Notes under the pieces: generated by a model
The model's input: the letters and a program-made list of their open reading frames with translations, nothing else
The model's database searches: none
Told to the model about the DNA's origin: nothing
Made by a program: the position numbers and the translations under genes
Part shown: positions 1 through 64,000 of the stretch, one piece after another
Layout of the letters: each line of letters starts with the position of its first letter
How positions within the stretch are numbered: position 1 is the stretch's first letter
Source of the DNA: a bacterium
Lineage (GTDB): Bacteria > Patescibacteriota > Minisyncoccia > Phycocordibacterales > VMGT01
Length of the DNA stretch: 64,000 bases
Direction: 5' to 3'
Assembly (NCBI GenBank): GCA_030697645.1
Contig: JAUYPI010000006.1
Location: 12,017 to 76,016, forward strand

Positions 1-99
1 GGCAAAGAGGAGCCGGATCTCGCCGCTGAAATTTTAGCGTGGCTGCGATAGTTGCAAGCAATCGTTTTTTATTGCGCGCCGGGCGGTAAGTGCTCAAAG

Positions 100-250
100 G
101 GCGTCATTGCGAGCGCTTGGCCGAAGCGGCGAGCGAAGCGTGGCGGGAAGCAACCAAGACATACCGGCCACAAACCCTGGATTGCGGAGCCTGTCCAGAG
201 CATAGCGTGGGATCACTCCGCTCCGCTGCGTTCCTCGCAATGACTGCTCT
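100..250. repeat. Family-3 structured inverted-repeat element, copy 1 (termini GTCATTGCGAGCG ... CTCGCAATGAC)
   Basis: Shares termini and inner motifs (GCGAGCG-GAGCGAAG ... CACTCCGCTCCGCT-TCCTCGCAATGAC) with the copy at 25722-25890. Confidence 0.5.
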
Positions 251-284
251 GTTGCGTGTGTTATTGCAACGCCCTTAAAAAAAC

Positions 285-327
285 TAGAACGCCCGGCATC
301 CATCGTGTTGATGCCGGGCGTGTCGTT
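285..327 (-). terminator. Rho-independent terminator for the minus-strand hydrolase gene
   Basis: GC stem CGCCCGGCATC...GATGCCGGGCG at 297-327 followed on the minus strand by a T-run (plus-strand TTAAAAAAACTAG at 276-290). Confidence 0.45.
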
Positions 328-356
328 GTACACTGCGTTCATTTTTGAAATGTACT

Positions 357-1109
357 TCAGGTGAGTTTCAGAAGCCTCTGCGCATTTCCGCCGAGAATTT
401 TTTCCTTGTCGCTATCCGGGAGCCCGGACTCCTCGACGATCATTTTCTGAACGATTGGGCTATTGGCAGGAAAATCGGACCCGAAGACGACCTTCTCCGA
501 TCCGATGGCTCGTACGACACCTGCCAACCGGTTGGGTCCTGAACAGTATGACGTTTCGAGGTAGACGTTGTCGCATCGCGATGCAACAAACGGAGATGCT
601 GCCTCGGTCATGTGGCCAATAACGATGATCACATCGGGGTAGCGTTTGGCGGATAATTCCACAAACAGCGGATCTCCAAAGGCACCCCACCCGGTATGCC
701 AGAGGATGGGCAATGCAGAGGCACGGGCAATCTCGAAGATTGGTGCCATGCAGGTAGGTTCGGGGTAGTATCCATCAAACACGGGATGCACCTTGATTCC
801 GTAGACGCTGCGCTCGATGAGGGTTTCAGCAAGCGCCTGTTCTGATATGCCACGGGGATCATGCGAGGTGAGCATATGCGGATTAAGCCACACGAAAGGA
901 AATGTACGAGCGTGCGGTTGTGCCGTGATCGTTTCGTTTGCAGATACAAGATCCGCCGGATATACCTGTGGCATGGGGAGGAGGACGGAAGCGTCAATAC
1001 CAGCTCTTTCTTGGACGGCTACAATTTCCTCCAAGGTGATTTCTTTGGTTTGCCGGAAAGGCAATCCTTTGCGGGATGTGCCGAAGTGACAATGAAAATC
1101 GATTATCAC
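357..1109 (-). CDS. Amidohydrolase-2 family (TIM-barrel metal-dependent hydrolase)
   Basis: 250 aa ORF. N-terminal IIDFHCHFG motif and His/Asp pattern typical of PF04909-like hydrolases. Confidence 0.55.
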   Translation of the reverse strand: MIIDFHCHFGTSRKGLPFRQTKEITLEEIVAVQERAGIDASVLLPMPQVYPADLVSANETITAQPHARTFPFVWLNPHMLTSHDPRGISEQALAETLIERSVYGIKVHPVFDGYYPEPTCMAPIFEIARASALPILWHTGWGAFGDPLFVELSAKRYPDVIIVIGHMTEAASPFVASRCDNVYLETSYCSGPNRLAGVVRAIGSEKVVFGSDFPANSPIVQKMIVEESGLPDSDKEKILGGNAQRLLKLT

Positions 1110-1389
1110 GCGCCGCTCCTTTGGTTGGTTGTTGCAGGTCTTGCGAGAGAATAGCGTGCAGCGATGTCGTTGTCAATGAACGCCTTTGATTTCATAAAGG
1201 AAGTTTTATTTGCGACGAATTTCTATTAAACCTCTTGCATAACGCATGCGGAATGCCAAGGATGTTGGCTATTGAAGCGGGGAAATACCACGTTATGCAA
1301 GAAGTCTATTACATACAAACGACCGCCCTGGAAATCAATCCGGGGCGGTCAGTGCCAGCTGGTTATATTCTTGTCAGCTAGTACACGGC

Positions 1390-1776
1390 CTACACATGCT
1401 TCACAAAGAGCGTCGTTGTATCTACGCGAACGAAAGCGTGCCTCACGTTCGCTTGAACGCGGAAGACGGAACCTGTGCCGTATGGCAACGTGTCGTCTTC
1501 AAGGAAGAACAAACCACTGCCCTCGAGCACCATAACCACTACGGGGTAGCGGTGCGCCCCAGGGGTGTAGGAGCGTCCGACGGGTAACCCAGCTAAGACA
1601 TTGGCTCCATATTCTTGGGTACTGCCCAAATCAAGTATCGGCACATTGCCTTCGGGGTCAGAGATGGCGATGGAGAAGCGAATTCTCTCCATGCCGGGTA
1701 CTTGTTCGGTCAACGGTATTGGCATATGATCCTGCATGGATCTTTCCTCATTGTTTTGTCGCAATAAAGCGAACAC
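1390..1776 (-). CDS. Cupin-domain protein
   Basis: 128 aa ORF with a small beta-barrel-like sequence (GxxxH...H pattern). Hairpin terminator downstream at about 1320-1350. Confidence 0.4.
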   Translation of the reverse strand: MFALLRQNNEERSMQDHMPIPLTEQVPGMERIRFSIAISDPEGNVPILDLGSTQEYGANVLAGLPVGRSYTPGAHRYPVVVMVLEGSGLFFLEDDTLPYGTGSVFRVQANVRHAFVRVDTTTLFVKHV

Positions 1777-1990
1777 ATTGAAACGAGATAACCCCCCCCG
1801 AATCCGTAGAGACTATAAACAAAAAGTAAGGTAGTGTCAATAATTTTATTACTCACTCGTTGACAGCGGTTTTGTTTTTGTTTGGAGTGATAAAATTTTT
1901 TGGAATTTTTGTTTATCCACAGGTAGGAAGTTCGCCGCGAGCGTATACTCATAGTAGGATTATTATTTTTCGCTTCATTTTCTCATTTTT

Positions 1991-4291
1991 ATGGTGAAAG
2001 TTGCAGAAAAACCGGTGCAGGCGGCAAAAACCGCCGCAAAAATGGTCGATTTTGTCCACAAAGTGCAGAAGCGCGACGGCTCGATCGTGCCGTTCGACCT
2101 CATCCATATAACGAGCGCTATACATCGAGCGATGCTTGCGACCGGCGAGGGCTCCGAGCGCGAGGCGGAGCTTGTCGCAAACAAGGTTTATGCCGACCTC
2201 GTACGCATCGCGCGGCGCTACACGACCTTCATCCCCACGGTTGAGGGCATTCAGGACAGCGTTGAAAAAGAGCTGATCCTCAATGACTACATCCGCACGG
2301 CAAAGGCCTATATCCTGTACCGGCAGGAGCGCTCGCGCATCAGGGCCGCGAGCGGGGCGGTGCCGGAGCGCGTGCGCGAGCTTGTCACAGAGAGCAAGAA
2401 ATACTTCCGCAATCCGCTTGCCGAATTCGTCTACTACCGCACCTACGCGCGCTGGATAGACGAGGAAGGCCGCCGCGAGACGTGGGTTGAAACGGTGGAC
2501 CGCTATATGGCGTTCATGAAGGAGAGCCTCGGCATGAAGCTAAAGCAGATCGAGTACGACGAGGTGCGCGAGGCGATTATGAGGCAAGAAGCCATGCCCT
2601 CGATGCGGCTTTTGCAGTTTGCGGGGAAAGCGGTCCGCGTGACGAACGTCGCGGCCTATAACTGTTCTTTCATCGCGCCTTCAAAACTACAGGATTTTGC
2701 TGAGATCATGTACGTCTCGATGTGCGGCACCGGCGTCGGGTTTTCAGTCGAGAGCAAGAATATACAAAAATTGCCGCAAATCAAGCCGCAGAGCGGCAAG
2801 AAACATCCGACCTATATCATCCACGACAGCAAGGAGGGGTGGGCGGATGCGCTTACATTCGGGATGAAAGCGTGGTTTTCCGGCGAGGACGTTGTCTTCG
2901 ACTATTCGCACCTGCGGCCTGCTGGCGCGCGCCTCAAGACCATGGGCGGGAAGTCATCCGGCCCGCAGCCCCTGCGTGAGCTCCTTGACTTCGCGCGGCA
3001 GAAGATCCTCCGCAAACAGGGCCGGCGGCTCTCGAACCTCGATGCCCATGACGTCATCTGCAAGATCGGTACCTGTGTCGTCGCAGGTGGGGTGCGCCGG
3101 AGCGCGATGATCTCACTCTCGGATTTTGATGACGAGGAGATGCGCGACGCCAAGAAAGGGCAATTTTACCTTACGGAGCCGCAGCGCTCGGTCGCGAACA
3201 ATTCCGCGGTCTACGAGCGTCGGCCCACGACCGAGGAATTTCTCGACGAGTGGGTCGCGCTCCTGAAGAGCAACTCAGGCGAGCGCGGCATCTTCAACCG
3301 CGGAGGACTTCTCAAAACTCTCCCCGAGCGGCGGGTTAAGTTACTGAAGGGCGTGCCTGATAATATGGGCACAAATCCGTGCGGAGAAATATTATTACAA
3401 AACAAAATGTTCTGTAACTTATCTGAAGTCGTGTGCAGGCCGTCTGACACGGAAGAGACGCTGCTCCGGAAAGTCAGAATTGCCGCGTTGCTCGGCACCT
3501 ATCAGGCGACGCTCACGAACCTACCGTATATCTCGAAAGAATGGCAACGGCACTGCGAGCAAGAGCGGTTGCTCGGGGTTTCCCTCACGGGCCAATGGGA
3601 CTCTCCGGTCGTGCGGAACGCCGAGACCCTCCGCAAGCTTCGCAGAGAGGCTGTGCGCGTCAATCAGCAGTATGCAAAGCGCTTCGGCACGAGCGCCTCG
3701 AGCTGTGTCACCTGCGTGAAGCCCTCCGGCACGCTCTCGCAGACCGTGGACGCCTCCTCCGGGATGCATCCGAGGTTCGCGCCCTACTATATCCGCCGCG
3801 TGAGGATCTCGGCGACCGACTCGCTCTTCCGCATGCTTCGTGATCAGGGCGTGCCCTACCACCCTGAGGTGGGGCAGGGCAAGGACGATGCGACGACATA
3901 TGTGATTGAATTTCCGGTGAAAGCCCCGAACGGTGCGGTTTTTAAGGATGATCTTACCGCGCTCGAACAGCTCGAGCACTGGAAGCTCGTCAAGGTGAAC
4001 TATACGGAACATAACCCCTCCTGCACAATCTATATCGGCGAGGATGAATGGGTTGCCGTGGCAAACTGGCTTTACGAAAACTGGGACATCATTGGCGGCC
4101 TCTCGTTTCTCCCGCGACAGAATCATGTCTACCAGCTCGCTCCCTACGAGGAGATAACGAAGGAGACATTTGAGGAGCTCGCGCGCCGGTGGGAGAACGT
4201 GGACTTCGCTAAAATCGTCACCTATGAAAAGCAAGACGAGACCGAGCAGCAAAAAGAGCTCGCCTGCGCCGGCGGGGTGTGTGAGATTTGA
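1991..4291 (+). CDS. nrdJ: Class II adenosylcobalamin-dependent ribonucleotide reductase with N-terminal ATP-cone
   Basis: 766 aa. ATP-cone (VQKRDGSIVPFDLIHI), TNPCGEILLQ active-site motif, C-terminal CAGGVCEI redox tail. Confidence 0.85.
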   Translation: MVKVAEKPVQAAKTAAKMVDFVHKVQKRDGSIVPFDLIHITSAIHRAMLATGEGSEREAELVANKVYADLVRIARRYTTFIPTVEGIQDSVEKELILNDYIRTAKAYILYRQERSRIRAASGAVPERVRELVTESKKYFRNPLAEFVYYRTYARWIDEEGRRETWVETVDRYMAFMKESLGMKLKQIEYDEVREAIMRQEAMPSMRLLQFAGKAVRVTNVAAYNCSFIAPSKLQDFAEIMYVSMCGTGVGFSVESKNIQKLPQIKPQSGKKHPTYIIHDSKEGWADALTFGMKAWFSGEDVVFDYSHLRPAGARLKTMGGKSSGPQPLRELLDFARQKILRKQGRRLSNLDAHDVICKIGTCVVAGGVRRSAMISLSDFDDEEMRDAKKGQFYLTEPQRSVANNSAVYERRPTTEEFLDEWVALLKSNSGERGIFNRGGLLKTLPERRVKLLKGVPDNMGTNPCGEILLQNKMFCNLSEVVCRPSDTEETLLRKVRIAALLGTYQATLTNLPYISKEWQRHCEQERLLGVSLTGQWDSPVVRNAETLRKLRREAVRVNQQYAKRFGTSASSCVTCVKPSGTLSQTVDASSGMHPRFAPYYIRRVRISATDSLFRMLRDQGVPYHPEVGQGKDDATTYVIEFPVKAPNGAVFKDDLTALEQLEHWKLVKVNYTEHNPSCTIYIGEDEWVAVANWLYENWDIIGGLSFLPRQNHVYQLAPYEEITKETFEELARRWENVDFAKIVTYEKQDETEQQKELACAGGVCEI

Positions 4292-4311
4292 GGGAAAAAA
4301 TCATGCAACAG

Positions 4312-4350
4312 GAAAGCCCAGCACCTCACAAGGCTGCTGGGCTTTTGATG
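4312..4350. terminator. Bidirectional rho-independent terminator between convergent nrdJ and RNase genes
   Basis: AGCCCAGCA...TGCTGGGCT stem flanked by an A-run upstream and a T-run downstream. Confidence 0.5.
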
Positions 4351-4364
4351 ATTTGAGCCGCTCT

Positions 4365-6113
4365 TTATTTTTCCGCTCTTTCTGCTTCGAAAATGAGCCT
4401 CGTGAGAAGCGTGTTTGCGGCGCGTGAGCGCGCCTCGGCGTCCTCTGCAGCATAGGCGACCCCGACGACGCCGATTTTTCGATGCGGCGCGCTTGTTCGC
4501 GCGATGCACCTCGAAGGTCGGCTACCTTCCGTACACTGCGAGACGCTGTAGCGCGGCGCACGCAGACCGCACGCCGAACAGTATCTCCCGAGGTTCTCCT
4601 CCGCCGCGCTATCGGGAAGTTTCGAGACTATGCCGAGGAGCGAGAAGACGGCCTCGTCCATCGCGAGCTCCTTGTCGGGGAGCCATTCGCTCACCGCTGC
4701 GAAGTTCTCACCCGGAAGCTCAATCCGCGCAACACCCATAAATCTGCCCTGGGCGTCCTCCTTTGTTTCAATAATGGGAAGCGGCCAGCGAAGTTCCACA
4801 TGCGCACGCTCAAAGACCGAGCGCACAGAACGGGAACGTTCGGCGAGTGATCGGAGCACATCGCGTTTTGCGGAGCGCCAGAGTATGCCCCCACAGCGCG
4901 CGAAAATGAGTACACAATATGCCATTTCGCTGTCGTTCCCCGAGCGAGTGCGGAGGTACAGGTTCCATTTAAGGATATCGTCGAGCCACGGTTCTTCTCG
5001 AGCCCTGAAACGCAGCTCACGTATAAAGACCGCTCTGCTCCGGCGTGCGGTTTTATAGTCGGCTCTGTAGTACTCTTTTTGATACTGCTCGATGTTCAAC
5101 TCACGTTTGATCACATTAATGTGGGACGCGATCGACGTGAGGACGCGGTTGGTACGGACGTGCTGCTCGCCACGCAATTCGGCCTGAATTGCCTGGTGTA
5201 CCAGAAGGTCCGGATATCGGTGGAGCGGGGAGCTCCAGTGGGTGTGCAGCATATTGAGGGCGCCATGGCCCTCAGGTAGGGGCCCATAGTAGGCCTTGTG
5301 GTAGAGCATTCGTACGCGCATATGAAGACTCTTGAACTCGGGGGGTGGCATGTCTCCGGCATACGCGCGATCGATATCCCTGAGAAGCCGCTCGCGTTGC
5401 TTTTCCCTAATCTTCGTGGTGTGATTCCGATAGAGTATCGGAACGCCCCGCTCGAGGCACCAGAGCGCAAGCGCATTGCTCGCGAGCAAAATGAACTCCT
5501 CAACGATTCGATTTGAAGATAGGGCGCGCGTGTGTAGAAGCCACTTCGTGTATGCCTTCTCGGTGGAGTCTTCACAACCGTCATCTAATCTGTCGAGAAT
5601 GAGTGCGCCGCTGCTGCGGCGGCGAGAACGGAGTCGTTCCGTCAGGTCTCTCATGAGGCGTAACTCGTGAGCAAGGGGATGGATGCACCCCGCGCCTATA
5701 CGATCGGCGTCTTCGAATGAAAGGTTACCGACGTTTTTGAGAAGCGATGGTACCACACGAGTCTCTTTGATGTCGAGGGCGTGTCCAAGCGTCACGATGA
5801 CCGTAATCGCCCGCTGTTCTCGTCTGCCGAGTATCGCACTTCTGATCACTCCCTCGGGTAGCATAAGTTCGGTACCGGCGCCCTTATAGTGCGTAAAGCC
5901 CCTCTGGTACGCCCGCTGGTCAATCCCGGAAAATGGTACCACAAGCGCGGCAACGTCAGCGATGCTCACGGAGACCCGGTAGACGCCGTCGGTCTCTTCT
6001 GCCCATATCGCGTCGTCACGCATTGTTGTACCTCTCTGGTCGATGCAAACTCCTTGTACCGCTTCTCTTTCTGTTGGACTCTCTTGCTCTTGTAACGTAT
6101 ATATTCCTCGCAC
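4365..6113 (-). CDS. rnr: RNase II/R-family 3'-5' exoribonuclease (RNB domain). N-terminus uncertain
   Basis: RNB signature CIDQRGTTMRDDAIW and downstream RNB/S1-like region. The maximal ORF reaches 6455 but would overlap the divergent gene at 6264 by about 190 nt. A GTG at about 6113 with an AGGGG RBS gives an RNB-domain protein without cold-shock domains. Confidence 0.65.
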   Translation of the reverse strand: MRGIYTLQEQESPTEREAVQGVCIDQRGTTMRDDAIWAEETDGVYRVSVSIADVAALVVPFSGIDQRAYQRGFTHYKGAGTELMLPEGVIRSAILGRREQRAITVIVTLGHALDIKETRVVPSLLKNVGNLSFEDADRIGAGCIHPLAHELRLMRDLTERLRSRRRSSGALILDRLDDGCEDSTEKAYTKWLLHTRALSSNRIVEEFILLASNALALWCLERGVPILYRNHTTKIREKQRERLLRDIDRAYAGDMPPPEFKSLHMRVRMLYHKAYYGPLPEGHGALNMLHTHWSSPLHRYPDLLVHQAIQAELRGEQHVRTNRVLTSIASHINVIKRELNIEQYQKEYYRADYKTARRSRAVFIRELRFRAREEPWLDDILKWNLYLRTRSGNDSEMAYCVLIFARCGGILWRSAKRDVLRSLAERSRSVRSVFERAHVELRWPLPIIETKEDAQGRFMGVARIELPGENFAAVSEWLPDKELAMDEAVFSLLGIVSKLPDSAAEENLGRYCSACGLRAPRYSVSQCTEGSRPSRCIARTSAPHRKIGVVGVAYAAEDAEARSRAANTLLTRLIFEAERAEK

Positions 6114-6263
6114 ATGGATACCCCTTTCTTGATTGGGTTTTCTATAATCACAAAGGTCGGCCCCTAAACAATGTCTGAACAGTGTACTGAGCTCTGATTT
6201 CAGAGTACCACAAAAAAAGTTTTTGAGGAAGGCCCTCGGAGCATTGGAATTCCACAGGCTACT

Positions 6264-7520
6264 TTGTATACTAAAAGCACGATGCCGTTTTTTAGCGCCA
6301 CTCACAGAGCCGCGAAGCACCGGCAGGTGCCCGTTGCGCTTTTTGATATCGGAAGCGGGAGCGTGCACAGCGCGCTTGCGTACTTGAGCCGCGGGGAAAA
6401 TGCCGAGGCGCGGCTCGTCTATGGCGCAGGCGAAGACTTTATGTTCCATGAACACGTGCAGGCTGCACGCCTCGACCGAGCGATGTTAGCGGCGCTTGAA
6501 AAAGTTGCCGCCGAGCTCTCACGGGCAGCGCACGAGCGGGGTGAGAGCATTCGGCACGCAATGCTCACGTTTTCCGCACCATGGTATATTGCGGAGACAA
6601 AAATTTTATATTACAAACATGATACGCCGATCGAGATCACGGCTGCGACCATTGACGCCTTGATCGAGGAGGCGTGGCGGCGCTTCGGCACGACTCCCTC
6701 GACAATCCCACACGCTCGCGGCGAGCGGGAAGCAGGAGATGAAAGCACTCTGATCGAGCAATCTATCGCCCGCGTTGCACTCAATGGCTACCCCACCCGC
6801 TCACCGGTTGGGAAGGTCGCGTGCACGCTCGAGATTGCGCTCTACTTAAGCAGGATATCCCGGAGCACCCTTGAGGCAATAGATGCCGTCCTTGCCCGCA
6901 CGATGCCGGGCGCCTCTGCAGTGCCCCACTCTGAAGCACTCGTGCTCTCTTCGGTGCTCCGCGGCCTCTTTCCGGCGCACGAAGATTTTTTGCTCTGCCA
7001 CGTCGGCGCAGAGATGACCGAACTTGCCCTGGTGATCGAGGGGGTGCTACTTGAGACCGTATCATTCCCCTACGGATCGCATACACTCGTGCGGGAGCTC
7101 TCAAGCGCCACGAAGAGCGTCCCTGCGGCGACACTCTCGCTGCTCTCGCTCGACCCAAAAGATATGGATGAGAAAACGACACGTCGTACAAGCGAGGCTA
7201 TCCGCACGCTCGGCGAGCGCTGGTTCGCCGAGCTTTCTCGCTCGCTCGCTTCCTTGACAGACACGCACGGCCTCATGCCAACCTGGTGTATGGTGCTTGC
7301 TGAAAATATGGCAATGACGGAGCGATTTCGGCAGTTTATTCTCGGTGAGGGATCTGCGTCAGCGTTTCTTGGTGGGGGTATACTGCACCCCACGATGATC
7401 CCGGAACAGGCACTTGCGACCAAGCTCACCTGCGAGGTAAGCGCCGCGCCCTGCATGCGCGACATATCCCTTGCCTGTGAGGCAATTTTTGCGCAATCCA
7501 CGCTGTTATCCACAAGGTAG
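6264..7520 (+). CDS. ASKHA-fold Ppx/GppA-like phosphatase family protein
   Basis: N-terminal ALFDIGSGSVHSAL and second glycine motif LLCHVGAEMTELALV resemble Ppx/GppA actin-like motifs. Start may be ATG at 6282. Confidence 0.4.
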   Translation: MYTKSTMPFFSATHRAAKHRQVPVALFDIGSGSVHSALAYLSRGENAEARLVYGAGEDFMFHEHVQAARLDRAMLAALEKVAAELSRAAHERGESIRHAMLTFSAPWYIAETKILYYKHDTPIEITAATIDALIEEAWRRFGTTPSTIPHARGEREAGDESTLIEQSIARVALNGYPTRSPVGKVACTLEIALYLSRISRSTLEAIDAVLARTMPGASAVPHSEALVLSSVLRGLFPAHEDFLLCHVGAEMTELALVIEGVLLETVSFPYGSHTLVRELSSATKSVPAATLSLLSLDPKDMDEKTTRRTSEAIRTLGERWFAELSRSLASLTDTHGLMPTWCMVLAENMAMTERFRQFILGEGSASAFLGGGILHPTMIPEQALATKLTCEVSAAPCMRDISLACEAIFAQSTLLSTR

Positions 7521-7574
7521 CGTTGTTAAGGTATGTATGCTATAGTCCACTTACCTTAATAACGTCGAATATGC

Positions 7575-7680
7575 TTAACGTTTAATTTTCAAGTCTCAAT
7601 TTCCAATTTTCAATCAATTTTCAATTACTCAATTTTCAAACACGACGTCGTTCGTTATTGAAAATTAGAAATTGAAAATT
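7575..7680. repeat. Family-1 AT-rich palindromic element (unit AATTTTCAAT), copy 1
   Basis: Tandem TTTTCAAT units, core CAAACACGACGTCG, inverted ATTGAAAATT units. Ends about 10 nt before the ATG at 7690. Confidence 0.8.
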
Positions 7681-7689
7681 GCACACGCT

Positions 7690-9015
7690 ATGCCTCCTAA
7701 TCCCGTAAACGACGTCACTCCGCCGCGGCGATCTATTCGATCGCTGGTGTTGCCGCACTCAGCAGGGGATCAGAGCGAACCCGCCGCAGGTCGTGGTTCA
7801 GGAGCCGCAGATAACGGAAGCATTGGAGGTAGAGGCCGCGGCACGCGCTACGGTAAGCGGCTGTGGGCCGTGGCTATATTCTCCATAGCGCTTCTCTACG
7901 TTGTTTTCTCGGTCTTTTTCGCCGGGGCGCAGGTGATTATTGAAACGCGTGAATATACCGGCTCGGTAGATGGCACATTCGCCGCATCTGCCGAGGGTAT
8001 GACGGCGCCGCTTACCTACCGGCTGGTCTCAATAGAAAAAGAAGCGACTCGCGGACTGCCAGCGACCGGCGAGGAGTTTGTTGAGCGCAAATCGTCGGGA
8101 ACCATAGTTATCTATAATAACTATGACGAGAAGCCGCAGCGCCTGATCAAGAATACCCGTTTTGAGACGCCGGACGGCTTGATCTACCGGATTGCAAAGT
8201 CTCTAGACGTTCCGGGGAGGAGAAAGGCGGATAATTCACTCGCCAACCGTTTTGATATGGGCAGCATCGAGGCGGTTGTCTTTGCGGATGCCGTAGGCGA
8301 GCGGTACAACATCCCCCAAGGCACGCGATTCACAATCCCGGGCCTTAAGGGCGACCCGCGCTTCGGAGGGTTCTATGCGGAGACGAAGACTCCTATTGAG
8401 GGTGGCTTTGCTGGTGTGGTGAAGACTGTATCAAGCGCGGCAGAGGATGAGGCGCGCCGCTCTCTCAAAGCCGAACTCGAAAGCGCCCTCAAGGCAGAGA
8501 TTACGGGGAGTATTCCGGAGCGCGCGCTTTGGTATGAGGACGGCGCGATTATCCGCTCGCTCTCGCTCGCCAACCGCTGGGAAGGCGACAAAGTGATCGT
8601 CGGCGAGAAGGCGGGAATCCATGCCATGGTGTTCGATCAGGTTGCTTTCTCAAAGCATCTTGCGCGCGCAACTGTTGCCGGTTTCGATGAGGGCGACGTG
8701 GTGATAGAGAATTTTGACGAGCTCGCCGTTACCTTTCTCGAGAAAGAGGCGTTTGATCCCGCGGTAAAGGGCGAGGTGCGTTTCTCGGTTCGCGGCACCC
8801 CGCATTTCAGGTGGGTGTTCGATGAGGCGCGCCTGCGCGCCGACCTTGCCGGAAAATCAAAACGAGCGATTAACACGATCCTTGCGGGTTACCCGGCGAT
8901 AGCCAAGGCTGAAGTTATTCTCCGTCCCTTCTGGGACAGCACGTTCCCAAAAAAGCCGGAGAGTATCGTGCTCATCTTGAAAGGACAGAATTCTGAAGGA
9001 GCGCCAGCTCAATAG
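7690..9015 (+). CDS. Hypothetical membrane-anchored protein (one N-terminal TM helix, large extracytoplasmic domain)
   Basis: ORF track 7672-9015 (TTG inside the repeat). First ATG at 7690. TM segment LWAVAIFSIALLYVVFSVFFAG. Confidence 0.5.
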   Translation: MPPNPVNDVTPPRRSIRSLVLPHSAGDQSEPAAGRGSGAADNGSIGGRGRGTRYGKRLWAVAIFSIALLYVVFSVFFAGAQVIIETREYTGSVDGTFAASAEGMTAPLTYRLVSIEKEATRGLPATGEEFVERKSSGTIVIYNNYDEKPQRLIKNTRFETPDGLIYRIAKSLDVPGRRKADNSLANRFDMGSIEAVVFADAVGERYNIPQGTRFTIPGLKGDPRFGGFYAETKTPIEGGFAGVVKTVSSAAEDEARRSLKAELESALKAEITGSIPERALWYEDGAIIRSLSLANRWEGDKVIVGEKAGIHAMVFDQVAFSKHLARATVAGFDEGDVVIENFDELAVTFLEKEAFDPAVKGEVRFSVRGTPHFRWVFDEARLRADLAGKSKRAINTILAGYPAIAKAEVILRPFWDSTFPKKPESIVLILKGQNSEGAPAQ

Positions 9016-9207
9016 GTAGACAGGCGGCCACACCCGTGCTTCTTTCTCGCGCGGAACGTGGGGTAGATGGTTGCATGCGGTGCATAATGTTGCTATAGTT
9101 TATCCGGCTCGCTTTCACTGTTGCAACCGCATCGTCACTGAAAGGTTATTGAGTCAACATTCTCTCTAATAAAGAGCAGATTTTCAAAAGTGAAAGTGGG
9201 GTTGGAC

Positions 9208-9426
9208 ATGCAGCGATCAGATTCGAGACATGAGGAAAAATTCGGCGTCGTCGAGGAGGCGCTGCCGGACGCAATTTTTCGCGTCTCGCTTGAGGGGGGC
9301 GGGGAATTGAAAGCTTACCTCGCGGGGAAAATGCGCTTGCACCACATACGGGTGCTTGTTGGCGACCGCGTCATTGTTCGAATTGATCCGTATGGAGGGA
9401 AAGGAAGGATAATCAAACGGCTATAA
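9208..9426 (+). CDS. infA: Translation initiation factor IF-1
   Basis: S1-like OB fold. AIFRVSLEGGGELKAYLAGKMRLHHIRVLVGDRVIV matches IF-1. Candidate -35/-10 (TTGCAT-17-TATAGT) at about 9100-9130. Confidence 0.85.
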   Translation: MQRSDSRHEEKFGVVEEALPDAIFRVSLEGGGELKAYLAGKMRLHHIRVLVGDRVIVRIDPYGGKGRIIKRL

Positions 9427-9511
9427 TACCAAGTATATCAATCGCCAAAAAATTGGAATTTGGAAATTTGGTGTCTGGTGATTGTATTTTGGTTATTTGA
9501 GAACCAAAGCT

Positions 9512-9625
9512 ATGCGTGTTCGCTCAACCATTAAAAAGCGCTGCCGCACGTGCCAGATGATACGACGAAAAGGTCGTATGTATATCGTGTGTACCAATCC
9601 GCGGCACAAACAGAGGCAAGGATAG
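9512..9625 (+). CDS. rpmJ: Ribosomal protein L36
   Basis: Hand translation [37 protein letters not shown] (37 aa, zinc-ribbon CxxC...CxxxxH). Below the ORF-track cutoff. Confidence 0.8.
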
Positions 9626-9636
9626 GGTCTTTTTAT

Positions 9637-9772
9637 TTAATTTTCAATGCTCAATTTTCAATCAATTTTCAATGACCCAATTTTCAAACACGACGTCGTA
9701 CCGGCGCCGTCATTAAGTCATTGAAACATTGAAAATTTATTGGAAATTGCAAAATTGAAAATTGAAAATTTC
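9637..9772. repeat. Family-1 palindromic element, copy 2
   Basis: Between rpmJ stop and rpsM ATG. Core CCCAATTTTCAAACACGACGTCG. Confidence 0.8.
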
Positions 9773-9777
9773 GTTCT

Positions 9778-17712: not shown

Positions 17713-18798
17713 ATGAAAGATTACTATACAATCCTTGGAGTTCCGCGGGGTTCGTCCAAAGACGACATCAAAAAGGCGTTTCGGAAGCTCGCGCATAAGT
17801 ATCACCCGGACAAGACGGGCGGGGACGCGACGAGGTTCAAAGAGGCGAGCGAGGCGTATGCAGTGCTCTCCGACGACAAGAAACGCGGCGAGTATGACGT
17901 CTACGGCCGCGTGTTCTCCGAAGGAGGGCCGAGCGGCCCGCAGGGCGCGCCGAGCGGTTTTGACTTTAACGACTTTGCGCGTGCCTTTAGCGGCTTCAAG
18001 GAGTTTGAGGACATTGACCTCGGCGACCTCTTCGGCGATATTTTTGGTTTCTCTGGCGGCGCGCGCCGAGGAGCGCCGCGCGGCCGCGACATCTCGATAG
18101 ACGTCGAGATCTCATTTGCGGACTCGGTTTTCGGCGTCGAGCGCAAGCTGCTCCTCACGAAAACGTCGAGCTGCAGTGAATGCTCTGGCTCCGGCGCCAA
18201 GCGAGGGAGCGAAACCATCTCCTGCAGCGCCTGCAACGGCAAGGGAAAGATACATGAGACGCGCCGATCATTCTTCGGTACGTTCACGTCGGTGAGCAGC
18301 TGCAGCGCCTGCCACGGCAGCGGGACAATGCCAAAAGATAAATGCAGCGCCTGCAGAGGGGCGGGCGTACGCCGCGCGCAGGAGGAGATCGCGATTACCA
18401 TCCCGCCGGGGATCGAGAGCGGCGAGATGATCCGACTCACCGGCGCAGGGGAGGCAGTGCCGGGAGGCGTCGCGGGCGACCTCTATGTGAAAATTCATGT
18501 ACAAAAGCATCCGCGCTTCCGCAAAGAAGGCGCGAACCTTGAAACGGACCTCAGCGTGAAGCTCACCGACGCGCTCCTCGGTGCGAGCTATACACTCCCG
18601 ACACTCGAGGGCGACATCGAAGTCACGATTCCCGAAGGCATTACGCACGGGGAGATTCTCCGCGTGCGCGGCAAGGGCATTCCTCTTGACCGCTCTCGCC
18701 GCGGCGACCTCCTCATCACGATCAAGATCCAATTCCCCACGCGTCTTTCAAAAAAATCCCGCGCAGCGCTTGAGGAGTTGCGTAGAGAGGGCATCTAA
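17713..18798 (+). CDS. dnaJ: Molecular chaperone DnaJ
   Basis: 361 aa. J-domain (HPD), G/F region, four CxxCxGxG zinc-finger repeats. Confidence 0.9.
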   Translation: MKDYYTILGVPRGSSKDDIKKAFRKLAHKYHPDKTGGDATRFKEASEAYAVLSDDKKRGEYDVYGRVFSEGGPSGPQGAPSGFDFNDFARAFSGFKEFEDIDLGDLFGDIFGFSGGARRGAPRGRDISIDVEISFADSVFGVERKLLLTKTSSCSECSGSGAKRGSETISCSACNGKGKIHETRRSFFGTFTSVSSCSACHGSGTMPKDKCSACRGAGVRRAQEEIAITIPPGIESGEMIRLTGAGEAVPGGVAGDLYVKIHVQKHPRFRKEGANLETDLSVKLTDALLGASYTLPTLEGDIEVTIPEGITHGEILRVRGKGIPLDRSRRGDLLITIKIQFPTRLSKKSRAALEELRREGI

Positions 18799-18915
18799 GC
18801 AAAAAAGAAGACCCCACAGCGCAAAGTGCGAAAACCCCCGTATTCAAGTATGCTCGCTTGAATACGGGGTTTGCTCTGTCCCAGCTCCACCTACATAGGC
18901 TTGATCTCGATAACG

Positions 18916-20202
18916 TTAGAGGCTACATGCTACAAAGAACTGTTCAATCGATGTAGACCAACGGGCTGTATGCATGCAGTAAAATTGCGGACCGTCAGGA
19001 ACATGTTTGTCAACGATCGTGCGTAACTCGGCGCCCGTAATAGATGCCGCGGCGAGTTGCCCCTCGGCGGTGAGCAGTTTTCCTAGATGCCGTAGAGTGC
19101 CGTAGGTAGACCCGCGATCTCGACGGAAATCCTCGATGGAACAGCCCGTATGCGCACGAAGCGTCTCCGGCGTGATCGAGCTCGACTCAAGGAGATTAGC
19201 TAGGCAGTCGAGGAGGCCCGGCACATGCAAAAAGAATGATGGGAAGCGGTACGCTGCCGCTCCCCGATTGATGCGTATCAGCGTTCCTCGATCGCCGAAC
19301 AGAGCACTCGACGGTTCAAAGCGTGGTAATCGCTCGCCCTCCGTCGTGCAGAGCGTGAGCGTTGTTTCAATGAATTCCGGCCGTAAGATACCAGTCAGAA
19401 ATTTAAACTTCCGTTTTTGTCCGCGGAAGAACACCTTGTGGAAGAGCGCGAAGCAGTGCGCCATGCAGCGATGTTTATACGGAAGCCGCGTATTCGTTTC
19501 GACAGCGCAGAAAGGGGGGATGCCGCAGAGCCGCGACATGGTGACAATGGTCCGCATGAATTCTGGATCGCCGTGGTACAGCTCGTCGCGAAACAATGAA
19601 GCGAGCTCGCCACTCACATGGCACACTTCGGTAAAGTCTGATGTCCCATACGGCTCCCCACGCCCCGGAATAAACCGCATACTCACCCATTCCTCTATCA
19701 AAGGCGGACTGTGTTCAATACCGTGCCCCGCGGGTTCCATCGCATGCGGCTCGCGAATTTCACCGTAGAGCGGGTACTCGACATTGAGCAGGTACACGAG
19801 GCTTTTGGTATCGAACTCGTCGAGCGGCGGGCAATCGCCGTAGCGATTATACGAGCTGCGGCAGGCGAGTGTCAGACGGAGTGCGGATTCGTTGGTCCAG
19901 CATGGATCGTAGAGTGGCTTCGCCACATATATGGTTAACGTCGTGTGCCCGAACCGCTCGCATGCACACGGCGTCAGTGATTCTCTACATTCACGGCCAA
20001 GAGCGATGACTTGTTCCAGTGGGGGCTGCGGTACTATGGAAACGTATAGCTCACTCTGCTGCGGCAAAAGGTAGGGAACTGTGCGCATGTGGTGTCCTTT
20101 CTTTTGATTATGGGTAGCATACAAGAACGGCCCGTGGCCATCTTTTTTGGAACTCGTGTCTGGTCTGAGATACAGTCTAGAGTGCCGAGATTCATTTGTC
20201 AA
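18916..20202 (-). CDS. Hypothetical Cys/His-rich protein, divergent from the E1-like gene
   Basis: 428 aa. No recognisable family. Many Cys/His residues. Only 46 bp separate its start from the gene at 20249. Confidence 0.4.
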   Translation of the reverse strand: MTNESRHSRLYLRPDTSSKKDGHGPFLYATHNQKKGHHMRTVPYLLPQQSELYVSIVPQPPLEQVIALGRECRESLTPCACERFGHTTLTIYVAKPLYDPCWTNESALRLTLACRSSYNRYGDCPPLDEFDTKSLVYLLNVEYPLYGEIREPHAMEPAGHGIEHSPPLIEEWVSMRFIPGRGEPYGTSDFTEVCHVSGELASLFRDELYHGDPEFMRTIVTMSRLCGIPPFCAVETNTRLPYKHRCMAHCFALFHKVFFRGQKRKFKFLTGILRPEFIETTLTLCTTEGERLPRFEPSSALFGDRGTLIRINRGAAAYRFPSFFLHVPGLLDCLANLLESSSITPETLRAHTGCSIEDFRRDRGSTYGTLRHLGKLLTAEGQLAAASITGAELRTIVDKHVPDGPQFYCMHTARWSTSIEQFFVACSL

Positions 20203-20248
20203 AAATATGCACTGGCACCTTTCGCTTTCGTGAGTTTATGGCTATCAT

Positions 20249-21553
20249 ATGGTAATGTCCTCGGAGCGTCATGGACAGCACAAGGGGCGACTTATGGGCA
20301 AGCCCGTGCTGATCGGTGCTGCCCGAGCGCACCGAAGCGGCAGCGTCCGCTATCTTAAAAACGGCACCGCATGTATCAAAATTCCTGACATAAGCGAGAT
20401 ACGCATTCCACGTGCGCGGCAATTTGATCTCACCGAGGCTACGATCTTCGGGCTTAACGAACGTTTGACTTCTACTGCCGCTTCACCAATTGTTGGTGCT
20501 CGGGGCAGGATGCAGAAAACGCTTCGCGACGTGTTCAACGCCGAGTGGCAGAGGTATGCGAGAGCCTTGGAGCGCGCCGAGGACGCCGGTTCTTTTAACT
20601 ACGGCATCTATGCTCTGTATCGAGGCGAACAGACCCTTGTGCGTTACGCGTCGCCCAAGTGGCACCGGATCGTTGCTATCGCCAGCAGCTCCACGCTGCT
20701 CACCGATCCTCGGCGAGAACTCAGCTGGCAGGAGGTACAGTCGTGTTTCGCGAAGACAACGATCGCGGTTGCAGGCGGGAGCGTCGGTGGTAATGTGCTC
20801 CACTGTGCGGTGATGGACATGCGTCCGGCCGCGGTTAAAATCGCGGACAAAAGCGTGTATAAAATGGAAAATATTAATCGCGTACGGCTTCGCTACGATG
20901 AACTTGTTTCGTCAAATGAACACCGCTCCTCTCTTGCCGAGACGCTCCTGCGCAACAAGGCAGAAGTATTGGCGACGCAACTCTACGCGATAGATCCGTT
21001 TTTGAGAGCGTATGTGTATGCAGAGGGCATTACGCACGAGACACTTGGGCCGTTTCTCGACGGTACCGGCCGAGAACCCGCAGTGGATATCATCGTCGAG
21101 GAAGTAGATGACCCTCGTACCAAAATCTTACTCCGCGAAGCCGCGCGCGAGCGGCGCTTGCCGCTCATCATGGTCTCTGACTTTGGGTCCGCGGTGCAAC
21201 TCGATGTCTCGCGATATGACCTCAACCCATCGGCACCGCTCGCGTACGGTACGGAAGATGCGCTCCTTCGTACGCGCACTGATGCATTGTATGAACGAGT
21301 CGGTGACCGCGACGCTTTTTTTGATTTTGTCGATGCGCTCGCCGGCACCGACTATCGCACTGGTGAGCTCGCGGCGATTCTTCGAGGCTCGTGCGAAATC
21401 CCTACTTCCACCATCATACCGCAACTCGGCTCAACCGCCGCGATGGCAGGCGCCATCGCGGCGGAAACCATAGCGCGTGTACGCCTAGGACATCGCTATC
21501 CATCGCGCGTCGTTATGAATAAGCACACATGTGCCGTGAAGCGATATGAGTGA
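20249..21553 (+). CDS. ThiF/MoeB/E1-like adenylyltransferase-family protein with about 170-aa N-terminal extension
   Basis: Rossmann motif IAVAGGSVGGNVLHCAVMDMRPAAVKIADKSVYKMENINR and C-terminal IPQLGSTAAMAGAIAAETIARVRLG typical of the ThiF/E1 fold. Confidence 0.6.
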   Translation: MVMSSERHGQHKGRLMGKPVLIGAARAHRSGSVRYLKNGTACIKIPDISEIRIPRARQFDLTEATIFGLNERLTSTAASPIVGARGRMQKTLRDVFNAEWQRYARALERAEDAGSFNYGIYALYRGEQTLVRYASPKWHRIVAIASSSTLLTDPRRELSWQEVQSCFAKTTIAVAGGSVGGNVLHCAVMDMRPAAVKIADKSVYKMENINRVRLRYDELVSSNEHRSSLAETLLRNKAEVLATQLYAIDPFLRAYVYAEGITHETLGPFLDGTGREPAVDIIVEEVDDPRTKILLREAARERRLPLIMVSDFGSAVQLDVSRYDLNPSAPLAYGTEDALLRTRTDALYERVGDRDAFFDFVDALAGTDYRTGELAAILRGSCEIPTSTIIPQLGSTAAMAGAIAAETIARVRLGHRYPSRVVMNKHTCAVKRYE

Positions 21554-21556
21554 CCG

Positions 21557-22732
21557 TCACGGAGATGGCTCGTGTGTGAGGACAAGTTCCTCAAGCGGCA
21601 CCCGCGGCGCTCTCGGACGCAGTGCATGCGCCGGGTTGCGCAGGTAACCGGCACGAAACAACGCCGCAATGGGACGAAGCGTGCCAAGAGTGAGTGCAAA
21701 CATTTTATTGACGAGGGCGACTTCGACAAGCGCGGCATGAACCGCAACCGCAATGTCGGCGCTCGTGAGCTCGAGGAGGATGCGCTCGAGCATGCGGCCG
21801 GCAGCAAGCCAGTGGGCGACGTCGTTTTTTTTAATCGTGAGGATACCTATGAGCGGGGAGCTTTCAATCCCTGCTTTACCACCGAGCGCAAACCGGAGCA
21901 TATCGTCTGGCCTGAGCGCGCCCTCTCCGACAAGGCCGTCGTGGATACGTATCGCCTGCGTATCACTGAGGCCGAACCCTATTCCCGGCATGCCACGTCC
22001 TGCGTCGGTGTCGTTGTGGAGTAGCCAGTGACCGAGCTCGCGGCTAAAGCGTGGTGAGTTGAGGACGAAATTGTCAGCTTGCGCTTGAAATTCTGCAATC
22101 GCGCGCCGTCTGACGCCATCGGTGATGAGATGAATCTTCACGCCACTCTCGTGCATCGCGAGAATTTTTTTCATGAGCGCGTGCGGCATGTGTTTTTCTG
22201 GCAGAAATTCAGCCCGCGTCATTTTGCGTGTAAAAAGGGCTCGCATGAGAGCGTGTGCGCCTCGAGCATCCCGAAGCCCTGCATGCGCCGGCTCGTCAAA
22301 TAATATTTCGGCAAGGGGCACGTACCTCTGTTCACTCCGGGCAAGAGCGGGTTTGACCTCGGATAGAGCGGCGTTGCGTAGTCGTGCCGCTCGCGTGAGA
22401 CCGTAGTAGCTCGCCGCAATGAGAGCGTTCTCCACTGCCGCACCGATGCTGATAACCGACTGTCTGCCCGTCGGGTCAGATGCGGGAAGCACAAACCTGC
22501 GGTCGAGAAAAAACTGCAAGGCTGGATTTCGTTCTCTAGTTCTAAGAACGAATGCCCATGGTTGCGTGTTGTGTGTGCTCGGGGCACGCGAGGCGCAGCA
22601 GGCAAGATATCGCAGACGCCGCTCCGGCGTAAGCGCTCCAAATGCCTCGTATGAGAGCATCGTCTCGCACACTACCTTTTCCTGTACACGCTCACGCATA
22701 GGGGGCGACGCATTGAAGCCAGTATAGTACAC
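21557..22732 (-). CDS. Nitroreductase-fold (SagB/McbC-type dehydrogenase-like) protein
   Basis: 391 aa. N-terminal nitroreductase signature RRLRYLACCASRAPSTHNTQPWAFVL. Size fits a double nitroreductase-like domain. Convergent with the E1-like gene across a 3-nt gap. Confidence 0.55.
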   Translation of the reverse strand: MYYTGFNASPPMRERVQEKVVCETMLSYEAFGALTPERRLRYLACCASRAPSTHNTQPWAFVLRTRERNPALQFFLDRRFVLPASDPTGRQSVISIGAAVENALIAASYYGLTRAARLRNAALSEVKPALARSEQRYVPLAEILFDEPAHAGLRDARGAHALMRALFTRKMTRAEFLPEKHMPHALMKKILAMHESGVKIHLITDGVRRRAIAEFQAQADNFVLNSPRFSRELGHWLLHNDTDAGRGMPGIGFGLSDTQAIRIHDGLVGEGALRPDDMLRFALGGKAGIESSPLIGILTIKKNDVAHWLAAGRMLERILLELTSADIAVAVHAALVEVALVNKMFALTLGTLRPIAALFRAGYLRNPAHALRPRAPRVPLEELVLTHEPSP

Positions 22733-22968
22733 TATCGGTATGCAATATTATACTATAATCACAAGCGAGCGGAAAGCGAAAAGAGGTCTTTTCATTTTCC
22801 GCCAGCGCCGTGATTATATTCAAGCGAGCGAGCGACATGCGAGAGAGTATGCCCTCTCGCATGTCCGAGCGAGCGCAGAATATATGGCACGTATGCCATA
22901 TATACCCAAAAACATTCGCAAACCTGCTGCTTTTGGGTATATAACCAGAGCGTAACACCACGAAATGT

Positions 22969-24597
22969 ATGGAGTCACTTTCTACTGAGCTTCTTCTTGG
23001 CGCGCTCGCATTTAGCACCGCTGGCCTTCTCGGACTTGTTGTATTTTTGCGGGACAGAAAGAGCGCGACCCACCAACTATTCTTCGTGCTTGCCGTTTTG
23101 ATCGAAGCGTATATCGTCGTTAACTTTGTCTCGCTGCACCCGCCACGCACCACACCGGAGAGCCAGCTCTTCTGGATCCGGATGGTCATGTTCGTCGTGT
23201 CATATATCGGACCGACGCTCCTTTTGCTCGTCACGACGTTCCCCGCGAAGCGAATTCGTCTCTCGTGGCGCTTGCTCGTGCCAGTGGGTATGCTCATGGT
23301 CGCTTCCGCCGCCGCCTCTCTTTTGCCGTTCGTGTTTTCGTCAATCCACTATCCGGAAGGTGAGCCGATCCCCATTCCCGGCCCCGGCATATTTGTCTTT
23401 GCGGCAGACTTCGTCGGCCTTTTTATTCTCAGCTTTGTCGTTCTATTGGTTCGTTATCGCCGTGCAGTGGGACCAGAACGCTCCATGCTCAACTACCTCT
23501 TCTGGGGTGTAGTAGTGTCGTTCTCGCTCATGGCGATTTTCGCGTTTCTATTCGTTGTCGTCATCAAAACATCAGCGTTCGTCTTCCTCGGCCCTATTTT
23601 CCCGGTGATCCTTATGGCATCGATCGCTTATGCGATCGTTCGGCATAGGATGTTTAACATTCGTCTTATTGCTACTGAAGCGCTTGTCGTCTCCATCCTC
23701 ATCTTTCTCTTCGTGCGTTTATTTACTCGCCTCTCTACAACAGACATCGTCATCGACGCTACTATCTTTGTTCTCTCTGCGGTGTTCGGGGTGCTTGTGA
23801 TCCGTGGCGTCCACAGAGAAGCAGCGGCACGCGAGCGGATACAAAAACTTGCTGACGATCTCAGAGCGGCGAACGTTCGCCTCCAAGAGCTCGACCAGCT
23901 CAAATCCGAGTTTCTCTCACTTGCCTCGCACCAGATTAGGACGCCGATCTCAGTGATCAAAGGCTATGCATCCCTTCTTCTTGAAGGATCGATCGGGCCA
24001 CTCACTGAGCAGGTGCACGAGGCGGTGGATCGTATTTTTCGTTCAGGCAACGCGCTCGCGCTCATTGTAGACGACTTTTTGAACATATCACGCATCGAAC
24101 AGGGGCAGCTGAAGTATGATTTCGTCGAGATTGATCTTTCAGCCCTTCTGTCCCGCCTCGTCGAGGAGCAACGTTCGGTGTCTGAGAAGATAGGACTCAC
24201 ACTCGACCTCCACATGCAAACGGGGGAACCCGTCACCATACAGGGGGACGAAGGAAAAATTCGTCAGGTTGTCGCGAACCTCATCGACAATGCGATTAAG
24301 TACACGCCGCATGGGGGCATCACTGTGACGCTCGGAGGGCATGCTGAGGAGGGGTGCGTACACCTCTCGGTTTCTGACACCGGCATCGGCATAGCAAAAG
24401 AGACGATCCCAACGCTGTTCACCAAATTCGGCCGTGCAAAGAATGCGAGCGCACATAATGTCTCCGGCACTGGCCTCGGCCTCTACCTTGCAAGACAAAT
24501 TGTCCAGGCGCACGGCGGTAAAATTTGGGCCGAGTCCGAAGGGGAAGGGAAAGGCACAACCTTACATCTCGAGCTCCGCAAGCGGCTCCTATCGTAG
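22969..24597 (+). CDS. Multi-pass membrane sensor histidine kinase
   Basis: 542 aa. About 7 N-terminal TM helices. HisKA H-box SHQIRTP, N-box NLIDNAIKYTP, DTGIGI, GTGLGL. Confidence 0.8.
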   Translation: MESLSTELLLGALAFSTAGLLGLVVFLRDRKSATHQLFFVLAVLIEAYIVVNFVSLHPPRTTPESQLFWIRMVMFVVSYIGPTLLLLVTTFPAKRIRLSWRLLVPVGMLMVASAAASLLPFVFSSIHYPEGEPIPIPGPGIFVFAADFVGLFILSFVVLLVRYRRAVGPERSMLNYLFWGVVVSFSLMAIFAFLFVVVIKTSAFVFLGPIFPVILMASIAYAIVRHRMFNIRLIATEALVVSILIFLFVRLFTRLSTTDIVIDATIFVLSAVFGVLVIRGVHREAAARERIQKLADDLRAANVRLQELDQLKSEFLSLASHQIRTPISVIKGYASLLLEGSIGPLTEQVHEAVDRIFRSGNALALIVDDFLNISRIEQGQLKYDFVEIDLSALLSRLVEEQRSVSEKIGLTLDLHMQTGEPVTIQGDEGKIRQVVANLIDNAIKYTPHGGITVTLGGHAEEGCVHLSVSDTGIGIAKETIPTLFTKFGRAKNASAHNVSGTGLGLYLARQIVQAHGGKIWAESEGEGKGTTLHLELRKRLLS

Positions 24598-24719
24598 AAG
24601 TTGGACGTTGGACGGTCGCTTTGCGACGCCCTCGAAAAACATCTGGTATCAAAGCGTGGGGCCTGATATCCCACGTTTTGCTTTCGCGCTTCGTCTGCTT
24701 TTTTGCTATGCTGTAGCTC

Positions 24720-25715
24720 ATGACAGCGGACGGGCAAAAAACGCTCCTCTCCGGCGTGAAGCCGACGGGAAGGCCGCACATTGGCAACTACTTTGGCGCG
24801 ATGAGGCAGTTCGTCGAGCTCTCGCGGCAGCACGGCGGCGGATTTTTCATGATCGCCGATTATCATGCGCTCACTACTCTCTACGACCCGCGCTCTCTTG
24901 CCGAGAACACGATCGGCGTTGCACTCGACTACCTCGCGATCGGGCTTGATCCGGAGCGCGCCGTGATTTTTAAACAGTCGGACGTGCAAGCGCATACCGA
25001 GCTTGCATGGATCTTTGATTGCATTACGACGATGCCCTACCTCATGCGCGCGCACGCGTTCAAGGATGCCGAGGCGAAAAATAAAGAGATCAGCGTCGGC
25101 ACGTTCAATTACCCGATGCTCATGGCCGCGGACATCCTGCTCTACAGCCCCGACATCGTGCCGGTCGGGGACGACCAGAAACAGCATCTCGAGATTGCGC
25201 GCGACACGGCAGCAAAATTCAACGGCATTTTTGGCGAGACCTTCAAGCTGCCAGAGCCGCACATACTCGAGCATGTCGGCACCGTCCCCGGGCTCGACGG
25301 CCGCAAGATGAGCAAGAGCTACAAAAACACCATCCCGCTCTTTGCAGAAGATGAAGAAATTGCGCAGCTTGTAATGAATATCGTGACGGATTCCCGAGCC
25401 AAAGGCGAGCCACTTGATCCGCACACTGATACTGTTTTTGCGCTCCACTCTCTTTTTGCGAACGAAACGGAACTCGCTCGGCTTGCCGAGAGATATCGAA
25501 GCGGCAGCATCGGCTACAGAGAATCAAAGGAGCTCCTCGTCGAGCGCCTGAAGACATTTGCCGCACCCCTGCGCGAAAAACGCAGAAACATGGCGAGCGA
25601 TAGAGCGCGTGTACTCGATGTGCTCGAGGAAGGCGCAAGAAAAGCTCTGGCGAGGGCGGGCGCGACAATGGCAGACGTGCGCCGAAAAATCGGCGTATGC
25701 TCATACCCGGGGTAG
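24720..25715 (+). CDS. trpS: Tryptophanyl-tRNA synthetase
   Basis: 331 aa class I aaRS. HIGN(Y) motif (PHIGNYFGA) and KMSKS. Length typical of TrpRS. Confidence 0.8.
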   Translation: MTADGQKTLLSGVKPTGRPHIGNYFGAMRQFVELSRQHGGGFFMIADYHALTTLYDPRSLAENTIGVALDYLAIGLDPERAVIFKQSDVQAHTELAWIFDCITTMPYLMRAHAFKDAEAKNKEISVGTFNYPMLMAADILLYSPDIVPVGDDQKQHLEIARDTAAKFNGIFGETFKLPEPHILEHVGTVPGLDGRKMSKSYKNTIPLFAEDEEIAQLVMNIVTDSRAKGEPLDPHTDTVFALHSLFANETELARLAERYRSGSIGYRESKELLVERLKTFAAPLREKRRNMASDRARVLDVLEEGARKALARAGATMADVRRKIGVCSYPG

Positions 25716-25721
25716 TCCCCT

Positions 25722-25890
25722 GAATCGGAACGAGTAATCACTCACACCCGTCATTGCGAGCGGAGCGAAGTAATCCAGTTGTTGAGCCGTAATTCTGGAT
25801 TGCCTCGTCGCTCCACTCCGTTCCGCTTCTCGCAATGACGGCTGTGTTGTGCAGCTTTGTGATAGGTGTGAGTGATTACCGGAACGAATG
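25722..25890. repeat. Family-3 structured nested inverted-repeat element, copy 2
   Basis: Outer IR GGAACGAGTAATCACTCACACC/GGTGTGAGTGATTACCGGAACG. Inner IR CGTCATTGCGAGCG/CTCGCAATGACGG. Central hairpin AATCCAG...CTGGATT. Confidence 0.5.
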
Positions 25891-25936
25891 TTGACGACCG
25901 TATGTCGTGCGTTGTATAGTAGTAGAGTATACGCCC

Positions 25937-26254
25937 ATGTCTACGTTAACGATTACTTTACCTCAGAGGAAGATGCGACAAGTGGAGCAACGCGCTCGCG
26001 CGGCGGGTTTTCGCGCTCCTGGCACATGGGCGCGCAGTATCATCGAAACCGAAGTGGCGCGCGATGAAGATGACGAGGAGATCACTGAAGATACTATTTT
26101 ACGGTGGTCGAGGGAGGCAAAGGTGCTGAAACGAGCAGGCAAACTTCCCATTTTGCGTTCATTGGCCGACCTCCGTTCTACTCGACGTGGTTTTTCGGGG
26201 CGACCAAATACTGCGAAGCGGTCAGGCCGCTCGCTCACCGTGGGCGCGCGATAA
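25937..26254 (+). CDS. Possible ribbon-helix-helix (CopG/ParD-like) DNA-binding protein
   Basis: MSTLTITLPQRKMRQVEQRARAAG resembles an RHH antitoxin N-terminus. ORF track start is 25907. No adjacent toxin recognised. Confidence 0.3.
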   Translation: MSTLTITLPQRKMRQVEQRARAAGFRAPGTWARSIIETEVARDEDDEEITEDTILRWSREAKVLKRAGKLPILRSLADLRSTRRGFSGRPNTAKRSGRSLTVGAR

Positions 26255-26294
26255 GAACCGTGCATAGAGGCGGGCATTGTCTCTCGTCTCTTTT

Positions 26295-26345
26295 TTGCGT
26301 CGTCTGTTTTCGTCTCTAAAAGCTAAAAGCTATCAGCTAACAGCT
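26295..26345. repeat. Family-2 palindromic element, copy c (short)
   Basis: CTCTAAAAGCTAAAAGCTATCAGCTAACAGCTT immediately upstream of the fusA ATG. Confidence 0.5.
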
Positions 26346-26351
26346 TGTACT

Positions 26352-28487
<2,136 letters not shown>

Positions 28488-28625
28488 GCATGCTAGTCTG
28501 CAAGAGGTGCCCGTACGATCGGTATTCTGTACCCGCTTATTGGAATATTTACAATCGTCTGGCTGATTTTGTTTACTGCCTCTCTCTATCCGAGATAGAT
28601 TCTCACCTCAAGGAAGGAGGAAGAC

Positions 28626-28823
28626 GTGAAGAAGTTATGGAAAATAATTCGCGGCACCGAAGATCCGGTAAGTTTTGGTATCGAAATGAGTGGGATCGTT
28701 CCTTCTTTGCTTATCGGAGTAGTTCTCGTTATCTTTGCACGGGGTGAGTGGAAGTGGATTGGAGCGTTTTCTCTACTCGTTGCCCTTGCTTTCTTTGTGT
28801 CACCCCGCGTCTGGATAAAGTGA
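28626..28823 (+). CDS. Small membrane protein (2 TM), GTG start with strong GGAGG RBS
   Basis: 65 aa. AAGGAAGGAGGAAGAC upstream of GTG. Low-GC region. Confidence 0.35.
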   Translation: MKKLWKIIRGTEDPVSFGIEMSGIVPSLLIGVVLVIFARGEWKWIGAFSLLVALAFFVSPRVWIK

Positions 28824-28896
28824 CCACACTCATCGTCCCGCTTAGTAAGCATTGCGCTGAACGGCGGGGCGTTTTTTTTGTATATACGTACAGATA

Positions 28897-28948
28897 CGAA
28901 ACTACTTTGAGAAGTTGGACTTCTCAAAGTAGTTTCGTCGGTGTTTTT
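28897..28948 (+). terminator. Rho-independent terminator (18-bp perfect stem plus T-run)
   Basis: CGAAACTACTTTGAGAAG-TTGGAC-TTCTCAAAGTAGTTTCG followed by TCGGTGTTTTT. Confidence 0.55.
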
Positions 28949-28990
28949 ATGTGCGTGGTTTTTGAGATATGGGTTAAAAAACAGCGCGGC

Positions 28991-29037
28991 CAAAAAAGAA
29001 CGCCCCACGCATGATATACATGGGGCGTTTTTTTTTG
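28991..29037. terminator. Bidirectional rho-independent terminator
   Basis: AAAAAAGAACGCCCCA-loop-TGGGGCGTTTTTTTTT. Sits between convergent genes. Confidence 0.55.
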
Positions 29038-29122
29038 TGAAATTGGATCTCCTATTGATCTTCTGAAGGCCGTGGCCTCTGCTGGATGATTTTTTTGTGT
29101 GCGGGGCATATCTGATGCGAAT

Positions 29123-29503
29123 TCACGCTATGCCCAAAGCGATGTTAAGGCGGCGATGAGCACGAGCGATGGCAAGACGTGCTCTCCGTTCTTTTTGGCG
29201 ACATCTGTGACAAACAGGTTCGTTTTCAATGCGCATACTGACCAGTTCGACTTTTTTGCATCTGTAACACCGCTCATGAACGGAAGAGTCATAGTAGCGA
29301 GCGTTGCTATAGCAGTTTTCGCAAATTGGCTCCCTGTCTTCGGTGCGTACTTTGACTGATTTCACCCGCCCGCACACGGAACATTTTTCGTGTGTAGCAG
29401 GATCTTTCTTCCGACACTCCTGGCAACGCAACTTTCCGGATTTACGATTTAGCTGGACTCTTTTTTCTTCTCCGCATACACTGCATATTCCCTGCATCGC
29501 CAC
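29123..29503 (-). CDS. Triple zinc-ribbon (CxxC x6) protein
   Basis: 126 aa. Three tandem CxxC-(16-17 aa)-CxxC modules. Confidence 0.5.
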   Translation of the reverse strand: MAMQGICSVCGEEKRVQLNRKSGKLRCQECRKKDPATHEKCSVCGRVKSVKVRTEDREPICENCYSNARYYDSSVHERCYRCKKVELVSMRIENEPVCHRCRQKERRARLAIARAHRRLNIALGIA

Positions 29504-29776
29504 CTCCTCGTTTATGAACAGGGTGAGATAATCGAAATTCTATTTCTTTCTTACCACAGGTGTCTTACAGGAGTCAACCGCGCCTCCCGTAATTTTTTCC
29601 CTATTCCTAATTTTTGGAGTTCAGATTTCCTAAACTCTGTCCGACATCCGATGTCGGAGTCGGACAGGAGATCCTATCATTCCCTCCCCGTGGCCTTTTG
29701 GCGTGGAGTGCACACGGGTACCTTTCTCTGGCGTATACCGAATGCATCAAGGCGATGGATTTAGTATAGTATACGT

Positions 29777-29986
29777 ATGGAAACAAACGACGTCATACAG
29801 AAACTCGAGGCTCACGAAAAAAAGCTTGACGCGATATTTCGGTCTACGGAAAAAACGCGCAGGTATATATTCTGGACTATGATTGGCAGCATCGTTGTAT
29901 TCGTACTGCCCCTCATCGGTCTCTTATTCGTGGTGCCTTATTTTTTGAGCGTGTATTCCTCAATGTATCAGGGATTGGGGCTCTGA
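29777..29986 (+). CDS. Small membrane protein
   Basis: 69 aa. One TM helix (IFWTMIGSIVVFVLPLIGLLFVV). Confidence 0.3.
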   Translation: METNDVIQKLEAHEKKLDAIFRSTEKTRRYIFWTMIGSIVVFVLPLIGLLFVVPYFLSVYSSMYQGLGL

Positions 29987-29993
29987 TACATTC

Positions 29994-31106
29994 CTATCGT
30001 GGAGAAGATGCAGGATTCGTCTGGCGGAGCGGGATCGTGAATCGTATGGTAGTGCCTTCGTTTTCAGCGCTGGTGAAATCCATCTTACCGCCGTGGTTTT
30101 CGACGATATTTTTCGCCATGTAGAGGCCGAGGCCGGTGCCGGCGGTAGCATAGAGTTTAGCATTTCTGGCGCGGAAGAATTGATCGAAGACCTGGCGCTG
30201 TTGCTCCTTCGGGATGCCAATGCCGGTGTCTGCGACGCTGACCTCGATGTCTCGCGCCTTCTTTCGTACGGTGAGCGCGACCGCACCTCCTTCAGGCGTA
30301 TATTTGATCGCGTTGTTGATAAGGTTGTCAATAACGATGCCGACTTTTTCTGCGTCGATCGAAATTGAGGGCAGCACGGAGGGCAGAGAGATTGAGAAAG
30401 CGACTCGCTTACGCTTGGCAACAGGACGCGTTGCGTTAACGACCTTTTCAATAATCGGCAGGAAATCCTGTTCCACCGGCACGAAGCCAAAGCGTCCTTC
30501 CTCGATGCGCGCAGTGTCGAGGAGGTCGCTAATGAGCTCTGTCGCAGTGACTGTCACCCCGAGGCTCTCATTGAGTATTTTGAGCTGTTCCTCACTGAGC
30601 GGCCCGAGTTCGCCGTCAACAAGCGACTGGAGCGACCAACGCACGCCTGTGAGAGGTGTCCGGAGCTGGTGCGCCGCGACTGAGACGAATTCTGATTTGA
30701 CGAGATCAAGGCCTTCGAGGCGCGTGTTCGCGCTCGAGAGCTCGATATCACGGCGCACGAGCACCTTGCCGACCTCGCTGAATTCACCCGCGACGCGGGA
30801 ATACTCATCGTTCGCCCGGGAGGACTCTCGGTCTTTGCGCACGAGAAGCCGTGCGCTATCGGTGTTCTCGTGAAGCCATACTTCGAGCTCTTGGTTGTGT
30901 TTGCTGAGCGTGCGCACGGCGCTGAACGCTGCCGTCGCCGCCCCCGCTGCAGTGAGGGCGGTGAGAGCGCCCCAGAGCACGCGGTTAAGCAGGCCTGCCG
31001 TTAAAATCGCGGCCGCAGTCACGAGCGGCGAGAGAAGGAGCGCGAGGGTAAGGCGGAGGCGGGGGGAGAGAGTAAAGATATTGCCGGCATGTTTGGGAAA
31101 GTGCAT
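29994..31106 (-). CDS. Sensor histidine kinase (2 TM, HisKA plus HATPase_c)
   Basis: H-box AAHQLRTPL, N-box DNLINNAIKYTP, DTGIGIP, GTGLGLY. ORF track start 31121 is TTG. ATG at 31106. Confidence 0.8.
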   Translation of the reverse strand: MHFPKHAGNIFTLSPRLRLTLALLLSPLVTAAAILTAGLLNRVLWGALTALTAAGAATAAFSAVRTLSKHNQELEVWLHENTDSARLLVRKDRESSRANDEYSRVAGEFSEVGKVLVRRDIELSSANTRLEGLDLVKSEFVSVAAHQLRTPLTGVRWSLQSLVDGELGPLSEEQLKILNESLGVTVTATELISDLLDTARIEEGRFGFVPVEQDFLPIIEKVVNATRPVAKRKRVAFSISLPSVLPSISIDAEKVGIVIDNLINNAIKYTPEGGAVALTVRKKARDIEVSVADTGIGIPKEQQRQVFDQFFRARNAKLYATAGTGLGLYMAKNIVENHGGKMDFTSAENEGTTIRFTIPLRQTNPASSPR

Positions 31107-31124
31107 GGGAGTAAAATGCAAAGT

Positions 31125-31335
31125 TCAAAGCGCAAAACGCAAAACAACAACGCAAAATAACACAGTAAAATTCGAATTTCCAACCAACAAGCTCCAAATC
31201 AAATAAATTCCAAGCTCCAACCAACAAGCTCCAAACAAATTTCAAATTCCAATGCATCAAATCTCAAACACGCACGTCGTGTTTGGAAATTGGATTTTGA
31301 ATATTGGGATTTGTTTGGAAATTGTTTTTTGGAAA
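31125..31335. repeat. Family-1-variant giant palindrome (units TTCCAAA/TTTGGAA)
   Basis: Centre CTCAAACACGCACGTCGTGTTTGG. Arms with duplicated CCAACCAACAAGCTCCAAA. Outer arms GCAAAACGCAAAACAACAACGCAAAA / TTTTGCTTTTTGCACTGTTGTTTTTCGC. Confidence 0.6.
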
Positions 31336-31387
31336 TTGGAGATTCGTTTTGCTTTTTGCACTGTTGTTTTTCGCTTTACACTTTGCG

Positions 31388-32590
31388 TTACTTCGTCCCA
31401 ATCCCCACAATCGTAATCGTCCCATTATGGAACAGCGTCGGCTCGGGTGCAGTGCCGCCGCCGATCGCGTGTATCGCGGGCGCGTACTCGCCGTAGCTTG
31501 CAATGCCGAGAAGCGGCGTATCACGCCCCACGATATCAAGAATAGCGTTGGTTTCGTCTTTGATCATAGCACCGAGGAGTTTTTTGCGTGAGATGCTCTC
31601 AAAGACGAGGAGGAGTTTCAGCGAGACGTGTGAGCGCTTCAAGCGCTCCATCAGGCCCTCGGTCGCGGTGCATGCAGCAGTCAGCGCTTTTTCTTTGCTC
31701 CCGATCATGAGACGAACCCGAGCGCCCTCGGGTATTGCCGCGGCGAGAGTGAGCGAACCGTCTTCTTCTGCCCTGAGGGGATTTCGGATGAGGTACTCAT
31801 CGCTCACGCCAGTGCGGACGCCAAGTGGGTAGCCGAGTGCCGAATGTGCGAGTGGCTCGGCGCGAAGTTTTGATAGATCTTCCCCGAAATAGTCTTCGTA
31901 GATAGACGCAGCTCTCCTTCCCTCGAGTTCAAAAACGCGCGTACCTTCTGCGCGCGTTACTCTCTGCGGTATGCCGACCGGTATCCAGCCGCCTTCGACG
32001 CCGATGCCGAGCACGCATTCGCCTGAGATCGCACAACCGACAAGAGCGTCGTCTCCAACGAGAGCGTCCCGGTACTGGAACGTCCGCTCGAACGTGAGCT
32101 CATCACTTGCCGCCACTCCGGCAGCCGGTATATTCGCACCGAGCACACTCTGCAAGCCCCCGAGCACCTCGGCAGCGCCGCCTCGGAGCATATTAGCGAA
32201 GAGGAGGAGTCCGACGAGCTCCCCGGTGGCGAGTTCCCTGATTTCTTGCCCTACGAGGGCGCCTGCGGCGCGGGCGCCGTTTTTCATGAGCCCCATACCG
32301 GAGGCGAATGTGACTGAGTCGCTCTCGAGCGCGACGACCGCTACCGTCTGGTCAACGGGGCCTTCATTCGTGAGGATCCCCGTGGCTGAACAGCCGACAA
32401 GGGGAGCGTTGCCGCTTGCGTCCCGCACGCCGCGGACGAGCGCCTCCTGGTCGTAGAGTGTAGAAGCGAATACCAAAAGCTGCGTCGGCCGCTCAACCCC
32501 CGCCCTCTCAAGGGCGCTCTGAGCTGCCGCAAAACCCGCTTGGTGCGCGTCGTGTTCTTTGGCGGTGCCGACTCCGACGATGAGAGACAT
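31388..32590 (-). CDS. FIST-domain (FIST_N plus FIST_C) sensory protein
   Basis: 400 aa. N-terminal MSLIVGVGTAKEHDAHQAGFAAAQ ... LLVFASTLYDQEALVRGVRDASGNAPLVGCSATGIL typical of FIST sensors. Confidence 0.5.
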   Translation of the reverse strand: MSLIVGVGTAKEHDAHQAGFAAAQSALERAGVERPTQLLVFASTLYDQEALVRGVRDASGNAPLVGCSATGILTNEGPVDQTVAVVALESDSVTFASGMGLMKNGARAAGALVGQEIRELATGELVGLLLFANMLRGGAAEVLGGLQSVLGANIPAAGVAASDELTFERTFQYRDALVGDDALVGCAISGECVLGIGVEGGWIPVGIPQRVTRAEGTRVFELEGRRAASIYEDYFGEDLSKLRAEPLAHSALGYPLGVRTGVSDEYLIRNPLRAEEDGSLTLAAAIPEGARVRLMIGSKEKALTAACTATEGLMERLKRSHVSLKLLLVFESISRKKLLGAMIKDETNAILDIVGRDTPLLGIASYGEYAPAIHAIGGGTAPEPTLFHNGTITIVGIGTK

Positions 32591-32801
32591 GGGGGATGAT
32601 GGCGCAACCGCTCACGCCTTAAAATTTTGCGCTCGAGCTTCGGCGTTTAGAAATAACAGTCGCCTCATTGACGAAAAACGCATAACTCGCCTGCGGGCTC
32701 AAACAGATGCGTTTTTCTATTCGGCTCCTTTATTTCCAAAACGCCTCTCGCTATGCGCAAAATTTTAAGGCGTGAGCGGTTCCGGCGTGAGAGTGGTTTG
32801 A

Positions 32802-33272
32802 CTACGTAATTCCGAGCAACTGCTCTATCTTCGCCACGATCTCGTTCGGCGATGTGTTCGCTTTGACAGCGTAGTCCGCAGCCCCGATCTGCCTTGCTTT
32901 CTCAAGGTCGTCTCGTTGACCGAGATTGGAGAGAATAAGCACGGGGATATGTTTCATCTTTTCATTCGCCTTGATCTCGCGCAGGAGCACGAAGCCGTCC
33001 TCGCCGGGAAGGATGAGATCAAGGCAAACGAGATTGATCGGCTTTTCGGCAAGGAGTGCGCGACCCTCTTCGACCGTCTCCGCCCGAAAGACGGTAAATT
33101 TCTGATCGTGGAGCTTTCGCTCAAGCATGCCGCCGAGAAACGGGTCGTCTTCAACAACGAGGAGCACAGCGCGAGTCTCCTCAGGTGAGATTTCTCGTGG
33201 AGCATCGCCTGATCCTGCCACACTGTCCGCACCGGGACCGGTGGCGCTCTCTTGAATGCTGTCATCATTCAT
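32802..33272 (-). CDS. Stand-alone response-regulator receiver (CheY-like) protein
   Basis: REC domain VLLVVEDD...LDLILPGEDG...ILSNLG...K. Probable start MNDDS at 33272 (ORF track 33398). Confidence 0.7.
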   Translation of the reverse strand: MNDDSIQESATGPGADSVAGSGDAPREISPEETRAVLLVVEDDPFLGGMLERKLHDQKFTVFRAETVEEGRALLAEKPINLVCLDLILPGEDGFVLLREIKANEKMKHIPVLILSNLGQRDDLEKARQIGAADYAVKANTSPNEIVAKIEQLLGIT

Positions 33273-33550
33273 AGAAGTATTGAGAGTATAACAAAGAGAG
33301 CGCACGGCGCACAAGGACACCCCTGTGTATAACGTGCGCTTGACAGGGGATGCAGGCCGCGTTACATTGTGATATAAGGTCAAAATGTTACATGTCAAAT
33401 GTCATGAACTCGGATTTCGAGCCCCGAATATTCGGATTTGGATAAGTCTTTTTTATCAGTTAATTTTTTACGCCGAGATCGCTTCGCACTGTCGTCCGCG
33501 CTCATCGAGGCGTCGGTAATTTCCGAAGCGATTCTCGCGTACCACATAGT

Positions 33551-34741
<1,191 letters not shown>

Positions 34742-34779
34742 CAATGGTAACCACCCACCAATAGTTCTGATTCGATTGG

Positions 34780-34910
34780 TCAAATTTTCAATTTTACAAT
34801 TTCCAATCAATTTTCAATGTGTCAATGACTCAATGACGGGCGAAGTCGTGTTTGAAAATTGGGTCATTGAAAATTCACTGAAAATTGAAAATTGTAAATT
34901 GAAAATTTCG
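34780..34910. repeat. Family-1 palindromic element, copy 10 (core in inverse orientation)
   Basis: Core CAATGACGGGCGAAGTCGTGTTTGAAAATTGGG. About 40 nt upstream of the rpsJ ATG. Confidence 0.8.
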
Positions 34911-34949
34911 AATGGGAGAGGTGGGTGGGCTTTTGCTTGATTTTTTGCC

Positions 34950-35318
34950 ATGGTTACTAAATCAACGGCTCCGCGTAAGCGCGCCGCGGCAGCGCGCAAA
35001 AAGGAGGAGGTTTCGCACAAGCTCCGCATTCGCATCCGCGCCTACGAGCACAAGATTCTTGACTCGTCCGTAAAGCAGGTCATGGACACCGCGCTTCGCT
35101 ACGATGCGCGGGTCGAGGGTCCGACGCCGCTTCCGGTTGAGATCAAAAAGTACACAGTCAACCGCTCATCGTTCGTGCACAAGAACGCGCGCGAGCAGTT
35201 CGAGATGCGCACGCACAAGCGCCTCATTGACATCCTCGACCCGGCGCCGAAGTTGATCGAAGCGCTTACGAATCTCACGTTGCCGTCGGGAGTGAATGTG
35301 GACGTGAAGATGATGTAA
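34950..35318 (+). CDS. rpsJ: Ribosomal protein S10 with basic N-terminal extension
   Basis: 122 aa. Canonical S10 core (IRIRAYEHKILDSSVKQVMDTA..., PLPVEIKKYTV). Confidence 0.9.
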   Translation: MVTKSTAPRKRAAAARKKEEVSHKLRIRIRAYEHKILDSSVKQVMDTALRYDARVEGPTPLPVEIKKYTVNRSSFVHKNAREQFEMRTHKRLIDILDPAPKLIEALTNLTLPSGVNVDVKMM

Positions 35319-35324
35319 AGGTTT

Positions 35325-35438
35325 GAGCTTTTAGCTTATAGCTGTTAGCTTTTAGGGGTTGTCGCGGCGTGCGCGAAGCACGCAATCGTTAGTCTGTCGT
35401 GCCTCTAAAAGCTATAAGCTAACAGCTAAGAGCTTTTT
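35325..35438. repeat. Family-2 palindromic element, copy d
   Basis: GAGCTTTTAGCTTATAGCTGTTAGCTTTTAGG - core with hairpin CGTGCGCGAAGCACG - CCTCTAAAAGCTATAAGCTAACAGCTAAGAGCTT. Confidence 0.6.
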
Positions 35439-35441
35439 TGT

Positions 35442-36059
35442 ATGAAATTCATTCTTGCCACCAAACAGCACATGACCCAGCTCTTCGACGAGGACGGGCG
35501 TGCATACCCGGCGACTCTACTTACCGCTGGGCCGGTTACCGTGACGCAGACGAAGAGCAAAGAGCGCGATGGCTACCGTGCGGTGCAGGTGGGTTTCGGG
35601 GCTCAGAAAGCGCAGCGGCTCTCGGCGCAGCAGCGCGGGCACCTCAAGGGGCTCGGAGCGTTTCGGACGCTCCGCGAATTTCGCTTAGCCGAGAGTGAGG
35701 CCGCGCTTGAGCGCGGCGCGATGCTCGACGTCTCGCAGTTTGCTCCGGGAGAGCGCGTGCGGGTCTCCGCTACATCGAAAGGCAAGGGCTTTCAGGGAGT
35801 GGTGAAGCGCCACGGATTCAAGGGCGGGCCGAGGAGCCACGGCCAGAAGCACTCGGAGCGCGAGCCGGGCTCGATCGGCGGCGGGGGGCGAGCCGGCGGC
35901 CGCGTCGTAAAAGGGATGCGCATGGCGGGCCGCATGGGCGGCGATCGCGTCACGGTGCGCGGTCTTCGGGTGCTCGCGGTGGACCCCGAAGCGCACGAGC
36001 TTCTCCTCCGCGGCGCGGTCCCCGGGAGGCGCGGAACGCTTGTTGAGGTGAGGGGATAG
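35442..36059 (+). CDS. rplC: Ribosomal protein L3
   Basis: 205 aa. Canonical L3 (GFKGGPRSHGQKHSERE, gly-rich loop). Confidence 0.9.
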   Translation: MKFILATKQHMTQLFDEDGRAYPATLLTAGPVTVTQTKSKERDGYRAVQVGFGAQKAQRLSAQQRGHLKGLGAFRTLREFRLAESEAALERGAMLDVSQFAPGERVRVSATSKGKGFQGVVKRHGFKGGPRSHGQKHSEREPGSIGGGGRAGGRVVKGMRMAGRMGGDRVTVRGLRVLAVDPEAHELLLRGAVPGRRGTLVEVRG

Positions 36060-36574
36060 AGGACTCTGCATGGATTTTTTCAAAATAAGGAGAGAAAATA
36101 TACCGCCGAGCACTATAGCATAATTGCTACATGGCTCGAGCGGATAGCGGTATTGCTTCTTGCTTCGCTTGTAGTCCAAAAAATTGTTTCCGGCAGCTCG
36201 TTTGTTGACACGAGCGTGGCAGGTGGGGTTTTATTGTCAGGGGTTGTGTACTACGCGGCGCTTTTATTTTTACAGAACTCGTAGTATAGTACTCGTATGG
36301 TCTCGCAACTTCTCATTTATATTGGGGGGGCGCTCATTGCGGTGATGTTTATTATTTTGGCGTATCCAATGGAGGGAAAACATGGGCATGGACGCAGTTG
36401 ATAAGTGTATACGAGAATGATATAAAGATTCATCCCCCGCCCGGAGGCGGGGGATCGTGTGAGGGGTGTGAGTAAGAGGCGTTGATGTCAGTTTGCCGCT
36501 TTTTTGGAAATCGAGCTTATCTCTGTCCAATAAAAATGACCATCACCCCTGGTGTAACGGCAAGTGGCGTAAGC

Positions 36575-36718
36575 ATTATATGCTGAAGAAAACACCTCGT
36601 GGGCAGTCGTACACAGTACCGTCTTTCAGTGTGATAGATGTTGGCTCCTTTCAGTCGGCGGTACATCCGACAACAAGTAACGCGAGCAATGCCGTAGCGA
36701 TACAAAACACTCTTTTCA
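36575..36718 (-). pseudogene. Small lipoprotein-like ORF interrupted by an in-frame TGA (possible pseudogene or read-through)
   Basis: GGAAGGG RBS, then ATG MKRVFCIATALLALLVVGC-TAD (lipobox LVVGC), TGA, then 24 more in-frame codons (KEPTSITLKDGTVYDCPRGVFFSI) before TAA. Confidence 0.25.
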
Positions 36719-36809
36719 TCGGTTTCCCTTCCATGTGATGCGAGTTATGTAGGCCAGTCTGGCTAGACCGACGTTTCGGGTTTCTACACGGAGAATTATA
36801 CAAAAATTT

Positions 36810-37475
36810 ATGCATGTCAAGTCTTATAGCCAAACAGGTGCAGAAGCGGGGACCATTGATCTTCCCGATGCCGTTTTTGCTCTGCCGTGGAACGCGGACC
36901 TCGTGCACCAGGTCGTGGTCGGCATGCAGGCGAATGCGCGCACGAATGTCGCGCACACCAAGGGTCGTGGCGAGGTGCGCGGCGGCGGGAAAAAACCCTG
37001 GAAGCAGAAGGGCACCGGCCGCGCGCGGCATGGCTCGATCCGCTCACCGCTCTGGAGGGGCGGTGGGGTGACGTTTGGTCCGACGAACGAGAAATCATAC
37101 ACACAGAAGATCAACCAGAAGATGCGCGTGAAAGCGCTGTTCACCGCGCTCTCGCAGAAGCTACGCGACGGCGAGATGCTTTTTGTGGACTCGCTCACGT
37201 TTCCCGCTCCGAAGACCGCCGACGCGAAGCGCACCGTGACGGCGCTTGCAGGTATTGAAGGGTTCGGGCGGCTCGCGACGAAGACCCGCAACACCGCCCT
37301 CCTTGCGCTCGCCCGTCGCGACGAGGCGGTCGAAAAAAGTTTCCGCAACTTCGGCAACATCAGTACGGTTGAAGCCCGCAACTTGAATCCGGTAGAGGCG
37401 TTGAAATATAAATATATAATCTTTACCGAACCGAGTGAGGTGTGTAAGATACTTGCCGAGCGACAGCGGCAGTAA
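36810..37475 (+). CDS. rplD: Ribosomal protein L4
   Basis: 221 aa. Canonical L4 (KPWKQKGTGRARHGSIRSPLWRGGGVTFGP). Confidence 0.9.
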   Translation: MHVKSYSQTGAEAGTIDLPDAVFALPWNADLVHQVVVGMQANARTNVAHTKGRGEVRGGGKKPWKQKGTGRARHGSIRSPLWRGGGVTFGPTNEKSYTQKINQKMRVKALFTALSQKLRDGEMLFVDSLTFPAPKTADAKRTVTALAGIEGFGRLATKTRNTALLALARRDEAVEKSFRNFGNISTVEARNLNPVEALKYKYIIFTEPSEVCKILAERQRQ

Positions 37476-37478
37476 GAG

Positions 37479-37614
37479 AATAATTTCCAATTTTCAATTT
37501 TGCAATTTTCAATCAATTTTCAATTATCTAATTTTCAAACACGAACGTCGCCGTGATTGAGTCATTGAAACATTGAAAATTTATTGAAAATTGAGCATTG
37601 AAAATTGAAAATTT
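37479..37614. repeat. Family-1 palindromic element, copy 11
   Basis: Starts 3 nt after rplD stop. Ends 5 nt before the rplW ATG. Confidence 0.8.
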
Positions 37615-37619
37615 CACCT

Positions 37620-38027
37620 ATGGCTTTCTTCCGCAAAAAAATACAGACATCCGAGATACCCGCGACCGCAGCGGCGCGTGACGATGCGCCACAGCACGCC
37701 CCCGGTGTTTCGGAGCACAAGCGCGCTAGTGCGCCTCGGCTCGCCTCACGTCGGTCTCTCTCCGACGTCCTCATCCGCCCCCGCATTACCGAAAAAGGCA
37801 CGATTGTCTCCGCGCACCGAGCGTACGCCTTCAACGTCGCGCCGTGGGCGAACAAGTACGAGATTGCCGCGGCGGTCCGCGCGACGTATAAGGTGACGCC
37901 AGAGAAGGTCACGGTTGCTCGCATTCCCGCAAAGGCGCGTTTCGTGCGTGGCAAATGGGGTACGAAAGTCGGAGGGAAGAAAGCGTATATTTTCCTCAAA
38001 CAGGGAGAGAAGATAGAGTTTGTCTAA
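37620..38027 (+). CDS. rplW: Ribosomal protein L23 with N-terminal extension
   Basis: ORF track 37605 (TTG in the repeat). ATG at 37620. C-terminal L23 core (LIRPRITEKG..., YIFLKQGEKIEF). Confidence 0.85.
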   Translation: MAFFRKKIQTSEIPATAAARDDAPQHAPGVSEHKRASAPRLASRRSLSDVLIRPRITEKGTIVSAHRAYAFNVAPWANKYEIAAAVRATYKVTPEKVTVARIPAKARFVRGKWGTKVGGKKAYIFLKQGEKIEFV

Positions 38028-38034
38028 TTTTACA

Positions 38035-38125
38035 TTTGACATTTGACGTTCGATCCTTGCAGGGACATCCGTCGTGGTCAAATGTTAATTGTCAAAGGTC
38101 AAATGTTGGTATTGGTTGAACTTCG
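38035..38125. repeat. Family-4 palindromic element (unit ACATTTGAC)
   Basis: ACATTTGACATTTGACG - GC-rich core TTCGATCCTTGCAGGGACATCCGTCG - TGGTCAAATGTTAATTGTCAAAGGTCAAATGT. Confidence 0.45.
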
Positions 38126-38157
38126 GCATTAATTTTTGATTTTTGCATTAAGCATCT

Positions 38158-39003
38158 ATGAAAAGTTATCGTCCCACCACCCCATCCCGCCGCGCCATGT
38201 CGGTCGTGTCATATAAAAATACGCTGACCACCGCGCGGCCGCTGAAGCCGCTCGTCCGCGGCGGCAAGCGCCACGTTGGCCGAAATAAGGATGGCCGCAT
38301 CACCGTGCGCCACAAAGGCGGCGGCCATAAGCGGCGTTTTCGCGCGGTGGATTTTAGCTACGATAAGCATGACATCCCGGCGCGGATCGAGCACCTTGAA
38401 TACGACCCGAACCGCTCCGGCTTCATTGCGCGCCTCCTCTATGCGGACGGCGAGCGGCGCTATATCCTCGCGCCGCAGCGCGCAGCAGTGGGGGATAGCG
38501 TGCTTATCTCCGAGAGCGCGTCGGTTGTGACAGGAAACAGACTGCCGCTCGGAAAAATTCCTGTCGGCGCGTTTGTCCACGCGATCGAGCTCAAGCCCGG
38601 GGGCGGCGCGCGCCTCGCGCGGTCTGCCGGAAACTACGCGGAAGTGGTTGCGCAGGAGGGCGGCTACACGCACCTCAAGATGCCTTCGACTGAAATACGA
38701 AAGGTGCTCGGGGGCGCATGGGCTTCAATTGGTGAAGTCTCGAATTCCGAGCACCGTCAGAGAGTGTTCGGCAAGGCGGGCCGTTCGCGATGGCTCGGGA
38801 TTAGGCCCACCGTGCGCGGCAGTGCGATGAACCCAGTTGACCATCCGCACGGCGGCGGCGAGGGCCGCTCCGGCCGCGGCCGACGCCGTGCGGTCTCCGC
38901 GTGGGGAAAGCCCACCGGCAAGGGCCACAAGACCCGCCGTGCGAAGAAATACTCAAACGCCCACATCATCTCGCGTCGTCGTGTTGGCAAGAAACGTGGA
39001 TGA
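38158..39003 (+). CDS. rplB: Ribosomal protein L2
   Basis: 281 aa. Canonical L2 (GRNKDGRITVRHKGGGHKR, HPHGGGEGR). Confidence 0.95.
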   Translation: MKSYRPTTPSRRAMSVVSYKNTLTTARPLKPLVRGGKRHVGRNKDGRITVRHKGGGHKRRFRAVDFSYDKHDIPARIEHLEYDPNRSGFIARLLYADGERRYILAPQRAAVGDSVLISESASVVTGNRLPLGKIPVGAFVHAIELKPGGGARLARSAGNYAEVVAQEGGYTHLKMPSTEIRKVLGGAWASIGEVSNSEHRQRVFGKAGRSRWLGIRPTVRGSAMNPVDHPHGGGEGRSGRGRRRAVSAWGKPTGKGHKTRRAKKYSNAHIISRRRVGKKRG

Positions 39004-39090
39004 CGTGTTTAGAAAGTGGAAGGTGGAAAGTGGAGAGTAGACAGCGGCAACCAAAAACGAAAACCCACTTTCTACTCTCCCGTATGTTGT

Positions 39091-39534
39091 ATGGAACATC
39101 AAACAATCGCGGTGAAGGCGATGTGTCTTTTTGAACACGAAGGTAAGGTGCTGCTCTGCCGCGGCTACGATAAAGTCAAGGACGAGCACTTTTACCGGGT
39201 ACCGGGCGGGCACGTTGAGTTTGGGGAGCGGGCGGAGGAGGCGGTACGACGCGAGATTATAGAGGAGCTCGACTCGGAGATAGAGGATCTTGTGTTCGAG
39301 CGCGTTGTTGAAAACATTTTTGAATACCAAGGGGCGCCCGGACACGAAATCGTTTTCATGTATACCGGCCGCCTCGCGAACTCCGTGCTCCACACAAAAG
39401 ATGTGATTTCCTACGCCGAACATGACGGCTCTCAACACGAGGCAGTGTGGATTCCTGCGGCGGACATCCTCTCTGGCGCTGCACGCACCTATCCGACGTG
39501 CGATTATCGTTCCCCTTTGACGCAAGGAATTTAA
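39091..39534 (+). CDS. NUDIX hydrolase
   Basis: Nudix box GGHVEFGERAEEAVRREIIEELD. ORF track start 39016. ATG at 39091 fits domain length. Confidence 0.7.
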   Translation: MEHQTIAVKAMCLFEHEGKVLLCRGYDKVKDEHFYRVPGGHVEFGERAEEAVRREIIEELDSEIEDLVFERVVENIFEYQGAPGHEIVFMYTGRLANSVLHTKDVISYAEHDGSQHEAVWIPAADILSGAARTYPTCDYRSPLTQGI

Positions 39535-40261
39535 TAAAAAGTGTTGGAAAAATATCGCGCGATTACGCTTTTTTTGTTGAGGCATATCTTTGTCTGATCG
39601 AACCAGGACGCGCACCACTCGGAAGTTTTGTTTTCTACCCCTTGTTTTTTGGTCCACTTTTTTGCAATAGCAATGCGACCGCTTTGTTATTGCAAATTCT
39701 TTAGACAGTAGACACGGTACCCCTATGCTGTACGTGAGACCCGCCCTGACAGAGTGTCGGGGCGGGTTCGGTGCAGGACACCTCCTTCCTGCTAAACCGC
39801 GTGGTGTCCGCGAGAGCGAAGACTGCGACAGAATAACTGATTTACGATAATTTACAATCGTGAATTATTGTAAATCGTATCTATGTGTCACGGCGGGTAC
39901 ATACACGGCAGTACTTGTGTAGGGTAAAGCACGCGTCGTCACGTCGTTGCGTCACGTCGTCACTATTGACGTTCTTTATTTTTTGATTGCTGGTGGGACC
40001 GAGGGCGTTCGCTCTCATCGTGTCCTTTATGTAGATACGCTAAAGGACATTGCGGTGTGTCCGATAGAAATCAATCAAAAAAGACGTAAAATTGTATGCA
40101 CGCAAACCTGACATAAAATAGGCTCGAATGTCCTTTAGAACATGCCTTTCCACCAAACAAAAAATGTTTTCTAACGATGAAAAACGCGGGTTTCTTCATT
40201 GACAGCGGTGTCTGGCTCATTAGAGTGTGGTTACTTTCGGATTGCGTCCGCTCCGTAACCT

Positions 40262-42628
40262 ATGACACAGGTAATGACCCAGTACCATCCGATTCTTCGC
40301 GCAGCATTACTTGCAGCTAGCGTGGCAGTCCTCGTGTTCGCCATGGGCTTTGCGCTGATACCGCTTGCGGCATCAGCGAATAACGGTGGCATCGTATTTC
40401 CGTCCTGCCCAATTCAGGCTGCAGAAAATCGCATCGTTGTCGCGCTCGATCCCAGTCAATTTCTCTATGGCGCGGGAAGCGAGAGTGGGCCGTTTTTGGT
40501 CAATATCCCGTCCGGTACCTACGACATTACGCTCGCGTCATTCGATAACCATTCGCAGAAAGGGGGACAGGGGCAGGAATCAGAGCGCTGGCAGCTCAAG
40601 CTCCTCGATTCCTCCGGAGTCCTTCTCGGCGTGACTGCGTTGATAAACGACCTCGCTGATGCTGACGATGTTCTTGTCGAGAAAGTGAATGAGGGGTTTA
40701 TGATTTCGGCGGACGTTGCGAAACTGCGTCCGTTCCATCCAGACGAAGGGAATAGCATCCGCCCGCTCTGCGCCGCGTTTGATCTTGTTTCGGCCGGGAC
40801 AGGGACTGATACTGGTGGCGGGACAGCCACGAATACTGCTACGACTACCACGACTATTGTTGTTACGAGTACCTCGAGCAGCACCGAGAGCAGCGCAAGC
40901 GCTGTTAATAATACTAGCACCGCTGGCGGCAGCAGCTCTGCGAGCTGTGGGGGCTGTGGGGGTATCGGCGGTGGCGGCGTCACGGTTACGCCACTCGTGG
41001 TGAGCGAAGAGCAGGCACAGTGGATAGGGAATGTTATCGTCGTTACGTGGAAGACAAATATACCGGCGACGAGCCGTGTTTATTATGGTACACAGAGCGT
41101 CGAGCCGCTGCTCCTCGACGAGCACCTGGGCTACGCGACGGGAACCATGCTCGCGACGACAACCGTGACCGAGCACACCGTGGAGATTTTAGAAGCAGAC
41201 CCAACCAAGACATACTATCTCCGTCCCGCCTCACAGGAGACGCCGGAGCAGAATTTTCGTATCACTGGTAAAGAATTGAGCCTTTTGCCCCCTGTGTCTA
41301 CTGGGCCCACCGTGGCTCCGGTTGGTGCAGGTAGCGCGACAGGGGTCGAGGCCGCCACTCTGACGAGAGTGCTTATTGAGCGGAGTGGAGCGTCACGCAC
41401 CTGTAGCGCGTATCTCACGAGCTTCATACGCCCGGGCGCGACGAACAACTACGCGGATGTGGCCAAGCTCCAACTTTTCCTCTGGCAGTATGAGGGATTT
41501 AGCGACCTCAGGATTACCGGCGTCTACGATGAGTCTACCCGCCGAGCGGTTGAGACATTTCAGATACGGTATGCAGCTGACGTACTCATTCCTTGGGGTC
41601 TGACCTCGCCGACGGGGCATGTCTATCTCACGACGCAAAAAAAGATTAACGAACTCTATTGCAGCCGCGCACTGGGCATCAAAGCTACCTTTGGACTCTC
41701 GACGGCAGCAGATGAGGAAATACAGGCCTACCGAGCTGCCCTTCAGGCGGAGCGCAGACGGCAGGGCTCGCCAACGTGGGAGCCTGCGGAGCCGCGCGTC
41801 GGGCGTGGAGAGACGCAGGGAGCTATCGGAATTTCTCGTGAACCCGCACCGGAGGAGACGAACCAAGATAAGGTCACGCAAGTTGCCCCAGCCAGAGAGA
41901 GCCGTGTGCCGCTCGTCGTGGAAGATGGCGAGGACTCTCAGGATGGCGAGACGACGAGCCCACGACCGAGTCCTTTTGACGGCGCGGCGCTCATCGTCGA
42001 GGAAATCGGTGACAAATTCGCGACCGCGACGCGAAACGGCCTTATCGGTGCCCTCTTTGCCGGATTTTCTGGCCCGTCGGCACCGACGTTTCTTGGCATC
42101 CTCTCACTTGTCCTTTTGGTTGTCGGCGCCCTGATGCTGGCTCGTTCACTCCGATCCGGCGGGCCGAACGATCCTAATCGAAAGAACACACCGCCTCCGC
42201 CCCCGCCCTTCAGTGGTTCTGGCGGTGGTCTGTCCCAGCCGCGCACTTCTTCCTCGTCCTTTGGGGAGGAACGTGGCAAGGCAACGATGCCACCGCCCCC
42301 GGTTCAAGTGCGCACCTCCGGCTCGCCGATCACTTCAGGTAGCCCATCCGCTTCGGTGTTCGAGATGCCGCCAGCAAGCGGCGTTCGGGATACCGCTCGC
42401 GTCCCTGGCTGGGGGGCCGGCCCGCAGCCTGTCGCCTCACTGCTTCGTGGGAGTGTCGGCGAGACCCTGCGCTCGCCCGTCGTCGGCCCAATTGCTTCTT
42501 CAGTGGACAAGACGGATAAGACGGCGCACACTGAAACCGTCCCGTTCCTTTCGCCTCAACCAGTTGCACGCGCCATCTCGTCAACATCTGCTTCGGCGCC
42601 GAGCAGCCGCCCACAGCCGCCGCGGTAG
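40262..42628 (+). CDS. Large cell-surface protein: signal/TM, Thr/Ser/Gly-rich low-complexity region, peptidoglycan-binding-like domain, C-terminal TM anchor, Pro-rich tail
   Basis: 788 aa. PG_binding_1-like segment DVAKLQLFLWQYEGFSDLRITGVYDESTRRAVETFQIRY. TM FLGILSLVLLVVGALML near residue 620. Candidate TTGACA-16-TAGAGT promoter at about 40199-40230. Confidence 0.55.
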   Translation: MTQVMTQYHPILRAALLAASVAVLVFAMGFALIPLAASANNGGIVFPSCPIQAAENRIVVALDPSQFLYGAGSESGPFLVNIPSGTYDITLASFDNHSQKGGQGQESERWQLKLLDSSGVLLGVTALINDLADADDVLVEKVNEGFMISADVAKLRPFHPDEGNSIRPLCAAFDLVSAGTGTDTGGGTATNTATTTTTIVVTSTSSSTESSASAVNNTSTAGGSSSASCGGCGGIGGGGVTVTPLVVSEEQAQWIGNVIVVTWKTNIPATSRVYYGTQSVEPLLLDEHLGYATGTMLATTTVTEHTVEILEADPTKTYYLRPASQETPEQNFRITGKELSLLPPVSTGPTVAPVGAGSATGVEAATLTRVLIERSGASRTCSAYLTSFIRPGATNNYADVAKLQLFLWQYEGFSDLRITGVYDESTRRAVETFQIRYAADVLIPWGLTSPTGHVYLTTQKKINELYCSRALGIKATFGLSTAADEEIQAYRAALQAERRRQGSPTWEPAEPRVGRGETQGAIGISREPAPEETNQDKVTQVAPARESRVPLVVEDGEDSQDGETTSPRPSPFDGAALIVEEIGDKFATATRNGLIGALFAGFSGPSAPTFLGILSLVLLVVGALMLARSLRSGGPNDPNRKNTPPPPPPFSGSGGGLSQPRTSSSSFGEERGKATMPPPPVQVRTSGSPITSGSPSASVFEMPPASGVRDTARVPGWGAGPQPVASLLRGSVGETLRSPVVGPIASSVDKTDKTAHTETVPFLSPQPVARAISSTSASAPSSRPQPPR

Positions 42629-42934
42629 CATGCACGGAAACTCCGGAGGCTCTTCACGCGGGTTTATCCATACGAAAAAAGACGACGCCACTCGGGAATG
42701 CCGAGTGGCGTTTGAGCTGTCTTTCACATTTCTCACGCTGTATGACTTCCACACGGAAGTCGCGGAGAACTGTTAACACATTACCCGTAATGATCCGGAC
42801 ACCCGGATCGGGATGCGTTTGAGCGATTGGGGCCCAGGCTTGCGCCTGTAGAACTTACAGCGCGAAGGAGACCTGCGGATAACTTGTTCAGCACTCAGTG
42901 TTCAACACGTGTTTGGCGCGTTGCGCGGTCTGTC

Positions 42935-44446
42935 CTAGTCGTCCACAGCGGTTGCGACGAGCGCTCCGTTCGCTGTTGCGTCTACGGGCGAGGACTTTTT
43001 TGTACCATTTGTGCCGCGACTTGTGCCACGACGGATGTCAGTGCACTCCGTGCACTCATTGAGATGCTCGAGGATGCGCTCCGTCGTCGCTTTCTTCATC
43101 CTGCCGCAGGGCATGGTGGAAATGAACTGCTTCTTGCCACTGATCAAACCGGGGGCTTTCGAAAATGCAGCGGTGTGGCCCCAGACTGCACGGAGGGCTC
43201 TGTGGTCCTCAGGAATGTCGACGAGGACGGAGACACAAGAGCGTTGGTTGTTCTCCTCTTGGAGAGCGCTGATTAACTCTCGGCTTTCATCGCGGGCGGC
43301 TTTGACCGCAGCCTCGAGTCCATCTTCAGCCTCGTTGAGCTCACCTACCAGCTCGGCTACTCTCTGCACAAACTCCTCTCTTTCCGCTGATAGTCTCGCC
43401 GCAACCCTGCTGCGGCGTCGTGCGTACCATAAACATAAAATAGTACCAACGAGCACAAACACAGCCAGCACGATCACCAACTCATGCTCGACTCGTGTCT
43501 GTTTCACTCGCGTCGCATCAAGGGTACTTTGGAGCTCCTCTTGCTCAGCAATAGCCTTCTTAATCGCGTCCTCTATCTCTTTTTTCAGCCCATCGATTTC
43601 TCCTTGTAATGTCGTGATATTCTTTGCCTGGGAGACGACTTGGTCTGCACGCTGAGTAGCCAGGTCCACGTAAGCATCATGGGCTGCCATAAGCGCCTCA
43701 AGATGCTCCGCGTAAGAAGCCTGGTTTATGCCGATGGCCTCTTTGAGATTGATGATGCTTGCCTCCGATTCAGCTAACGCCCGGCGCGTCTCCTCGAGCT
43801 CGTCCCGGCGGGCACTGTGGTCTCGGCCCATGTTTTGGAGCTCTGTCTTGAGATCAGCAGCCTTTTGCTCAGCAGTGGTACGTGCCATGTATTCCGTGCT
43901 GAGCTCCGTTGTGAGTTCAAGCACCTTGGCGAGTGTTGCGGGTGTGTCGGCGAGCGTGCCTCCACCATCGAGAACCGTAGGCAGGTTGATCGTGTAGTCC
44001 GCGCAGATCGTATTGAGATCAGTGATCTGTGGATTTTTCCTCCGCAGTGCAGAGAAATACTGCGCCCCGGTCATTGCTCCGCTGTAGTCTTGCTTAAAAC
44101 CAGACACGGTGTCACCGCGAGTAATGGTGCGCGGTTTCCAGATGTTGGGAACGCCGGCGATCACTTCTGTACGCATCTCATCCGTGAGCGGTGGGGCATT
44201 GCGCGCGCCACCACAGGACACGCGATTGGCGGTACTGTCGCCGTTCTCGATGCGTGCGGGGTTCGCTTGTACGAGCGTTCTTGAGATTACGCTTGGTTGA
44301 GGCACCCTAGTCTCAAACACCCGCGTGGCCACCTCCTCATCAAGAAATGCCACTGTCTGCGTTTGCGCCGCGATATGCGGCACTGCCACCATGAGAGTGA
44401 ATCCGAGGACCGCCATCACCGCTAGCATACTTTTCGCACTTTCCAT
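42935..44446 (-). CDS. Bitopic membrane protein: signal peptide, LysM-like domain, coiled coil, TM, cytoplasmic coiled coil plus C-terminal Cys4 zinc-ribbon
   Basis: LysM-like ITRGDTVSGFKQDYSGAMTGAQYFSALRRKNPQITDLNTICADYTINLP. TM VIVLAVFVLVGTILCLWY. C-terminal CGR...CTECTD. Start MESAKSM at 44446 (ORF track 44524). Confidence 0.5.
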   Translation of the reverse strand: MESAKSMLAVMAVLGFTLMVAVPHIAAQTQTVAFLDEEVATRVFETRVPQPSVISRTLVQANPARIENGDSTANRVSCGGARNAPPLTDEMRTEVIAGVPNIWKPRTITRGDTVSGFKQDYSGAMTGAQYFSALRRKNPQITDLNTICADYTINLPTVLDGGGTLADTPATLAKVLELTTELSTEYMARTTAEQKAADLKTELQNMGRDHSARRDELEETRRALAESEASIINLKEAIGINQASYAEHLEALMAAHDAYVDLATQRADQVVSQAKNITTLQGEIDGLKKEIEDAIKKAIAEQEELQSTLDATRVKQTRVEHELVIVLAVFVLVGTILCLWYARRRSRVAARLSAEREEFVQRVAELVGELNEAEDGLEAAVKAARDESRELISALQEENNQRSCVSVLVDIPEDHRALRAVWGHTAAFSKAPGLISGKKQFISTMPCGRMKKATTERILEHLNECTECTDIRRGTSRGTNGTKKSSPVDATANGALVATAVDD

Positions 44447-44739
44447 CGTCTCCCCTCCTCGTTTTGTTGGGAACGCATGTCGCGTTCGTTGTTTTCGCCC
44501 CGTTTCGATTAAATCAAGGAACAACCCGGGGCTTCTTCGACCCGTCCATGCCCGGTCTATGCACGATATTTCCGAGGTGCACCTTACATCCTTCTAGACC
44601 GTATGTCAAGTGACAAGACTGCAGTAATTATGGTATCCATATTTTGGTTCCGGTGTCACAGTGAAATGATTGTTGCGCCGGTTGTTCATTGAGAGTTTGG
44701 TTGTATACGTAACTCGGACACTTCACAGGGAGACAGATT

Positions 44740-45216
44740 ATGCAAATTCGTCACACGATCGTTGTACTCTCGCTCTACGGCGCTCTCGGTGCTCTTGCTA
44801 TCTCGAGCGCCTCTGCCGGCGAGCAGGGGCCATTCGGTGCCTTCAAAAGCCGTATCCGGCCTGATGCAAGCGAGCATGTGGTGCGGCAAGGGTATCTCGT
44901 GCTTGAGGAAAAAAATCGCCGAGGCGGTTTTGGTCCTGCGGAGGTCAATGTCCAGCAAAACCACTGGGGAGCCAATAATACGTGGAACGACAATCGCGGT
45001 TCCGCGATGAGTTCGAGCACTGTGGTGGGCAACCTCGACAGTATGAGCGTGAGTGGCACCGGGGACGGCTTCATACTCGAAGTTGTTGATGGAGCAACGA
45101 CCCAGGGGAATAAGGATGTCCAGCAGGAAAGCGGCGTGACGACATCAGTTGGCGGTGATGCGTCTGGCACGCAGAGTCAGCAGCGGGCAGGCGCGCACGA
45201 CAAGAAATGGAAATGA
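44740..45216 (+). CDS. Small secreted protein (signal peptide)
   Basis: 158 aa. Cleavable signal LSLYGALGALAISSASA. AGGGAGA RBS. Confidence 0.45.
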   Translation: MQIRHTIVVLSLYGALGALAISSASAGEQGPFGAFKSRIRPDASEHVVRQGYLVLEEKNRRGGFGPAEVNVQQNHWGANNTWNDNRGSAMSSSTVVGNLDSMSVSGTGDGFILEVVDGATTQGNKDVQQESGVTTSVGGDASGTQSQQRAGAHDKKWK

Positions 45217-45237
45217 CGGCTTTGGGAAGGAGACGAC

Positions 45238-46854
45238 GTGAATAGAACTCCGTGCCTCTTAGGGGTTTGGATGTTACTTTTCTTCGCGGGCTGCTCGGCC
45301 GTCGCACCGTTTTCGGAGGAGCTCGCGAAAGTGCAGGGCCCGCCGGTGCGGCCTTTGGTCGCAGGTAATGAGGTACCACAGGCAACCGCAGAGAATCCGA
45401 CGCCAGCAAACGATTGGAAGCCGCGCGATTCGATAGTGGCGGGGCTTCTCTGTCTCAGTAAAAAGTTTGAAGGGCTTTACGCGAGTGGTGTGCCCCAATC
45501 AATTTTTACTGTGGGTGACATTGCCGACAACACACATACGGTCAAATACACAGAGGAGGGAACGGGTAAATTTCTTGCGAGCTCTCTCAACCGTGTCGTC
45601 GCAGACGCCGTGAAGTTTGCAGGCGTTGCATACCGTAACTGGCTCGACCTCTCGCTCGTGCGACAGCAATATGAATTCGCGCAGCGCGGATTGTTGCGGG
45701 ATTCCTACGCCATCGTCGCTGACGAACAAGGGCGGAAGAAGGCAGTCCACCAAGGCGGTCGGCCGGTCGCACAGTTTGAGCCGGTCGACTATTTTTTCTC
45801 CGGCGGGATCGAGATGATTAATTTCAGTGGCGGCGCGTATATTGAAGCAGGGGTTGCGGCATCGACGGCGGGTTACCAACAGTACCGCTTCGATTTTTAT
45901 TCAACGCTCGAGCTGGTACGCGCGAGCGACGGCGCTCCCGTTGGATTTATCCCGCAGATTAAGGAGGTAGTTGCTGAGGAGGTTCGTGCCGGATTTGCGC
46001 GATTTTTCGGCATTTGGCTGCCCATCGTGAGCGCGGGCTATAAGCGCCACGAGAGTCTCGTTGAGGTGCAGCGCGTGGTCTTCTACTACGGCGTCTATGT
46101 GTTGCTCTCGCGCGGTTATTCCATTACGGGCTGTGACCAGTTGCTTGACCCACATGTCGTCGCGTTGCTTGGGCCGACGGATCGTGTCACGATTGCACCG
46201 ATTCGGTTGGATGATGGTTCGCCCGGACCCGGTAGTATCCAGGTTTCGAAGCGAATCAACAAAGCGGATGCCGTCGTCACCACACCTGCCGTCGCTACAA
46301 AATCCGTACCACCTGATCAAAATGCTGTTCTCGTCCGATACGGGGCCGAGATTGCGGCGCTTGATCTTCGCGTCGCGAGCCTCGAGCACACGCGCGCGCC
46401 GATCGTCACCTCCGCGGAGGAAGCCGCCGCGACCCTTGCGGTTCGCGGCGCACGGACGATCGACATCCCCGTGCCGTTTCTTGAGGGGAAGGGAGACTGT
46501 TGCGGCGCGATCCAGCTCAAACAGGTGCTGATCGCACGAGTCTTAGTCCAGGGCGGTCTCTACGAGGTGACGGGGGCGACGAGTTTTGTCTGTCCAAAGA
46601 AGGCCTCGGAGGGGTTGCGCGGGCGGTTGCTCAAAGGTCGTCTCGACGTCGTTGTTGCGGCGCTTGCGAGCGACAAGATTCCGAGTAAGCCAGTTGTCGT
46701 CCTTGAGTCAGGCGGCGGCGTGGACTCTCTACGGAATGGCCGCAGGTTAGGTACCCCCGCCCAGCATGACGCGCTCTACCAGAGCGCCGAGTGGCACGAT
46801 AAAGGGGTGACATTTATCCACCTCAAACGAAAGGAGGCCGTGGCGAAACAATAA
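45238..46854 (+). CDS. Large lipoprotein (lipobox FFAGC), GTG start with AAGGAGA RBS
   Basis: 538 aa. MNRTPCLLGVWMLLFFAGCSAV lipoprotein signal. Confidence 0.55.
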   Translation: MNRTPCLLGVWMLLFFAGCSAVAPFSEELAKVQGPPVRPLVAGNEVPQATAENPTPANDWKPRDSIVAGLLCLSKKFEGLYASGVPQSIFTVGDIADNTHTVKYTEEGTGKFLASSLNRVVADAVKFAGVAYRNWLDLSLVRQQYEFAQRGLLRDSYAIVADEQGRKKAVHQGGRPVAQFEPVDYFFSGGIEMINFSGGAYIEAGVAASTAGYQQYRFDFYSTLELVRASDGAPVGFIPQIKEVVAEEVRAGFARFFGIWLPIVSAGYKRHESLVEVQRVVFYYGVYVLLSRGYSITGCDQLLDPHVVALLGPTDRVTIAPIRLDDGSPGPGSIQVSKRINKADAVVTTPAVATKSVPPDQNAVLVRYGAEIAALDLRVASLEHTRAPIVTSAEEAAATLAVRGARTIDIPVPFLEGKGDCCGAIQLKQVLIARVLVQGGLYEVTGATSFVCPKKASEGLRGRLLKGRLDVVVAALASDKIPSKPVVVLESGGGVDSLRNGRRLGTPAQHDALYQSAEWHDKGVTFIHLKRKEAVAKQ

Positions 46855-46930
46855 GTCGGAGCAATACGCAAGGTAATTGGTTGGTAGGGAGTTAGATCAG
46901 GAAAACAGTTTTCATGGCAAGGAGTTGGTT

Positions 46931-47365
46931 ATGTTTAGGAAGATGTTTGTTGCGGTGGCAGTTGTGACGCTGGTGTTTGGTGTATTCGGGACGAGTGTGA
47001 TCGTGTTTGCGGACGACGATTGGGACGGCCTCAACTTGTCGGACATCGTTGAGACCATCGTCGACGGGGCTGGGGGCCCAACCAGCGTTGTCATAAACAC
47101 TCACTCAGAGCAGCTCGGCGAGATTTATATCCGCGAAGGCGATTTTGAGGACATCACGACCTCCAATGTCGTTTTCGGAGCCTTGCTGCTGCAGGCTCTT
47201 GATTGTGACGGTTGTCCGGAGGCCGGCTCGAGCCTAGTTTTTAACGGCTGGAGCAAGCAGAGCGCGCTCACCGTGATTGAGCACGCATCGACCGGGGCGA
47301 TCGACGTCAGCAGTGTCGTGGCAGGGGCGGCAAAAATTGTTACCGTCCCAACTCCATCACCGTAA
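46931..47365 (+). CDS. Small secreted protein
   Basis: ATG at 46931 with AAGGAG RBS. Signal peptide MFRKMFVAVAVVTLVFGVFGTSVIVFA. Confidence 0.45.
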   Translation: MFRKMFVAVAVVTLVFGVFGTSVIVFADDDWDGLNLSDIVETIVDGAGGPTSVVINTHSEQLGEIYIREGDFEDITTSNVVFGALLLQALDCDGCPEAGSSLVFNGWSKQSALTVIEHASTGAIDVSSVVAGAAKIVTVPTPSP

Positions 47366-47401
47366 CGATGGTCAAGGGCTAAGCGCGATCCTAGCGCATA
47401 T

Positions 47402-47437
47402 GAGGCCAACCCTGCAGGGGTTGGCCTCGTTTTTTTG
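47402..47437 (+). terminator. Rho-independent terminator
   Basis: GAGGCCAACCC-TGCA-GGGGTTGGCCTC followed by GTTTTTTT. Confidence 0.65.
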
Positions 47438-47983
47438 CCCGCGCTGTATGTGAAAAAGTTTATAAAGACACCCCGAGAACGAAACAAGTAGCGAGTCCGG
47501 TTCTTAATTGCTCGAGGTCTTTTGGGTAAGTCGGCTGCAGGTACGGGCACCCTTTGGTGGAATCAAATTTTAATGATCTGCAGCCGATGATAGAAAGACG
47601 GCGGGGAAGGCTGAGATGGTCTTTAGTAGAAAAGAGATTTAGTGTTGCATCCCCCGCCGCCGTATTTTGAAGGCCATTTTGGTGTATTCATCCTCTAGTA
47701 AAGTAGTAGGCTAGTTTCCAAAATGGCCTAAAGCGGAAAGAACTGGGCTATGGGCTAGAAGACAGCAGCAATGGATCGAGAAAAGAGGACTAGTGGACCA
47801 GTGCCCTAGAAATCATGGCTGCTGTCTCTTGTAGACATACTTGAACATATTTTTTCTTTTGTCAATTGACAAAATTCTCACTAGATGATAATAAAATCCA
47901 GCCAGGTTGTCTCGAACCTTTACAGGCCTCAACCTGCTCCCTGGCGGCAGGAAGGCACCTTTCACTATTTTGGAGGAACCGCA

Positions 47984-64000: not shown

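Follow-up and report, generated by a model that had tools for sequence, protein, structure and literature searches.

The window analysed here, the whole 64-kb stretch of a contig from a patescibacterial MAG, contains two copies of a nested inverted-repeat element, the second of which lies downstream of trpS. This gene (24720..25715, + strand) encodes tryptophan-tRNA ligase (PF00579), and its stop codon is separated from copy 2 by 33 nt. Past copy 2, and outside the element itself, a promoter-like TTGACG-18-TATAGT sequence (25891..25920, + strand) is followed by a 105-aa ORF (25937-26254) and then by fusA (26277-28487), so that the unit downstream of copy 2 has a promoter-like site of its own. 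The preliminary description placed the copy right after trpS and before this sequence, and both placements are correct. Copy 1 (102-245) is flanked by convergent genes. The TrpS of the window has an identical counterpart in assembly GCA_034376905.1, and is ∼65% identical to those of its best named relatives, Candidatus Vogelbacteria and Kaiserbacteria. Relatives whose TrpS is 78-86% identical lack the element downstream of trpS and carry other genes there, which also prevented the alignment of an empty orthologous site. The absence of the element after trpS in relatives indicates that it is not a conserved part of trpS.

The core of copy 2 (25749-25840, 92 nt) comprises two inverted arms separated by a spacer. 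The left arm (25749..25778, + strand) consists of a CGTC tag, ATTGC, GAG-CGGAG-CGAA, GTAAT (with one G.T wobble) and a CCAG tail. It is followed by the spacer or loop TTGTTGAGCCGTAATT (25779..25794) and by the right arm (25795..25840, - strand), which reads CGTC-ATTGC-GAG-AAGCGGAACGGAGTGGAGCGA-CGAG-GCAAT-CCAG. The inserted segment of the right arm is longer than that of the left arm, making copy 2 a heterodimer. Just outside the right terminus is a small hairpin (25841..25855, + strand; GCTG-TGTTGTG-CAGC), the first part of which, GCTGTGTTG, is common to copy 1. The core is enclosed by a 15-nt outer inverted repeat, with a left arm GTAATCACTCACACC (25734..25748) that directly adjoins the CGTC tag and a right arm GGTGTGAGTGATTAC (25865..25879). 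The sequence GTAATCACTCACACC is unique to this locus, its single other match in the window being its partner at 25865-25879. This outer repeat had been described as an extra feature of copy 2; it is real there, but copy 1 has one too, formed by AAGGGCGT (97..104), which overlaps the tag and pairs 8/8 with ACGCCCTT at 269-276.

Copy 1 is longer than copy 2 and degenerate. Its left arm (102..157, + strand) has an insert of 33 nt and an inner half that is degenerate (GCAA-CCAA), and the middle part of the copy (158..207) includes a remnant of an inner right-arm start, CCTGGATTGCGGAG (176-189). The right arm (208..245, - strand) reads AGTC-ATTGC-GAG-GAACGCAGCGGAG-CGGA-GTGAT-CCCA. Past the right terminus lies an extension (246..276, + strand) with GCTCTGTTG, also present in copy 2, and a small hairpin GTTGC..GCAAC (251-270); at 269-276 it includes the right-hand half of the outer inverted repeat. 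The right arms of both copies also have CACTCCGYTCCGCT in common, the sequence CAATGACKGCTSTGTTG has two exact matches in the window, one per copy and none elsewhere, and the likeness between copies runs ∼10 nt past the right terminus (GCTSTGTTG). The internal CCAG/CTGG hairpin attributed to both copies is present in copy 2 and imperfect in copy 1. The tags in the window are CGTC at 102, 25749 and 25840(-), and AGTC at 245(-).

That the two copies form a family, as first proposed, is borne out by the 11-mer GTCATTGCGAG, which has four exact occurrences in the 64-kb window against 0.05 expected (four or more in 0/100 shuffles). The sites, at 103-113(+), 234-244(-), 25750-25760(+) and 25829-25839(-), make up two inverted pairs. 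A search of the window with a covariance model of the arm matches the four arms of copies 1 and 2 only. The right and left arms of copy 2 score 44.3 bits (E 5e-9) and 35.0 bits (E 1e-6) respectively, while those of copy 1 score near noise, with 13.4 bits (E 0.29) for the left arm and 9.4 bits (E 3), a weak match, for the right.

The core of copy 2 is able to form a long hairpin on both strands. Folded as RNA, it reaches -40.2 kcal/mol on the + strand and -39.6 kcal/mol on the - strand (z -5.4 and -5.9), and folded as DNA -23.1 and -25.2 kcal/mol (z -5.4 and -6.4). Inclusion of the outer inverted repeat gives z values of -7.2 and -8.1. A very stable fold would also suit a structured non-coding RNA or a cis-regulatory 3'/5' UTR element acting as RNA in one orientation (such as a small RNA, attenuator or RNA bound by a protein), an explanation related to the structured small RNA of the preliminary description. 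However, equal pairing on both strands comes free with a DNA palindrome, and a U-tract is lacking. An intrinsic terminator was rejected as an identity for either copy, neither of which is followed by a T-tract.

Further copies of the element, as anticipated from the window, number in the hundreds in public data. The dimer search pattern GTCATTGCGAG-N50-80-CTCGCAATGAC identified at least 120 loci in a viral-contig collection and at least 120 in a one-genome-per-species collection. Both window copies are dimers, and so are most arms in the fetched loci, a predominance that is partly built in by the search, as loci were chosen with the dimer pattern; solo arms and tandem arrays were also seen. 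Among the matches listed, the hosts belong to at least seven phyla. They include Bradyrhizobium, Sphingomonas, Novosphingobium, Sphingobium, Micavibrio and uncultured Alpha- and Gammaproteobacteria; Mucilaginibacter, Pedobacter and Flavobacterium (Bacteroidota); Chloroflexi, Anaerolineae and Dehalococcoidia; Planctomycetota and Pirellulales; Microcoleus (Cyanobacteria); Desulfomonilaceae (Desulfobacterota); and several Patescibacteria including Berkelbacteria. The left arm of copy 2 matches, at 29/30 positions, an arm on the Novosphingobium resinovorum plasmid pSA1. BLAST against plasmid and phage collections, which is too insensitive for a 30-nt arm, returned one plasmid match and no phage match.

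The anatomy of the element was drawn from 278 copies containing 364 distinct arms. The arm follows the plan YGTC-ATTGC-GAG-[optional variable insert]-CG(AA/TG/CG)-GCAAT-C(C/T)(A/C), and the dimer consists of two facing arms with the tags outermost, separated by a spacer of 8-40 nt with variable sequence. GTC is preceded by C in 66% of copies and by T in 29%. The ATTGC...GCAAT pair is present in 567/631 arms, and the commonest tails are CCAG (220) and CCAT (54), the former ending both arms of copy 2; a subfamily with the tail CTCN is associated with the TGTC tag. Within the arm, the stem (ATTGC/GCAAT) measures 5 bp and encloses an interior of 12 to 30+ nt. In the simplest copies the arms are fully complementary, such that GAG-CGNAG-CGAA pairs with TTCG-CTNCG-CTC, with N complementary in 21/27. 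The central GCGNAGC resembles the GNA-triloop DNA mini-hairpin, which is very stable.

Many copies have an extra hairpin in one or both arms (e.g. GCGCCGC-ATG-GCGGCGC or GCTGAC-GAA-GTCAGC), the sequence of which is highly variable, and GA..GA flanks surround 57/145 inserts. The inserts fold better than shuffled sequences (-3.4 vs -1.4 kcal/mol), with 45% vs 19% reaching -2 kcal/mol or below. The apical hairpins covary, with a score of 0.081 vs 0.025 and 0/500 shuffles as high. In a sister family (GTCATTCTGAG...CTCAGAATGAC), an inner helix GAAGAATC/GATTCTTC is found in 15/15 copies, and between the families ATTGC:GCAAT changes in step to ATTCT:AGAAT.

This in-step change is not needed for the long hairpin and supports either a stem within each arm or one recognition motif that is used twice. 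The element can be drawn as a three- or four-way junction, in which one or two side hairpins branch from the main hairpin, and, because ATTGC and GCAAT are complementary within one arm, can also be drawn as two separate stem-loops. Against a stem within the arm, the isolated window arms fold no better than shuffles (z +1.4, +0.6, -0.9 and +1.2), and pairing from arm to arm is far better than pairing within the arm. The intra-arm hairpin would thus need a protein, or would not be the relevant fold.

We interpret each copy as an inverted dimer (REPIN-like doublet) of a CGTC-tagged repetitive extragenic palindrome (REP), with a probability of about 0.7. The superfamily of CGTC-tagged REPs, with the families CGTC-1 to CGTC-4, was defined by Di Nocera, De Gregorio and Rocco (2013, BMC Genomics 14:522; PMC3733652), and includes the Neisseria dRS3 and the Rickettsia RPE-4 and RPE-6 repeats. 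According to the text of that paper, these REPs have an unpaired terminal CGTC tag (with variants TGTC and CCTC), a stem starting with AT and a CCA tail, and the window element correspondingly has a CGTC/TGTC tag, an AT-start stem and a CCA-type tail. As described there, they occur mostly as inverted dimers with the tags outermost and spacers of 20-100 bp, with heterodimers common and solo units and rare clusters also found, and in some species are nested in larger, locus-specific palindromes; tags-outward inverted dimers with spacers, heterodimers and nesting in locus-specific palindromes are all features of the element described here. The published REPs are intergenic, lie near ORF 3' ends, and are enriched between convergent or co-directional genes, and the same text reports no associated transposase and no RAYT/Y1; the element likewise lies near ORF 3' ends and has no linked transposase. 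The hosts overlap (Bradyrhizobium, sphingomonads, Micavibrio and Bacteroidetes).

There are also differences from the published families. The text of PMC3733652 gives CGTC-1 to CGTC-4 a continuous stem of 8-9 bp and a loop of 4-5 nt, whereas the window-type stem has 5 bp followed by GAG...CGAA and an optional variable apical hairpin, and thus departs from this stem and loop definition. The hosts reported in that text are mainly Alphaproteobacteria, with five phyla in all, whereas window-type hosts extend to Patescibacteria, Chloroflexi, Planctomycetota, Cyanobacteria, Desulfobacterota and viral contigs. The unit geometry is thus not described in the text of PMC3733652, and the host range is much wider than reported there. 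The exact sequence type was not found in the text or supplements of the paper (figures aside), and the element is filed as a further family of the CGTC-tagged REP superfamily, outside CGTC-1 to CGTC-4 as their text describes them. Literature searches with the raw sequence returned unrelated primers only, and integron attC sites, dif/Xer sites, IS200/IS605 ends, ROSE thermosensors, DNA uptake sequences and CRISPR repeats were each considered and rejected, since the motifs do not match.

REPINs, reportedly described by Bertels and Rainey in 2011, are said to be REP doublets that form hairpins and are mobilised by RAYT transposases, involving the GTAG-type REPs of Pseudomonas and Enterobacteria. 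The element resembles them in that two inverted units and a spacer form one long hairpin, units are copied within a genome, the location is extragenic, there is no target duplication, and singlets look like decayed doublets. It differs in its tag, which is GTAG in REPINs and CGTC here, and in that no RAYT/Y1 transposase flanked by window-type units was found in the sampled loci or the 64-kb window. REP/RAYT sequences are normally lineage-specific, as are those of REPINs, whereas the window-type sequence is almost the same across phyla; near-identical arms across phyla are unusual for REP/RAYT systems, and this is a point against REP identity.

The tag marks an abrupt end to the likeness between copies. 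The neighbouring base on the left is C or T in 95%, and that on the right G or A in 96%; from the third base out, the flanks are no more complementary than expected by chance. Copy 2 is among the ∼7.5% of copies (vs 1.4% of controls) that are enclosed by a unique flanking palindrome at least 9 nt long. In their inner parts, copies from the same locus are more alike (median 0.73) than copies from different loci (0.63), and several pairs at separate sites are 85-100% identical. Copies in the same genome thus have variable parts in common, which indicates that whole dimers are duplicated as units. The element is a non-coding palindromic repeat with sharp boundaries, and it multiplies within genomes in dimer form.

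Such behaviour also invites comparison with classical MITEs, which are deletion derivatives of DDE-transposase insertion sequences, and mobilisation via 11-13 bp terminal inverted repeats (here the YGTCATTGCGAG termini) would fit the perfect terminal inverted repeats, the small size and many dispersed copies, and the copying of whole units within genomes. However, target-site duplications, sought as direct repeats of 1-8 bp flanking the element, have frequencies at or below chance for every length. In addition, single arms occur alone and as tandem arrays, as in REP/BIME behaviour, and the terminal sequence recurs inside the element as a complementary, covarying motif, which is not required of terminal repeats that bind a transposase. 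The Neisseria Correia element, Nezha and Chunjie are MITEs with target-site duplications and with known or inferred DDE parent insertion sequences. They share with the present element a short length, a dispersed distribution, a lack of coding capacity, terminal inverted repeats and transcripts that form hairpins, and differ from it in their target-site duplications and DDE parents, neither of which was seen for the window type.

The surroundings of the copies point the same way. All-against-all BLAST of 4,653 ORFs within 3 kb of the 278 copies (240 loci) revealed neither a transposase nor a full-length parent, and no recurrent ORF family was found near the elements in the 120 genome loci, where the neighbours are unrelated housekeeping genes. 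In the viral loci, the recurring neighbour ORFs encode phage/GTA-type structural proteins. Long-range pairs of termini enclosing a candidate gene were not found either, the enclosed genes being ordinary (e.g. nuoD in locus L237), and none of the ∼55 window ORFs has a transposase Pfam domain. The comparison with MITEs in the preliminary description thus stands as far as resemblance to a mobile element is concerned, REPs themselves being thought of as small, non-autonomous mobile DNA, but the target-site duplication, the parent with the same termini and the transposase expected of a classical MITE did not turn up in these searches, and we consider that origin highly improbable.

Of 277 copies, 205 are intergenic according to gene calls made by crude ORF heuristics. 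By the same heuristic calls, 39 copies lie between convergent and 21 between divergent gene pairs, against a background of 269 and 255, and the upstream stop codon is at a median distance of 31-38 nt, with many copies at 10 nt or less. Location just after stop codons makes transcription likely and, together with covarying variable hairpins at fixed positions, is compatible with the structured RNA explanation introduced above; the text of PMC3733652, moreover, argues that many REPs act as RNA. Against this, of the 85 copies that have co-directional neighbours, 32 have their longer arm on the 5' side and 35 on the 3' side. The mismatch types of the hetero-pairs are symmetric as well, so nothing points to one strand being preferentially transcribed. 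Neither the window nor 18 loci drawn from many phyla matched an Rfam family, whether at the gathering score or with permissive E-values, apart from chance microRNA-like hits at E 0.25-2. The neighbouring genes are unrelated, and the element is not conserved after trpS in close relatives. A structured RNA acting in one orientation is therefore improbable, and the small-RNA proposal of the preliminary description fits less well.

The E. coli REP/BIMEs bind gyrase, IHF and Pol I, and the element might similarly be a DNA site maintained by the host for chromosome function, either as a binding site for a conserved protein or as a cruciform for a junction-specific enzyme. Several features would suit such a site, including the ATTGC/GCAAT motifs that are near-identical across phyla, the same 5-bp duplex occurring twice and symmetrically about the junction, the lack of a dedicated transposase, and the lack of strand bias. 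However, copy number and positions vary among genomes, with close relatives having no copy after trpS, the variable inserts break any fixed double-stranded spacing, and copies are present on viral contigs. In the text of PMC3733652, variation in family size of up to 50-fold and the uneven distribution across species are argued to rule out a general chromosomal role. We consider a host-maintained site unlikely.

By analogy with the GTAG REPs, the CGTC-tagged REP doublet may be non-autonomous DNA that is copied within genomes by a putative trans-acting enzyme. Such an enzyme would recognise the folded arm and the tag on single-stranded DNA, as RAYT (HUH/Y1) does for GTAG REPs. To our knowledge, CGTC-tagged REPs are the one large REP superfamily without a known mobilising enzyme. 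We tentatively entertain the more speculative idea, which we regard as rather doubtful, that the ATTGC/GCAAT type constitutes a distinct, undescribed class of CGTC-tagged doublets, near-invariant across at least seven phyla, minimal-genome Patescibacteria and viral contigs, and that it is copied by a non-RAYT enzyme. Candidates could be a structure-specific nuclease or recombinase acting on a pseudo-symmetric four-way junction, or a universally conserved host enzyme. The near-identity from Alphaproteobacteria to Patescibacteria and viral contigs points either to conservation of a recognition partner or to horizontal spread that happens often. Hosts with small genomes offer a short list of candidate enzymes, and if copying by a non-RAYT enzyme were true, the small gene content of Patescibacteria could narrow the search for the mobiliser of CGTC REPs.

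Locally, the 3' end of the trpS mRNA is probably determined in part by copy 2. Co-transcribed with trpS, it would form a very stable 3' hairpin without a U-tract, which might protect the 3' end of the trpS mRNA or reduce read-through into the next unit, roles more plausible than that of a classical terminator. Recognition of these elements also prevents false calls of genes, small RNAs and MITEs. The window copies themselves produce spurious ORFs, e.g. 25701-25835(-), with the translation '...LDYFAPLAMTG', and 94-342(-).

A sister family is built like the window element, which is an inverted pair of CGTC-tagged REP arms. Its arms are arranged as TGTCATTCTGAG-[insert]-CGAAGAATCTC ... GAGATTCTTCG-[insert]-CTCAGAATGACA, and the change in the outer motif is accompanied by a matching change in the inner motif. 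Members are present in viral contigs (loci L247-L259), and also at L016 (1438-1490) and in L055, and arms of the sister family and of the window family can be adjacent. CGTC-tagged arms mostly carry CCAG or CCAT as the tail (the bases following GCAAT), while the tail of TGTC-tagged arms is mostly CTCN or CTTN. This correlation between tag and tail suggests the presence of two subfamilies, possibly divided along host group.

Tandem arrays with a period of about 35-40 nt occur at loci L205 (553-720), L042 (8521-8760) and L055 (10722-10986). The repeating unit consists of one arm or half arm together with about 20 nt of flank, present in 3-4 repeats beside a complete dimer, and the arrays look like products of slippage or of repeated partial copying at the terminus. 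In a Solimonas MAG, dimers on two separate contigs (L136, 1329-1428; L164, 4388-4487) are enclosed by an identical outer palindrome, CCTCAGTTTGAAAT / ATTTCAAACTGAGG, the composite of outer palindrome and dimer being repeated as such. This resembles the repeated composite reported for the CGTC REPs of H. neapolitanus (PMC3733652).

The elements also yield spurious ORFs or false N-terminal extensions, both in the window (25701-25835, minus strand; 94-342, minus strand; 52-243, plus strand) and in other loci (L021, 4338; L129, 1075-1809; L124, 7149-7505). The peptide strings recur (..LDYFAPLAMTG, ..SARNDAL, MRGAKRRSNP..LLRFARNDE, RHCERSEAIQ and HCEEQSDEAI..DCFAPLAMT), and ORFs of this kind probably give rise to junk 'hypothetical proteins' in database records.

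Copy 1 of the window element directly adjoins a clean intrinsic terminator (287-321, minus strand; ACGCCCGGCATC..GATGCCGGGCGT then TTCTAGTTTTTTT) that serves the minus-strand amidohydrolase gene at 357-1109, and thus lies beyond the terminator rather than replacing it. Another type of palindrome (TCCAAGCTCCAACCAACAAGCTCCAAACAAATTTCAAATTCCAA / inverse) is found at 31209-31340 of the window. In locus L243, from a relative with an 82% identical TrpS, an element 71-77% similar to this palindrome (4131-4354) lies directly 3' of trpS, the same position as that of the CGTC dimer in the window.

The window contains two more strong inverted repeats (32603-32784 and 35317-35436), one with 30-nt arms that are 97% complementary and separated by 122 nt (CGCAACCGCTCACGCCTTAAAATTTTGCGC), and the other a palindrome made up of repeated AGCTTTTAGCTTATAGCTGTTAGC units, in the gap that separates rpsJ from rplC. 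A second palindrome family, large, AT-rich and built of (CAATTTT)n-like units (example arms AATTTTCAATTATCAATTTTCAATCAATTT... / ...ATTGAAAATTGAAAATT), has far more copies in the window than the CGTC dimers, at 7590-7681, 9636-9766, 10164-10307, 10772-10871, 11565-11663, 14164-14292, 14764-14889, 15498-15642, 34780-34911 and 37503-37593. The arms are 22-54 nt long and 28-90 nt apart, and many of the copies occupy gaps between ribosomal-protein, rpoA, grpE and tuf genes. Elsewhere in the window, five consecutive ORFs (42935-49915) without a Pfam match precede a 1043-aa ORF (50574-53705, plus strand) in which an SNF2-related helicase domain and a methyltransferase domain occur together.

Follow-up and report, generated by a model that had tools for sequence, protein, structure and literature searches.

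Heptamer-array palindromes in ribosomal-protein and chaperone operon spacers of a Parcubacteria genome

Results

The repeat unit of family 2

Family 2 comprises a small number of lineage-specific palindromes whose arms are heptamer arrays, with (T)AGCT(NN) units in the 5' arm, their complement in the 3' arm and a variable core. Copies were found at four places in the window, by which we mean the whole 64-kb stretch of DNA analyzed here, and every one occupies a spacer that separates co-directional genes of a ribosomal-protein or chaperone operon. The repeat is real, and its frequency lies far beyond what chance would give. The motif AGCTNTTAGC had 11 matches in the 64-kb window against 0.51 expected, a count reached by none of 100 shuffles, and AGCTNNNAGCT had 12 matches against 0.80 expected, all 12 lying within three of the four family 2 loci. 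The initial annotation of this DNA had placed tandem AGCT-based units at four sites, and such units are present at each of them, in gene contexts that agree with our Pfam assignments.

Sliding autocorrelation over periods 3–12 gave a strong local signal in the window from period 7 alone, and Tandem Repeats Finder (TRF) reported arrays of period 7 with 4.3–4.9 copies at 17598–17628, 26316–26345, 35322–35355 and 35405–35434. The period-7 signal, together with a period-7 array at each arm, identifies the unit as a heptamer that reads AGCT+NNT in the left and ANN+AGCT in the right arms. The 10-nt unit described previously is one heptamer followed by the first 3 bases of the next. With at least three head-to-tail 7-nt copies, the family 2 arrays classify as heptanucleotide simple sequence repeats (SSRs).

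Structure of the four copies

The coordinates of the family 2 copies, and of the other heptamer-armed elements in the window, are collected in Table 1.

Table 1. Positions of family 2 parts and of other heptamer-armed elements in the window
Feature	Position	Strand	Description
rpsJ/rplC left arm	35325..35355	+	G-AGCTTTT-AGCTTAT-AGCTGTT-AGCTTTT-AG; begins 7 nt past the rpsJ stop (35316-35318)
rpsJ/rplC core/loop	35356..35404	+	holds GC hairpin CGTGCGCGAAGCACG (35368-35382) and the start of junction CCTCTAAAAGCTA (35402-35414)
rpsJ/rplC right arm	35405..35434	+	CTAAAAG-CTATAAG-CTAACAG-CTAAGAG-CT; stops 7 nt short of the rplC ATG (35442)
dnaK/dnaJ left arm	17598..17628	+	AGCTTTT-AGCTGTT-AGCTTAT-AGCTTTT-AGC
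dnaK/dnaJ loop and rest	17629..17709	+	degenerate right arm 17645-17672; inserted GC hairpin AGCCCTTTGGGCGCAAAGGGCT 17675-17696; last unit GGCTAAAAGCT 17699-17709
ORF185/rplQ short copy	13324..13383	+	TTAGCTTTTAG pairs with CTAAAAGCTAA; junction CCTCTAAAAGCTA at 13367-13379; ends 3 nt before the rplQ ATG (13387)
fusA one-armed copy	26314..26346	+	CTCT-AAAAGCT-AAAAGCT-ATCAGCT-AACAGCT-T; ends 5 nt before the fusA ATG (26352)
Family 1 (AATTTTC)	10 copies in window	both orientations	
ATTTGAC palindrome	38028-38115		
GAAAGTG palindrome	39004-39085		
Composite element	31122-31387		266 nt

Two copies are full palindromes, 111–112 nt long within spacers of 123 and 142 nt. The rpsJ/rplC copy is a clean palindrome with arms 82–84% complementary, predicted to pair as a stem of ~31 bp with two 2x2 internal loops. 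Its RNA fold has an energy of −56.1 kcal/mol (z = −5.9 against shuffles), and 6 nt remain free on either side of the widest predicted pair, towards the rpsJ stop and towards the rplC ATG. The dnaK/dnaJ copy (17598–17709) folds at −46.1 kcal/mol (z = −2.5); its stem begins 27 nt after the upstream stop and finishes, as does the element itself, 3 nt before the dnaJ ATG (17713). The ORF185/rplQ copy is an 11-bp mini-hairpin that folds like shuffled sequence (z = −0.8), and the fusA copy is a right arm alone, without left arm or hairpin (z = +0.7). An inverted partner is thus present in three of the four copies. The description of four palindromic copies therefore holds for the tandem units, which are found at all four sites, but full palindromes exist at only two, and the copies are not equivalent. 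The GC-rich hairpin core attributed to the copies is central in rpsJ/rplC; that of dnaK/dnaJ lies within the decayed right arm, outside the core, and the other two copies have none. Ahead of the fusA copy lie a 13-nt repeat and, at 26266–26291, a terminator-like hairpin.

All four copies end 3–7 nt before the next start codon (rplQ, dnaJ, fusA, rplC), and none of these four genes is preceded by a Shine–Dalgarno site. Such sites were found in none of the translation and chaperone genes examined, and in about 8 of 46 genes overall.

Alignment of the copies showed that their common parts are the arms and the loop/right-arm junction, (C/T)CTCT(C)AAAAGCTA, alone; the cores do not align. The fusA arm (26314–26346) and the rplC right arm (35403–35435) are 91% identical over 33 nt. 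The copies can thus be aligned beyond low complexity, if modestly. Their common junction and the 91% identity of the two right arms show that they are related also by duplication, so that descent and shared design both apply. A candidate rule, by which the right arm is the unit-wise complement of the left in direct order, describes both full copies in the window but not the L166 palindrome described below, and was treated as chance.

Host operons and other heptamer families in the window

Searches with RplC and DnaJ placed the window, which comes from an uncultured bacterium, in Parcubacteria, near Kaiserbacteria (CPR). CPR genomes are small and compact. By Pfam, the gene order around three of the copies is rpoA-ORF185-rplQ-rplM-rpsI-grpE-dnaK-dnaJ and TrpRS-ORF115-fusA. 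ORF185 and the ORFs inserted in relatives gave no informative family matches, and no tRNA or tmRNA genes were found.

The window contains at least five types of heptamer-armed palindrome (AATTTTC, AGCTTTT, ATTTGAC, GAAAGTG and CAAAACG/CCAAnnn). Its heptamer elements, ~17 in number, are all intergenic and occupy spacers between co-directional genes. The arms of the window palindromes are 72–84% complementary, and family 1 copies are 61–87% identical over 95 nt. Stem positions were determined for 13 elements, of which 8 begin at most 11 nt from a stop codon and 9 end at most 11 nt from a start codon. An IS30-like remnant, read from the sequence near 61.7–62.15 kb, has no adjoining heptamer arrays.

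The units of families 1 and 2 had been called unrelated, but AGCTTTT and AATTTTC match at 4 of 7 positions. Each consists of a self-complementary tetramer and a T-rich trimer, and the arms of both families share the same polarity, T-rich 5' and A-rich 3'. The accompanying proposal, that the families reflect a shared design rather than one mobile sequence, gains support from the five or more palindrome types in the window and from the sister species, distant lineages and phage described below.

Comparison with closely related genomes

Two further assemblies of the same population (L001 and L002) showed no array differences from the window, and four assemblies of a sister species (L003, L004, L005, L006) showed none among themselves. 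Neither variation in unit number nor filled/empty polymorphism was therefore seen among these seven assemblies, and the slippage between variants that the initial annotation had suggested was not detected in either group. An apparent 130-nt deletion in the sister-species comparison proved to be the unmatched end of a shorter locus.

Sister species with RplC 87–90% and DnaJ 83–93% identical carry palindromes with other heptamers in orthologous spacers. In L003 and L210 (RplC 87%, DnaJ 93% identical) the heptamers of the orthologous spacers are CAAAAGT/CAAAGCT, GCAAAAC and CCAATTT. Spacers occupied by other-family palindromes in sister species include rplD/rplW, rplW/rplB, rpoA/rplQ, rplM/rpsI, rpsI/grpE, grpE/dnaK and HK/FIST. 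In the rpsJ/rplC spacer of the sister species, (TAGGTNN)x4 stands at the beginning in place of the window's (TAGCTNT)x4; the homologous 3' end is kept and the complementary arm is missing. The sister-species dnaK/dnaJ spacer holds an inserted ORF and no AGCT element, which is absent from this site in L210, L212 and L213. A further relative (L007) has an AATTTCT/AATTCCC palindrome at rpsJ/rplC. The spacers of a 66%-identical relative (L008) are compact and contain no arrays at all, and because this relative does without them the heptamer elements are dispensable.

At rplD/rplW, the window copy retains a TTGAGC unit resembling the unit of the sister species, which hints that an old element may have been homogenized later towards each genome's own family. 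L003 contains two nearly identical 110-nt copies. The arm polarity of its main family is reversed, and in a terminator scan its elements were not terminator-like.

Occurrence in other lineages

A scan for (AGCTNNT)x3+AGC, with one genome per species, returned at least 120 loci against ~17 estimated by chance from 18 specified bases and uniform composition. The matches listed come from Acidobacteriota, Cyanobacteria, Bacillota, Bacteroidota and several CPR lineages. Among them, 136 AGCT arrays had a complementary array at most 200 nt downstream in 28 cases and upstream in 2, the same polarity as that of the window elements. Several of the AGCT palindromes among the matches listed bridge a stop and a start codon. 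Stop–array–loop–array–ATG layouts were found in L011 and, among the CPR S10-operon loci described next, in L166, L154 and L133, where they stand before rplB, rplV and tuf. None of 46 cross-phylum AGCT palindromes among the matches listed lies inside a long ORF. Where their flanks could be assigned, 21 were co-directional, 6 convergent and 2 divergent; as 21 of 29 is close to the proportion that co-directional gene pairs normally make up, there is no enrichment in operon spacers outside this clade.

A metagenome scan with RplC yielded 80 CPR S10-operon loci, from relatives 43–67% identical rather than close strains. Heptamer arrays are common in these loci; among their palindromic cores AGCT leads, with 4 of 22 strict arrays. 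In viral contigs, AGTC-core arrays are as common as AGCT-core arrays among the matches listed, and ACGT-core arrays number 19. The frequency of both AGCT and AGTC cores in viral contigs indicates that the heptamer habit is general and not AGCT-specific. A rule that the unit is a 4-bp palindrome plus a triloop was rejected: it fits AGCT and AATT, but AGTC cores are equally common among the viral matches listed and most units at the CPR loci lack a palindromic tetramer.

One phage contig (L246) carries a siphovirus-type tail-gene module, assigned with PHROGs, whose tail genes have only distant Firmicutes-phage homologs. Its five AGCT-armed palindromes share a GGCGCGC-loop-GCGCGCC core, occur in both orientations and each lie between two tail genes.

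Heptamer-armed palindromes are thus a real, widespread and barely described kind of intergenic repeat. A literature search of incomplete coverage returned no published description of such palindromes in CPR genomes.

Search for known signals

Rfam covariance models at the gathering score gave no matches in the whole window. Neither sigma-70 promoter-like sites (−35/−10 hexamers with 16–18 nt spacing) nor intrinsic terminator-like sites (a GC-rich stem with a U-run) overlap the family 2 copies, and the core hairpins of family 2 are followed by A-rich arms, not by U-rich sequence. Family 1 arms contain weak TTGAAA-17-GAAAAT promoter-like matches, 21 in the region against 6.9 expected. No transposase or RAYT domain, including the PF01797 type, was found among ~30 window ORFs scanned, no target-site duplication was visible in the sequence at the four window copies or the five phage copies, and no IS element with matching ends, as a parent would have, turned up in the window.

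Two further candidates were discarded. CIRCE, the HrcA operator of dnaK/groE operons (TTAGCACTC-N9-GAGTGCTAA), had no matches at up to 3 mismatches. AGCT is not depleted in the window (247 observed, 241 expected), which disposes of restriction-site avoidance or a methylation sink.

Predicted RNA stability was compared between the gene-sense and antisense strands of 44 elements. The sense strand was more stable in 25 and the antisense strand in 19 (Wilcoxon p = 0.53), so nothing here points to selection on mRNA rather than on a DNA palindrome. The sign of the strand difference in fold energy follows the element's own orientation.

Comparison with known systems

REP/BIME/REPIN, ERIC and Correia elements are dispersed, ~100-nt hairpin palindromes, co-transcribed and species-specific, that affect mRNA stability, processing and translation. 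REP units are 20–40-nt palindromes that carry a conserved tetranucleotide and are accompanied by a RAYT gene, and MITEs have defined terminal repeats and target duplications. To our knowledge, no REP/BIME/REPIN or MITE-like palindrome has arms made of 7-nt tandem units. Family 2 differs from REP/REPIN in having arms of tandem 7-nt units instead of a single 20–40-nt palindrome in inverted doublets, and from MITEs in that no target-site duplication flanks the family 2 or phage copies.

The closest experimentally tested analog of family 2 is the hmw heptamer hairpin of Haemophilus influenzae. In the 5'-UTR of hmw1A/hmw2A, one arm of a hairpin consists of (ATCTTTC)n, RNase III cuts this hairpin, and change in repeat number needs both transcription and the hairpin (PMC12721329). 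The likeness lies in a heptamer array, transcribed in hmw and probably so in family 2, that supplies one arm of a long, imperfect hairpin directly before a gene; the hairpin is cis-acting in hmw (PMC12721329). A stable hairpin of this kind near a gene start is predicted in two of the four family 2 copies, whose stems end 6 and 3 nt before the ATG. The hmw system differs in that its second arm is a G-rich stretch and that it is a single, phase-variable locus (PMC12721329), whereas both arms of family 2 are arrays, its copies are dispersed in operon spacers, and no length variation was seen.

TAACTGA heptamer direct repeats occur in Beggiatoaceae, Cyanobacteria and Bacteroidetes, and end a few nt before starts that lack a Shine–Dalgarno site, including those of fusA, L3 and S4; S1, Csp or CsrA were suggested as their binders (MacGregor 2015, PMC4679880). 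Family 2 likewise lies inside ribosomal-protein operons and ends a few nt before starts without such a site, and the fusA copy, a right arm alone, resembles a TAACTGA array. The TAACTGA repeats, however, comprise 169 direct sets and one inverted (PMC4679880), whereas family 2 has inverted AGCTNNT arms around a core.

Heptamer repeats are over-represented in prokaryotes, with polymerase slippage offered as the explanation (Rehm 2015, PMC4692102). The cyanobacterial STRR and the Xanthomonas/Nostoc GGGAATC and GGGGA(T/C)T repeats resemble our elements in that several unrelated intergenic heptamers occur per genome, and related species have the same spacers occupied by arrays that differ in sequence and length; Xanthomonas also has inverted pairs now and then (PMC4692102). 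Unlike family 2, these repeats are mostly one-sided and G-rich, are proposed to form quadruplexes, belong to another clade and are not described as filling stop-to-start operon spacers (PMC4692102). Unlike variable SSRs, the window arrays show no copy-number variation among the few assemblies compared.

TIGR arrays (TIGR-Tas) share with our elements short periodic repeats, conserved and variable positions, and occurrence in CPR bacteria and phages (PMC12045711). TIGR units are ~36 nt, with two 8–12-nt repeats and two 9-nt spacers, and form one long array beside a Nop-domain tas gene with a terminator at the end (PMC12045711). Identity with TIGR arrays was rejected on the period of 7 nt, the 4–5 units per arm, the scattered copies, the ribosomal-protein and chaperone neighbors and the lack of a tas gene.

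Discussion

We tentatively favor, at a little under an even chance, the explanation that family 2 is a co-transcribed intercistronic heptamer-array palindrome acting as an mRNA hairpin, through processing, as a decay barrier or by start masking. Because the elements lie within operons, they are probably transcribed and would fold into imperfect hairpins of ~30 bp. In this organism, poor in Shine–Dalgarno sites, such a hairpin may keep the start of the following gene covered for as long as its stem is not opened by a double-strand RNase or by a terminating ribosome; the terminating ribosome would have to open the base of the helix, thereby exposing the next start. The same hairpin could be a barrier or processing site in mRNA decay, and the T-rich-5'/A-rich-3' polarity would keep a U-run from following the core hairpin, avoiding termination inside the operon. 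Regarding origin, we suppose that the arrays grow by unit slippage and that the second arm comes from inverted duplication or template switching. Recombination would then spread and homogenize copies between spacers, which would explain the species-specific families, and no locally encoded transposase would be involved.

The hairpin explanation draws on counts and periodicity far beyond chance, on the strong predicted folds of the two full copies, and on stems placed close to stop and start codons in co-directional spacers of genes without Shine–Dalgarno sites. The other-heptamer palindromes in orthologous spacers of sister species and the recurrence of the AGCT layout across phyla and in phage L246 are consistent with it, and the hmw heptamer hairpin provides an experimental precedent (PMC12721329). 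Against it stand the lack of a sense-strand stability bias (25 versus 19, p = 0.53), the fusA copy without hairpin and the rplQ copy that folds like shuffles, the relative that has no such elements (L008), and the cross-phylum palindromes, which are not enriched in operon spacers outside the clade. The absence of unit-number differences between assemblies speaks against an origin by slippage. The shared irregular junctions and near-identical copies also fit a mobile element.

The leading rival, which we regard as unlikely, holds that the repeats are mobile elements, non-autonomous and of MITE or REP/REPIN type, for which a gene elsewhere in the genome supplies the transposase in trans, with any effect on expression incidental. 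The heptamer arms would then be terminal inverted repeats, or hairpins recognized as single-stranded DNA. Mobility would account for the idiosyncratic sequence common to copies (the junction CCTCTAAAAGCTA, the 91%-identical right arms, the family 1 copies and the 110-nt pair of L003), for the presence of family 1 and the phage elements in both orientations, and for families that are species-specific and missing at orthologous sites of close relatives, as at dnaK/dnaJ in L210, L212 and L213. Each family 1 copy also has the same element-intrinsic strand asymmetry of fold energy. The ~30 window ORFs, however, include no transposase or RAYT domain, target-site duplications are lacking, and the seven assemblies show no filled/empty polymorphism. 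Arm units that vary between copies, around cores that are conserved (phage) or unrelated (family 2), would be unusual for terminal repeats, and the filling of nearly every spacer of the same operons in two species suggests persistence over random insertion.

A neutral origin, by which heptanucleotide SSRs lengthen in spacers free of constraint and template switching then makes them palindromic, without any function for the cell, we consider unlikely. Both the excess of heptamer SSRs and its explanation by slippage are published (PMC4692102). About 80% of AGCT arrays among the scan matches listed have no partner, as is the case for the fusA copy; arms are only 72–84% complementary, no sense-strand signal was seen, and L008 dispenses with the elements. 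Neutral expansion fits poorly with arrays that are stable in the populations compared by assembly, and with a clade that, though CPR genomes are compact, retains 100–200-nt palindromes across species in almost every spacer of its most expressed operons. The 28:2 polarity among the matches listed and the tight fit to gene ends (median gaps of ~10–20 nt) also suggest constraint.

A far-reaching extension of the hairpin explanation strikes us as quite improbable. Heptamer-array palindromes would in that case be cross-phylum conserved, cis-regulatory 'zipper' hairpins, register-flexible and placed between cistrons, read by RNase III and/or a cold-shock or S1-type chaperone with a 7-nt footprint; they would set relative gene output in long operons of bacteria poor in Shine–Dalgarno sites and of their phages, and transcription through the hairpin would drive array growth.

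It is very improbable, in our judgment, that the arrays are binding sites for a single-stranded RNA protein with a 7-nt footprint (cold-shock-domain, S1-type or HutP-like NAG-N4) that opens or closes the hairpin to regulate translation. Units with 4–5 conserved and 2–3 variable positions do look like protein sites, and the T-rich units resemble the heptamer preferences of CSPs. TAG-N4 is kept in the orthologous rpsJ/rplC arrays of two species (TAGCTNT and TAGGTNN), and S1, Csp or CsrA has been proposed for the TAACTGA repeats upstream of fusA, L3 and S4 (PMC4679880). A single binder, however, cannot recognize all units, because these differ completely between families and sister species; moreover, the main family of L003 has arms of opposite polarity, and no candidate protein was identified.

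That the elements are promoters, intrinsic terminators or attenuators between genes is largely refuted for family 2 and hardly credible, for although family 1 has weak TTGAAA-17-GAAAAT matches and the fusA array directly follows a terminator-like hairpin, no such site overlaps family 2, its core hairpins run into A-rich sequence, and Rfam gave no matches.

Almost every ribosomal-protein or chaperone operon spacer in this clade carries a 100–200-nt heptamer palindrome, the unit family being replaced from species to species, and a structural operon of a phage and unrelated phyla share the design. Should the hairpins act on mRNA, as we favor, they would offer a general way to couple or tune neighboring genes without a Shine–Dalgarno site, and the surplus of heptamer repeats long recognized in prokaryotes would acquire a function that can be tested. 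Should they instead be selfish or neutral, they would represent a compact case of concerted repeat evolution in minimal genomes. They would then also pose a practical risk when genomes are assembled and genes called, since several ORF starts in the window are mis-called inside right arms.

Palindromes and small ORFs in the operon spacers

Family 1, the AATTTTC heptamer-armed palindromes of the operon spacers, has 10 copies in the window, which share the layout (AATTTTC)n ... CAAACACGACGTCGT ... (ATTGAAA)n and are 61–87% identical. Eight copies share an orientation, and the remaining two are reversed. The arms contain weak promoter-like matches (TTGAAA-17-GAAAAT) on either strand, with 21 found vs 6.9 expected. 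The right arms also contain the first-in-frame ORF starts of secY, rpsI and rplW, and automatically assigned gene starts in these arms are therefore probably wrong. A perfect sigma-70 consensus (11693–11720; TTGACA, 16 nt, TATAAT) lies just past a family 1 element and precedes the rpoA start by 32 nt. This candidate promoter suggests that rpoA has a promoter of its own within the operon.

Comparison with loci of related species (L003 and L210 from a sister species, L212 from a further relative) revealed small ORFs without a family match in the same operon spacers, with a different ORF in each relative. The palindrome-filled spacers may be entry points for genes as well. The first ~45 nt past the rpsI stop codon, TTTACTCCATTG[C/T]GGGCGAAGGGGGTCGGGGAAACTGTAGTTT, are common to the window (14714–14760) and L210 (6395–6440), and the heptamer palindromes 3' of this stretch are unrelated between the two. 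The stretch may be a conserved structured element located where the rplM-rpsI unit ends.

Coordinates of repeats and spacer ORFs (window positions unless a locus is named)
Feature	Coordinates	Location or remark
Family 1, first five copies	7584–7681, 9639–9770, 10174–10307, 10755–10887, 11549–11673	
Family 1, other five copies	14174–14286, 14768–14886, 15501–15638, 34783–34907, 37482–37613	
ORF185	12766–13323	rpoA/rplQ spacer
ORF96	L003 9077–9367	tuf/rpsJ spacer
orf82, weakly RelE/YoeB-like	L210 9753–10001	dnaK/dnaJ spacer
orf202	L212 438–1046	upstream of dnaJ; dnaK side presumed
Composite palindrome, 266 nt	31122–31387	between minus-strand histidine-kinase and FIST genes
Two-copy palindromic element, ~90–145 nt	103–245, 25752–25842	ends GTCATTGCGAGCG ... 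CTCGCAATGAC
GTCCGACATCGGATG-type palindrome	~29640–29680; L003 9790–9850	
30-nt inverted repeat	32603–32632 / 32755–32784	FIST/response-regulator spacer
T[T/C]CACTA, + strand, examples	49952, 50035, 50071, 50136, 50281	
T[T/C]CACTA, + strand, examples	53755, 53831, 54062, 54139, 54292, 54532, 54614, 55357, 55431, 55651	

Other repeats

The composite palindrome has a family-1-like core, AAACACGCACGTCGTGTTT, and nested arrays, one of CAAAACG and one of a 37-nt tandem unit in which AGCT occurs; its predicted fold on the gene-sense strand has an energy of −99.9 kcal/mol. The orthologous spacer of L003 contains a different heptamer palindrome. Both copies of the two-copy element sit in unrelated spacers. 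Palindromes of the GTCCGACATCGGATG type are present in the window and in L003, but their sites are not orthologous, and the type is therefore another cross-species dispersed repeat. The halves of the 30-nt inverted repeat are 97% complementary and 122 nt apart, and a similar arrangement is found in L003 (6478–6700).

The motif T[T/C]CACTA occurs 20 times in the window (7.1 expected), with 15 plus-strand copies within the 8-kb stretch 47900–55700, where it flanks a 1043-aa methyltransferase-SNF2 gene (50574–53705) on both sides. The copies are frequently paired at a spacing of ~75–80 nt. By eye, each is located in the loop of a 60–80-nt hairpin whose stem varies between copies, often with ATTACTA 10–20 nt upstream. 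These hairpins look like a separate repeat family, in which the loop is conserved and the stems are variable.

At ~61700–62150, a stretch with no intact ORF has a translation that, judged by its sequence alone, resembles the C-terminal portion of a transposase of the IS30 type.

What the first reader, a model, noticed from the sequence alone, without database searches (positions are those of the whole stretch)
36060..36809. 750-bp low-GC insertion between rplC and rplD with a lipoprotein signal ORF interrupted by in-frame TGA
L3 and L4 genes are normally adjacent. Here a lower-GC segment separates them. It carries a strong GC hairpin (CCCCCGCCCGGAGGCGGGGG at about 36430-36456) and a minus-strand ORF with a good RBS (GGAAGGG) and a classic lipoprotein signal (MKRVFCIATALLALLVVGC). 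That ORF hits TGA after 22 codons but continues in frame for 24 more codons. Explanations are a fresh pseudogene, a programmed read-through or selenocysteine, or a 22-aa signal-peptide-only micropeptide. A hydrophobic 50-codon frame without ATG on the plus strand (about 36100-36270) is also present.
Basis: seen in the sequence. Interest (0 to 1): 0.5.

Follow-up and report, generated by a model that had tools for sequence, protein, structure and literature searches.

The report
Decaying small-gene cassette between rplC and rplD
The TGA-interrupted lipoprotein ORF is a recently broken copy of a small lipoprotein gene that close relatives carry intact at the same place, so this is ordinary gene decay and not stop-codon recoding, although the cassette it belongs to is an undescribed set of tiny membrane-protein genes.

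Summary
Exactly 750 bp (36060-36809, 46% GC) separate rplC and rplD. The GC hairpin, the lipobox ORF stopped by TGA after 22 codons, and the ATG-less hydrophobic plus-strand frame are all present.

The recoding interpretations are not supported. Relatives with 85-90% identical L3 carry the same cassette:
- a 69-73-aa two-helix membrane protein (ORF-A) starting 11 nt after rplC
- one or two ~30-aa single-helix peptides (ORF-B)
- the same GC hairpin
- a convergent 72-86-aa lipoprotein gene

Every ORF-A and every complete lipoprotein gene recovered from relatives is intact.

In the window:
- The TGA aligns with an invariant Trp codon (TGG to TGA).
- A second lesion, a 1-nt frameshift, lies about 55 nt downstream in the same gene.
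- ORF-A has lost one A of an A-run, which separates its ATG from its body.
- The second ORF-B copy is missing.
- TGA is a normal stop here. rplB ends in TGA where the nearest relative has TAA.

The cassette is therefore a fresh, multiply hit pseudogene cassette.

Two further results. ORF-A plus ORF-B form an unannotated module that elsewhere sits beside coupling-protein (T4CP-like) and primase-type zinc-finger genes on mobile-element-like contigs. A homologous antisense lipoprotein gene also lies between rplC and rplD in a distant relative.

The parts
35442..36059 (+). rplC (ribosomal protein L3, 205 aa, stop TAG); left border of the cassette
   Evidence: ORF. Called as PF00297 on the identical contigs. 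7825 L3 homologues found.
36070..36123 (+). ORF-A, 5' part. ATG is 11 nt after the rplC stop and AGGA lies 7 nt upstream. Codons 1-9 (MDFFKIRRE) are homologous to the orthologue in L089 (MDFRIQRE). After a 1-nt deletion in the A-run 36095-36098 this frame ends at TAA 36121-36123.
   Evidence: Orthologues start with ATG 11 nt after rplC.
36099..36284 (+). ORF-A body (61 codons plus TAG), now in the -1 frame relative to its ATG. It is a two-helix membrane hairpin, YTAEHYSIIATWLERIAVLLLASLVVQKIVSGSSFVDTSVAGGVLLSGVVYYAALLFLQNS.
   Evidence: Orthologues of 69-73 aa are intact in L083-L088, L091, L092, L093 and L089. 36 family members found by exhaustive phmmer. AlphaFold2 helical hairpin, pLDDT 90. 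dN/dS 0.16 between L083 and L093.
36297..36401 (+). ORF-B: intact 34-aa single-helix peptide MVSQLLIYIGGALIAVMFIILAYPMEGKHGHGRS.
   Evidence: Homologous ~30-aa peptides follow every ORF-A homologue examined except the one on L101, whose contig ends 60 nt after ORF-A. dN/dS 0.05 between L083 and L093.
36432..36455 (-). GC-rich hairpin (10-bp stem). Terminator-like only on the minus strand, with tail GAATCTTTAT. The stem sequence is invariant in the window, L083, L086 and L093.
36488..36719 (-). Lipoprotein pseudogene. Signal peptide and lipobox (LLVVGC) occupy 36719-36663. The TGA at 36653-36651 replaces the invariant Trp codon. A 1-nt insertion relative to both orthologues lies near 36585-36605. 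The C-terminal 35 codons continue in another frame down to the TGA at 36490-36488.
36720..36760 (-). Conserved 5' leader and ribosome-binding site of the lipoprotein gene (CTCGCATCACATGGAAGGGAAACCG ATG).
   Evidence: Conserved block in the DNA alignment of the window, L083 and L086. No sigma-70-type promoter was called.
36810..37475 (+). rplD (ribosomal protein L4, 221 aa); right border of the cassette

Best explanation
The 750 bp hold a lineage-specific cassette of very small envelope-protein genes lodged inside the S10 ribosomal-protein operon of a small clade of Paceibacteria-like Patescibacteria. In this genome the cassette is decaying.

In its intact form, seen in relatives, the cassette has two parts:
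- On the operon strand, directly after rplC: a 69-73-aa two-helix membrane protein (ORF-A) followed by one or two ~30-aa single-helix peptides (ORF-B).
- On the opposite strand: a 72-86-aa lipoprotein gene with its own leader, ending at a GC hairpin that looks like a terminator for that strand only.

In the window the lipoprotein gene carries a TGG-to-TGA nonsense change at the invariant Trp just after the lipobox, plus a 1-nt frameshift. ORF-A has lost one A of an A-run. The second ORF-B copy is absent. Only the 34-codon ORF-B remains intact. The TGA is a plain stop codon in a young pseudogene.

Shown here: orthology, the lesions, purifying selection in relatives, and the use of TGA as a stop.

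Inferred:
- Co-transcription and translational coupling of ORF-A and ORF-B with rplC.
- The hairpin stops antisense transcripts but lets operon transcription continue into rplD.
- The ORF-A/ORF-B module came from a mobile element.
For: Orthologous cassettes:
- Loci whose L3 is 85-90% identical to the window's carry the same cassette.
- In a DNA alignment the whole spacer is colinear, including the hairpin.

Lipoprotein gene:
- W23 is invariant in the relatives, and the window's TGA sits on that column.
- The N-terminal half is homologous in one frame and the C-terminal half (TCRYTRGDGHFYWTEISSISKK against TCYYDRGSGDFLWKEIKSISRK) in another.

ORF-A:
- The ATG and the first codons MDF match L089.
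- GAA AAG TTC ACT in L089 corresponds to GAA AA- TAT ACC in the window.

Selection:
- Between L083 and L093, dN/dS is 0.16 for ORF-A and 0.05 for ORF-B.
- Between the window and the relatives, pN is 0.29-0.38 and pS is 0.56-0.83. The window copies were therefore under constraint for most of their history.

Stop-codon use:
- rplB stops at TGA at the residue where the closest relative has TAA.
- 13 of 44 long plus-strand ORFs end in TGA.

Sequence reliability: identical sequence in three assemblies.

Terminator: the hairpin is terminator-like on the minus strand only. L025 has a different hairpin with a T-run in the same role.
Against: - All three assemblies may draw on the same or related read sets, so a shared assembly error is not formally excluded.
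- The conserved residues of both broken genes are almost all retained. The lesions must be very recent, or some product is still made.
- Around the ORF-A lesion there is a U_UUU_UUC heptamer in the right register and a window-specific stable stem-loop (z = -4.7). This leaves a small chance of frameshift rescue of ORF-A.
- An in-frame CTG at 36066 could in principle start a near-full-length ORF-A.
- No expression data exist.
Confidence: 0.8

Rival explanations
1. The lesions are sequencing or assembly errors, or a minority-strain consensus, and the genes are intact in the organism.
For: Two of the three lesions lie in or next to short homopolymer runs: A4 at 36095-36098 and T4 near 36600 on the minus strand. 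The source is a metagenome assembly. The NCBI contig becomes chimeric 74 nt before its end.
Against: The window, the NCBI MAG contig and the Logan contig (seen in 2 samples) agree base for base over the whole cassette. Three independent errors within 650 bp would be needed, while the flanking ribosomal genes are clean. The TGA is a substitution and is not in a homopolymer.
Confidence: 0.07
2. ORF-A is still made by programmed -1 ribosomal frameshifting, at U_UUU_UUC (36075-36081) or at A_AAU (36096-36099), helped by the stem-loop at 36099-36146, or by initiation at the in-frame CTG at 36066.
For: The heptamer is in X_XXY_YYZ register of the ATG frame, and a -1 shift is exactly what is needed. 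The zero frame ends soon after, at TAA 36121. The downstream stem-loop (-22.5 kcal/mol, z = -4.7, 0 of 200 shuffles as stable) is absent from four orthologues. The ORF-A body keeps all family-invariant residues.
Against: The spacing from slip site to stem is 17-21 nt for the heptamer and 0-3 nt for A_AAU, against the usual 5-9 nt (my own knowledge of -1 frameshift sites). All relatives have uninterrupted ORFs. The neighbouring gene has two lesions and ORF-B2 is lost, which fits general decay. By my rough estimate an in-register heptamer in nine codons occurs by chance a few percent of the time.
Confidence: 0.07
3. The TGA is decoded: as Trp by near-cognate suppression or a reassigned code, or as selenocysteine. 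The lipoprotein is therefore still produced.
For: The TGA lies exactly on a conserved Trp position, as it would if UGA were read as Trp.
Against: - TGG to TGA is also the expected one-step nonsense mutation of Trp.
- TGA ends rplB at the orthologous stop position.
- EF-Tu, S10, L3, L4, L23 and L2 have no in-frame TGA.
- The RNA downstream is less structured than shuffles, so there is no SECIS-like element.
- Sec normally aligns with Cys, not Trp.
- A frameshift about 55 nt downstream would still truncate the protein.
- ARAGORN finds no tRNA gene of any kind in the window.
Confidence: 0.03
4. The 22-aa signal-peptide-only product, or the region as a non-coding RNA, is the functional entity.
For: The ribosome-binding site and leader of the lipoprotein gene are conserved. 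The hairpin stem and the adjacent CGTGTGAGGGG are invariant across lineages.
Against: Relatives encode full-length proteins under purifying selection. Rfam finds nothing in 36060-36809 at E <= 1. Conservation of the leader is expected for a gene that was functional until recently.
Confidence: 0.02

Closest known systems
Ordinary bacterial pseudogenes (nonsense plus frameshift decay of accessory genes)
   Same: A one-step TGG-to-TGA change at a conserved Trp. One-nucleotide indels. Intact orthologues in sister lineages. Several lesions within one functional unit.
   Different: The decaying unit sits inside the S10 ribosomal operon, between rplC and rplD, which are adjacent or nearly so in almost all bacteria (79 relatives checked).
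YgdI/YgdR (DUF903) small lipoproteins
   Same: About 72-86 aa, a lipobox signal peptide, and a short mature domain beginning with a hydrophobic-x-T-x-DG-like strand. NCBIfam NF033216 gives its best scores to the relatives' proteins (E = 2.8e-4 and 7.5e-4).
   Different: Scores are 15-21 bits against a cutoff of 42, and they cover mainly the signal peptide. The mature part has three conserved Cys and an invariant Trp. A profile search of the PDB gave no hit with E below 0.1 and listed no YgdI/YgdR entry. It is not a demonstrable member.
VirB2/PrgF-like T4SS pilins and other small two-helix membrane proteins of conjugative elements
   Same: ORF-A is a 60-80-aa helical hairpin. Outside the ribosomal locus it lies next to TrwB/TraG-type coupling-protein homologues and CHC2 zinc-finger genes. 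Patescibacteria carry many orphan T4CP genes and tandem arrays of small pilin-like genes (PMC12102498).
   Different: None of 32 family members matches Pfam TrbC/VirB2 or T4SS_pilin at E <= 1. There is no signal peptide. Foldseek against the PDB gives only generic hairpins with E > 1. The tandem ~30-aa ORF-B peptides have no counterpart in described T4SS.
Holins and type I toxin-like small hydrophobic peptides
   Same: The size and topology of ORF-A (two helices) and of ORF-B (one helix with a basic C-terminus). One homologue lies in a toxin-antitoxin island. There are sporadic weak holin hits: PF16080 at E = 0.02 and phrog_198 at E = 8.5e-4, each for only 1-2 of 32 members.
   Different: No consistent family match. 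ORF-A lacks the charged C-terminal tail typical of holins. No homologue was found in the two pattern-based IMG/VR scans. No endolysin neighbour and no antisense RNA evidence.

Membership tests
Selenoprotein gene (bacterial UGA-Sec recoding) | The in-frame UGA aligns with Cys or Sec in homologues | tested here: not met
   It aligns with an invariant Trp (TGG) in P0122, P0123, P0124 and the L025 protein.
Selenoprotein gene (bacterial UGA-Sec recoding) | SECIS stem-loop immediately 3' of the UGA | tested here: not met
   The 81 nt around and after the TGA fold at -14 kcal/mol, weaker than shuffles (z = +1.4; 187 of 200 shuffles fold at least as well).
Selenoprotein gene (bacterial UGA-Sec recoding) | selA, selB, selD and tRNA-Sec present in the genome | not testable with these tools
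   Only 64 kb of the genome is available. ARAGORN finds no tRNA of any kind in the window.
Reassigned genetic code (table 4 or 25, UGA as sense) | UGA is not used as a stop and occurs in frame in conserved genes | tested here: not met
   rplB ends with TGA at residue 281, where the 92%-identical orthologue has TAA. tuf, rpsJ, rplC, rplD, rplW and rplB are uninterrupted under table 11.
Bacterial lipoprotein (SPase II substrate) | Basic n-region, hydrophobic core, and lipobox [LVI][ASTVI][GAS]C | tested here: met
   Read directly from the sequence: MKR-VFCIATALLALL-VVG-C. The same layout is present in all orthologues. No dedicated predictor was run.
YgdI/YgdR (DUF903) lipoprotein family | Score at or above the curated cutoff of NCBIfam NF033216 (42 bits), or a Pfam DUF903 hit | tested here: not met
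   14.9 bits for the repaired window protein, and 20.7 and 19.4 bits for P0122 and P0123. No Pfam hit.
Programmed -1 ribosomal frameshift site (dnaX type) | X_XXY_YYZ heptamer in register, a stimulatory structure 5-9 nt downstream, and conservation in homologues | tested here: inconclusive
   The heptamer U_UUU_UUC is present in register at 36075-36081, and a stable stem-loop lies at 36099-36146 (z = -4.7). The spacing is 17-21 nt, and neither element exists in the orthologues.
VirB2/TrbC or T4SS_pilin | Match to PF04956 or PF18895 | tested here: not met
   No such hit at E <= 1 for any of the 32 ORF-A family members. The fold search is non-specific.
Intrinsic (Rho-independent) terminator | GC-rich stem-loop followed by a T-run on the transcribed strand | tested here: met
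   Met on the minus strand only: a 10-bp stem with 8 G-C pairs and tail GAATCTTTAT. There is no T-run on the plus strand. Function was not tested.

The most novel reading that the evidence does not exclude
The cassette combines two things that do not seem to be described.

(1) A small-protein module made of a ~65-80-aa two-helix membrane protein followed by one to three tandem ~30-aa single-helix peptides. It belongs to plasmid- or ICE-like elements of uncultured bacteria, next to T4CP-like ATPases, CHC2 primase-type zinc fingers, a RepO-like HTH protein and toxin-antitoxin genes. It could be a membrane conduit or anchor for the orphan coupling proteins, or a membrane-active toxin/immunity pair. 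One copy became fixed directly behind rplC, where it is driven by the ribosomal operon.

(2) A small lipoprotein gene that has sat antisense between rplC and rplD since before the divergence of lineages whose L3 is only 58% identical. Its expression would then be inversely coupled to ribosomal-operon transcription by convergent transcription, with a one-way terminator protecting rplC.
Probability: 0.2. Interest if true: 0.55.

Novelty: new member of a known kind. Interest (0 to 1): 0.3.

Why it matters
For the finding as posed, the result is a caution. An in-frame TGA in a Patescibacteria small ORF is plain gene decay here, not recoding. Comparison with the nearest relatives settles this without reads.

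The by-products could matter more. ORF-A and ORF-B form a conserved, unannotated family pair of very small membrane proteins. ORF-A has 36 clusters among 1.84 billion representative proteins and no Pfam, NCBIfam, PHROG or PADLOC family. Elsewhere the pair travels with coupling-protein and primase-like genes, so it is a concrete candidate for the unknown membrane partners of the many orphan T4CPs of Patescibacteria.

A protein-coding gene kept antisense inside the S10 operon in two distant lineages is an unusual arrangement. It could be tested for transcriptional interference.

Tried and rejected
- Word-indexed protein search with the repaired lipoprotein found nothing. With the lipoprotein alignment it returned only the two known orthologues.
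- Pfam, NCBIfam, PHROGs and PADLOC gave no family above threshold for the lipoprotein, ORF-A or ORF-B. Not every library was run on every protein.
- PDB profile searches gave nothing for ORF-A. For the lipoprotein they gave only non-significant Sushi-domain-like matches with E > 0.1.
- The AlphaFold2 model of ORF-A is a confident helical hairpin. Foldseek against the PDB returned only generic hairpins with E > 1.
- Rfam at E <= 1 found nothing inside 36060-36809. The microRNA-like hits in the other spacers merely reflect long AT-rich hairpins.
- The insert DNA has no other copy in the window or in the 80 related loci, so it is not a repeat or a MITE.
- Viral-contig scans with two ORF-A sub-alignments found no relatives. 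The full alignment was too divergent to build a search pattern.
- Three of the seven metagenome hits to the ORF-A pattern (L097-L099) were spurious.
- My first guess, that the ORF-A frameshift lay in the T6 run, was rejected once L089 showed that the first nine codons are homologous in the ATG frame. The deletion is in the A-run.
- No T4CP or zinc-ribbon homologue exists in the window.
- Two literature searches found no description of this arrangement.

Full report
**1. Observation**

rplC (35442-36059) and rplD (36810-37475) are separated by exactly 750 nt.
- The spacer GC is 0.464, against 0.675 and 0.593 for the two genes. It lies in the lowest 4% of 750-nt windows of the 64-kb window.
- The GC hairpin is at 36432-36455.
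- The minus-strand ORF starts at 36719 behind GGAAGGGAAACCG and reads MKRVFCIATALLALLVVGCTAD. It then has TGA (36653-36651), 24 further in-frame codons, and TAA (36578-36576).
- The plus-strand hydrophobic frame is open from 36060 to 36281.
- In 79 of the 80 related genomes fetched, the rplC-rplD distance is -4 to 388 nt. Much of the longer distances is Lys/Glu-rich extension of L3 or L4.
- The 750 bp are identical in an NCBI MAG contig (GCA_034376905.1) and in a Logan contig of SRR26726066 that was seen in two samples.

**2. The same locus in close relatives**

The organism is a Paceibacteria/Kaiserbacteria-like member of the Patescibacteria. The best L3 identity among species representatives is 60-67%.

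A search of 5.8 billion proteins found L3 proteins 85-90% identical to the window's. Their contigs (L083-L089, L091, L092) and a metagenome scan (L093, L096) show the same cassette between rplC and rplD:
- (i) An ATG 11 nt after the rplC stop opens a 69-73-aa ORF (ORF-A), for example MNTHKEPRFSQKHYELIAKWIERVALLLFAALVVQNIVAGASLTEPTILGGIALSVLTYALALYFLQKS.
- (ii) Then comes a ~30-aa ORF (ORF-B, MSSTILIYLGGFAIALMFLIVTRLAERKHQ). A second copy is intact in L093 and broken in L083.
- (iii) The same hairpin, CATCCCCCGCCnGGAGGCGGGGGA, follows.
- (iv) On the minus strand there is an intact lipoprotein gene of 72 aa (L083) or 86 aa (L086).

The whole spacer aligns colinearly with the window.

**3. What is wrong in the window**

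*Lipoprotein gene.* The TGA lies on the column of an invariant Trp. Compare CTT-W-EDPATITL, CAV-W-DEPASITL and the window's CTAD-*-KEPTSITL. At the DNA level GCC GAC TGA AAG corresponds to GCC GTC TGG GAC.
- The N-terminal half is homologous in the ATG frame.
- The C-terminal half (SSAYNAYATCRYTRGDGHFYWTEISSISKK against EFSCRNSITCYYDRGSGDFLWKEIKSISRK) is in another frame (36595-36488).
- The DNA alignment places one extra nucleotide in the window near 36585-36605.

*ORF-A.* The ATG at 36070 and its first codons (MDFFKIRRE) match L089 (MDFRIQRE). GAA AAG TTC ACT in L089 corresponds to GAA AA- TAT ACC in the window. One A of the run at 36095-36098 is therefore missing. The ATG frame stops at TAA 36121, and the 61-codon body continues in the -1 frame.

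*ORF-B.* The second ORF-B copy is absent. ORF-B at 36297-36401 is intact.

*Selection.* Between L083 and L093, dN/dS is 0.16 for ORF-A and 0.05 for ORF-B. Between the window and the relatives, pN is 0.29-0.38 and pS is 0.56-0.83 for all three genes. These are real genes under purifying selection, and the window's lesions are recent.

**4. Recoding excluded**

- TGA is a stop here. rplB ends in TGA at residue 281, exactly where the 92%-identical orthologue has TAA.
- The conserved genes have no in-frame TGA.
- The RNA after the TGA is less structured than shuffled sequence (z = +1.4).
- The aligned residue is Trp, not Cys.
- Read-through would in any case run into the frameshift.

**5. Anatomy and likely working of the intact cassette (inferred)**

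ORF-A starts 11 nt after rplC, with AGGA upstream, in all lineages. This suggests co-transcription and translational coupling with rplC.

The hairpin has a T-rich tail only on the minus strand. It probably ends the lipoprotein transcript without stopping operon transcription toward rplD.

L025 is a distant relative (L3 58% identical). Its 388-nt rplC-rplD gap holds only a homologous 87-aa lipoprotein gene, in the same antisense orientation, with a different hairpin followed by a T-run. The hhalign probability is 95% with E = 2.5e-8, and BLASTP of the mature parts gives 3e-8.

The antisense lipoprotein is therefore found in a lineage that lacks ORF-A and ORF-B. Either it predates the ORF-A/ORF-B insertion, or L025 lost those genes.

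**6. The ORF-A/ORF-B module elsewhere**

Exhaustive phmmer with the window's ORF-A body found 36 representatives at E <= 1e-3. Nearly all are 53-110 aa and align over nearly the whole query (alignment A4). None belongs to a Pfam, NCBIfam, PHROG, PADLOC or PDB family. AlphaFold2 gives a confident helical hairpin with pLDDT 90, and the fold search is non-specific.

Five contexts outside the ribosomal locus were read:

| Locus | Neighbouring genes | Tandem ~30-aa peptides after ORF-A |
|---|---|---|
| L100 | PIN and PemK toxin-antitoxin genes | 2 |
| L102 | TrwB/TraG-D-type coupling-protein homologue, CHC2 zinc finger | 2 |
| L104 | two coupling-protein homologues, CHC2 zinc finger | 3 |
| L103 | HTH_36/RepO-like protein | 1 |
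| L101 | no mobile-element gene seen; the contig ends 60 nt after ORF-A | not assessable |

In the four contexts that extend far enough, the peptides have the ORF-B pattern Mxxx[LI]x[IVP][YFH]xGGxxIxxM...R[KH].

The module is therefore a unit associated with mobile-element-like contigs. Its cassette copy also has low GC3 (0.45-0.50 against 0.72-0.78 for rplC and rplD). No copy was found in IMG/VR.

A published survey reports thousands of orphan T4CP genes and tandem arrays of small pilin-like genes in Patescibacteria (PMC12102498). ORF-A does not match the pilin models.

**7. Residual oddities**

- A U_UUU_UUC heptamer lies at 36075-36081, in register with the ATG frame. A window-specific stem-loop lies at 36099-36146 (-22.5 kcal/mol, z = -4.7) and is absent from four orthologues. 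They flank the ORF-A lesion, and a -1 shift is what would rescue the frame. The spacing is non-canonical and the relatives need no shift. I rate rescue at about 7%.
- The ORF-A body now shares the rplC frame, directly after the TAG. I take this as chance.
- CGTGTGAGGGG next to the hairpin is invariant across lineages.

**8. Verdict**

The finding is a fresh, multiply hit pseudogene cassette. Interest in the recoding hypothesis drops to near zero. Moderate interest remains in the undescribed ORF-A/ORF-B small-protein module and in the antisense lipoprotein gene nested in the S10 operon.

Noticed in passing
window 7583-7681, 9636-9773, 10173-10310, 10755-10888, 11547-11673, 14173-14286, 14767-14894, 15500-15639, 34783-34907, 37482-37621: A family of ~125-nt AT-rich palindromic elements (AATTTTCAATTTTnCAATTT ... 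AAATTGAAAATT). Copies are 75-91% identical, occur in both orientations, and fill many intergenic spacers, including tuf-rpsJ and rplD-rplW. The more distant relative L090 has one in its 115-nt rplC-rplD spacer. They look like MITE/REP-type elements or processing hairpins. Rfam only gives chance microRNA-like hits.
   Followed up: partly
window 35317-35436 and 38028-38096: Two further long intergenic inverted repeats of other sequence types lie in rpsJ-rplC (AGCTTTTAGCTTATAGCTGTTAGC...) and rplW-rplB. The rpsJ-rplC type has partial copies at 17598-17628 and 26314-26346. Every spacer of this S10 cluster except rplC-rplD carries a long hairpin.
   Followed up: partly
window 39003-47400: The S10 cluster stops after rplB. 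The next gene is a NUDIX hydrolase (39016-39534; PF00293, E = 7e-14). It is followed by large secreted or membrane-anchored proteins with no family assigned. rpsS, rplV and rpsC do not follow, which is unusual for this normally conserved gene order.
   Followed up: partly
L086 against L083 (JGI Ga0114944_1021175 and Ga0114945_10000988): The two contigs are 100% identical from rpsJ to the GC hairpin. Identity then drops to 41-72% across the lipoprotein gene and 81-84% in the start of rplD. This is either a recombination breakpoint at the hairpin, giving divergent lipoprotein alleles, or a chimeric assembly.
   Followed up: partly
L083 3930-4020, L093 about 990-1095: A second ORF-B paralogue lies between ORF-B and the hairpin. 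It is intact in L093 (MNAQILPFIGGLLIILMFWIVTRLAGRQQQQYQ), interrupted in L083 and L086 (MSAQFFA*), and deleted in the window. This shows independent decay of cassette parts in different lineages.
   Followed up: yes
window 36099-36146: A stable stem-loop (-22.5 kcal/mol, z = -4.7) inside the ORF-A coding sequence is specific to the window and is not formed by the four orthologous sequences. A U_UUU_UUC heptamer lies 17 nt upstream.
   Followed up: partly
L081 4579-4652 (NCBI JAXMIX010000133.1, contig end): The last 74 nt of the NCBI MAG contig diverge from the window inside rplD and encode a different L4 variant. This is probably a chimeric contig end from a related strain.
   Followed up: no
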